Positions 1 to 64,000 of a stretch of DNA of 64,000 nucleotides are shown here, one piece after another. The DNA lies in the NCBI GenBank assembly GCA_051362555.1, contig CM120641.1, forward strand, positions 7,936,001-8,000,000. Direction: 5' to 3'. The DNA is from Lingula anatina (Eukaryota; Animalia; Brachiopoda). A model generated the notes under the pieces. That model worked only from the letters and a program-made list of their open reading frames with translations, was not told the origin of the DNA and did not search any database. Every line of letters starts with the position of its first letter. The stretch's first letter is position 1. A program made the translations under genes and the position numbers.

Positions 1-68
1 AGCAAATGGTAGGAGGTAGCAACAGGAAACAGGAAGTTATAGTTTCCTGTGCGTTATGTATAGATAGT

Positions 69-171
69 CCAGCTTCACCACCCTGAGTTTCAGAGATAAC
101 TGGAAACTTACCTCCATTATCAGCATGCCTCTGCTGTTGCCAGTAGCATCTGAAACTCAGGGTGAGCTTGA
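69..171. repeat. Short foldback element (MITE-like)
   Basis: caccctgagtttcaga (79-94) is inverted as tctgaaactcagggtg (149-164). Confidence 0.55.
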
Positions 172-892
172 AAGATATCAGTTTGCACACAGTAGTATAT
201 AACTATAGTGGCATTTTATTAGTGAACTATAATTTTTTGCATGCCAGTGTCTGTGACTGACCAAAAGGAAGCAGATGTACTTATGATGATACACTTAATA
301 ATATTCCTTTAACACACTTAAGTCGTACTGTAAAAAGGCTTTCACCATTTTTTTTAGATAGAAATTAGTAGTTAATGCACCATATAACTGTACTTATTAA
401 CAGCGGGTTGACTTATAGCAACTAGCATGTGTGTTTCTTAGTAATCTGATAGTAAATATGTGCGGTAGCAGGTGCTGTACTAAATATTCAATGAAGCATA
501 TCCTGTTAACTTCACGCTTTATTAAATTCAGGTGTATGCTGCAGCAATATACTGGCCATGAAATGATGAAAGGTTAAATTCCTTCTCAGATCTCTCTCTC
601 TCTAGCATGCTTTATATTTTTGCCAATTAGCTGAATAACACTGCTATAAAAAGAAAATTTGATTTGATGAAACATTAATAAAAGTGAAATTATTGACCCA
701 AAGCAATGTTTTTATGCTGTAGTCAAAAGGGAGAAAAATGGTAGAGGTTACATTTTAACCCTTGGCCAAATTGCCACTGGCTTGTCATTTCATGGTCAGC
801 TAATTTGGTGTGTGTCTTAATGCTCATGTTGTATGTTTTCTGTTTGATATAATTTTTTCTTGTACTTTTTCATTTTGCACCTGCCATTTTAG

Positions 893-1011
893 ATACCTTC
901 CCCAACTAATGTCAGTGTAAGTATAATGTATTTGGTATTGCCATCTTATTATTATTTTGGTCTTTCTTTCTTGTTTTATATTAAATGATATTTGCACTGC
1001 CAGTCAATTCT

Positions 1012-1043
<32 letters not shown>

Positions 1044-4000
1044 CCTTCCCCCCTCTCTCCCTTTTTTCAATGTTAGGTATTCTTTTTCCTTCTCTTTTAC
1101 AGTTCTTCTGACCAATCTTCCTAGGTGTTTGGCTTAAAAATTATTTTGTCCTACTGTATCCACCGTCCCCAACCTCATCTTTTCATTGTTCTTTTTTCCT
1201 TCCCCCTCTTTTGTAGCTCTGCCTCTCACCAAGCTGTCAACCTATATTGTCCTACCAGAGCCTCCTCTCTTATTTCTTAAACTGAATTTATATTTGTTTC
1301 ACAAAGTCATGCAATATGACTATTTATTTCCTTATCCATCCATCTCTCTTTTGCAATTTTCCCTGTGTGATTGTAATATTCGCATTTATTTGGCCTTTGA
1401 GCATGCTCAGTGTGTATTTTGTAACCTATTGATCATTTTTTGCATAGTGATTGTTATGCTTTCAAAGTTAGATGATTGAGTTTTCACTTGTAGTTTTGTC
1501 GTGGTCTTGATTTCTCTGCATGCTAACAGTCATTGTGACATGTAGTGTTGAATGTATCTTGCACTTAAAAAACATTTCCTTGTAAGTTAAGAAAGATTAT
1601 TCCTGCCTGTCTGTGAAATTTGTTCTGTCACCTTTGTCAAACATGATACCCACTGGATATTGGTCATAAAATGTTTGTGATGACTTTGTATGTGTGTTGT
1701 TTTTTTTCTTCTGTTACCTAGAAACATGGAACCACCTTAAAGAGCCCAAAGCCAGTGAAACTAAATGCGGAGGTAATGTGAGATTGCACTGGAAGCTGTA
1801 TAGTTGTGTGGCATGTTATGTTTTCAGAAGTGTTTAGTTTGAACCCTGAGCTCACTGTGATCTATACTGAAGTTGGTTGAAATATAAAATTTGCTGATGT
1901 ACTTCTCAGTTTAATGGTCACTAGGACTTGTAGACCTTAAAAACCCAAGTCTGACTCAAAATTTATTAGTCCAAAGGTAAATTTTGTGAAAATTGAAAGT
2001 TTATCTAAAAATGATGGTTTTAACTGTTATTTAACTAGGTTCTTAATATTGAAAAGTTCATTTATTATTAGTTTGCAGCCAGTAGCCATATCAATTGCCC
2101 AGGACTGATGACTAATGTTTCAAACTTTATAAAAAAGATAAATATAAAACACATTCGTGGTGACTATAGTTCAGTATTAACTACTAATTGAAGAAAGGTA
2201 AGTGTCTACGTGACAGAGAGTCCTTGTCAACTTTTGTGTATAGTAAAATTATTATTATGTTGAAATGATACAGTTAAATAAGGCTAAAAGTTGAACATAA
2301 AACATGGACATACTGTTAAAATCAGTTCTGCTTATTTTAACCAACTTCATTTAATATCCCCAGGTACTTAATTGTTTTTAGTGTAGCATAGCTGTGCTAG
2401 CTTTACTAATATTGAGATTGGTTTTGCAGTATGATTTTACAACCAGTGTTCACAACAGGACTGAGTTAGACTTGGACTAGTGTAGCTGATGTCACAAGAT
2501 TGCTAATTATTAGGCTTTAAAGCTGTTTAGGTTTAAAGCCCTATACCACATGGCTGTTGTGATGTATGTTATGAATTATGCTAGACTAGTTTCTGTCTAA
2601 TTTAGTCATGTGAACAGGATCCTAGTTATGATTGCTGTACTCTGTATGCACAAATGGCCAGAAGCTTATTTATGTACTGAAGATAAAAATTTAGCTTTGT
2701 GAACTTCATAAGGTTACCTTATTTGTTAATAGGCTCTGTTGGCTTAAAATTTTATGTGCCACTTAGACTTCATTTACTGATCACATTTGCTAGTGAATTG
2801 CAAGAAGTCTGTTGCATATTTTGTTTTAGGATGTCTTTGATTGAGGCTCTTCTCTCTGCTCTTATATTTGCTTTTGCTTCCTGAATATTGTATATCTGAG
2901 ATGTTTGTTTCAGTAATCATATAGTATGAGAACCCACACTTTGAAATATACACACAATATTGTTACAATTTTGCATTTTCTTCTCCACTGGATGAATTTT
3001 AAAATGAAAAAGAAATTATATTAAGATTTTGGGGCAAAGTAAAAAATCAAGACATATTTCAGTTTGAGCAAAAGGAAACCCAAGTTTTTTTTTTTTTTGT
3101 TTGTGGTATTTCTTGGGGTTTTATGAATTGTATAGTAGTAGGTATCTGAAATATTTATTTTTACCAAAGATACAATGTTTAAAAATTGTTTACATGATAT
3201 GTAAACATTAAGTAAACACATTGGACTGAGAATTTTTTTTTCAGTTTAACTAGAAATCTCTTTGAGAATTTTTATGTGGTTGGGTGTAGTAGTTAGTTGT
3301 AAGTGTGAGTGTACATGGGTGAAAGTTTCTGCATTATGCTGGATTTCCAGATTGTCAGTCTTCATTTGTTGCCCTGGACCTGTCAGGAGGCCCCTGTCCT
3401 TCGGCTACATTTTTAGGATTATCACTTTCTTACAACTTTCACCCATGGAGTGTATCTTAGGCACATTGCCTGTCTAATCTGCCTGCTGGTCTGGCCACCT
3501 CTATTGAGTTAAATTGCTGTGATTAGGTAAAATGTTATGGATGGCAAGAAATTGTGATCACAGTTTATGCTGAGTTCAGTGTAATCCATCAGACCTGGAC
3601 TGGGAATGTGCCTTTAGATCTAGACAGTTGTATGTAGTAAGAGTCCTGTATTGCTATTCTGAATTGAGTATGGTAGTCCTGAAGTAAGTAAGGACACCAA
3701 TTTCATGAAAATGGAAAAAGGATTACGTCCTTTCAAGCTAGACAACTATTCCAGTTAAATATTTTTTCGGAAGTAACACACTTTGTTGTAGCTTTAATGC
3801 TAGAAAAACATTTTAATACTTCATATGCTGGTTTAGAATAAGATAAGAGTGGATGAGGAATATGCTGAAACAATTCTATAGAATAGACTAATTTAATACA
3901 CATCCCTAAAATAATAAATCCAGAAAAAGCATTCCTTTCAAGCCTAACAATAATAACAGTTTAATTTTCTTTCTTTCATAAGAAGTTAATTTTGTTGTAG

Positions 4001-6548
4001 CTTCAGTGCAGGAAAAACAGATATATTCTTGAGATGCTGATGTGGAATCAGATTAAGTGGATGGGAAAAAATCCTATAGAGCCGATTAGTTTCATAGACA
4101 TTCGCAGAAGAATGAAATGATCCAACCAGTTATTTACAAAGACTTGAAACTGACAAGTGGAAAAGAATTGAACAACCAGAAAATTGATTTGGAAGCTTAA
4201 TAAGTGTTATCTGCGTAAATATAGACATAAAATCACAGAAACCAGTATGGCAACTGGCAGTTATTTTGGTAGCATGTGAACTTGGCGAGCCAAGTGCCCC
4301 TGGACTAATAGTGGCACCAGGAAAGCATGGTGGATAAAATGATCTAATTATAATTTATTTATAAGATGCAGGTAATTCTGTAGTAAGATTCAAACAAGAA
4401 AAGAAGGTTATATTGTAGTATAGTTAACATGTTTTTGAATGAAAATGTTATTTTTATTTCAGGAGCAAGCCAAGATAGCAAAGCTAGGTCTAGAAATGAA
4501 GTTAATCACATCGGAAATGGATGCTGAGACAGAAAAATGGGAGGAACCAGACAATGATATCGTGAAACGTGCCAAAAACATGTCCAGCATGGCATTTTCT
4601 ATGTACTTGTTCACTCGGGGGGAGGGTCCTCTCAGGACCACGCAAGACCTCTTCACCCAGGCTGAGTATTTTGCAGAAGAAGGGAATAAGTTGTATAAGA
4701 CTGTGAAGGAGTTTGCACAAAAGGTTTGTTGCAGTGAATCTTTTAACTCTTGCCCACTCACCACAAAGACAGGTATACCCAAGAAAACTTCTGGTCCCAA
4801 TCAAAATTAAGTAATCCCTGATGGATATCTATAAATGATGGAGATATAGTTTTTAACAAACACTAGAATTTCCACTAGTCTGATCAGACCCATAGCTTTG
4901 TTGGGTGTAATTCATATTAATATCATATTATTTCAAAGAAATTAAAGAAATATTAGCTCTGTTACACATCATCCATAAACTTGTACTGGCTGTGCTGATT
5001 TTAATAAACAATTATATGTACCTAATAAGTATATGAAGACTCTTAGACACCACTTGAGATAATATTCTGTTTCTGGACTATCAATGTTTATCAAAAGATG
5101 GTTAGTATGATTATGATAACATGGCATCCTCCATGTAGTGACTTGGGCAGGTTACTGATGGTTCCCCATGAAGAGGATGCAACCTCATCACGGGCACAGA
5201 GTTTATATATTGATTTACATTTTAAGTCCAGAAATAGATGTTTCAGAAATGTGTATATACTTATACTTTAATTATATGTTTTACCTTGTTCTCTGACTAC
5301 AGATTCCAGTTGGTGGACAGAGGTCAGAATTGGTGGCATATTTAGACAAAATCCCAACGTTTTGTCAGCAACTCCATTTTACCATCAAGTCTCCCACTGT
5401 TGGCAAGACGGCTACATTTAATAAGGTATGATACTTATGCTTTTATATAACATGGACACATTACCAAAACAGTGGTGTAAAAAGAAAAGTAATATAATAA
5501 ATATATTTTTTCTCTCAATCTGATGCTGTCTGTCCTAGTATGTGGGTAAAGGTCATGGTTTTTATACCCAAGACCAGTATTAAAATGATGCCCCATGTCC
5601 CTGTGCAAAACTATCTGTAGATTGATACTAAAGCAAGGGTGAAAGACATGAACTTGGTATGCTGGTAACGCAATGTGTATAATAATTCTGATTGCCACAT
5701 AAGCAACACCATCAGTTGTATGTTCCACAAAAAGTTGACATCAATACTGGTTTCTACAGATCCAGATCCAGATCCAGATCAGATCCAGATCCAATCCAGA
5801 TGTGAATTGTAAATATTAACTTGAACTTGTTTAAGCAGGTTATGAGGGTGCAAACCAGTGTGTTTCAGTTTGAGTTTTATCCTTTATTTTCCATACAGGT
5901 GGACAGTGCAATTCAAGAAACAAAGAACCTCATGAATGCTGTGTCCAAAGTTGTCACGACATGCTTCATATGTTCAACAAAGGTAACTTGAGGTTTGTTC
6001 TGAAGAGGTCTTACTTTCTAAATGATGGCACTAGATGGCTGGTGAATTTACTCATGGTGGGATTAGAAATACTCTGGTGTGATGAAGATCTTTATGAGGG
6101 TGGGGGCTATTGTGATCTGTGTGGCTGGCAATGTCTGAAATTATAGTCTCGGGCCTTTTAAATGAAATTGTTTGTGACTTGGACCTGTAGATTTGTAATT
6201 GCAATAGCTCTATTGATAATTTTAACTATTTGTGGTGTGATTGTGAAAATACTTGTTATAATTTTTCTTTCTCTTTTATATTGTGAATTGAGGTCTATTC
6301 AGAAATTTTACCTTAAAGGTATATAAGAATATAAAACAGTCCAGTAAGTGTTATGATTTATTTTGTTGCAGTATAACATAGATTATCATGGTTCGCCATC
6401 AGTGACTCATAAATGGAGAACACCTCCTCAGCTGGATATTCGCAGCAATGGGAGCGACACAGAGTCTGTGAAGAGTGACGGAGCAGTAATGAAAAGCACA
6501 TCCTTTCAAAAACATGTTGCAAGCATGAATGCTTTTGAGCAACTCTGA
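893..6548 (+). CDS. CTNNAL1: Alpha-catulin (vinculin/alpha-catenin family), 3' part; gene starts upstream of the window. Exons 893-916 (microexon), 1722-1772, 4463-4723, 5303-5425, 5899-5982, 6372-6548 (stop)
   Basis: AG/GT-bounded phase-0 exons splice in frame to KHGTTLKSPKPVKLNAE-EQAKIAKLGLEMKLITSEMDAETEKWEEPDNDIVKRAKNMSSMAFSMYLFTRGEGPLRTTQDLFTQAEYFAEEGNKLY...KVDSAIQETKNLMNAVSKVVTTCF, the alpha-catulin C-terminal domain. Confidence 0.9.
5757..5801. repeat. (AGATCC)n microsatellite in an alpha-catulin intron
   Basis: direct reading: cagatccagatccagatccagatc... Confidence 0.85.
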
Positions 6549-9291
6549 AAGTTTCACCCAGGCAATATCATAGGTGGTACTTTAAGCATGAATACATATT
6601 AACTACTGTTGAAAGCTTCAGCCTGAAAAAAAGTTTAGGTGGCACTTCCATATGAGGGTTATATTCACGACACCCTTTGACCCACTTTTCATACTTTTTT
6701 GAAGAAATATTATATGCTGTACACTGAGTGATACCAAAATTTTAAGGTGCGTGTGCTATAATATTTGTAAGATACAAATCTCCAGCTAGCAATGAGTATA
6801 AATTGCCAATGAAATATTATGAAGTAGATGATCTACAAATGGTGTCTGAATGCAAATAAGATAAATGAAGGTCATGGGTTGCAATATTTATCCCTATTAA
6901 AGTTTCAGTGCAGTGTTGCATCCAATAAACTACTCAATACATGGGCACTGTTTTCTTGGCTGTCACCAAGAAAATGGAAATGAACTCCTCTGCGGTGACT
7001 AAACCATTTAACTTATGTGGTTGGCAGATCAAGGATGCAGTGAACAGTTGCTGTTTGTTGCTCACACCAGTGAACAGAAGGTAATGCCAGAAAAAAAAAA
7101 AAAGCTAAAAAGCTGACTGCTTATTTTGAACACTTAAACAATTGCATGGCCAGCACAGTGTCAGCTACAGCTTGGTGTGAATATGTGGTACATGTACAGT
7201 CTGCTTTGGGGGGAAAATGTATCCATGATCCATCTCATCTTTAAAGGTGGTGGATTTCAACAGGGTGCAACCGGAAGCTGTAATCAATTTTTAAAGGAAA
7301 TGGATCTTGATTGTTGCGAAACTGAATAACATTTTTTTTAATACTTGTGTTCTTGAAACATGATGCATGTGCAAAACAGTACAGTGGTTTGCATTTCACA
7401 CTTACCTCTTTATATAACAAATGTGACAAGGATGAAGTTGTTTTTATAAATATACAAATTTTGAAACAAAAGGCAAAAAGGAAATATAGTCAAGTTTACC
7501 TCAACACAACAAAGAATTAAAATATTGTGAATGGTGATTCCTTAAAGATGCATTTGTATGTGTATGGAATATTAGCTCTCACATTAATTTTGTGCTGTTG
7601 TAGTAATCTTTTTACCTGTAGAAAATTGATAGGAAGTATTTTAAAGGGACAGTTTATTCAATTTGAGACAGGGAAATCAATTGCAAGCATTCTAAATCTT
7701 TTAAAAGCATTTTTAAATAACTTGTTGATCATGGCTCTGTTGATCTGTAGATGAAGTTACCAATGCCTTTTTTCTTGAGTTTGCTGCTTATGTGACAAGC
7801 AGACAAGTAAGTAGGTAAATAATATCCCTTTAAGTGCAAGAATAATTATTACACTACTTTGAAACATATAACTTGCATTTGCAACCTTAGCACAAGCAGT
7901 TTTGAAAAGAGTTTTTGTTACTTTAATATGGCTGTTTTAGAGTTGTGTTGACACCTTTTCTATCTAGTTCTGTCATGGTGAAATATGAAAGTATAGGCAG
8001 TTCAAGGGTCAGCAATCCTTACATTTAAAACTCAGAAGACAGTATTTCTACTCAAGGATATATAGATAATTGTTTTAGTAATGATCATAATTAGTCAAGT
8101 TTTTAATTTACTAATTGAAGAATTCCATGATAATCATACTCCAGTAATATTTTAATTCAGGCCTCTGTTTTGGTTGTCTTGGTTAGGAAATTTGAAGAGT
8201 TAAATGTTTAACTTAAAGATAATAGCTTGATGCAAAGTTAATATTTAGTTAATTGCTCTCTGCCTGAGCTTATGCATAATAATAAAATGTAGTTATTCAG
8301 TCAAGCAAAGCCCTTTAATTTTTGACATGCACCTTGTTACCAAAATTTTTTAGTTTCCATATATGAACTCCCAGATTGTTCCCATTTTTCATGTTTGACT
8401 TGCCATTGAAATTCATACCACATAATTCCAACTGGCTAGGTTGATATTTTTTGTTATAGTTTTAAAGTATGAAGCATTGTTGATTGGTTGCTACTTAGGC
8501 TTTTTTTAACCACCAGCAATTCTGATTAGATGAAAAATCAGATGTGAGGGTTAGATTGATTATCATTTTCACCCTCAGCAGTGGGTTTTAGTTTAAGCCT
8601 AATCTTCGTTGCCTCAGTTGGCTCATTTTGTACACAATGTAAATAATTTAGTTACCCATGTAATTATAATTTTTCATCTAATACATACCAAGTGTTTCCA
8701 CAGCAAAGTTTAGAGCAGTTCCAATTTTTGCTCACATGTTACTTTAACATATTTAATTTTACTTGTCATTATCATCAGTTTAGTAAAATATCATGTTTAT
8801 TTGTGATTTTAGTACTTGAAAAGTAGGTTAAAAAATTAGATCCGATTTTTTTGTGCTGTAGATGTGAGACAAGAATTATATATTTGAATTTCAAATTCTT
8901 CAGTCCAATATTGTAATAAGAAAGTAAAAATGGTTCGGATTTCATATTTTAACATTAAGCCATATTTCTTTTCATGTAGATATCATTTAATTGAGTTTAA
9001 GTTCAAATGAAATTTTAGTAAATCTAGTCATTTTAATTATTTATAAATTTTGTAGGTGCTATACACTCCAATACTGGAGCTATTGATTTTAAGTATTACA
9101 ATATAATAGCATTTTAAATATAAAATATTATGTTAAATATGAATTGCATATCAGCATATATTTATTACTTTTAAGATGCACTAAAATATTACCTGAATTG
9201 AATTTGATTTTATTCCAGCTATATTCCAACTAGATTTTTCATATGCAACTTTGCATTTCAAGTATTTTATAATTATCAAAGACTGCATGCC

Positions 9292-9516
9292 CAGGCCTAC
9301 CCAACTACCAGATACATAAGGATCCTGAATTACCCAGTATATCGAACCACACTACCCGTTTTCAAGGTGTGTGTCAGATCGCTTTCGGAGTATCAGTCGG
9401 AACACCGACAAAGAAATGCGATCTAACGCACACCTTGAAAACGGGTAGTGTGGTCCAATATACCGGTTAATTCAGGATCCTTATGTGCTGAGTCTGGTAC
9501 TAGTTGGGTAGGCCTG
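9292..9516. mobile_element. Foldback MITE-like element in the probable alpha-catulin 3' UTR
   Basis: caggcctacccaact...agttgggtaggcctg ends, with near-continuous inverted arms (taaggatcctgaatta / taattcaggatcctta; ccacactacccgttttcaaggtg / caccttgaaaacgggtagtgtgg). Confidence 0.8.
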
Positions 9517-10508
9517 ATGCCAGAACCAAGAAAGTAACTGGTTCATTGGATTGGACTCTTTTAAAGTTAATTATCATGGTTTAAGACATGTTTTCTTAGA
9601 GTTTCATGATCCAAGCAACACATTTTCTGAATATTTCAGGGAAGAGTGATATATCATTTTAACAGTAATTTCTGAAAAATCTTCTTTCAAATTTGTGCCA
9701 GCCAGTAAATTGCTTAGTGCAGCTTTTATACACATATACATATACTGACAAGGTTCCCACTCAGAATCATGTTACTTTATGGTGTAGAGATATTATTAGT
9801 GTACAATATATCTTCATTAATTTGGTTTTGCTATTCTACATGTTAAGTTATCAGTCAGTTTTGTCATATAAAAGAAGTTCATATTTGATCTATGTCTTAA
9901 TTTTCTTTATCTGGCATGCCTAAGGATAGAAAAGAGGGAGACACCTGGTGCTTCTTTTTGTTTACTTTCTCTAAAGATTATCAAACAATAACCAGAAATG
10001 AACATATTCAAGCATTTTGCAATTGCAATATTTATTACATTCCTTAAATGAAAAAAAAATCAACTTCTTTTTAAAAAATAATTTATAACATGCACAGATG
10101 ATCTGTAATGTTGCATCTTTGTTATTGAACCTGGTAACCAGGCTTCAATTCGTAATGTGAAATAATTATCAAAATTGTTCTTGAACAATAACTTAAAATA
10201 AGTTTCATATAAATTGTCACATCACTAAATTACAACATCGATTGTGTTTTTACAATAACATACATTTGTGATCTTTGGTATCAGTTAAAAGGAAATGTAC
10301 CGTGAGATTCACTTGTCATTTGTCGTAAAGCATCTACTTCTATCACTCAAAATACTTTTGGACCAGAGAGTTCTGACAAGTTTAGAGAGAGAATAGCACC
10401 ATGCAGGAAATGATAAGCTTCACAATGGCTTTTGTGAACTAAAGTATCAAAATTATTTTTCATATACACACTTATATTTATGTTAAATAAGAACAGAAAA
10501 TGGGCATT

Positions 10509-10549
10509 TGGCCTGATGATGCTCTTCAGACAAGAGCGAAACGTAGCTG
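10509..10549 (+). ncRNA. Minimal type I hammerhead ribozyme motif of the kind found in Penelope-like elements
   Basis: tggc CTGATGA t GCTCTT-cagac-AAGAGC GAAA CG TA gctg: conserved core, perfect 6-bp stem II, palindromic ACGT at stem III, weak 4-bp stem I (two G-U pairs). Confidence 0.6.
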
Positions 10550-11122
10550 TCTGATAGGAACGGAAAACTTTAAAAAAGATTTGTGCAATGAAATTTGGAA
10601 TGGATCTTTTGTGAGGTATTTTTTAAAATACATAAAGCTTTCCATATAAAATGCTCAAGGATGTTATGAACACATAATGAACAAACGAAGGTGCATACCA
10701 TCAGTTTCAAATAAAACTGGTCACTTGAAAAAAAAAAAAAAAAAAAAAACTGGCTACCCTTTTGTTTGAATTTGTGTTTTAAAAAAATGAAAAGGTGAAA
10801 GATTACCCATCTTACATGTTTATCTGCAATGAGTAAAGATGCAAGTTTTTTATGCAAGAAAATTTAACAAACCTGAAAGGGAAAACTGTGAATATATCTT
10901 AAAAAGTGTTCTATGTATCCAATATTCTGGTTCCTAGAAATGTGCCTGGTTCATTAAAAACACATCAGCCTGCTGAGTGAATCAGTTAAGAAAACTATGT
11001 TTAGAACCTAGACATCATGTAAATACCAATATATACATTAACAAAATGTAAGAAAACACTACAGCTTTTTGTAGCAACTTAACAAAACTAGGTGTGGGTA
11101 TATTTAAAAAACTTCAGAATAA

Positions 11123-11370
11123 GGGACCGTTCACATGAAAGATCTATTTTCTTAAAATCTAAAAATCTCTTTGCGGTATCTTGTGATCAGGGTCTGTGCC
11201 CTGAATACCCTGCTGTGTAATTACTGGCAGCACCGAGAATTAATTACTTTGGAAGAAACTGGCTTGCGCTGCCCGTAATTACGCCGTGGGGTATTCAGGG
11301 CACAGACCGTGATCCAAAGATACCACAAATAGATTTTTAGAAAATAGATTTTTCATGTGAACGGAGTCTA
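11123..11370. mobile_element. Foldback MITE-like element in the probable FLACC1-like 3' UTR
   Basis: ccgttcacatgaaagatctattttct / agaaaatagatttttcatgtgaacgg and ggtctgtgccctgaataccc / gggtattcagggcacagacc inverted arms. Confidence 0.8.
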
Positions 11371-11643
11371 AATCTGTGACATTAACCATTTCAAAAAGAA
11401 TGGAAACCAGTATTATACTAATATACCCCGTTCACACTAAAGTCATTTATTCGAATAAATAACGAATCAGGTCCTGATTTGAATAACTGTAGTGTTGCAT
11501 CTTTGTTATTGTAACTGGGTATTAAATACATTTGAGCTTTAATTCCACTGCCCACTAGTTAAATGTGGTGTCAGCTCTAGCACCAAAATTATTGAAGACA
11601 ATAACTGCTCTTGCTGTTGTTAACCTGGACTTTCCTTCTTTTT

Positions 11644-13384
11644 CTAAACATCTTCCTGTGTTTGATCCATTTGGTCATCAAGTGCCCAATGGACACTTTT
11701 ACTTAACCTTTGTTCAGCCATGGCCATAGCACTGGACCGCGGCCTAATAGGGGGCTCTGAAGGCCTGTCACTAATATGGCGAGTTTGACCAGCACATAAC
11801 TGTGCCGCTTCAGCCTCACTTCTAGTGATAGGGGCACTAGCTGGCCTGACATATAACTTCCGGGGTTTTGAATCCAGTTTTGGATCCACTGCTGCCACGC
11901 TGACATTGGCTCTGGTTCTACTGGTGATCAAGGCTTGCATGGTATCTTTGGCACTTTGTACTCGCTCCAATACTGCATCCTCTGTGGAGGTTTTCTCATC
12001 AAATAACTCACCACACTTCTTGACATACATTTGCCTGAAATACATTAATATAATTCAACTGACTGAATATATTTCATAACTGATGAAATTTATGATCACA
12101 TCTTTGTCATTTTCATATCATTTTGTATTTAAGCTATATTCAATTATAACATTATGCTTCTATATAAGTTGATTAAGTTGATTTAAGTAGCAGGGATTGG
12201 ATGGAACTCAGCTGGAGTGGGATATTTTATCCCCCTGGAAATAAAGCTGTGAGATATTTTGCATATGAGTGGGATTTTTACTTATTTATTATTATCATTT
12301 TTTTGACAATTGTGATTTAATACCTTTGTTGGTCATAAACATTGTAATACCAAAAAAAAAAAATTGAAAATTTCAATATTATGTATTCATTTATCATTAT
12401 TATGTATTAAAATTATATTAAGTATCCATTCTGTGCCCTTAAAGTTTGAACTGCTACAAGGAATAGAGAAAAGCACCAATAGCTCACCTCAGTTCTGTGT
12501 TTTGCTTCATGAGACTGTGAATTTCAGCCTTGTACTTGTCGTCTACGTCTCTTACTTTTTCCTCAAACCTGGTCTCAAAATCTGACAACCGGATTTTCTA
12601 AAGAAAAGGTAAATGTTCAATATATATTTCATCTTCTTTAATTGTTTAATTTAAAATTTCAAATGGAAATCTTGTGATAGGAAAATTACTGTTATTTTCA
12701 TTCTACACAGATGGATCCTACTTGGGGGGGGGGGGGACTCTTTCTAAATGCAATCAGATTAATAGATTAACACGCCCCATCCTGGCATTGAGTAGAATAC
12801 AGAAAAGGTTATTATACAGGAATGTTGGAATTAGAGGAAGCATGTTAATCTGTTCATCTGATTGCATTCAGCAAGAGTCCCTTCAGAGTTTGATAGATTC
12901 ACCTACAATAATAGTTTCATTGGGAATGAGCCCTTAGTAAGTTACTCACAGCATCAGTGTAGTCATTCACAGTCCTATTGAGTTGCTGTGTAGTCTCTTT
13001 GTGCTCTCTCTGTAGTGTGGCATGCTCTGACTTGAGTTCTTTCAGTTCCTCTTCCACTTCCTGTAACCTCTCTTGATCTGCTGCAGCATTAGCAAATCTT
13101 CTCATTATTGCCTAAAATATGAAACATATATATGGTGATTATTGCTGTTAATTGATTTTAATGCAATTATATTTTTATTTTTATGTTTTTTTAGATCTGA
13201 AGTTAAGATTCCCAAACATTGAGATTCTCAAAGACTAGCTATTTTGTTAACTGACAATACATCAAATTCAATAAGCCCAATAATCACACATACAGTATGA
13301 GTGAAGTGATTGAAAAGTGAAGAAGCTTTCACCAATTGATTCTTAAAGTACAGGGTCTTCTGTGTGTGCATGTGTGTGTGTGTG

Positions 13385-13420
<36 letters not shown>

Positions 13421-16400
13421 ACACACACTTTTTTAATCAGACTCTGTGCAGAATTTATCTTGGTGTATGGATTTTATAGCTATTGCATTAATGAATTTGA
13501 GCAATCTTAAGAAATCTTACATCCAGTTCTTTTTTGTGTTCCTTTTGAAGAGTAGATAACTGTTTTTGGAATTCTTTGGTAAGTGTGGCCTTTTCTGCAT
13601 TCTTTTCCTGAATCATCTTCAGTTCTTTTAAAATATAAAGTATGATGTGAGTGAAATATATTAAAATTTTATTTGTCTGCAACATTTCAGTAAGTAAACC
13701 ACTTGCCACACTTTGGAATATAAGAATTGCCCAACACCTCTGCTATGATGATCTCATCTTTAAAAATTTTGAACATTTTCCAATATATCAAGAAGAATGC
13801 ACTATTTCATATTACTTACTCATTTCATGAACATGACTTTGGATATTCTCTTTGTGTTTATACTCTATTTCCTCCTCTTTTCTCTTCCACTTGGTGTTCA
13901 TTTCTTGAGTGAGGGAGCTTTTAAAGGACTCAAATGAACCATGCAGGAATTCTATTTCTCCTTTCATTCGAGCTTAAATAAATACAAAATTCGTTCAGTG
14001 AAGCATATGAATAATTGGGGATAGAAGATAATTTTATCAATTTTGCTAACCAATTACCATTTTGTAAATTATTAAATTAACATAGCTGCAATAATGACAA
14101 TTACAGTGAATGGAGAAATCAGCATTCAGGTGCATTCAGACCTGATCTAACTTAAAGCAAGAATTTGTGTAGATGACATCACAAAATGAATAGACAACAG
14201 TCCTTCCAATTAGGTTAAATTTTAATTACACATTAAGCAATTAGGGCCTTGGATGATTTATGGCTTCAGTTGGACAAAGTCTGAACATATTTTTCATCAT
14301 ACCCTACCAAACATAAGCTGGCCCCTTTAGTTTATCCAACCAATACCATATTTGGCACTTACATATTGTAGCTTCAGTTGTACTTTTGTACTCTGCCATA
14401 GTGATGTCAAAGCTTGCTTTCATTCTCTTCATCTGCTCCTGGTGTTCTGCTTCTAATTCCCTTTGAAGACAAAAACACACATTTGTCTTGAAAACATTTG
14501 CATCCTGGCAACTTGCACAAATGAACGTTTTTGGTGCTGGAGTGCAGCGGCTCACTATGATAAAACCTCACAAATTATCAATACCAATTTTTTTCTTAGA
14601 GACCTTAATTAACATTTTGGAACTTTTGAATTATCATTTGCAGGTATAAGTATAAAAACATTGTTAAGGAAAATGTAAGTAATCAAATTTCTTCTGATTT
14701 ATCAGTAATTGCCATAAAAATTGTTCATTTGAAACCTGTATTTGCAATACTAGATTGAAATATTTTTGTCTCATTTTAATGACAGACAGTTTCAGTGTCA
14801 CAGTACCTATTATGAGATGGTTTTGGCTTTTAATATACTCTATATACCCTCAGTTTCAGATCCTGCTTTTTATATTTTCAGATGTATGTTTGTGCTTGCT
14901 TAACACTTATATATGCCTTATATTACTTTACTGTAGATTTGCAGAAAAATCTGTTACACATCAGATGTGACACTCAAGTCTCACAAAATGTCCACTATCT
15001 ATTTATATTGTAGCCTTGATGTAAATTACCATTCATGGGCTGTTTTAATTCTCACCTCACATGTTCCTCCTGCTCCTGGTTCATGTCCTTGACTTTTGTC
15101 TGAAGATTTTGAGCTGCCTGAAATAGAAATAAGGCCAGAGTTTTATACATTTATTAAATAGTTTGTGAAAATGGCCAGCTGTGATACTTATTGCTAATAG
15201 CCCAATCCACAGTAAGATCTTGTTTTTTATCTTCAAGCATATTTCTTAACGAAAAAAGAAAAAAAGAAACTCTGGTCACATAATTTTTAACATATAATAG
15301 CATTCTGATCTCTGGATAACAAATAAAACTATTACCTTATCTTTGGTATGTCTGTGGTTTAGGCGTTCTTCCTCTAAATATAAAGTCAGATCTTCTATTT
15401 GCTGCTGAAGCTGCCTGACAAATTCCTCTCTGAGATAAACAAAAAAAAAATATATATATATATAAGGATTTTATGATAAGATTAAAAAATTGTGTCATTT
15501 ACTCACTTCTAGAAACTTACGTGACTTAATAAACACCACATTACACAACAATAGGGATGGGCTGTATTTTACATGTATATCATTTCACTTAACAACCAGT
15601 AATAATCTAAGGTTTATTTTATATGTAAGTGTTTGCTTTGTGTTCAATTTGTATAGTTTTCAAAGGGACTGTACATAGGATTGTAAAAATATAGATAAAC
15701 ATTTGGAAAGTGGATGGAACATAGATAAAACATCCGGACAGCTTTTTCTGCATTGTTCACAATTTTCACTCTAACAAAAGCAGAAGAAATGTAGAATAAA
15801 ATTTTATTCTTACCTATGTGAATCCTGCAGGATTGCAGTTTTCCTGACAGAGAAGAGAAATAAAGCACAACAAATAATAAAAGTAAACTCCAGAAAAGTG
15901 GAAAACAAGGACTCACTAAAACAAACTCAAAATGTAACTACATGTAGATAATGCAAAAATCTAAAATCATGCAAAAACTGAAAATAATCATTATCTGTTT
16001 TTCTCTTTTTTTAAGGAAAGTAGTGGTTGCACAGAACCATCCTTAAGAACTACAAGTATCAATAGCATTTATATTTCAACCTTTGCTGACCTCAGTTATC
16101 AAGAAAATATATTCAATCAATATATTCAATTAGTAAATTCTATAGACAAAACAACTTACTTTTGTGCCTGTTTTTCTTCTGGTCTAGGATTAAAGAAGTC
16201 ATCCATTTTCAATGTAACTGCCAGTTTATTTTTACTCTTTGACATGGTATAACCAGGTCCTGTTGAATAGGGAACCATGGGTGTCTGAAAATAATTAGAA
16301 TAAATAAAGATCAAATAACCTTATAAAATATTCTAATTAAAAAAAAGATAATAAAAATAATTGGCTGCATAAAATATTACAACAAATTAAAGCAAGCTTT

Positions 16401-18685
16401 TGCTTCTAATTTTGTTTTTTTTTTAGTTTAATTTAATTTTATAAATAAGTTGCTTGCAAATGTCCACCTCAAGTGTCAACAGCAACTAGGAAAGTCCTGA
16501 AGGCAGTGGGAAAGGTTATTCATCCAGAACAGTAAACAATCATGGGGAACCATATAAAAATAAATCTAAAAGAAATGGCAAAGCTCTGCCACCAACAGGT
16601 CAGGTGTGCTACAGATAACACCAAAAGGTAAAAATGAAAAAAAAATCTAAAAAGCACATCCATATCAACTACAAAAACAAACTGATGAAGTGAAAATAAA
16701 ATGCCAATAACAATAGACAGAGCTCAGAGCAAATATCATAACTTCATAATTCTTATGCACTGAGGACCATTCAAGGAAAGGGGGAGGGGTTAACAGTAAC
16801 TTTTCTTTTATCTTATTCTATCACAGTTGGGTATGGTGGAGGGAAGTCACATTTGTGCATTGTATATTATATGTGTTTACTTAGTATTATAGTAAATAGG
16901 CCTCCTGACCTTTTTACAATTTACAAATGATCCACTGTAGGTAAGGTGGAATATATTTCAGCACATTACATTGTAGCATTCTTCTATTTGATGCATGAAA
17001 ATATATATTTACATACTCCAAACATTTTCATTATTTTCTGTCCTTAATATTTGTACAAATTTATCACATATATTTGGGATGCCCCTAGGGCAATGGGAAA
17101 GTTTATCAATGCAAAACAATAGTCAAGGGAACCACATAAAAATAATAAATCTAAAACAAACATTAAAACACTACCCTACCAAGTGTCCTATAGCTAATTT
17201 CTAAAAAGTAAAGCAAAAGAGGTCAAATAGGAAAATTTACTGAATAGCACATTCATATCAATCATATCCAAAAATCTGATAATGTGAAAAAAATGCTAAT
17301 AACAACAGATAGAGCTCAGAGCAAATAACACAACTTCATAATTCTAATAACACAAGCATTGAAGGCCATTTAAGGAAGCGGGGGTTTAACAGCTTCTTTT
17401 TTATTATTTAACACAGATGGGTCTGGTAGTGGAGAGTTGCCTTTGTACAGTGTGTATATGTATCAAAGAGAAGGGAAAAACAATAGTCTATACCACACAA
17501 GAAATCATTGCAACTCTCAAATTTTACCTCTTCAATAACAATGTGTCTGACAGGTTTTGGCAAAGGCTGAAGTCAAATATCATTTGTTGAATAAAGTTAT
17601 TTTGGTCTGGCTTTCAGACATGCTTCAAAGCAACACACAGCTAAATTCTATCTATATTTCTATGCAAATAAACCATATGCTACAGGCACACTACAAGACT
17701 GAAGTCTAAATTTAATCTAAGTCAAGGTTACATTGCAAGTAATCACAACTTAATCATCTATTTAGCTACAACTTATCTTGTCACTTGTCCTATGCAACTA
17801 AATTCTGTCCTCTAAACTTACATCCAGATTTTTTTGCCAAGGGGGCGGTTTCCCTTTTTTGGGTCCAAAGTGATTCTCAAACTTGTGTTTCCTTGTTGCT
17901 TCATGTTCTACTTGATACAGGCGGTCACATCTATAAACACAATATATATTAAAAATAGATGGCAGAAAATAAAAAGCAATGATGTGTTCTGTAGATTTTT
18001 TTGAAAATTTCCTTAAAATGCTCTACAAAAGAAAAAAACTTTCTCCAAGTTTCCATAGAAATAAAGCCCTTTTATTTTATTTATCCTGAATAAGAAAACG
18101 CAACATCTACAGTATATACTGCCACTTACTCGTATCCTGAGATGGCTCCAGCAGCTGTTGTAGGTCTAGCTGGTTGAGGAGGCTCTGGAGACACTGATGG
18201 ACTGAATGTTACTTTTAGATGGCTTGGACTGGATCTAAAATGTTGATTTTTTATATATATAATAAAAATATCAAAAAATAATACAATAAATAAGAAATAA
18301 TAAAAATAACAATGAAAAATAAGAAACAATCGGATGTTTAATAACACACAAACACATATCTGAGACTGAATACAAGGTCAAATCCAACAAGTGACGTCAA
18401 TAAGAAAATTATTGATAACTGACCAACTATAAAGACTGGCTGTCCATAAAATATGAAAATTATGGCTCTCCAATCAGCACGTGTATTTAAAGTAATCACA
18501 TGTTTAACATGTTCATGTTTTGTACTGAGTATAAATATGTTTAGCAGACTGGCTTACTTAGGTCTGTCAAGTTTCCTGCTGCCTTTGGGTGAAGGTGTTT
18601 TACTTCTGAGGCCACTGGGAGGTAAAGATTGTCCAGCCCAAGCTTCCAGGCGAGGCGGTGACTGATACATCACGTCTGTACTCAT
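11644..18685 (-). CDS. FLACC1: Flagellum-associated coiled-coil protein, FLACC1/ALS2CR12-like, about 12 coding exons (ATG 18685, stop 11644), with a likely non-coding first exon near 19346-19400
   Basis: Exons splice to MSTDVMYQSPPR...TPMVPYSTGPGYTMSKSK...EEFVRQLQQQIEDLTLYLEEER...EIEFLHGSFESFKSSLTQEMNTKW...RQMYVKKCGELFDEK; long heptad regions and spacing recall vertebrate ALS2CR12 (from memory). The gene structure is firm, the symbol less so. Confidence 0.65.
16480..17455. repeat. Diverged tandem duplication (about 16480-16870 and 17080-17455) inside a FLACC1-like intron
   Basis: shared blocks gggaaccayataaaaata..aatctaaaa, gagctcagagcaaata..aacttcataattct, ccatt(c/t)aaggaa.ggggg in the same order. 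Confidence 0.7.
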
Positions 18686-19352
18686 TTTCCCATTGTGTAT
18701 CTGTTGCAATATAGAAATATTTGCTGCATTTGTAAAAAGAAAATGTGAATAAGACAGTAATAAATTCAAAAGGTCTGAATGATCCATGGTACAAAGTTTA
18801 TTTAATTTAAAGAGTCATTGGCTCTATGGCTGAATAGCAAAATCTTTCTGTCTTAGAAGATAATTAAAGAAAACAGAAACACGTTTTACAAGCAATATGC
18901 AATAAAACAGAGTGTCTTTTAAATCAGCTTTCAGACCAATTAACCTTAGCAAAAAATTCAAGCATTAATAGTCCTGTTGACGATTTTTGATATATACTTA
19001 CCACATCAAAAGAAGTGCTTACACATGCATCTCGTTCTAAATAAACCTTTGCTCTTAATCTTATTTAAAAACTTTTTTAAAAATGAGCCTTCGAACTAAT
19101 GAGCCATCACACTGACACATCATAAATGCAAGAATTCAAACATCCAAACTGCAACTCAAAAACCAACGTAACTTGAATGCAATGTATTATAAATTGGTTG
19201 ATAAAAAATTGTGTATTGACCAGATGAAGACCAAATAGCACCGATTTTATAAAGGCCAAATATAAATTTATTTGATGCACGATCCTAGTTTTGACTAGTT
19301 CAAAATCCTTTGCAATTTTCAAATATTTTAATCATTAAATTCTACCTTAATC

Positions 19353-19692
19353 GTTTCCTAAGGCATGGAGATCTACATGTAGGAGATAGCTGTCGCTGAA
19401 GTAGTCAAAATGGCGTTGCCAAGGTCAACAACTGTCCCGCACCAGTTAAAAGCACTTGCTGTAAAAACCAACTATATAGCAGTGTGAAAGCACGTATACA
19501 CATCAAAGAAATTTAACATTCCAAAAGGAAAGACAATGATAATATCATTTCCGAAAGGGTATGAAGATGCGAAATAGATACTTTTGAACTTGGAAGCTCT
19601 CGGTGCATTTTTCCTTGTTAAGAATGCGTTTGATGTGCTATCCATTTGCGTCGCAACAAACACAATGCCCTACTAAATGCGTCTTCCAAGTC
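19353..19692. promoter_or_regulatory. Bidirectional promoter FLACC1-like/GSTZ1 with RFX X-box-like motifs
   Basis: Head-to-head genes; GTTGCCAAGGTCAAC (19415-19429) and GTTTCCTAAGGCAT (19353-19366) resemble the X-box; CAAAATGGCG (YY1-like) at 19406-19415. Confidence 0.5.
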
Positions 19693-20570
19693 ATGGCAAG
19701 GGTAAGCAATGCCTAACGCTTGCTCATTTTCTGTATCTGCAGTTGTATATCATTTATATGACCGTCTGTATTTTTGCATACCCTTTAAAATCTTGAGATA
19801 CATTAAGTTTTTCAATATTCAGGTGTAGTTAATGAAGTAAATGCCCTGGCACAAGCCTTTAATTTTCAGGTCAAGCACTACAATAGAGTACAGTACATGT
19901 ATATAATAGGTTGCGTTCAGAAAAAAAAAATTTTTACTAGCAGGATCGACCTACCTCTGCGGGGATTCCTGCTAAAGAACACTCATTGTAATAAGCTTAA
20001 TTGTCTGGCACGCCCCCTCGAGAAGCTAGGGGATAATTATAACTTTTTAGAGTAGGGGAGAGGTGGTCGCTCCGTTTTTGCGCACAATGGTTAATTACCC
20101 CTTGCTTCTCGAGGGGGTGTCATACAATAAACTGATTACACTGACTGCACTTTAGCAAGAATCCCTGCAGAGATAGATCGAGCCTGCTGGTGCGATAACT
20201 TTATTCTGAACAGACTCATACTGTATACCATTATATTAAAGTTACCAGTTGTGACTGTGGACAAACCCGTAGTGCCTGTAATTTTGAAATTTTCTAACTT
20301 TATTTCTGTGCATCAATTTTGAATCTCCTCATTAAGCAAACATGTACTCTATGTACGTATACATGTTATTCATTTGGTGGTGTATATAATCTTTATAAAT
20401 ATTTATGAATATATTTTCAGCCAATATTATATACTTACTTCCGAAGCTCTGCTTCATGGCGAGTAAGAGTTGGTAAGTGATATTTCATTTTACAGCTTTA
20501 TTGCCTTGTTGTGTGGAAAAGGGTTACTATCAAATATGACCAAGTTTGAAAATCAAGATATGGGACGAGT

Positions 20571-20608
<38 letters not shown>

Positions 20609-23600
20609 GATAAGGGTGAGAGAAATGAAAGTGTGTGTGTGTGTGTTCTCAAAAGAGAGATTGAGAGAGCGAGAGAGAGAATGAGAGAGAGAGAAGTGAT
20701 TTTAGAATTTGTGTGACACCTGTTAATTTTTGTAATGTATGTTAACAGCTGTCATGTACCATACTGAATGCCTTTATAGTACCAAATATTGTAGCAGGAT
20801 TAGTAGATTTGTAAAGTTAGTAGTTTTAATTAAATTATAAGTGAAATAGTTGCATGACCAGGTTTTTTTCTTCTTTGGGCCAATCCTTGGTGTCCTGAAG
20901 AGCCAAAAGTCTTTGGCACAGACTGTCACACAGCTAGTAAATATATACTTTGACTTTAACATTTTTTGCTACCAAGTTTTCATGTAACTTTCATTTTGAT
21001 CTTGAAATGTAAAATATTAGCTTCATGACTTTCACAGTATCTGTCACAACTGAATTTATTGTAATACATTTTAATCTTGCACTATAAAGCACTGGCATAC
21101 AAAGGGTTGGAATATGAATCGAGACCAATCAGCCTTATAAAAGATGGTGGACAGCAGAAGTCTGCGGAATATACAGCCCTTAATCCCCTGCAGCAGGTGC
21201 CTTGCTTGATCATAGATGGAGCCACTTTAACACAGTCTGTATGTTGATAATTCTTCCTGTACTTGGTTCTGTTGGTTGAGGCAGTTGTTCATTTAAACTT
21301 TAACATGCATCTTTTATGGTCACATGAAAAATTTTGTCCACTAAAAAAAAAGACACTAAGACAAACCAATGCTCATGAAAACTGCCTTAATTGACTGAGG
21401 TAATAAAAGGCCAACATATTTTGAGTTCTGTAATCAAATGTTGACACCCTTGCATAAGATCCATTTTCTGTCCATTAATGAGGATTGAACTTAGTGCTTT
21501 ACTGTCTTGACATACCCTGTTATCATGCTTGCTAACCATATAAAGAGGATCAATTTAATCCTTCTGTTGTCCTGCTACACCCTTTGTAGGTTACACATGC
21601 CTTACCTATTTGTTGGGATGGCCAAAAATCATTATTAGATGGTTTGTGAAGATAACAGTTCTTAATTGAGATGTCATGACTGGTCTGTTAAATTAAACAT
21701 GTTGTACAGTGTATGTTACTGCTCTTAATTAATTTTTCCATATTCAACCTAAAGTGGTTTTTCATTTTTTTTTTCAAATTTCCAGTTGCCTATTATAGAA
21801 TATTTGGAGGAAACAAGACCTAATCCACCACTGCTTCCTAAAGACCCAGTGTTGCGTGCAAAGGTATAGAATTTTGTTTTTCTGATAGCACAGAAACTGA
21901 TTTGAAGAACCAGAAGGTTCAAAATTATAAAGCTACATGCTGTGTTCTCATTGGATTTGTTAAAACTCCAGGCAGCACAATGAGCAGTAATGTATGTTAT
22001 GTATGATGGATGGGCCAGTAGATTTTTGATGAAGGCATGATTGTTGTAACTCGGGTATTGAACAGAATTACTTTCTATAAACCCATTTGAAAAAAGTGAA
22101 CAAAAAACATCAGAGTTACCACATGTATTTGATGTAGTGTTTTAAAATGCAACAGTGTAACTGTGCTATGTCATATTGTCTAACTCAGTGATAAGAGAAT
22201 GATTACAAAGTAGGGGTTGTATTCAAGAGCCTGATGCACGATATTCAGACTGAAACAATTTTGTTAAAATTGATGAGAATGCGAACTCAGGTAGTTATAA
22301 GATATTTATGAAATTCTGTTAACTGATTTAAGTCTAAAGAAATCTTCAGCCTCCAGGTAGTGATATTTACATCTTTGAAGGCATGCAATGAGGGTTAAAC
22401 CTTCATAAAACTGAAGTTTCATTTTCTTTGAAATTTCAGTTTTTTTTTTTTTGTCCTATAGGTTTCATGTGCATTGTATGCATGTTTTCCTGAAAAAAAA
22501 TCATCAATTTTTTCTGTATCACTATGATATACAATATATACATGTAAAACCAATGAGAAAATTGCAATCTGTGTTCAGTCCGGTTTTTAAGGTTTTGATT
22601 CCTAATTTTTTATCATCGCAAGTGAAATTCACCAGTTTCTACCTATATTATAATGAGAGACTCAAAACCTAGAAACTGAAAAACAGGATTGTGGATCATT
22701 CTGGATATGGCATGCTTTGCTGATTAAGAGTAATGTGTAGAAATGTCTAGGAAAATTCAATTATTTGCTGTATAAAACTATGGGATATTGTATTGTATTT
22801 AATCACCAATATATACCTTTTTTACAATTTGAAAAAACATGCTGTGTTTATCAGGAAAACAAAAAGTTATTGCTGGTGTAAGAACATTCTAATAAATGTT
22901 AAGTATTTTAACAGGCAAGACAGACAGCTGAGACAATTAATGCCTTTACCCAGCCCTTGTCAAACTCAACAGTGCTGGGCCTGGTAGGAGAATGGTGCGG
23001 TGAGGATAAAAAGGAAAAATGGGCAGGAATATGGATTGATAAAGGTTTTACAGGTAGATGAATTATAGTGAGCTAGAGCTTCAGATCCAGTGCAGGACAG
23101 CCTCTTCATTTTCAAATTTTCACATATGCCTGTTTATGGAAGTACCTTACTGATGTGGAAATTTGAATGTGAAGGAGTGGGCACATTTATGTTATGAAGC
23201 TCATGGTAATTATGGTGTGATTTTTATGCATGATGCTTGAACTCTGCTTCTATGTTACTTTTTCAACAGGCAAGACAAATAGCTGAGATAATTAATGCAT
23301 TTACTCAGCCTTTGTCAAATTTGGCAGTGCAAGCAGTGGTTGGAGAGTGGTGTGGTAATGACAAGAAAGGAGAGTGGGCAAGAATTTGGATTGATAGAGG
23401 TTTTACAGGTAGCAAAATGCATATTTTAAATCAACTTGTAGTTTCAGTAAAAAATGAAAATCGATTTTTATTATTAAATGGACACTTCTATAAGGTATGA
23501 GCCCCATCATTTTATCTACGTATATCCATTAGACTTCATCAAGAAACTTAACTTATTGTCATTGTGTCAGTATAATTTTTTTCCATTCTTTATTTGGTTT

Positions 23601-24736
23601 ACAGGTAGATTAAGCTTTCCAGATATTCACTGAAAATTGAATTTATAAAATAGTTTGTGAGAATTTGATAACTGTTAAATTCTTTAAAGCTGCACATTTT
23701 TGGTATAAAGTAGTCTGATAGATTGGACTTTTTTATGCTTTTCGTTGAGCAGTGTCCGACTCTAGCCACTTTATTCATTTCTTTCAAAGCAATGCATCAA
23801 AAATTGATTCTTTCATCAGTTTTTGCCATTAAGAACCTGTGTGCAGGATTTCGAATGTTTATGGTATTTTAACCAATGTTTATCCATTATAAAACTTGCC
23901 TTATTTTTATACAAGAATCCTTTTTATTTAATTTAAAACGAGAAAAAGAAGATAAATAAAAATTAACAAAAACAGGAAAATCACTTTGGAATTTCTCAAA
24001 TATTTACAAACCAGGTGCTGCTTAGCACTACCGTAGTCACTGAATGATTTTGATCATCTGACACATAATTCTCATTATTTCCAGGATTGGAAAAAGTCCT
24101 TGAAAAGACTGCTGGAAAGTACTGCATTGGAGATGAAATAACAATTGCTGATGTGGCTTTGGGGCCTCAAATTTTTAATGCAAACCGGTAAATATTTTAG
24201 GACAGACCTCTGATGATAACGTGCATTATTTAGCCTGCAAAGCTTCTCGAAGCACTAATAGGTTTAGATTAGTGTGTTAAAAATTTAGCACCAGTGAGTC
24301 AGAGATCAAATTACATTCCATAGGGGGAAATTCCAGTTTCTTGTTGGTTATTCTGAGATTAATTTTGATATACTTGGAGGCTACTTGGTTCATCACTGTT
24401 TATAATAAGGAGGAGATGGCTGTTCTTTAAATTGTAATGTGAGACATTGTTTTTTCAAGACTTGAGATGGCATATAGGGGTTTCTTCTAATACATTCATT
24501 GAAAAAAATATGCAAATAAGACCTAAAAAGCATTAAATTGAACAAGAACAAATATAAAAAATTAGTTTTTTAATCCAGTTTTCAAACTGATCTCCCTTCT
24601 TTATTTCAGATTTAAAGTAGACATGACGAAGTTTCCAATAATCAGCAGAATTGTTGAAGAGCTGTACAAGCACGAGGCTTTCAAAGCAGCTGATCCAAGC
24701 AGACAACCAGACTGTCCAGAAGAGTTAAGAGCATAA
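19693..24736 (+). CDS. GSTZ1: Glutathione S-transferase zeta / maleylacetoacetate isomerase. Exons 19693-19701, 20421-20472, 21090-21238, 21786-21863, alternative 22915-23053 or 23270-23408, 24086-24187, 24610-24736
   Basis: Splices to [29 protein letters not shown]...IKDGGQQ...LNPLQQVP...[23 protein letters not shown]...[28 protein letters not shown]...[13 protein letters not shown], all zeta-class signatures. Confidence 0.95.
19909..20217. mobile_element. Foldback MITE-like element in GSTZ1 intron 1
   Basis: gttcagaa / ttctgaac, agcaggatcgacctacctctgcggggattc / aatccctgcagagatagatcgagcctgct, cccctcgagaagc / gcttctcgagggg nested inverted blocks. Confidence 0.7.
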
Positions 24737-24885
24737 AACTGACTTTCCTGCCTGTCAGCCTTGCATTAGCAATATAGCAGCATTTATTTCAGAGGATATT
24801 GAGTATACAATTTATAAATAATGTTTAATATATGAGCAGAGCGACATGTGAAGCCAAGGATGACAGTCTTATTGTGGAAATCATT

Positions 24886-27401
24886 TATCACGGCGGGTTT
24901 GGGGATCAGATCCACCGCGACATGGTCCAAGAATAAATAAGCAAGACTTAGAATATATTTCCACAAAGTACGGTTTATTCCTGGTTGAGAGCTGGGACCT
25001 CCAGTCAGCTTGTTCAGCTGTCTGGTGTGGCCACGTCCAGTCTTCCCTTCTCAGAGAATACATACAAGTTATATAGCCTATTTGAACAAAGAACAATTAA
25101 CAATGAACTAAATTACAGGTAGGAGGATGACTTATGATTAAATTATAATTAAAGAGCATGGTCGGAGACGTCTGGCTATACTAACAGAGAGACCACTGTC
25201 TGACCATCTCCTTTGAAGTTAAATGATACATCTGACCCATTAATTTTATAATAATACAGTTGTGATAGATCTCCCTTGGTTGGCAAAATTTGTGCTTCAA
25301 ATTTTAAAATTAAACAATATTTAAATGATATATCTTATTCAGTATCATGTACTCAAACATAGTTTGTAGAACTTAGTCTGAACTTAATGCAACAAAGATT
25401 ACATATATATATGCAAATGTTACACTTTACTCACTACATGTGCTGCATTACATATTTCGCTTACAACATGAATTTAAAATGTGTCTGTCTCCCTATAGGA
25501 TCAGTTGCAGGCAGCAACATTGTAGCCTTGCAGACTTGAACCTCTTTCTGCATTGCCCCTTCTATCGGTATGCTACATGTACGTGCCCTTACATTCGCCT
25601 GTCAACAAACACTACTTCAGCACCAACATATCTACTTATCCTTTCAAACAAAATATGTCACTCTAAAACATTTTGTAGATAACAGCAGTCATATTCATGG
25701 AACAATGTAAGTTTACATTTTCATAAAAATTATTACATAAGTTCTTAGACTAGTCTATCTGAAACAAGTTAAATTTACACAGATACAACACATATCAAAA
25801 TTTTAGTGCAAAAGTTGAGCATAGACAAACAATATAATTAAAAATACAAATATGAGTAAGAAGTTATTACAGTGTTTAACTAAGTATGTCCCTGCTCTCA
25901 CCCGTGTGGCTCTGAAGGTGGAGAATAGGAGAAATAAAGGCTTGACCAGCTTCTCAACTAAAGCCAGCTAGAAAAAATAGGCCTACAGGTCAAAAGAGAA
26001 GATTTAAGAAGAGAGAGACCACACCAGGTTTAAACAAGAACTTATCAGTTTCTCATTAAACAAGCCAAGATTTAATAATTGTTATAAAGATGTCTTTTGC
26101 CTTTTCCTCTTTGATCAGAGTTTCTGTGATTTCCTCGTTGTTTGTGCCCCAATTCTTTGTTCAGTTTTTGGATTTTCTTTTGCAACAATTAATTTTCATC
26201 ATAAATTTCACAATATAGTTTGGCATTGTTCTTTGCAGTGTTGAAAGTTATAAGATATATATGTATGATGTCATCTATTGTTTTGTCCTTTTTAAATTTC
26301 AAGGTGTTGTCTATCACAAGGGTGCCAAGTCCATGATTTATTATAACATTGCTGAATCTTTTCAGATCTTCTTCAGATTTGCACACTGTTTCTTCTAACA
26401 TATTTATCCTCGATTCTCTTTTTGAAATTGTGCTTTCCAAACTCTGCATGGTTTTTAGGTTCTGGTCCAACTGTGATTCTTTCCTTTGGGCCTCTTTAGT
26501 AAGTTTATGGCACTCACCTTGTAATAGTTGCAGTTCTGTTTTGGAGGTTGCAGATAAGTCTATAACATCAGCCAAATTTTCACACTCTTTGAATGGTAAA
26601 TCGGTCCGGATATTGATTTTTGAAATACTATTTTCTTCTGTCACAGGTAACTTACTTGTGTCTACGGTTTCTTCAGATAAAGGAACAGCCCTTCTCATTT
26701 CTCTCTCTTCCAGCCATTTTTGTTTTCTCTGTTTATATCTCCTTATTCTAGATGGTGTCTTTTTCTTCTCTACTTTCATTGCTGAGAGGGTGTTGACCTC
26801 ACTGCTCATCATTTTCGGTGTCCTTGGGTCTGTTTTCCACTTCAGGGTAATGAATAGTTCTTCACCCACCTTACTCACGCTGTACATTGATGGTACTTGG
26901 TCGACTTCCAGTAGAATATTAAAAATATCTGCTGGTAAGATATTTTGTCTCCCAAGTCTTTCCATCTTTGTTCTGTGAGGTACTGGGGAAGTTGAAATGC
27001 CCACAGGTTCTCCAACAGTTATCACGGCGGGTTTGGGGATCAGATCCACCGCGACATGGTCCAAGAATAAATAAGCAAGACTTAGAATATATTTCCACAA
27101 AGTCCGGTTTATTCCTGGTTGAGAGCTGGGACCTCCAGTCAGCTTGTTCAGCTGTCTGGTGTGGCCACGTCCAGTCTTCCCTTCTCAGAGAATACATACA
27201 AGTTATATAGCCTATTTGAACAAAGAACAATTAACAATGAACTAAATTACAGGTAGGAGGATGACTTATGATTAAATTATAATTAAAGAGCATGGTCGGA
27301 GACGTCTGGCTATACTAACAGAGAGACCACTGTCTGACCATCTCCTTTGAAGTTAAATGATACATCTGACCCATTAATTTTATAATAATACAGTTGTGAT
27401 A
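24886..27401 (-). mobile_element. Young non-autonomous LTR retroelement: 382-bp LTRs (24886-25267 and 27020-27401), CATT target-site duplication
   Basis: Direct repeats in which I found one mismatch (agtAcgg vs agtCcgg); each LTR is bounded by TATCAC...GTGATA; CATT at 24882-24885 and 27402-27405; PBS-like tgttggagaacctgtgggcat next to the 5' LTR and purine tract aagggaga next to the 3' LTR on the minus strand. Confidence 0.9.
26189..26965 (-). CDS. Intronless 258-aa ORF inside the LTR element (basic KKKTPSRIRR motif plus coiled coil), function unknown
   Basis: First ATG at 26965 (MERLGRQ...), just downstream of the PBS-like site; the ORF-track start at 27100 is a TTG inside the LTR; no CCHC knuckle, protease, RT or integrase motif visible. 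Confidence 0.7.
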   Translation of the reverse strand: MERLGRQNILPADIFNILLEVDQVPSMYSVSKVGEELFITLKWKTDPRTPKMMSSEVNTLSAMKVEKKKTPSRIRRYKQRKQKWLEEREMRRAVPLSEETVDTSKLPVTEENSISKINIRTDLPFKECENLADVIDLSATSKTELQLLQGECHKLTKEAQRKESQLDQNLKTMQSLESTISKRESRINMLEETVCKSEEDLKRFSNVIINHGLGTLVIDNTLKFKKDKTIDDIIHIYLITFNTAKNNAKLYCEIYDEN

Positions 27402-28968
27402 CATTTTAGAGATTTTGACTTATAGGGATGCCTTGGACCTTAGCAAAATGTGGGACTGTGGTTTAAACTGTTTTTCGCAATGAAAAATACGGTGACCTGG
27501 CTAAACCGAGTTTCCTGCAGTGAGAAAGGCAGCACTTTTATATCGCTATGACATCAGTTAGGTGAACTGATTTAGGAAAGTTGATCTTTTCATATTTAAA
27601 CAAACTAAAATGTCAGAAATAAAGTTAAGAAAGCAGGGATGAATATGCATTATATAAATTAAACTGGATGGAACAATTCAGCCTTTTTACATTTGATAAC
27701 ATCCGGAACAAAACACTGCAAGAACAATCAAAATGACAATTGTAAAATGAAACCGTATGTATGCAAGGAAAACTCATCTTAACACAACAGTTACAGCTTC
27801 AAATATATATATATTGATTGTTAAATTGTCATTTTTATTATTGTTGCCCAGTTTTTAAAAAGATATATGCAATGCACAAGCAAATGTGAAAACTAGTTTG
27901 CCAACAAAAATGGCAATCTCACAGCCTGTTCAGTAACAAGCAATTATGTATTACAAATATTGTATTTTTTTTATTTGTTGTGAAGCTTTTCACAGCTGAC
28001 TATTTTTGGAGTTTTTTGACAAAATGGTTGCACAATTGGAAAAAAAATGCCATTGACTTTTTTGCTGTTATGTATGTATTCATTTGGGAAAGTAAGTGGA
28101 ATAAAATTGTTTTAGTTAACTGCTTTGATTTTATCTTAAATAATTTTAGATTCACAAAATTTTGTAGGTGCAACATTTTTTATTAGAATGATAGAAAATT
28201 TATTTGCTCTTTTCAGCAAAGGAAATTTGGGTATAAATTGTGTTCATGGTGCTCGGCACATCACATATAACCAGTTCTTTCCCATATGTGTTAGTCCAGA
28301 TGTGAACTTGTGAATGTCTCAAGTCATTCAATATTAATTTTTGTCTTATATAAAGCAGTTTTCAGTTCATCAATCATTAATGTTGGACATCAATCATTAA
28401 TGTAGAAGTCCAAATTTAAGGATCTTTATTTCTTTTATAATGTCTTAACTCACACACATACTTCTAACATTACTGCCACACGGATACAGCAGAAATAACA
28501 GGATTAATTAAAAATTAACAATTTTTATTTGTAACTCAACCAATCATTTGCTCTCTACAAATGTGCTCAAATAAATAAAAGCATTCCATTTTTTCTGCAG
28601 ACTTATTATATCTTGGCATGATAACTGGTTATACAGTGTTTGGAGGGGGGGGGGGGGGGATGCTGAATGCTGTAGTAAATCTATGCCTTATTAGCTAGAA
28701 AGATGGTGCAAGTTGCAACCTTACAAATACATTTTAGCTTATGATGGACTAGACAGTAAAATCAGGTTCCTTAAGCCAAATATAACAGGCATGCCAGACT
28801 TATGACTCTGCTAACCTCTACCAGGGCCACAGTTATTATTGTGGACATTTTTTGCTGAGGCGACTAAGAGCCAAAATGACTGTCTATTTATCTATAGACA
28901 CATCTGTGAATATCTGTGGAAAATCAATCTGTCGCCCTGGTATAGGGTATGACTCTGCAGTGTTTCCT

Positions 28969-30139
28969 TCAATTGTTACCTTTTTTGTGACTAAAGTAAA
29001 CTACAAAGAATGGTCTGTGTCTCTTCCTGTTGTGTTTTTCATCTGTTACAAGATGAACTTGTCTTGCAGCTCTAGCAGCTTGAACCCCAGGGCGTATGCT
29101 ATTCACTCTAACTTCTAGTCCCTTGAAGAGGTGTGGTTGATGTACAAATAAAGATACAGCTTCCGTGGCATCAAACTGCAGCCATTCAGAGGTATGGATG
29201 TTCACCAATCTGAAAAGAAAAAAAAATCTTGTAAAGATGGCTCCTTAAGTTAAATATTTTACATATTTTGAAAAAGAAAAAAGCACATTACTAGATAAAC
29301 GAGTGATGGGATGTCATTTTTCCTAGCTTTGTGGCATTATGATTTTGAAATGACATCTAAAAAGGAAGACAAAATCCATCCACATTTACTTAATAAAGTA
29401 TGTATAAAATATACTGCAACAGTGCAAAAAGCTCAGAAGTGTAATTTAAGATCAAAATATTACTGTAATAAATTATATTACCTTGAATCAAGTGGCATGA
29501 CTGCTTTATCCTTGATGAGGTATAAACTCACTCTGGCTTGTCGAGGGAACATTCTTCTTTCACTTGGCCTCGAACCATATTTGTATACTTTTAAGGCAGC
29601 ATATAATATTTGTGAATGTCGAAATATCCTACGCTTTACTTGCATTTTGATTCTGTGATGAATTGAAGTAGTGTATACTACTTTAGTGTGAATACCTGAA
29701 ATTATGAATTTTCATTTTTAGTTATTAGCTTATGGAATTTCTAACATATCTTTACTCCGAGTTCAGTGAATTCTTGACTCTTTGTAAAAACAATTATTTT
29801 AATTATACAATAAGTTTATACTTAAGTGTTTCATTAAGAAAGAGAAAAATCTTAAAGGTGACATAAAATGTGATCTTTTCCAATGTTTTGCAGTATGGTA
29901 AAATCACCTGTGGGATAACTGGTGAAAGAATTCCTAAAAACTTGAGCAAGACTGGGAACTGCACCATCATTCAGCATCATGTCAGCGTTTGAATTCTGGT
30001 TGTTCTCTTCCCCAGAATATTCTTCCATCTCACTGGTAGATGGGGTAGACTGATCCAAAGGCAGAGCAAAGCTATTTGAAATTGTAACAGCACATCGCAC
30101 AGCAAGCAGAAATACTTTCCAAACAGTATCAGTGTCCAT
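28969..30139 (-). CDS. Lefty-like TGF-beta-family pro-region protein, 228 aa, apparently without the cystine-knot domain. Exons 30139-29908, 29695-29482, 29209-28969
   Basis: Canonical GT/AG sites give one open frame (232+214+241 nt) with an N-terminal signal-like peptide and VPSLAQVFR, YAALKVYK, ARVSLYLI, LDSRLVNIHTSEWLQFDATEAV, LEVRVNSIRPGVQAARAARQVH, RPFFVVY, collinear with Lefty pro-region motifs. Confidence 0.8.
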
Positions 30140-30175
30140 GATGAAAAGAAATGGGAATACGGATCCTGGAAGCTG

Positions 30176-30250
30176 CTTTATATATATTCCATCATGCAGT
30201 AATCAGACTGTCTGACTGCTTGACAATTGTTTATAATTACCAAGTCTGAC
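30176..30250 (-). promoter_or_regulatory. TATA box and clustered Smad-binding-like motifs upstream of the Lefty-like gene
   Basis: Minus-strand TATATATAAA about 40 nt before the ATG; CAGAC 30204-30208, GTCTG 30210-30214 and 30244-30248. Confidence 0.45.
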
Positions 30251-30506
30251 AGATTTCAAGTGGTACAAATTACAATACAGTGGTCATTATGAAGAGAAGT
30301 GTGCATAATTTGTGACTCTACAGGTGGTTTACCCAAATGTGTCAAATCCTGTTGATACAAGCACAACTGTTTCTCACTTCATACACACCTAATGCACTGA
30401 GAAGAGCTTAGCAGTTAAACAATCTCATATCAAATAAATTGTGAAACTAGAGACAGCTAGCTCATCTACTCCAATTGTAATGGACAGACAAAAACATCAT
30501 TCCAAA

Positions 30507-31854
30507 TCAACAAAATATATCATCTTCAACTGAATTTTTTCCTGGGGCTTCCTCTGTTTGATTTATAGAGTTTGAAAGAACTAATTCATTTCTCCCATTT
30601 AGATTTTCATATCCATTGTTTGGAGAGGAGCCCGAGGAGCTGCCAAGTCTTTGTAACCTTGCCTGCTGGACTTGTTGTCTTTTAATGCCTGGACTTATTT
30701 TGGAGTGAACTGAAATTCTGATTGATAAAGAAGCCTGTGATATTTCTTCATCCTGAGATTCTGCTGAGAAAAGACCTCTTCTTCTCAAATCCTCAGGAGT
30801 TGCTGGAACAGTCTGGTCACCTGAATTTCAAAATGTGTTTGATAAAGTTAAATATAATCATTAGGCATAAGGCATTATTAAAATCTTAAAATATATGTGA
30901 TTGAATTTTTTCTTTCAATATGAATTGCATACAGAATCACAGCATGTTAGCAGACAAAAGTTACAAATTTACCTTCATTTGTGGGCTTTCCTTTTCCTCT
31001 TTTGAGTTTTGAATCTGCTTGCTGCATGCTTGTAATTCCATTTCCTACAAATTGTAAGACATTTAGCATAAGCTGTACAATGTCATAAAATTAACAAATA
31101 AAAGTGTTGAAAAAAGAAAATGAAAATTTCAAAATAAATTTCATTCACTGAGAGAACATTAACCTACTTTTGTAGGCTTTAATCTTCTCCTATTCCTTTA
31201 TCTATATTTTTGCCAAAGAGGCACATACAGATTTTTTGGATAAGTACTACAAAAAAGCTGATGCATGCTAAGGAAATCTGTTTTTAACAGAATGAACTGT
31301 TGTTTTCAGTCATGTTCCTAAGCTGTATGTGTGAGATGAAATGATAAACACGTGTGTTAAGCCCCCTTTACACTGAACGGCGTCCTTTCTGCGTCCAGCA
31401 GTACGGCCCCATTTGAGAGTTAAAAAAATTATAATACTTTACGGCCGACAACTGGCCGATCATTGAGCATTCATTCTGATACAAAATCGATGCTTGTGTC
31501 TCCTTATTAAGACCACAGGGATGCCAAATTTCATGGTCGCAGAAAGGACGCCGTCCAGTGTAAAGGGGGTATTACCAGATGAGGAGTGGTGGTGAAAGGG
31601 GTAGTTCATAGGTATGCTTACTCATGGTAATAAGTGGTGTGACAGTCATTCTCTGCTGATGCAGAACTTCATTCATGCTTGGTGTTCTTGGGGCAGATGC
31701 TCTTTCCACTGAATTTAAACCATAGCACATATTTCACAGGTAGATATAATAAAACAAAAAATAGAAATTCTAAACATTCACAGCAAAAAGTTTCATAAAA
31801 ATGAATGAAATATAAAAGCTTTCTTTTACAGAAGAAACAAAACCATATTCTCTT

Positions 31855-31889
<35 letters not shown>

Positions 31890-32129
31890 AAGTATTAAAT
31901 GTACGAAAATATTTCAGGATAAATTCTGTAATGATTAAACTCTGCTAACCTTACACTAATATCTAAACTTTTATGAAATAACATTAAACTACTTCATTTT
32001 ACCTGGAATTTTAGAATATCCCTGGTTATTATTCTGTATTGTGGGAACTACCCCAAATGTTGGATGTACTTGATACTGTTCACCAAGACTTGGTGTGCCA
32101 GGAACACAGTGATAAGGAGAATTTGTCAT
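30507..32129 (-). CDS. Small spliced gene of unknown function (exons about 32130-32003, 31708-31576, 31044-30973, 30821-30507); reading frame ambiguous
   Basis: Four AG/GT-bounded segments of higher GC; last two splice to MELQACSKQ...VPATPEDLRRRGLFSAESQDEEISQ...DDIFC; probable 5' exon with donor near 32272 and CCAAT-like motif near 32520. Confidence 0.45.
31361..31570. mobile_element. MITE-like element with about 30-bp terminal inverted repeats
   Basis: ccccctttacactgaacggcgtcctttctgcg / cgcagaaaggacgccgtccagtgtaaaggggg. Confidence 0.8.
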
Positions 32130-35100
32130 TCTTAAAAACAGAAATATGTAAACTCCGTAGACAAATAAGCAAAACCTGATCAAAATTTAGGATTTATGCA
32201 ATCTAATCTTCAGCTGTGTACATTCTTTAGACTTGCAAGAATAAGCTTTATGGGACGAAGACCTACTGCATACCTGCTCAACTGCTCTCACAACATGAAA
32301 AGTGTCCCAAGGGGAATCGCAATTAATACCAACATGAAAACTTCTGGAAATGAAATATAGAAGAAGGTCTCTACTTTAAGAAAAAAAAGCAAGAGAACGG
32401 CTATGACAGCAAAAATCAACTTGGCGGGCAACATTTCTATTCACTTGCGATCGTCGTCTGGTGAATTCGGATCAGATAAACTTTGGTCCAATAGATATCG
32501 CTGTTACTATCAAATGACTGATTGGTCAAAAGAAAAGTAGGTCATTTGCCCTGACAAAATAGATGCCAAAATGAGATCCTGATAATATTGCCTAAGAAAA
32601 TGACACTTTGTTCAAAACTATTTTCAAAGGACGCCCAAATAATCAACTGAATTTTATAACACAAATTTGACTTTTTCAGTGTGGAACCGGCTATGGGGAG
32701 GGGGAGGGGTGGGGTAGTAATCACAATTCAAGGGAAATAAAATCACCAATTCAAAAATCACATTTAATTTACATCTCACTGATAATGCACGTCGAAAATC
32801 CTCAAAATCACAAATCACCAGGTATACTGACTGTTTTACGAAGGGTGGAGAATAAAAGGGCGCATCCACGAGTCATGTGAATGGGGTGCTTCACGTTTCA
32901 CGCATCTCGGGAAACAAAAAAGCCGACAAAAAAGTGGTTTTCGCGGGTAGCGAAAAAACCCTCGCTATTAGCGCGACCGCAAATGTAGTATATTAAAATC
33001 ATTCTCATGTCGTACCCGCGTTTTAATGCATCTTATTATGCAAAAGCGTAAAGGTTAATATACATGTAGGCGCCTCTCTCTCTATCGACACACAGATATC
33101 TCACTTTCTCATGTTCTAAATCATGTTTCACATCGTCATTGAGAAAACTACATGTAAGCGACTTCTCTACTGTTGTACTGTCATAAATGCCTTTGACATA
33201 TATCGACTGGATTACTGTACTACAAAAATAGTCTACTGTACTAATCTCCGCAAGAAAAAAGTCAAACGTCTACAGCACATTCAAAAATTGGCATCACCGC
33301 TCGTGTCTTTGTACCCGCACACCTAGTGACAGCTAGTCACATCACACCTATCCTCAAACAACTTCACTGAAGGTCGGTGTGTGTTAGACGGAATTTAATC
33401 TTCCCAAATTTTCTAAGATTTTATTTACAAAAATATTAATATAATAAAAAAGAATAAAAATGGCCCAGTTATGATAAATAGTTGCACAAAAAACAGTACT
33501 TGACGAACGAAATTGACTGAGTTTACAGACTGATCCCTAGGGAGTAAGTGCGCTAACGCTACGGTACATGCACCAAACGTTATTGCTATTCATTGAATTT
33601 CTAATATAACTAGAATTATAAAGCTTTGTAAAAACATAACATTATATAGTATTACACAAAAATCAAACTGTTAAAATTAGAATGCTCTCAAAAGATGGCC
33701 CTCGAGCATTTACTGGTATTCTTCAGACGTCGTACAATGATAAACATAAAAAAGAAAAAAGAAAAAAAAAAAAAAAAGAAAAAAAGACCAGTATCAGTTT
33801 CAAAACTTTTTTACAGTGCAGAGCTGTTAAACATGGAACGCAGATCCAGTTAAAAATACAGACATAAACATAATGAAATAAATATTTTTGCTTATGTGTT
33901 AATCAATTGATGCATAAATGTGTTAATTTTAATGCTTTTTTATTACTTTCGTTCATTGCAATGTCTTACTGTGCACAGCTGGTGGTAATTTCTTTCATAT
34001 ATGTAAATATTAAAAATATGTACCCCTGAAATCTAGTGACAAAATACAATCCTGTTGGCAAAACCAGACTTCAAAGTTATATCAGACCAAGGGGATTTTG
34101 AATATTTCATACTACAAAGATATATCTTATTATAAATAAGATATATCAATGATATCATTTTGTCATTTTTTTGTTATTGATTTATTGTAGCTTCTTTCAT
34201 GTATAATGATGGACATAACCTTTTCTTTTATTTCCTGTATGACTCCCAATCACTTGTCAATTTAGTTATTTGTAAGCATGTGTTAAATCAACATTTATTC
34301 TTAACAACTTTTTTCATGAAAAACCATGCTAAGTTTTGTAAGAACATTTACCCCAAAACAGTAAAATAGATATTTGATAAGCACTTTTATGCATGTATGA
34401 TAAAGACCATAACTATTGCACTATTATTCAGAAAGATTTGCATTATAAATCTTATAATTTCACTTTTTCCTTTTCATTTGCCATTTACACCTGGTTTATG
34501 ATACAAGTATTCCATATTCCATATCTTTCCCAGACTGGAGACGCATTTCAAACGATCCTTTAGGATATTAAATTAATAATTATTATGCATATTCTGGTTA
34601 TTCACAAAAATTATATACCTTAAAATGTATCTTTTTTTATATTTTCAAAAAGTTACATTGATATTATTAATAAGAGCTATTTTTCCATTTCATTTCCATC
34701 TGTGTATTTCTTACCAGCTTATGTTTGGCACTGATAAAATTCCACAAAAACAGGGTGCCAGTATTAAATGAATGGATAAAAGCAATATGTCTAACAAGTG
34801 AACATCCTTTTAACGACAATGCATGGAGCATATGTCTTGAATAACCTAAAATCATTTGTAAATAATCCGTGTTTTTAACACAAGGTACATTACACACTTT
34901 TTCAATAATGAAATTACTAATCCTGGTCAAAGACGAATTATTTTACAAATATAAGCAGTAATCCTGTTGGCGAAACCAGATTTCTAAACTTTTATTTAAC
35001 AAAGTTATTATATCAGACCAAGGGAATGTTGAATATTTCACAGTACAAAGATATATCTTATATGAATGTATGAATAAATGTATCCATTAAAATAGGATGT

Positions 35101-35429
35101 GTTGAGAGAACCATTGTAAATGTACAAATATTGATTCTTTCGCAAAGAACCGGGTTGATCAATAATTCAAGGGTTCTTATGTGTATATCCATGACAAAAA
35201 GATCCCAGAGCTTTGCCAGTGATGAAACAAAAGGTTTATTAAAGGCACGGCTGATACCTGATTGACAAAGGCATTAGAGCACTATTTTAGCAGGAACCAA
35301 GTATAAATCTTTTTAAAACGGCTTCCATGCCAAATGAATACAAATGTGCAGCACAAGTAAAATATTTCACAAGCTTCGACATGGTTTGTTCTAATAAAAT
35401 AACTTCAATATCCAGTTACATATTTACAG

Positions 35430-36672
35430 TCATACTATTCCATTCAGTTTGAAATGTTCATAATCATTGTAGTGTAGTTTCTCAACCTCTTTAAGCTCAG
35501 TTTTCAATATATTATTATGTCCTTCAAACTTGAAATATCCTGAAAATTTTGCTCCTTTCAAGAAGATTGGGAACCAATATTTGTCATCTGGCCACATGTC
35601 ATTGAATGGGATACTGTGAATATTGTACCACTGGGGCCTCATTTCTGAAAAGAGTATTGTATTAATTTTGAGATTAAGAATATCTGCTTTTCTCAAAAAT
35701 CAGGTATTGACTAAATTTTAACATGTTCAAAAAAATTTAACTAATTTCAAACTGATATCTGTGTATATATAATCAGGATGATGTAGAAAATCACTGAATA
35801 CATAGTCAAAACAGAGAAGTGTAATCCAAATCATTCAAATTACCTTCAGACTCTGTAGGTTCTCCTTTAAAAGTATCTGCTGTAAAAACATGAACTTCCA
35901 ACCACTGTGGATCACCAACAAATTCAAACTTCAGGAGCCCTATTTCCTCCAGTGAGTGAGCTTCCACTCCACATTCTTCGTGGAGTTCTCTAAATGTGAA
36001 ACCAAAATTTATAAATTGAGAGAAAGGGGGGGAGGGGGTGGGGGGTAAATGTATCAAAACACACTTTGAAATCTCACAGCCTGAAAAAATTGTAATAGCC
36101 CCAGGTTTTAAAAATAATCCAACCATCAACCCACTATAAATACGTTGGAATTAACTGTAAATGCATGTATCTGAATGCATTAGTGCATCTGTATAGGTCA
36201 CATTGCCTCTTAAATCAAGGATAATTCTGTAAATAATTTGGGGAATGGGCTATAAAACTTTGCCCATTATTGGATAAATGCTGACTACTAATGATTTTTT
36301 AAAATGACAGAAATAATGCATATTTTGTATGGTTTTCACTTAAATCTGAATTAATTATCATTTATATTATACAGACAAAAAATCCATGACAAATGTTATT
36401 CTAAATAAAGCTATGGAAAAGTGTTCATACTTAAGACAACTATTCTTTTACTCTGATAACAAAAACAAAAATATGCCTCAGGTTATAAACCATGGCATAG
36501 TCAATATGTGTGAAAATTACCTCGCTGCAGCTTGTTGTATTGTCTCTCCTTGCTCTACTTTGCCACCAAACCCATTCCATCTGCCCACTCCAAACCCCTT
36601 CTTCTTATAACCAAGTAGCACTCTATTGCACTGTCGAATCAGAACCAAGGTTAAAAGTTTATTTGCTACCAT
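35430..36672 (-). CDS. NUDT1: Oxidized purine nucleoside triphosphate hydrolase (MTH1). Exons 36672-36521, 35988-35844, 35644-35430; likely 5' UTR exon ending near 37869
   Basis: [58 protein letters not shown] (Nudix box)...ESEEMRPQW...[10 protein letters not shown]. Confidence 0.95.
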
Positions 36673-37869
36673 CCTGTTGGTTTTATATTGTACAGATCTG
36701 GATAAAAAGAATGAAAATGAATGGTATGCATGGGTGCTTTCATTTGTTTATCGTTATCCTAAAAAACTATTTAATACTTACATATACATGCTCCTAATTC
36801 AACCAATACCCGTAAAGTGGACAGAAGTTTTCTCAATTTTTTTACTGGCAAAAAACTGAGGCATACGGAAGAGGTAAACTGGAGCTGGAGGTCTGGGCCG
36901 GTGTCACATGTACAATCCGTTCTGCGTGAACCATCGGTCCTGACCGATTGTACATGCAGCAGACGCGTGTATGAACCGTTCCGTGAATGATCCATTGTTA
37001 TTCACCTGTGCATTAACGTAGCTTGATCGTTTCCCACCTCATTATATATTTACTATAGTTGGGATATTTCTAGGTAAAATTCATGTGTTAATACAGAAAT
37101 TTTAATTGATAATTTTGATAGAGAATTAGCGTCAAATTACTGTTCGACACTTGGATGAAACTACCATGGACGGGCCATCGTTATTCAGCTGTTGGCCTAG
37201 TACTACATGTATTATTGTATTGATTTTACTTGGCTAGTGTGTTGATATGGCCACCTGAGAGAGTACAGGTGAACATCTATAAGATATTAATATTTCTAAA
37301 GATTATGTTTGAATTTGCAGTATGTTCTCAACAGTGTATATTTATTTAAGTCGATAGAGACGGACTGTACACGCCGGAAGTCTCTCAGATTTGCCTGCAC
37401 TTTGTGAGCTTGAGCAGAACGGATGGTACATGCTCCGAACGATTCATGCCACACCGGACGAAAACGTATCAACAAAACGGTGAACCGAAACAAATCTGAT
37501 GATGTATGAGAATAGACAAGTGTCTCGTCTGCCTCATCTACAGCTAATCACTACTTGCACTACCATAGCAAGGAAAGACCAAAAAGTAGGGGATACACTT
37601 GCCTCAATTATCGGTCTTACACATGCTACGGCAAGTACCTAGCATGCAACTAGGTCGAAAACTGAGGCAAGCCGCAACGGACTATCCGATATACATGTAC
37701 ATGTACGTGTACACAATTTGTTATCCAACCAGTAGGGCAGTTATTACTGAATTACAATACTTGTAGCGACAAATGTTTGTCATTTATACAATACATTAAA
37801 GATGTATAATCAAAGATGGTAAACATGTCTCAAAAACTCGAAAACCACAATCAAGTTAACTTGTTTACC

Positions 37870-37983
37870 TCACCAAGATTGCACGTGTATTTTTCCCGCA
37901 TTTGCTAATTTATACCTTTCTATGCAAAAGAGCTCTTCTCGAGAATGCGCAGTAACGTGGCCATTGACTTCCGGTCTGTGACA
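37870..37983. promoter_or_regulatory. Probable bidirectional promoter NUDT1/GPS1
   Basis: Minus-strand donor (gag|gtaaac) near 37869 about 115 nt from the GPS1 ATG; ACTTCCGG ETS-like motif 37967-37974, TTCTCGAGAA palindrome, CpG enrichment. Confidence 0.5.
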
Positions 37984-40802
37984 ATGCCGCTTGCTGCAGT
38001 TCAACAGGCGATTTTCCAGGTATTTCTCTTTAAAACAGTTTAAAATGAAAATATATAATTTCAGTAATAATTCTTAACTTGATCAACGACTGCAAATTGT
38101 ATTATTTTGGGTAATTTTCTGGCGATTGCATGTTGTTTTACTTCTACATCATGTCTTGTCATTCTCTTTGATCTTTCAGTCCACACGCCTTTTCCTGATA
38201 TTATTAATGCTGTAGGCTTGAAATATGGTTCACAGATAGTCACAGTTTGAATAGACTATCATAGTTTTGAGTTATCCCATTTAGATCAAAAGGCATTCAG
38301 TCAGTGACACCATGTTTGCCGGTCTTTAAAACGTCGTTTGCAGAAATGAGGGGAAAAAGTTGCCTAACTTGATTTTCAGTCCCTAAATATTGTTACAGAT
38401 ACTTGAAATTTGTTACACAATAAGTATAGGAACTGGGCATTTATATTGAATGTTTATACAACTGAAATGCTAGTCTTCGCTCTTTTGCATAATATCTATT
38501 TTAAGTCTTGGTGCCCATTCCTGACTTCATAAATTCAATTTAAAATGTGCCCTTCAAATCTTTCACTCTAGACCTTTTCTAGATTGTTAATACATTGCCT
38601 ACAAGGAAGTGCCAGCTGATCTTAGTTTTGTTTTCATGTATGTCAATTTGTTACGCAGTAGTTGGGAAGCAGTATGCAGTATAAAAATGGACATAATCTG
38701 ATACTAATTGGACACTTTTTATTGTACTTTGCAAAAATGAACTATTAGTGCCACCTTCAAAGTCTAGTTGCTACTATGTGTTTGACAATAATGATAAGCT
38801 GCTGGTTTGAATTTGTTAAAAATTAACATCACACGACATCAAGAGTTTTTTATTTAAAAATTTACTTTCAGCAGGCTGCTTCCATTGAGCCTATGCAGGT
38901 AGATGCTCCAGAGGAAAATGAAAACATTGAAGAAGAGCAGCCGTATGTGGTTGAGAACACCACCCTTGTAAGTGAAATTATTTATTATCATACATATTGA
39001 AATGGTTTCTATGTTCTTCGATATAGATGTTAATTAACACCAGTGTGAGAGGAGAATCGCATGGAACAACTCCAAGAAGAACTTAACTACAACAACTAAC
39101 TTTATTTCTAAGTGTGCTGAAATATATACAATGTGTGTCTGCTGGGAAGTGATCAGAAGGATCACTGCTGTCAAGCTTGTTAACACTACACTAGTGATAG
39201 TGCTTTTTAATGGACAACTGATGGCAGAGGGTTGGGGTCACTAGAAGCTTGACCGATAGTGATTGTCTGTAACCCTAGTTACTGAAAGCTGCAATATTCA
39301 TCATTAGGAACCATAACACATATGTCATGTTATTTTTGGTTCATCTGCCAAAATAGGTCTGGTGATTAACAAGAATGAAAAGAAGAAAATTTTAAGTTTG
39401 TTCACCAATGTTTCATTTCAAAATACATTTAGATAGTATATACGAATCAATAAATAACTGCAGTGAGGTAGTAGAAAAGGATTGGAGGCACGAATATCAA
39501 ATTGTTACGCTTGACAAATAAGAGGCTGAGGGTTTGTGTGAATAGTCCATTCCACATTGAAAATAAGTTTAATTCTACTTGGAGAATTATCAGTAGAATA
39601 TGCATCCGAGGCATAATTATTTTGGCAACATGTACAGTATATATATATTTAGGTGGAACATATGTAATGGTAGCAGCATTCATATTCATGTTTTCTGGCA
39701 TTAACTTTCCATGAAAACCTTCATGGGAGGCTAGATGTATGCAAGGATTTGGCCAATTAATTATTATCCAAGTAATATTGTGATGATGAGGGAACAGATT
39801 ATCCCAAATTGAATTTCAATATGTGGCAAAATTCATAGATTTTTCAAAGAGGTGCAGTTCATGAATGTTAGTCATGAGCAGAAAATTGATATCATTTTCA
39901 CCTAGAACTTTATCTATAGCTTTCAGAGTCAAGCACAGTGGTAGGTATAAAAACATAAGTTGGACTGCTTGATGCTGTAGCAGTAGATAAAATATGTAAC
40001 CTTACAGAGGAATGTTTAATGTTGAATATATCTTTGTAAATCTGTTAGCCAGATGAAGAATGGAAATGTCATCATGGATAGAACATGTATCTTTGCTTAT
40101 CCTTTCTTGTAGTTTAAAGTGTTTATAAAAGAGTTAGGTACCCAGCAAATAAATGTTGTTGTATGCCATTGCCATTTTGTCTGTAATTATTATTTTTATT
40201 ATGAAATAACTTGTAATCATATATTTCAGCATAAAGATGACCACTGATATCTTACCCTGTATTCCAGGACTTGGACACCTATGCAGCGAGTTACACTGGA
40301 CTTGCCAAACTTAACCGTCTGATATATGTAGCTGACCACTGCCCACCACTACGTGTAGAGGCCCTCCGCATGGGACTGCAGTATGTGATGACAACATACA
40401 ACACTAACATGTATCAACAGATTCACAGAAAGTTACAGGAGGCATTGGCTGGGTGAGTGGCTCTAAAATGCATCTTCTTTGCTTTTCTGTAGTGGCCCCA
40501 AATGATTAGAGTTTCTAGCCCTGTGCTCTTGGCGTTATATGAAGAAGAATATGATTACAGTTATTGTGGCACAGATTAAATTATTTTTCTGTGCTTTTAG
40601 TGTCCTAGGCAAACATTGCAATTGCAACCCCAATATTTAAGACATTTTATGCAAATCATTTCGTAAACTTTCTAAGACAATAATCAGAATATAGTGCTTA
40701 TGTTGACAGGCTGTGTAAATGCATATTATGACAGACATTATATTGCCAATTCCCCCTTTTTACTTTTCTGAGATAATTTCTTTTTCTGTGCCATCAATAT
40801 GG

Positions 40803-40886
<84 letters not shown>

Positions 40887-43800
40887 CATATAATAACCTG
40901 AGAATACTTTTGTGGGCAACATAAAATGAATCAATTTTGAGCAAATAACATAGGCAGTTTATTGTCTATTTATAGTGTTCAAGGTCTCCCAGATGCAGTG
41001 GCTAGTGCTGCCCAGTGTCCAGCTTTAGACACCCAGTGGATAGAGACCACAACCAAAAAGGCAGCTTTGAAGCTAGAAAAATTAGATACAGATTTGAAAA
41101 ATTATAAAAGTAATTCAATTAAAGAAAGTATAAGGTAGGTGAAGTTACCAACTTGATATAAATTTGAAACAGTATGGTTTAGGAATATTCCAACCATTAA
41201 AAATCTCTGCCACTCAAAGGACCTATAATAATTATTGATAATAGTTAGATATTTTCCATCCCAAACACAATCTTATTTTGTGTTCACATATGTTTCTTGT
41301 ACTGAATGCCTATCACTGCTGTTTTTCCTAAGGTAGGATTTCCACTGGCTGTTGTTGAAGTTATAATTACAAGTGGAAGTCTAGATAACTCTTTTGTTTA
41401 TGTATAGCATGAAAAAATACTGCTTCTGTAAATAAACTTTTATTTTAAAATTCACAGTACGGACTGTTAACCTTGTTTTTACAGACGAGGTCATGATGAC
41501 CTAGGTGATCACTACCTGGACATGGGAGACCTCAGTAATGCACTCAAATGCTATTCTCGGGCAAGAGACTACTGTACCAGTGCACGACATGTGGTCAACA
41601 TGTGTCTTAATGTTATCAAGGTATGGGGTCACATGTTCAAGAACTTATTATTTGAGTCTCCCTCCCCCCCCCCCACTTTTTTTGCCATATCTGGACAACT
41701 GAATGTTAGCATAGATGACTTAAGTTAGAATACCATTAATATTTAGTCTCACTCTCATAAAGATTCCCTGATGTTCCACTCACAGGAATATAGTTTTTCA
41801 CTGATTTGTCAAGTTATGCTTGAGTCACTATATAAAATATTTGGAATGTATTTATGGAGTTATATGAGACTGAACGTACCCAATATAGCTTATTAGTGTA
41901 TTTTATCATGCATACTTATTTTTGAGTGATTTTGATACTCTTTTTATGTACAGACACAAATGTGTCTGTACATATAGCCGTCATCTGCGTCTGTCGTTGC
42001 CGTCGTCGCCGTCGCCGTGCACTTTTACCGATAACACGATAAGTGGAAAACTGTTTTTTCTTTTTGTTTGAAACTTACAGAACTGATGAATATTCATAAT
42101 ACGCAGGTCACGTTCGAAAATCAGCATGATCGGGTCACTTATAGGGAATTTATGCTGTTTTTTCACTTTTTTCAGCATATATGCAGCACCGATAACACAA
42201 TAAGTGGAAAACCATTTTACCTTTTGGCTTGAAACTTACAGAACTGATGAATATTCATAATACGCAGGTCACGTTCGAAAATCAGCATGATCGGGTCACT
42301 TATAGGGAATTTATGCTATTTTTTCTCTATTTTCAGCATAAATACAGCACCGATAACACGATAAGTGGAAAAGCATTTTACCTTTTGGCTTGAAACTTAC
42401 AGAACTGATGAATATTCATAATACGCAGGTCAAGTTCGAAAATCAGCACGATCGGGTCACTTATAGGGAATTTATGCTGTTTTTTCACTTTTTTCAGTAT
42501 ATATGCAACACTGATAACACAATATAAGAAAGACAGATTGGCCAATTGTCATTATACTCACAGGAGGGGCCAATCTTACTAAAACGCAGGTTGAGTTTGA
42601 AAATCAGCATAATCAGTCCATTATTTTAGAAGTTATGCTGTTTTTTCACATTTCCTTACATTCAATTCTTAGGCATGTTAACAGTCTCATTATTGAACTA
42701 ATAAGATACATAAAAGTGTTTGTTTGACATTTCCTGCATCTTTACAACATTGTTAGTTGATTTTGTAAAAATGATGGTAAACTTGTTATCATGTATTGTG
42801 TAATAAAGTGTCAAAAATGGAAATAAACTCATATCATTGCAGTTTGTCAGATGCATTCATCCACTATGTTCAGAATCTCAGAATGGAGGAAGTTGGACAT
42901 TTAACACTGTTCTATTGATACTTTTCCCATCTCATCAATTTTCTTAGTTGGTCATATAAAAATGGCAGTAAACTGTTTATTTTGTTTTATGTTAAAAAAG
43001 TGTTAAAAAGGGAAATAAACCCATTTCAGAACAGTGCTGTCTTGTTTACATTTTGGCATTTTCATGATGTGACTTTGAAGTTCCATGGGCCTGAAGACTT
43101 TTGCTTGTTACATTTTCTGAATAACCATGATACTAATATTTTATAATTAAAAATTGATGGTCATTATGCTGTAAAACATTATGTAATATTGCATCAAAAT
43201 TTGAAGAAACCCCTATTTTGGGCACTGCTCCCATGATGACCATTTAAGGAAAATCATGTCACTTACTGTTCTCACACTTACAGGAAAGAAACATGGGACT
43301 AAAATACAGCTTCAGTAGGCAATGCAGTCTGTTTGGTAAATTTTTCTGGCAATTAAACAGTTTTTTGTGAAAATTTAATTTTTCACATATTGGCATTTCC
43401 AAGGTGTGACTTAAAACCTCCACGGGCTTGAAGACTCATGCTAGTCACATTTTGTGAAAATCCATGACACTTATATTTTATTATTAAAAATCGATGGTCA
43501 TTATGCTGTTAAGCATTATGTAATGTTGCATCAAAATAAAAGAAAACACAATTTTTGGTGCTGCTGCCTTGATGACCATTATGGGAAAACCGTGTTACTT
43601 ATGACTGTCAAACTTTCAAAAAAGAAACACAGGACTAAAATGCAGCCTGAGTTAGAAAAGCAGTCTAATTGGCTTCTTTTTCTGGAAGTTATACATTTTA
43701 GTGTAATATTCATTATCTTTTTGGCATATTCATTGTGGGACTCGGAGCTCCCAAGGACATGAAGCCAAATGGTAATCATATTTTCTACATGTCCATCCTA

Positions 43801-43917
43801 TTTATAGTCAATAAACAAAAATTGGTGATAATTGTTCTCTAATTTATTATGTAATGTTACATCAAAATTGACAACAATCTTTTTGCGCTGCTACTGCAAA
43901 CTTTTAATCTTCCAGTT

Positions 43918-43981
<64 letters not shown>

Positions 43982-46900
43982 AACTGGAAGATTAAAAGTT
44001 TGAATAGCATCTTCATTGGAATTATATTTACCTCAAGCTCTGCCAAGAGGGTTATATTTTCACCCCTGTTTGTCTGTCATCCACATAACACAAAAAGTTA
44101 TGGACCGATTTTGCAGAAATTTTCAGGAACTGTCGGAACTGGGCCAAAGAGGACAATGATTAATTTTTGGTGGTGGTCCGCATCAATAATCAATCAATTA
44201 TCAATAATAATCAACAATTGCTGCCTTGGCAGAGGTCTGCACTCTCAAAGTGCTTTTCAAGTTTTGTTGTTTTCCTTTATTATTTTTTCTCAAACACTTG
44301 CATTTGTGACTTTTAACTCTCATCTGCCTGGGGCTCTGCACATTTTCTGTATTTCTACATAAGTTGTATTGTTTTTTATGTCTTTAAACATTATGTAATA
44401 TTATTTTATGCACTGTCATCATTTTTCAAATATTGAGACTTTCATAATGTGAATTTGAACTCTCATGGTCCTGAAACTGTAATCTTATTGTAGGGGTGGA
44501 TTGAGACCATCTTCTGGGTCTGCCGGAAGACAGTCAGATTATTAAGTTTATATTGACTGGTATCTATTTTTTTCTGTTGGAAGACCATCAAAATGGAGGA
44601 TGGATCAACATAGATACTTTGTAATACTGTCAGAAATTATCTCTGGGTCTGCTCCTGTTATTGACCATGTTACCTGTTGTGCAAGATTAAAATTCAGTGT
44701 TGACTGACAGTGCTATTATAAGCATTATTTATTATTGCATCAATAATGACAAAATGACCTTTTTTGCATCTTTATTTTCTGTTTCTTGTCTGTACATTTG
44801 ACAGCTTTGCTGCCTTGTTTTCATATTTAAATGCATTTCATTAGTTAGCTGTGTCATATGACTGCATGTATTTCTAGGTCAGCGTGTACCTACAAAACTG
44901 GTCCCATGTGTTAAGCTATGTAAATAAAGCAGAGGCCACTCCCGAGGTAACAGAGGTAAGTAATATCAAGGCTAACTGTGGCACTGTTTTATTCTTTTTA
45001 TTTTTCTTTAGGCACTCATCTTTAAGAGTCAAGTAAATTTTTATGTCAAAGGGAGAAATGCATATGAAATAAGTATATATGTCTAAAATGAAATTCTTTA
45101 CCAATATTCAACTTCTTATTATTAGCCTGTGACAAATAATCTTGTATATGAATGAATGGTCCATGATGCATGACTTTGAGGTCTGTCTAACTGTTTATAT
45201 TAGGAAATTCTTTTTTATCATGTTTAAACACAGTAGTGCTTATAAATATTAAGAAATATATTCCTATTGCTATTAACTTACATTTTTCATTGTCAGACCC
45301 AAAGTAAAGATGGAGGCTGGGTGGTGATCACTAAACTGAAATGTGCAGCAGGACTGGCAGAACTGGCCACTAAAAAATATAAATCTGCTGCCAAGTACTT
45401 CCTTCAGGCCAGCTTTGACCATTGTGATTTTCCTGAGGTAAAGTGTTTATTTGATAGAAAGGTCTATGTTGTCATGGTTTATGTTCTGATTAATAATCTC
45501 AGATATTCCTGTTGAATTAAATATTTTGTTTAGATAAATATCAAATTGGAAAAATTGACTTTGTATTATTAAAAACATTGATTTATTGTGAACAAGATCT
45601 TTTCAAATGATACATTTTTCTTTTTCTCTCATTTTCCTTAAAAATCACTGCTTTTTATCACTCAGCTGGCCTCTGTAAATGGAAAAAAAGTAGCTGTTTC
45701 TGTGTATGTCATTAGCTGATGGATATTTTGTTCTTTGACTTTCAGCTCATCTCTGCCAGCAATGTTGCAACATATGGGGCACTGTGTGCCTTGGCTTCCT
45801 TTGATAGACAGGAGTTGCAAAAACATGTCATGGCCAGCAGGTAAATTTGATGAGTTTTGGAGTCAAGTCTGTGTCTTTAAGAATTATTCAAGCAATTGTT
45901 TTATGTTTTACGGTATTTATTTGTGGTATAAATGCTATGCACATGTTTTATTTTTGGAAGCTTTTGATAATGCCATAATTATTATTACAAATTGCTTTTC
46001 AGTTCCTTCAAACTGTTCTTAGAGTTAGAACCTCAGCTCAGAGATATTATTTACAAGTTTTATGAGTCAAAGTATGCATCTTGTCTAAAACTTTTGGGAG
46101 AAATTAGGGTAAGTAAAGACTTCTTCACTAAGATAATAGAAAATTTAATTCTTATACTGGATCTTATGTTGAAATACAGATCACAATGTTTCAATGATAC
46201 GACTGTTTTCATCAAAAAGGATGATTATAAGGATATTTTTGCTTTGATAACTTTTTGATTTAAAATAAATTAATGAAACTATGAAGGATGTATATTATAT
46301 TTATTGAAATAAAATTGTTTATAGAATTAAAGGAATATATGAAGAGATATGTGTAATCTCTGAAATGTTTTAAATACATTTAAGTTGATATATCCAAAAT
46401 GGGCATTTCTTTTACCAGTTATCAACTTATCATTCTTTTGGTTATTTGTGGTTTTGCCATTGTTTATCATATCTGTAAATTACATCTGTGGTTGTATCTT
46501 CCATTACAGGAAAACTTACTGTTAGATCTGTATATTGCTCCACATGTTAATACGCTGTATACACAAATTAGAAACAGAGCACTATGCCAGGTAAGGATTG
46601 ATATTCTATTTCCATGTTTTTATTTTGATAGCTTCATTATGTATAGTTGCATGCGAATTAAAATAGTTGATGCTTACATATTTCCACCCTCAGATATTGG
46701 AATATTTGTTGTAGGTAAGATCTTTGTTGATGTATCATTACAGCTAGTCCAATGGGGGTTGGAAATTGACTTTTTTTGACTTTGGAAGGATCCCAACTTT
46801 TTTGGGGGGAGGGGGGGGGATCCAATGCATTTATGGATATACATTACATTTGCTCCAAGAAAAGAAAAAAAAATTATGATGACTTTGTAATTGTTTTGTG

Positions 46901-48655
46901 AAATGGTAATTATAGATTGCATTTTATTTAGTATTTCAGTCCATACATGTCTGCAGATATGGGAAAGATGGCAGAAGCCTTCAACACCACAGTGAATGCT
47001 TTGGAGGATGAACTGATGCAACTGATTCTGGATGGCCAGATCAATGCACGCATTGATTCTCATAAAATGGTTAGATATCTGAAGTTACAAATGTTTACTG
47101 TGCAAATGTAAAGAAAGGGAAAAACTATAGCATATATGTCATCTAATATATAAAGTTTTTTTTTTATTTATTGCCTTTTTGTTAATTTTGGGCATTCATT
47201 GCAAGGGATGTTTATTTTATTAAGGATATATTATGTGCTCTAAGGTTGCATGCAGAACAGCAGACTAACTAGTCCACAGATCAAATGTTGCTACCCACTT
47301 AAAATATTGCTGTCTAATCCCCTAATAGAGACCGAATAGATTCCACACGGGATTACGCAAATAGCATTCCAGTGGGTTGGCCACATTTGAACTGCAGACT
47401 AGTAAGTCTGCTGTTGTGAATGCGATCTAAGAAATATTTCTATGAATATGATATATACTGATAATTTTTCAAGGTACTTTATGCAAAGGATATTGACCAA
47501 AGGAGCTCAACCTTTGACAAAGCATTACAAAAGGGAAAAGATTATCAAAGGAGGACAAAGGTATAGAACTTTTGACATGGAATTCCCCAAGGCCGCATTC
47601 AAAACAGATGATATGGGACTAACATATCTGCAAATCAAATATGGCTGACCCACTTAAAAGTGATGCTGCTTAATCCCCTTATGGTCTCCCTGACTCCTTA
47701 CGGCATCCTTGCAAGGGCCTAGCAATTTAACCTTGGAGCCAAGATTTAATCCATTTAATTGCTAGGCCCCAGCAGGCCTTGTGCATGTAATAGGCAGGAA
47801 GACCACCAGGGGATTATACAGCATCGTTTTCAAGTTGGGGCAGCCATATTTGATCCGTAAGATCAGTAAGTTGGCAGATCATCTGTTCTGAATCCAGCCT
47901 ATGTATGGGCACACCTTTTTTGATGAACTGTTTTTTGTTGCAGGGCTTTTCATATTGCAATTTTTTTTGTCAAAGTTATATTGAATTTGTTTTATTTTTG
48001 GCACAAAAATAATTTGGAATTTACTTTCTTTTTAAATTATCATTGTATGTAGTAAAGTAGTCTGCAGGCCTGGAAAGCAAGCTTCAATAGGATGATGTAC
48101 AATTTCTTTCCCCTACTCTATGACCCCCATTCACACTTATTTTTTCTGACTTTTAATAATAACTTCACTTTGATATTCGAATTTTAAAATATAGTATGCT
48201 TAATATTGCTGCATCAGTTACAAAAAAATGTGCTAATACACTGCTTCATTTGATATAATGTTTGTCTTGATGGTCCAGAAAGCTGTTTAAATATTTTTTC
48301 TTCCAGGCACTTATCTTGAGATCAGCTATGTTAAAAAATCAAATTCATGTTAAGGTGGGTACATATAGTATAAGTTGATGATTGATTAAAAAGACTTTAA
48401 GTTATACTTTTTAAAAGAAAATGGAAATTAGAAATAAAAAAGCATAAAACTTTTAAGAAATTCTAAACTAGTCATGTTTATATTGCTCATAGTATGCAAG
48501 AATTTTGTCTTAAAAATGACTGGTATTTTTTATTTAGCGTGATAAATTAAGACATTAATTACATGATTAAAATTATTTTCTAGAGTCCTCCCAGGGACAG
48601 TGGTCAAGGAGGTGAAATGTCCATTGCTCCTGGCAGCACAGGTGCTAGGAACTGA
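37984..48655 (+). CDS. GPS1: COP9 signalosome subunit 1, 14 coding exons (first 37984-38019, last 48584-48655)
   Basis: [18 protein letters not shown]...[55 protein letters not shown]...[16 protein letters not shown]...[17 protein letters not shown]...[14 protein letters not shown] (PCI domain)...[10 protein letters not shown]. Confidence 0.96.
40809..40883. repeat. (TA)n microsatellite in a GPS1 intron
   Basis: direct reading. Confidence 0.95.
43897..44002. repeat. Perfect 106-bp palindrome centred on (TA)n
   Basis: caaacttttaatcttccagtttga-(ta)n-tcaaactggaagattaaaagtttg. Confidence 0.9.
44027..44263 (+). mobile_element. Short Helentron-type element nested in the family B copy
   Basis: 5' ctctgccaag..ggttat, tgtttgtctgtc microsatellite, 3' cttggcagag (inverted) then hairpin gcactctcaaagtgc and T-rich end. 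Confidence 0.6.
47244..47427. mobile_element. MITE with TAA target-site duplication (PIF/Harbinger-type)
   Basis: taa-ggttgcatgcagaacagcagact...agtctgctgttgtgaatgcgatc-taa. Confidence 0.65.
47591..47899. mobile_element. Related foldback MITE downstream of GPS1 exon 47474-47560
   Basis: ggccgcattcaaaacagatgat / atcatctgttctgaatccagcc; gggcctagcaattt / aattgctaggccc. Confidence 0.65.
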
Positions 48656-48816
48656 GTGACCAGGACTGTATACTAATTCAGCTTTAATAGCTTTGAAAAT
48701 ATAGACTACAATATGTAGCATATCAACACTGAGATAGCTACATGGCAGAGTCATGTTAATAGTTGAAACACTTGAACATACGTGCTTCAGCAAGTTCCAT
48801 GTTTTAAGAATGCTAT

Positions 48817-51800
48817 TATTGTACCACCAGCATTAGCGCTGGCGGTACACATGGTTTTAGTCCCGTCCGGTCCGTTCCGCCGGCTCCGCCGGCTCCTGCG
48901 GCTCCGCCGGCTCCGCCGGCTCCGCCGGCTCCGCCGCCATGTTACCGTTACCGCTTCTCCTCCTAGACGGTAAGGGCCCCCATACCCATCTCTTGGATTT
49001 AGGTCACCTATAATCTCAACTCGTTCCACGTAAAATTTGGGCCTTGTCGGTATTGGGGTCTAGGTGTGGCACTCATTGCAATGCACCCTTGTCCAAAAAT
49101 GGCAAAATTAAATGCTAATTATCTACCCTACGGAAGGAATTATGGGAAAAATTTCTACAGACGGCTTTCCAAAAGTCATATGTGTAGATTTCAAATATGC
49201 CCTTGGATTTGACCTTTGACCTTTATTTCAAGGTCAAACGGGCAAAAATTTTCAAAAAAATGAATTTTTTTACGAAAAAAAATTTATTTGCGCTGTTATT
49301 CAGACACCACACAGACTTAACCAATAATATTATTGGAAGATGTTACCCTTCAGGTCATCTTTCATATCCGTAAATTTGGGGTCAATCGGTGCATTTTCAC
49401 GGGAGTAGCGGCCATAAGATACCGAAACTGAAAACTGTCTCTAATTCAGGAACCGTTAATGCTAGAGACCCATTCTTTTTTGCATTTTGTAGAGCATGTA
49501 AAGCCCAACACTGGAGGTGGTCTCCGGTTTTTTGTATTCCATACGGTTTTCGAGTTACGCTGTATCAAAAAGTACATATTGGTGGTGAAAGCAAAATGTG
49601 CAGTACGGTAATGGATAATAAATTTTGAACTCTGGAAAAATAAAACATAAGGCTTGGCAAAGCAGACAACTTGTGGTCAAAAATGACATTATTTCATCAA
49701 ATTTGAACTTCTGGAACTTCAGAGCACCTCCCATTTCAAGAATTTTTACCAAAATGACCTTTTCTTTATTTTAATTAATTTTTTCTGTAGGAAATTTATG
49801 GCACATTAAGGTAACTCCGAAATTATAACATTTAGTCCCTTATATCTCCAAAACTGGCAGAGATAGGTCCATAGTTACTATTGAAGTTGAATAGGAAGTC
49901 ATATACTGGCAATCTTACTGTGACCTTGAAATTGACCTTTGACCTACTTTTCACCATAAATTGAACTTTGCAAATTTTGCTTCCCTTTTATCTCCAAAAC
50001 TGGCAGAGATAGGTCCATAGTTACTATTGAAGTTGAATAGGAAGTCATATACTGGCAATCTAAATGTGACCTTGAAATTGACCTTTGACCTACTTTTCAC
50101 CATGAACTGAACTTTGGAAATTTTGCTTCCCTTTTATCTCCAAAACTAGCAGAGATAGGTCCATAGTTACTATTGAAGTTGAATAGGAAGTCATATACTG
50201 GCAATCTAAATGTGACCTTAAAATTGACCTTTGACCTTCTTTTCACCATGAACTGAACTCTGCTAATTTCTTTCTCTTTTAACTCCAAACTTGGCAGAGA
50301 TAGGTCCATAGTTACTGTTGAAGTTGAATAGGAAGTCATATACTGGCAATCTAAATGTGACCTTGAAATTGACCTTTGACCTACTTTTTATCATGAATTG
50401 AACTTTGCAAATTTTGGTTCCCTTTTATCCCCAAAACTGGCAGAAATAAATCCATAGTTACTATTGAACTTGAATAGGAAGTCATATACTGGCAATCTTA
50501 CTGTGACCTTGAAATTGACCTTTGACCTTCTTTTCATCATGAACTGAACTTTGCAAATTTTGCTTCCCTTTTATCTCCAAAGTTACGCTGTATCAAAAAG
50601 TACATTTTGGTGGTTAAAGCAAAATGTGCAGTACGGTAATGGATAATAAATTTTGAACTCCGGAAAAATAAAACATAAGACTTGGCAAAGCAGGCAACTT
50701 GTGGTCGAAAATGACATTATTTCATCAAATTTGAACATCTGGAACTTCAGAGCACCTCCCATTTCAAGAATTTTTACCAAAATGACCTTTTCTTTATGGC
50801 ACATTATGGTAACTCCAAAATTATAACATTTAGTCCCTTATATCTCCAAAACTGGCAGAGATAAGTCCATAGTTACTATTGAAGTTGAATAGGAAGTCAT
50901 GTACTGGCAATCTTACTGTGACCTTGAAATTGACCTTTGACCTACTTTTCACCATGAACTGAACTTTGCAAATTTTGCTTCCCTTTTATCTCCAAAACTG
51001 GCAGAGATAGGTTCATAGTTACTATTGAAGTTGAATAGGAAGTCATATACTGGCAATCTAAATGTGACCTTAAAATTGACCTTTGACCTACTTTTCACCA
51101 TGAACTGAACTCTGCTAATTTCTTTCTCTTTTAACTCCAAACCTGGCAGAGATAGGTCCATAGTTACTGTTGAAGTTGAATAGGAAGTCATATACTGGCA
51201 ATCTAAATGTGACCTTGAAATTGACCTTTGACCTACTTTTTATCATGAATTGAACTTTGCAAATTTTGCTTCCCTTTTATCTCCAAAACTGGCAGAGATA
51301 GGTCCATAGTTACTTTTGAACTTGAATAGGAAGTCATATACTGGCAATCTAAATGTGACCTTGAAATTGACCTTTGACCTACTTTTTATCATGAATTGAA
51401 CTTTGCAAATTTTGGTTCCCTTTTATTTCCAAAACTAGCAAGATAGGTCCATAGTTACTATTGAAGTTGAATAGGAAGTCATATACTGGCAATCTAAGTG
51501 TGACCTTGAAATTGACCTTTGACCTACTTATAATCATGAACTGAACTCTGCTAATTTCTTTCTCTTTTAACTCCAAACCTGGCAGAGATAGGTCCATAGT
51601 TACTATTGAAGTTGAATAGGAAGTCATATACTGGCAATTTACTGTGACCTTGAAATTGACCTTTGACCTACCTTACGATGAACTTAACTTTGATTGTACC
51701 ATTTTAAGTTATATATATTTTTTGCGTATTTTGAAAATTCTTGTTGATTGCATTTTTATAGCTTGTCAAGCATAAGACTGGTGGCTGTGTCCCTTATTTT

Positions 51801-51886
51801 GTGTATGTGGGGGTCTATACGAATGCGCTTGCTCCAGCTGGTGGTACAATATTCGGAGGCGGTATCGCCTCTCTGATCCTCTAGTT
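48817..51886 (+). mobile_element. Non-autonomous Helentron-type (HINE-like) element, family A, about 160 nt after the GPS1 stop
   Basis: Subterminal IRs tattgtaccaccagc (48817-48831) / gctggtggtacaata (51837-51851), (CTCCGCCGG)n minisatellite about 48878-48940, 146-bp tandem array about 49835-51680, 3' hairpin gaggcggtatcgcctc and terminal ctagtt. Confidence 0.8.
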
Positions 51887-52763
51887 GTTGTTATGTTTAA
51901 ATACAAAAGACTTTTTGTGTGCATTCCAACATTTCCATTTGTTGAAATCCACCTTGCTTTTGATATAAACTATTGACATTGGATATGAAATGATTATTTG
52001 GTATGTGTTCCAGAGATCCAGGTTTCAGTGTGCTGTCACTTACTGCAAAATTATGGAAGTATGATGGGAGGTCAAACCTAACATCACGACAATGACAATA
52101 AAGCAATGCTCCAAATTGAGGTGTCAGAAAAGTGTCTAAATTCAAAATTGTGAAGGCAACTCCCCTGATAGCATGTCCAGTGCAGACTGTTTTTTTCTCT
52201 GGTAAAAAATTGAAGGTGTTTTGAGTACATATTATTTGATATCAACAAAAATGAAAAACATAAACTTGATGTACAAAGAGCATTTTTAGTTTAATTTTTA
52301 AAAAATATTAAGTATTTGCTTTTTTTCCCACCCAAAATTAAAAAAATTCCTTAAGGGCTATTTTATCCTAATAAATCGTTGCTCAAGCCATTCCTGCACT
52401 TGGTTGGGTTTGAAGTTTTATTCTTTCATAAAAGCTTTGCAGGATATATATGTAAACTTAGGGCAACAGTGAAGTGTTTTTCCCACACATGCAGCATAGC
52501 CCCCTTTAAATGCTGTATGTCATTGATAGTGATTTTATCTCATTGATTAGATTTTGATGTATAATTTTCAAATGTTTAAAAGGGATAATTTGTTTTAAAA
52601 CATTGAAATGCAAGGTCACGATCTTTGAAATACAAATTTTATGTTCCCTGCCAACAGCTACCACTAGTCTTTAAGCCAAAATCAGCAGATTTTGTGATAA
52701 AAAATACACCCAGTACACTTTATAAAATTATATTTCCGCTTAGAAAAATGGAACAGATGTCAA

Positions 52764-55613
52764 TTTTTTATGTACAGACACAGATGTGTCTGTACATATT
52801 GCCATCACCTGCGTCTGTCGTCGCCGTCGCCGATGGCGATGCCGATGCCGATGCCGTCGCCGTGCACTTTCCTTGTAAACACGATAAGTGGAAGGCAGTT
52901 TTACTTTTTGGCTTTATATTTACAGAGCTGATGAATATTCATAAAACGCAGGTCAAGTTCGAAAATCAGCATGATCGGGCCATTATTGTAGAAGTTATGC
53001 TGTTTTTTCACTTTTCAGCATATATGCAACCTTGTAAACACATTTTAAGGAAAACCGTTAGGCCTGTTGTCATGACACTCACAGGAATAATCAATCTTAC
53101 TAAAACGCAGGTCAAGTTCGAAAATCAGCATGATCGGGCCACTATTTTAGTAGTTATGCGGTTTTTTCATTGTTCAGCATATATGCAACACTGTAAACAT
53201 AATATAAGAAAAACAGTAAGCCCAATTGTCATTAAACTCACAGGAATGGTCAGTCTTACTAGAACGCAGGTTGAGTTCGAAAATCAGCATAATCGGGGCA
53301 TTATTTTAGAAGTGAGGCTGTTTTTTCACATTTCCTCAGAATTCCTCAGATTTAATTCTTAGGCATGTTAATAGCCTTATTATTTAAGTAATAAGATACG
53401 TAAAAGTGTTTGTTTGACATTTCCTGCATCTTTACAACATTGTTAGTTGATTATGTAAAAATGATGGTAAACTTGTTATCGTGTATTGTGTAATAAAGTG
53501 TCAAAAATGGAAATAAACTCATATCATTGCAGTTTGTCAGATTCAATCATTCACTATGTTCAGAATCTCAGAATGGAAGAAATTGGACATTTAACACTGT
53601 TCTATTGATATTTTTCACATCTCATCAATTTTCTTAGTTGATCTTATAAAAATGGCAGTAACCTATTAATTTTGTTTTATGTTAAAAAAGTGTTAAAAAT
53701 GGAAATAAACCCATTTCAATATTTCAGAACAGTGCAGTCTTGTTTACATTTTGGCATTTTGAAGGTGTGACTTTGAAGTTCCATCGGCCTAAAAACCTTT
53801 GTTAGTCACGTTTACTATTTGTCCATGATACTAATATTTTATTATTAAAAATTGATGATCATTATGCTGTTAAACATTATGTAATATTGCATCAAAATTT
53901 GAAAAAAACCTATTTTGGGCACTGCTCCCATGATGACCATTTAAGAAAAACCATGTCACTTACTGTTCTCAAACAGTACAGTTAATATGTACAGATGTGT
54001 CTGTACATATTGCCATCACCTGCGTCTGTCGTCGCTGTTGTTGCCGTCACTGTCGCTGTCGCCGGCGCCATGCACTTTCATTGTAAACATGATAAGTGGA
54101 AGGCAGTTTTACTTTTTGGCTGTATATTTACAGAGCTGATGAATATTCATAAAATGCAGGTCAAGTTTGAAAATCAGCATGATCGGGCCACTATTTTAGT
54201 AGTTATGCTTTTTTTTTCACTTTTCAGCATATATGCAACACTGTAAACACAATATAAGAAAAACAGATAGGCCAATTGTCATTAAACTCACAGGAGTGGT
54301 CATTCCTGCTAAAACGCAGGTTGGGTTCAAAAATCAGCATAATCGGACCATTATTTTAAAGAAATGCAGTTTTTTCACATTTCCTCAGATTTAATTCTTA
54401 GGCATGTAAACAGTTTCATTATTGAACTAATAAGATACGTAAAAGTGTTTGTTTGGCATTTCCTGCAATTTTACAACATTATTAGTTGATTATGTAAAAA
54501 TGATGGTAAACTTGTTATCGTGTATTGTGTAATAAAGTTTCAAAAATGGAAATAAACTCATATCATTGCAGTTTGTCAGATTCAATCATTCACTATGTTC
54601 AGAATCTCAGAATGGAAGAGATTGGACATTTAACACTGCTCTGTTGATATTTTTCCCATCTCATCAATTTTCTTAGTTTATCATATAAAAACGGCAGAAA
54701 ACTGATAATTTTGTTTTATGTAAAAAATTGTTAAAAATGGAAAAAAAAAAAACATTTCAGAACAGTGCTGTCTCGTTTACATTTTGGCATTTTCAAGTTG
54801 TGACTTTGAAGTTCCATGGGCCTGAAGACCTTTGCTAGTCACATTTTCTGAATATCCATAATACTAATATTTTATTATTAAAGTTGATGGTCATTATGCT
54901 GTTAAACATTATGTAATATTGCATCAAAATTTGAAAAAAAAAAAACTATTTTGGGCACTGCTCCCAGGATGACCATTTAAGAAAAACCATGTCATTTACT
55001 GTTCTCAAACTTACAGGAAAGAAACATGGGACTAAAATACAGCTTCAGTAGGAAATACAGTCTGTTTGGTAATTCTTGCTGCCAGTTAAACAGTTATTTT
55101 GTGAAACTTTAATTTTTCACATATTGGCATTTTCAAGGTGTGACTTTGAAGTTCCACGGGCTTGAAGACCCATGCTAGTCACATTTTCTGAAAATCCATG
55201 ATACGTATATTTTATTATTAAAATTGAGTTATTATGCTGTTAACCATTATGTAATATTGCATCAGAATAGAAGAAAACACAATTTTGGGTGCTGCTGCCA
55301 TGATGACCATTATGGGAAAACCATGTTACTTATGATTGCCAAACTTTCAAAAAAGAAATACAGGACTAAAATGCAGTCTGAGTTGGAAAAGCAGTCTAAG
55401 GAACTTCTTTTTCTGGAAGTTATACATTTTCACAGTGTAAACTTGTCACATATTTTAATTACATTGGTATTACCTGTTGAGGATAATTAAAATTTGATGT
55501 TGAATTTGCAGTTTAACATAATGTATTTTTGCATCAGAATTGACAGTAGCCTATTTTGTGCATAGTTATTTCCTGTTTTTTGTCTGTACATTTGACAGCT
55601 TTGCTGCCTTGTT
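52764..55613 (+). mobile_element. Second family B Helentron-type element with an internal head-to-tail restart at about 53987
   Basis: Same 5' end (atgtacagacacagatgtgtctgtacat), tandem units and 3' end (tgtctgtacatttgacagctttgctgccttgtt) as 41941-44820. Confidence 0.75.
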
Positions 55614-56120
55614 AAACATTAAGAGCACTCGTTATTTGTGCTTTACAGAAAATGATAGCTTATCTTGATAAAAGTGCTCTTCCCTTTTGGAGGCGGGAAA
55701 CAAACTACATTTATACACATTGCAAGAAATGAGGAAATCGTACACGTAAGTAAATTTGGTTTGTAAGATATCAGAAGGTTATCCTGGGTTTTAGATCCGA
55801 TTTACACCAAGTTTTTTATTTCCATATGTTCACGTGTACACGCTTCTCGGATAATAAGTGTGGAAATTTGAAAATAAAGATGACCCACATCGGGTTTGCC
55901 TCACTGCTTCAGCTCAAGCATGCTCTGGGTTATGTTCAGCATTCGGTTACTGTGCGGTGCTGTGATGTGTAAGCAATAAGGCATTACTTTGCCCCATTAT
56001 TACAGCTGCTCCGATCCTTTACTTTTTGGTTGAATAAGTTATTTTGATAAGGAAAGTGTCTACTTTAATTGTTTTAGTTTCATGCACTTGCGGGTGAAGT
56101 AAAAACTTGTGAAGAAGTGA

Positions 56121-59100
56121 ATGGAAACCTCAAATGAACAAATGACTCGCCCAAAGCTGTCTGGGTATGAATTCTGGAGGCAAACATTGGGAGGAGCTCG
56201 TTTGGTAGTTGCTCCAATGGTAGACCAGAGTGAGCTGGCTTGGAGACTACTGAGTAGACAATATGGGGCAGAACTGTGCTACACACCTATGTTCCACGCA
56301 GGCCAGTTTGTGAAGGATCCAAAATACAGAGAGGATGCTTTAGCATCTTGTTCAGAGGACAGACCCTTGATTGTACAGGTATATGCATAGTGCTGGCAAA
56401 ATGAATGTTAAAAACTAGCTAATTTTAAGTTAAACAAAAATTGTTTGGCAGTTATGGGGTGAATGTCACAAATGTAGCTGTAAGTGAAAAAAATAAAATA
56501 AATGACAAAAACGCAGTGAAATACATATAATTTTCATCAGTCTGTCCTTTAATCTATATGAAAGGTATCTTAGTTAGTTTAGGTGAAACAAAACTTTAGT
56601 TTGGCAGTTATGGAGTGAATGACGCAAAACTTATGCAAAAATCATTGTTTTTCAGTTCTGTGCCAATGATCCCCAATTGTTCCTCCAAGCAGCATTACTT
56701 GCCCAGGATCATTGTGATGCTGTAGATTTGAATCTTGGCTGTCCACAGGCTATAGCAAGGAGAGGGCACTATGGAGCTTTTCTACAGGATGAGTGGGATC
56801 TTATCTACACCATGGGTAGGTATTGGTGTTATTTGTCAATTTTATGTAAATGGTTATATTTCGTTTAGCTTTGATATTGTTTGGTTCTCAAGCAAACTAC
56901 CTAGATTTACAATCAAAGCTTTCTCTAGAGAGCTGTCCAGCCATCATTTGAATGGTCATTGGCCTCAAAAGCCAGCCTATATTTTCAAAGACAGATGGGT
57001 GGCTTACAAAATTTTTGGAAAATGAAGGGTTGAGGACTTGACTTGCTTGGGTTGGACTCCCTGTAAATTGATGTTGAAATTACAGATTCACATGTTGGAT
57101 TTCCTGTACCAACTCCCCCTCCCTCCCTCCCCCCTCCCCCCCCCAAAAAAAAAAAATTTTTTTTTTTTTTACAATGCTCTAATTTGAAATAATTTTGTAT
57201 TATTGATTTAGATTCAATTACCATAAATGCAGTTATATACAATTTGGTGAAAATGTTTTTTTTTTTTCAGTAAACTTGTGTCATCAAAAGCTGAAAGTAC
57301 CCATAACCTGCAAAATCAGAGTATTTGAGGATATTGGAAAAACAGTGAAATATGCACAGATGATTGAGAGTGCTGGCTGCCAGGTAACCATGACTGTTCT
57401 GTAATGCCAGCTTTTTATTTAACTTTCATTGAAAGTTTTGTATATTTATAATGATAAACTTAATATATTTATGACTAAAACCTAGATTGTCAAGTTTTGT
57501 GACAACAGTGCTCTGTATATGGTATGATTCCCCATGCTATTGTTATACATTGGAAGATAGGCATCTGTATATTTACTTTAGTGAAAGTATGACAATTTAT
57601 ATTATTGTGTTACATTGAAGGGCAAGATGTTTGAGTGCTCTGTATATAGTGCTATAATTTTTTTTGTTTTATTTTTCAGTTGCTGACAGTTCATGGACGC
57701 ACAAGAGAACAGAAGGGTATGGCCACTGGCTTGGCCAGCTGGGAACACATCAAGGCTGTCAAGTTAGTAATTATGTCAGAAAATAAAACAAATTATGTCC
57801 TGTGTTGTCCAAGAATATTAGTGCATCTATGCGATAATTTTGATTAAATCCACAAGAAATAAGTTGCCATTGCATAATACTTGTGGAAAAGACTGGATTG
57901 TTTTTGGATTCTCTTTATTAGATTCTTGCAGTTTCCTTTCAGACTGATGCTTATTTATTATTTTTTTGCTAACTCCACATTTTAGGCAGAAGTTGAAAAT
58001 CCCAGTGTTTGCCAATGGCAACATCCAGTACATGAGTGATGTGGAAAGATGTATGGAGGAGGCTGGAGTTGATGGAGTCATGTCTGCTGGTAAGAACCTA
58101 TAGACAGTTTCATAACTATCTCATCATTTCTTATTATAAGTACTTATTTTATGATGAATACCTGGTGATTATTGTACGAAGCTCAGGCCATAATTTCTTG
58201 AAATATAGTAGGAAAATTTAAGATGAAATCAACAAAAATCTTCTTTTTTTTTTTGGCTTATTGGAAACAATAAAGTTGGGTATTTGACATTTTGGGTGAT
58301 ATTTTAATACATTTTGTGTCACCATCTTACTATAGAGTTATTCTTATAGAAAAATCTGATATAGTCTACTGTGCTAACTTGGCCATCCTGTAACAGAAGG
58401 GTGGGTGTTAATGTTAATATGTACCAGTTAGTAAAATCTTGGAATAAAAGTAATATAATTTTTTACTTTTTAGAGGGCAACCTTCACAACCCAGCTTTAT
58501 TCCATGGTATCAGTCCACCAATCTGGAAAATGGCAGAAGAATACTTAGATCTTGTAGACAAATATCCATGCCCATTATCGTATATCAGAGGTCATCTCTT
58601 CAAGCTATGCCATCATTTGTGAGTACTTAAATACATATAAAAGCTAGACAGTAAAGGTGGCAAATGCACTCTTAACAGAAAAAAAGTCATTCCCATTCCA
58701 CTATTTTAATATTAATCGGCACATTTTAGTAGACAACAAGTATTAACAAGTGTTTAGCCATTCTGGTTCAAGTGAAGCCTCTGAAGCTGAAAAATGACTT
58801 ACTTTTTCCCTCTTCTGTTCAAAGGATATACTTGGGAGGTTTTCATCCTTTTCTTTTACTGTTTTTATAGTTTGTGTGTTCACACAGATATAAGAGAAGT
58901 ATTAGGAAATGCTAAACAGCTTGATGAAGTAAAACGGAGCGTTCAGATGGTCAAAGAAAGGTGCAAAGTAAGTAACAGATGATGTTAAGATCAAACCTTT
59001 TTTTAGATATGTAATCATATTATTTTTATAATCACTTGAAAACTTGATCATACAATAACAATGTCAAATTGATTTTTTTTACCAGTGCATCTTTTAAAAA

Positions 59101-60751
59101 TTTGATAATATTACAGACAATTTATTCCTACATTTTTTGGTTTACACATTTGTAATTTTGTTAACACTACTTATATATTAATGATTTTTTTTATCATAGT
59201 TGGAAGCTGATAATGAAACTTCGGATTCATCTAATTCAAAAAGTGATTTGCCACTGCCATATTGGTTATGCCAGCCTTATGTGAGACCAAGGTAAAAGAA
59301 AAAGCAGTGCCTGCAATCCCTTTACATTGTGTGATAATGAATTAATGTAATGATAGCTAGAAGTAGGAGTTTCTGTAACCGTATAGTTTAATACTGAAAT
59401 ATAAGAAAATATTTGTTTGCTGAATTTGTATAATTCAAAGGCATGTAACAAATTTGTTTGTAAAAGTCTTGATTTTGAATGTAGTAATTATTTACATAAG
59501 AAATTAACAACTACTGTAAATATCAGAAGACATATTTATATTCTTATTTTTGACTCACAGCCCTAAGGTTGAAACAGGAATTCAGGAAAGCAAGCCAAGA
59601 GAATCCAAAAAACGTCCACTGGAAGACCTTTTAGAAAATGTAGAGGATGCCCATTTGTTGTCAAGGAACCAACTAAAAAAGTTGCTAAGAAACCCAAGTA
59701 AGAACTTCCAAGTAAAAAGGCAGTTTGAATCATGTGGACTGTGTCCTAACCCGATGGTAAGTGAAGTCACCAGCATAACTTTTCTTCTTGAACTCAACTG
59801 TCACTATTTAAATTATCAAAGTATACTTTGGTTTAAGGAATTTAAGTAATAATTATTAATAATTTCCACATCTTACAGTTGTTAATTTTCATGGACAATA
59901 AAGAAGATGGGTTCTCTTTACCATTGTCTTATAATACTTATCTTTATTCATCAGTTTAATATTTCCCCCTTTTAACATCTTTAGGGACTGAAGTGCTTAT
60001 TCAGCATGTGTAGGCAGTGCTGTAAAGCAAAGACTAAAGCAGAGACACTCGACTGCCCAGGTATAGTCTCTCTTAAATGTAGTTCTGTTGCTATGGAAGC
60101 ACATGTATGGAAAATGCATAGCATTAAGCTACATGTACATAGAGCTTTTTTTCTTTTCCCACTGAGATATTTCATTTCTGTAAAAGTCGGTTTTAATAGA
60201 AAAAAAATTAGTCATTTTCCTATCCAAAAGTTCAACAGGTTCCAAACATATTGTGATAAATGTCCAATACTGAAAGTCAGTTTTTATGTATAGATAATAC
60301 CTACTTATTGATGTGCATGTGTAATGTCCGTCAGAGTTGTTTGATCTGACAGTTACTTTGAAAAAGTGCTTTTATTTGTAATTGATATTGTTATCACAGT
60401 AAAATTTTACTGATTTTATGAAGCAGATTGATACCCTCAATATTTGGATAATAATACTTATTTCTATGTGTCAGTAAATTTTTTTTTGCTTTTTGATTTT
60501 TTTAAGGTCACAAATTCATGAGAAAAACAAAGGAGATGGAAAGATTAAAGAAGAATCCTGACAGTAAAACTTGTAAACAAACTAAAACAATTAGCGGAGA
60601 ACATTCTCATAATACCGTGACTGAGATGCATATACATGATAAAGGCAGTCAAGGTGACTCCTTGGAAAGTGCAAATAACAAGACTGAGGGGGCTTCTTTA
60701 GTCAATTCTATGGAGGACCCTAAATTGAACTTAGAATCACACTGTGACTAA
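56121..60751 (+). CDS. DUS1L: tRNA-dihydrouridine(16/17) synthase-like, 11 coding exons
   Basis: [14 protein letters not shown]...LCYTPM...DRPLIVQFCAND...[20 protein letters not shown]...TCKIR...LTVHGR...ANGNI...[15 protein letters not shown]...WLCQPYVRP and C-terminal Cys-rich CGLCPNP..C...MCRQCC. Confidence 0.96.
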
Positions 60752-61045
60752 TCAAATAGAACAATCCAATTGGTTTTTACAATTTTAGTGCACTACAGAA
60801 AAAGATCTACTCATTATTTTAACTAAAAGAGCAGGAACATTTTTTATGAAATTTCAGATGGATGGTTGAAAGCAACAATACTGATTATTAGAACGTAAAC
60901 ATATTTATTTTTAGAAAATGGTGTTTTTCACATCCAACATTTTGTATATTTTACTTTATATTGAATTTTAACCATGCCTCAAAAATAAAATATTCAAACA
61001 TAACTATAACGTACAGCATTGTCTGTTTTTGTAAACAGTAATTGA

Positions 61046-63574
61046 TTACATTGTTCTAGTTGACTTAGTTTTCCAGTAATCATAAATCCCATTATCAAGG
61101 GCAAATTTTGCTACATCAGCAGCCCCAGCTGGAGTGAAACCAATCAAAGCTCTTCCCACAGTCTCTACTCCAAATATGGCTGCCCTGGCCTTGACCTTCT
61201 TTTCTATGACTTCTGGGGAAACATATTTGTACTGTCCAAACATGCATAGCTCTTGGTCAGGTAACAGTTGATGCCCACCTAATGTTTTGCAATTGTCTTT
61301 TACCTCAGAGAAATTTTTCTCGTCAGACCTGTGTGAACAGATCTCTTTGATCTGGTCACATTCATGACTGAAACTCGCCACATTACATGCAATTTCCACT
61401 CTGCCTTCGTGAAGAAATGCCATTGACTGCACTCCAGGAAGTCCATCCGGGTTGACAGCTCTCAAACTTTGAGCAATCTGTTTTCCTAGTGTAAGGTCCT
61501 GTGTGTCAATTGTCACATTGCAGTTCATAACATAAGGATGAGCACCAATACCTGAAACAAACAAGCAACACGTATGCATACAAACAAATAAATGCACACT
61601 TACTCATATTAACATGATCATAAACTATGATTTTGTCTAAATAAATATACAACAAGAGAACTGCAAATATTTACAAACACAATTTTGTGAGTGTACTAAT
61701 CACATATAATAGTTTTGTTTGGGCAAACCAAACTTTTTTGGGGAACCTGAATTACCTACAAAATCCATGGTACTCAAGTTTGCTTGGAAAATCAAAGTTT
61801 TAAAAACCTGTTAATCCATATCTTGCCCCTGGTTTTGCTCCTACATCCTGTATGCCTGAATTCCCTACCAAAGTCTTATGCCCCGCAAACCACCTGACGT
61901 CTTTTCTTCTTTGAACAAGACCCCTGCATGCTTGGTGTGACCAACCAAATAGGAAAAAAGAAGTGCCAGGGATTTTACTAGACAACTTCTCAGCTAAATC
62001 TTAAAAAAGAAAAAAAAAAGAGTAATAGGTGCCCGTTGATATTTTTTTTAATTTTCTAAATGTTATAATTTTTGAAATTATGTTTCTTGCCAAAAATACA
62101 GATAATAACTTCATGGCTGTGCACTGAATTTATGGTATATTAGATTTAAAACAAGTTGAATGAGCACTCTCAACTTTAAATTGTGACAACAATAGATGTC
62201 AGAAAATTGTAACAATAATTATTGTAGACCTAAAAATAAAGGATTTGAAATAAAACATACATATAATCATAATGTAAAATGAAGGCAAGAAGAAGTACAT
62301 TAATACATTGGCTAGTAGCTCTTTCAAAATTGTTTTGTTTTCACCTTTAGCCTCCTTGCCACACTCTTCCAGTGTGATGTCTGGTGAGAGGGGGTGAATG
62401 GGAACTAAATCAACAGAGCCCAGGCATGGATGAACACCCTCATGCTGTCTCAAGTCTATCAAATCAAATGCCTTTTCACAAGCAGCAAAGACACTCTGAC
62501 CTAAAACAATCAATGTATGAAAAAGGGGAGACATAATTTTGTACTGAATTGGTGTAAAACTGAATATGAGTGTGTCCCGTTGCAAAACATTTATATATAG
62601 TTATATAGATACACGTTACATTCAATTACTACTGTAGCAAAGTGAAATGTTCTACACACTTTACTCATTTTCCCCAGCAGAAAATATCACTATTACAGTC
62701 TTATAATAAAAAGGAATAACTGGGCAAAGACAAAATGCATGTATATATTTATGCATGCATTGTTTTAGGTTGACTTGTGCAATTAATACCTTTTTATTGA
62801 TATATAGAAACCAATAAACAATCTTAGTATTATTTGTTTAGGGTTATTTTATTAATCATTTACAAAACATTTTACACTTTTCAAAACAACTTTACCTATA
62901 TGAGATATAGAAGCAGCAATAGTAATTACTGTTCTATTATAGTCATAGTCTGAGAATACATTAAGGACTGCAGCACAATGCTCTAGAAAATAATAAAAAA
63001 AAAAACACTGCAATTATCACTGTTACAGTAACACATTGTTAGTATATAACAATCATGCGTGTTCTAGTGGCATTTTAATTAACATCTTCTGTCTAATATA
63101 TGTGATAATCAACATAAACAGTATCAAAAAATTTATATAAATAATAGTTATAATGCATGATTTTTTGTGCTAGGTGCAAAATACTAGTATAATGCTTTAA
63201 TTTAATTATCACACATCAAGTAAAAACAGGTACGCCTACCAAATTAATTATCATTGTTCCCTGATTAACAAGAACATGTTTTTTTTTTGTGCTAACAGTT
63301 GATATCAGATACAGCATATACACGTTGTAGCACGAAATCCATGCGTTAACATTTTTGATATGTACAGTACAATGTACAGTATCCAGTACGCTGTGTTAAC
63401 CCACAGATTTTCGTGCTGGGTAATCCTTAGTTATGTATCCTTTGCCTGTACATAGCCCTTACGTTTGCTTGTCTTGTTATTCACTTCTAAAGCTGCATAA
63501 GCTATTTTCTCTATAATATGCACGTTTCGTGCTTCAGATACATTCAGTAAGCATGCACAGAGCTTGCTGGTCAT
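61046..63574 (-). CDS. FTCDNL1: Formiminotransferase N-terminal subdomain-containing protein, 5 exons (ATG 63574, stop 61046)
   Basis: MTSKLCACLLNVSEARN...VLNVFSDYDYNRTVITIA...AFDLIDLRQHEGVHPCLGSVDLVPIHPL...FFLFG...GIGAHPYVMNCNV...VEIACNV. Confidence 0.85.
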
Positions 63575-63874
63575 GTCTTACACCGATCCACACAAATACG
63601 GAAGTGTCGCAGTAGATTTAAGAAATAGTTTTTCATATTTTTTGCTATATCTAAGTAGATCTTGTCACTCAAACGTTGATATTGCTACAATTTGAATTAA
63701 AACTCATGCGACTTGGTCTTTACTCTTATATCTAGGTTTTTTGCTAATGTCGAAAAAAGAACGGTACTTGCAAAAGTACCCATTGAAGATAGGACAACAA
63801 TTGACGGCAATTCTGTCAAATCATTTTTTTACTCGGTCAATTTTACTGCACATGTTTTGGCTGCGAAAAGAGAG

Positions 63875-63953
63875 ATGGAGGGATACCCAGTGAAGGTGTA
63901 TATTTATGATATCTCCAAAGGTCTAGCCAGATCCATGTCTTATGGTTTCTTAG
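63875..63953 (+). CDS. DESI1: First coding exon of desumoylating isopeptidase 1 (PPPDE family); gene continues beyond the window
   Basis: MEGYPVKVYIYDISKGLARSMSYGFLG followed by GTGAGT donor; matches the DeSI-1 N-terminus YPVKLYVYDLSKGLAR. Confidence 0.85.
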
Positions 63954-64000
63954 GTGAGTATAGATTGATTTCCCAGTCCGAGCCGATGGATCGTTTCACT

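Follow-up and report, generated by a model that had tools for sequence, protein, structure and literature searches.

A 64,000-nucleotide stretch of the genome of the brachiopod Lingula anatina (contig CM120641.1; hereafter the window) carries on its minus strand a gene for a 228-amino-acid protein which is best classed as derived from Lefty but not as a canonical Lefty ligand, because the cystine knot, a defining feature of such a ligand, is absent and the arm domain of the pro-region is kept. It is very probable that this is a real gene of Lefty identity whose short form is conserved in no fewer than three species, a brachiopod and two nemerteans. The function of the Lingula protein is a more tentative matter: with a confidence just short of even we propose that it is an extracellular, matrix-bound damper of Nodal/TGF-beta-family signalling.

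Gene structure and predicted protein

The minus-strand exons 30139-29908, 29695-29482 and 29209-28969 join into 687 nt that encode 228 amino acids and a stop codon, with no internal stops and with GT-AG at both junctions (phases 1 and 2). The uninterrupted three-exon gene described in an earlier note on this DNA is thus borne out, as is the TATA box placed upstream of it, which corresponds to the TATA-like run at 30186-30177.

30177..30186, minus strand: TATA-like run about 40 nt 5' of the ATG, a putative promoter element read from the sequence
29908..30139, minus strand: exon 1, with a signal-like N-terminus (about residues 1-25), an acidic disordered linker and then the Lefty-like start
29696..29907, minus strand: intron 1, 212 nt, phase 1, with position and phase as in L001 and in the full-length Lefty gene L004
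29482..29695, minus strand: exon 2, covering the first half of the beta-sandwich of the arm (Lefty profile E 2e-6 and predicted model)
29210..29481, minus strand: intron 2, 272 nt, phase 2 within the Arg codon of DSR, likewise in L001 and L004
28969..29209, minus strand: exon 3, remaining half of the arm, including the Lefty-type helix and the last strand, then the stop (PF00688 27.8 bits; Lefty profile E 4e-16; helix motif)

GC content is 40% in the exons and 25-26% in the introns. Exon 1 encodes neither a straitjacket nor a furin site, and a basic furin site before the arm was looked for in the Lingula protein and not found. The only Cys of the 228 residues is residue 16, in the signal region. 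The signal-like N-terminus, also claimed earlier, is called from hydropathy (up to 2.2 over 11 residues) and a helix at residues 3-22 of the predicted model only, and on these grounds the protein is predicted to be secreted.

The Pfam profile TGFb_propeptide (PF00688), which the earlier note had named as a check, matches residues 100-220 with 47.6 bits (E 2.2e-12) against a cut-off of 25.8; scanned exon by exon, exon 3 reaches 27.8 bits and exons 1 and 2 give no match. For the window's 228-residue protein (P0001), PF00688 is the only match at E<=0.01 and CBM96 (PF24517) is not matched. Since 227 of the 228 residues are identical to the Lingula anatina record LOC106172357 (XP_013408468.1, 228 aa), the host is taken to be the brachiopod Lingula, a spiralian, a case that the earlier note had allowed for.

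Short relatives in nemerteans and other sources

Word-index searches for relatives returned the Lingula record LOC106172357 only. An exhaustive phmmer scan of 1.84 billion representatives gave 14 matches at E<=0.001, consisting of the query's own record, three whole short proteins, three last-exon fragments, six knot-bearing proteins and one unrelated repeat protein. The Pfam profile of the cystine knot (PF00019) is found in all six knot-bearing matches and in none of the six short ones, of which the three whole proteins carry PF00688 alone. P0013, tried as a relative, was rejected as an Ig-repeat protein.

The best relative after the query's own record is from Lineus longissimus (229 aa, 34%, E 3.5e-17), followed here by a protein of 201 aa from Tubulanus polymorphus (E 9.7e-13) and by P0004, a short protein of 283 aa that is present on two contigs. 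Lineus and Tubulanus are nemerteans of two different classes, and their gene models lie on contigs of 29 and 32 Mb. The Tubulanus protein has the automatic NCBI name BMP2-like, and its model lacks a signal-like N-terminus. In addition, the DNA sequence L001 holds an independent, whole, three-exon knot-less gene for 270 aa (727-3506, plus strand) with introns in phase 1 and phase 2 as in Lingula; its last exon is P0014, no GT occurs in the stretch from the last strand to the stop, and the sequence extends only 1.4 kb beyond that stop. Together with Lingula this makes five whole short forms, among which those of Lineus, Tubulanus and P0004 are known as proteins and not as DNA. Same-length relatives in other species, which the earlier note had proposed to look for, have thus been found.

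In all five whole short forms the stop lies 11-16 residues past the Pro of the last strand, so that the same strand is the last in each; in Lineus and P0004 the stop is at Pro+11, ahead of the position of intron 3 in L004. A furin site before the arm is present in the four other whole short forms and in 7/7 full-length Leftys. The loss of this site noted earlier is therefore correct for Lingula, but it is specific to Lingula and no property of the short forms as such. A profile search for a spiralian full-length Lefty found none among the five proteins that it returned, a blank that means little because the search also missed P0002, a row of its own alignment. The genes flanking the Lingula gene in the window have no neighbour in common with those of L001 or L004. 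The sequences allow a single origin of the short forms.

Affinity to Lefty

The six knot-bearing phmmer matches are all of Lefty type, five of them being named Lefty and the one from Ciona 'TGF-beta superfamily ligand'. With a profile built from eight full-length deuterostome Leftys, a set chosen by likeness to the query, the five whole short forms score 94-139 bits, Lingula being the lowest at 94, and the pro-region of BMP5 scores 58. The reverse profile, made from short forms only, gives 81-140 bits for 7/7 full-length Leftys and 50 for BMP5; among solved pro-domains it gives BMP10 38 (maximum 37.5), TGF-beta2 34, BMP9 28, TGF-beta3 25 and TGF-beta1 <=16 bits, and the solved pro-domains of myostatin and activin are not listed at E<=1. 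A phmmer search of P0001 against the PDB reached a best E of 0.17.

A helix motif of Lefty type after the seventh strand is present in 5/5 short and 6/7 full-length rows (it is missed in the amphioxus row) and not in BMP5. Introns 1 and 2 match those of L004 in position and phase, in a comparison with this one gene that covers Lefty and no other subfamily. L004 (6621-11402, plus strand; also found as L002 and L003) is a whole four-exon Lefty gene of tunicate-like character for 415 aa on metagenome contigs, and its protein is sister to the Ciona protein with a support of 100/99. The earlier claim that the intron in the DSR codon is shared with Lefty thus stands, in phase 2 in both genes, as does the claimed affinity to Lefty, for which the scores of both profiles, the Lefty type of all knot-bearing matches and the shared introns speak.

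In a 13-row tree (LG+G4) the five short forms lie on one side of a branch with a support of 91/89 (unstarred), with Amia BMP5 (P0033) as the only outgroup; a 12-row tree under a mixture model, made without L001 and L004, resolves Lineus with Tubulanus and no other short forms. The longest branch among the short forms, 1.1, is that of Lingula. Atlas structure searches ranked Lefty clusters first both times, and so did the Atlas feature search with the whole protein (0.97). With residues 58-228, the feature search gave an arthropod propeptide cluster (0.95), a BMP4 fragment cluster (0.94) and LFTY2 (0.94).

Anatomy, fold and charge of the arm

The short forms match the Lefty profile at positions 67-249 only, that is from the furin site to the last strand of the arm, and leave positions 1-66 and 255-355 unmatched. 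Positions 1-66 correspond to the straitjacket, which is unmatched in 5/5 whole short forms and matched in 7/7 full-length Leftys; in the Lingula model, residues 21-66 have a pLDDT<50. According to the available part of a study of solved pro-complexes (10.1101/2021.06.24.449816), the straitjacket, consisting of alpha1, latency lasso and alpha2, encircles the growth factor and makes up much of the ligand interface. That the ligand and the part wrapping it are both missing is the outcome to be expected of long selection on a protein without a knot.

The gene had been described earlier as encoding the pro-region only. The arm is indeed kept and the knot absent, but the straitjacket is gone too, and the arm is a part that stays on mature full-length Lefty. 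Past the first furin site, full-length Leftys leave a peptide of 32-35 kDa, RX[KR]R being absent ahead of the knot in 6/7 of them, and because of this size the 36-40 kDa given for mature Lefty, which binds Cripto better than its precursor does (PMC340941, accessible part), fits arm plus knot. The spiralian protein therefore corresponds to the N-terminal part of mature Lefty.

A model predicted from a 24-row alignment (pLDDT 71.7) shows the arm fold over residues 84-225; the model from the single sequence (pLDDT 35.4) was unusable. All top rows of a Foldseek search are TGF-beta-family pro-complexes, and the closest folds to the predicted model are pro-activin A (Z 11.9, rmsd 2.6, 122 residues aligned) and pro-TGF-beta2 (Z 11.0, rmsd 3.0, 126 aligned), followed by chondroitin-sulfate- and alginate-binding modules (Z 9.1, rmsd 3.6, 127 aligned and Z 8.8, rmsd 3.9, 126 aligned, respectively). 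The net charge of the arm is +8 to +22 in the five short forms, -3 to +4 in five non-tunicate Leftys and +11 and +13 in the tunicates.

L005-L009, tried as Lefty loci, were rejected as bacterial-type. L008 (5726-10957, plus strand), L009 (6214-9519, plus strand) and L006 (7469-11404, plus strand) encode large bacterial proteins from Chloroflexi MAGs with CBM96/disaggregatase repeats. The CBM96 repeats of L008 and L009 pass the PF00688 cut-off and also score on profiles of the Lefty arm, pointing to a possible distant link of the TGF-beta arm domain to glycan-binding modules. By analogy, glycan binding by the Lingula protein is at most a lead.

A possible role in damping Nodal/TGF-beta signalling

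We propose the following course of events, in which every step past secretion is one that we infer. The short form would have arisen once in the spiralian line through loss of the last exon of Lefty, and the straitjacket that wraps the ligand would have decayed thereafter. In the relatives, furin would free an arm of about 20 kDa, and Lingula would secrete an uncut form of 23.5 kDa. Sulfated glycans would retain the basic beta-sandwich, and the arm would occupy a surface of a ligand, a pro-ligand or a co-receptor in trans, being itself incapable of signalling through receptors. Given the identity and the conservation of the gene, a role as signalling damper is slightly favoured. Besides the scarcity of reads and the lack of FoxH1-type enrichment described below, two analogies would speak against it: the straitjacket, a large share of the contact with the ligand in solved pro-complexes, is the very part that was lost, and the route taken by vertebrate Lefty is through EGF-CFC, which is reported to be without a left-right role in a gastropod.

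It is also conceivable, albeit rather unlikely, that the knot-less Lefty, though real and conserved, now works outside the Nodal pathway, either as a matrix or glycan-binding protein that is secreted or by another route at the cell. The two parts related to the ligand, knot and straitjacket, are both gone, the arm is strongly basic, its next folds are the chondroitin-sulfate- and alginate-binding modules mentioned above, with which the cross-scoring of CBM96 repeats agrees, and its neighbours in the Atlas include arthropod clusters that have PF00688 without a listed PF00019, one of them named anachronism. However, the short forms have the furin site and the helix motif of Lefty type in common with Leftys that are Nodal antagonists, a likeness in fold shows no function, and P0001 itself has no CBM96 match at E<=0.01.

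Expression and state of the Lingula copy

Four of nine listed RNA runs were examined, 6-30% of each. Three of the four have no reads on the coding exons, and in the fourth (X7) there is one pair, a number below the threshold for listing reads. A single pair with one mate spliced across 29209/29482 accounts exactly for the X7 depths on exons 2 and 3; the best unspliced fit in the grid tried is off by 0.54. The 3' end of the gene has no read coverage in the four runs. FoxH1-type sites, sought with a pattern that we take to be that of FoxH1, are not enriched (23 found, 29 expected). On 27400-28000, reads of runs X7 and X9 are for the most part 90-95% similar to the window despite carrying the same species label, those of X1 and X4 being closer, and the divergence of X7 and X9 is read as a divergent population or a cryptic species.

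The scarcity of reads, in four runs of no given stage, would agree with a family that functions elsewhere and a Lingula copy that is decaying or barely used, as would the longest branch (1.1), the lowest profile score (94 bits), the lost furin site and a repeat that begins 20 nt past the stop. We consider this improbable, since reading frame and splice sites are intact in two versions of the gene that differ in 1/228 residues, the residues of the core and the motif are kept, a TATA-like box is in place and the one read pair is spliced.

Search for a ligand exon

The region downstream of the coding sequence contains the following elements.

28974..28982, minus strand: putative donor-like site of phase 1, lying 8 nt ahead of the stop
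28815..28949, no strand assigned: dispersed repeat beginning 20 nt after the stop, with piled reads that have unrelated loose ends on both sides
28425..28529, minus strand: two AATAAA signals, candidate transcript ends
27405..28583, plus strand: transcribed 3' region of a convergent GST gene (stranded reads in X1 and X4; GST_C Pfam match upstream), which bounds the downstream space

The dispersed repeat occurs in many unrelated transcripts. PF00019 was run against 150 of the 157 minus-strand downstream segments with at least two Cys (2.9-28.8 kb) and matched none of the 150. The knot part of the Lefty profile matched none of 3532 six-frame segments across the whole window, in which the same profile picks out exon 2 (E 2e-6) and exon 3 (E 4e-16). 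Nine knot domains compared with the window by tblastn reached a best E of 0.48; as a control, 6/9 Lefty pro-regions match the gene at E<=0.002. A Cys-motif regex found no knot in the window, and the Cys-rich segment 27628-27798 was rejected as a knot because it matches neither Pfam nor Lefty. Joined to the donor-like site, none of the acceptors at 27405-28978 gives more than 45 codons or more than three Cys among the combinations listed. The lack of a knot exon, claimed earlier for 1.5 kb, hence extends to 29 kb downstream and to all six frames of the window.

These results bear on the suggestion that the gene is an ordinary four-exon Lefty whose last exon has been missed because it is distant, unassembled or unannotated. 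The donor-like site scores 6 of 9, equal to the donor of intron 2, at a chance rate of one per 1.7 kb. Exon 3 of L004, when read through into intron 3, meets a stop 14 codons past the last-strand Pro and so has the same look as a short form. For this reason the last-exon fragments prove no truncation: P0006, P0009 and P0032 are indistinguishable from such a read-through and were left out of the truncation count. The suggestion could further draw on the lack of reads at the 3' end, the 1.4 kb available past the stop of L001 and the fact that Lineus, Tubulanus and P0004 are known as proteins only. Nevertheless, it has little probability. There is no knot in 29 kb downstream and other genes intervene; the donor-like site is in phase 1 at the 11th codon after the last-strand Pro, whereas intron 3 of L004 is in phase 2 at the 13th, so that a last exon, if inherited, would not be read in frame. 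Moreover, L001 lacks a GT at this point, the stops of Lineus and P0004 at Pro+11 precede the intron position, the gene models of Lineus and Tubulanus are on contigs of 29 and 32 Mb, and a missing 3' exon leaves the loss of the straitjacket in 5/5 short forms unexplained.

Least probable is an origin in another TGF-beta subfamily (BMP, myostatin or TGF-beta) with a chance likeness to Lefty, which could appeal to the single tree outgroup, the one source name BMP2-like and the level Atlas feature scores for residues 58-228 (0.95 and 0.94 against 0.94 for LFTY2), but no such protein is among the 14 phmmer matches, the profile scores favour Lefty both ways, the helix motif occurs in 11/12 Lefty-type rows and not in BMP5, introns 1 and 2 are as in L004 and the Atlas structure search ranks Lefty clusters first.

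Comparison with known proteins and earlier reports

The arms of deuterostome Lefty/antivin proteins (amphioxus, hemichordate, starfish, tunicate, lamprey and teleost) are 20-28% identical in alignment A2, and they share with the short forms the Lefty-type helix, introns 1 and 2 and, in the four relatives, the furin site before the arm. In contrast, the short forms have no knot and no straitjacket, have three exons instead of four and are more basic than the non-tunicate arms; Lingula also lacks the furin site. Bacterial CBM96/DNRLRE-type glycan-binding modules have, as far as the models go, a related beta-sandwich and cross-scoring repeats, at 13-21 bits per repeat at best.

Two arthropod Atlas clusters of Anachronism type (feature score 0.95) have PF00688 in 56% and 87% of their members and no listed PF00019. 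Their proteins of 352 and 370 aa are not among the phmmer matches and are likened to the Lingula protein by Atlas score alone; they are possibly another set of ligand-less pro-domain proteins. Drosophila Anachronism is a secreted inhibitor of neuroblast proliferation.

The free pro-domains of the family (latency-associated peptide, myostatin, BMP9/10) have the same jelly-roll fold as that predicted for the arm. They bind the growth factor non-covalently (10.1101/2021.06.24.449816, available part), but they are released from a precursor that also carries the ligand, and the straitjacket is part of them, whereas the Lingula protein has its own gene and consists of the arm alone.

A Lefty of the nemertean Notospermus is reportedly included in the work of Luo et al. 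2018. In the accessible parts of two other papers, Lefty is called a deuterostome innovation (PMC4729200) and lefty is said not to have been found in spiralians (PMC5104510). Elsewhere, again in the parts accessible, the Lefty orthogroup 11821 has 52 deuterostome and three lophotrochozoan members (PMC7535936) and a lefty of Riftia is reported (PMC8789280); these are like the short forms in being lophotrochozoan Lefty homologues and are known here without their domain structure. The proposal in the earlier note that the gene would move the origin of Lefty back must consequently be given up, as Lefty outside the deuterostomes was already published. The word 'lefty' is absent from the text and three supplementary text files of the Lingula genome paper PMC13121700, whose review file gives activins, Gdf15 and Myostatin as TGF-beta-like ligands, and the accessible portions of PMC7017013, PMC4423147 and PMC11292947 hold nothing on a short Lefty. 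Within the literature searched, a scope outside which key papers and supplements lie, there is no report of a knot-less Lefty. Spiralian Lefty as such is already known; it is its domain loss that appears to be new to print.

Because catalogues of TGF-beta-family genes are built on the cystine knot, most surveys miss a conserved member that lacks it. With a natural arm-only Lefty in a brachiopod and two nemertean classes, the part of Lefty that restrains Nodal could readily be identified, and this Lefty is a candidate for a spiralian Nodal regulator. Vertebrate Lefty acts by binding EGF-CFC (PMC340941, accessible part), and EGF-CFC is reported, in the part of PMC9907556 available, to have no role in left-right patterning in a gastropod. 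If the damper role is true, the arm domain would be able to act alone. Tables of the presence and absence of Lefty in protostomes would also need redoing with arm-domain profiles. Going further, spiralians might hold a hidden knot-less Lefty which predates the split of brachiopods and nemerteans, whose arm is the Nodal-restricting unit and which was overlooked by ligand-domain searches, with proteins of Anachronism type as a possible further branch; taken as a whole, this wider picture is unlikely.

Neighbouring sequences in the window

By Pfam, the neighbours in the window are vinculin-family, GST, NUDIX, RPN7-domain, Dus and FTCD genes, presumably with GSTZ1, GPS1 and DUS1L among them. A minus-strand gene at 30507-33000 without a Pfam match in the exons tried ends about 320 nt before the TATA-like box, so that the promoter of the Lefty-like gene would be very short.

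A young LTR-type element at 24882-27404 is inserted in the 3' UTR of the GST gene; its terminal repeats of 389 bp are 99.2% identical, and its minus-strand frame of 331 codons has no Pfam match under E 1.9. In 4/4 runs there are reads that pass directly from the sequence before 24882 to about 27402, and an empty-site allele or removal of the element from the transcript is therefore common. Finally, repeat families with recurring pseudo-frames occupy 41900-42750, 49400-51700 and 52600-54400, in and after the RPN7-domain gene.
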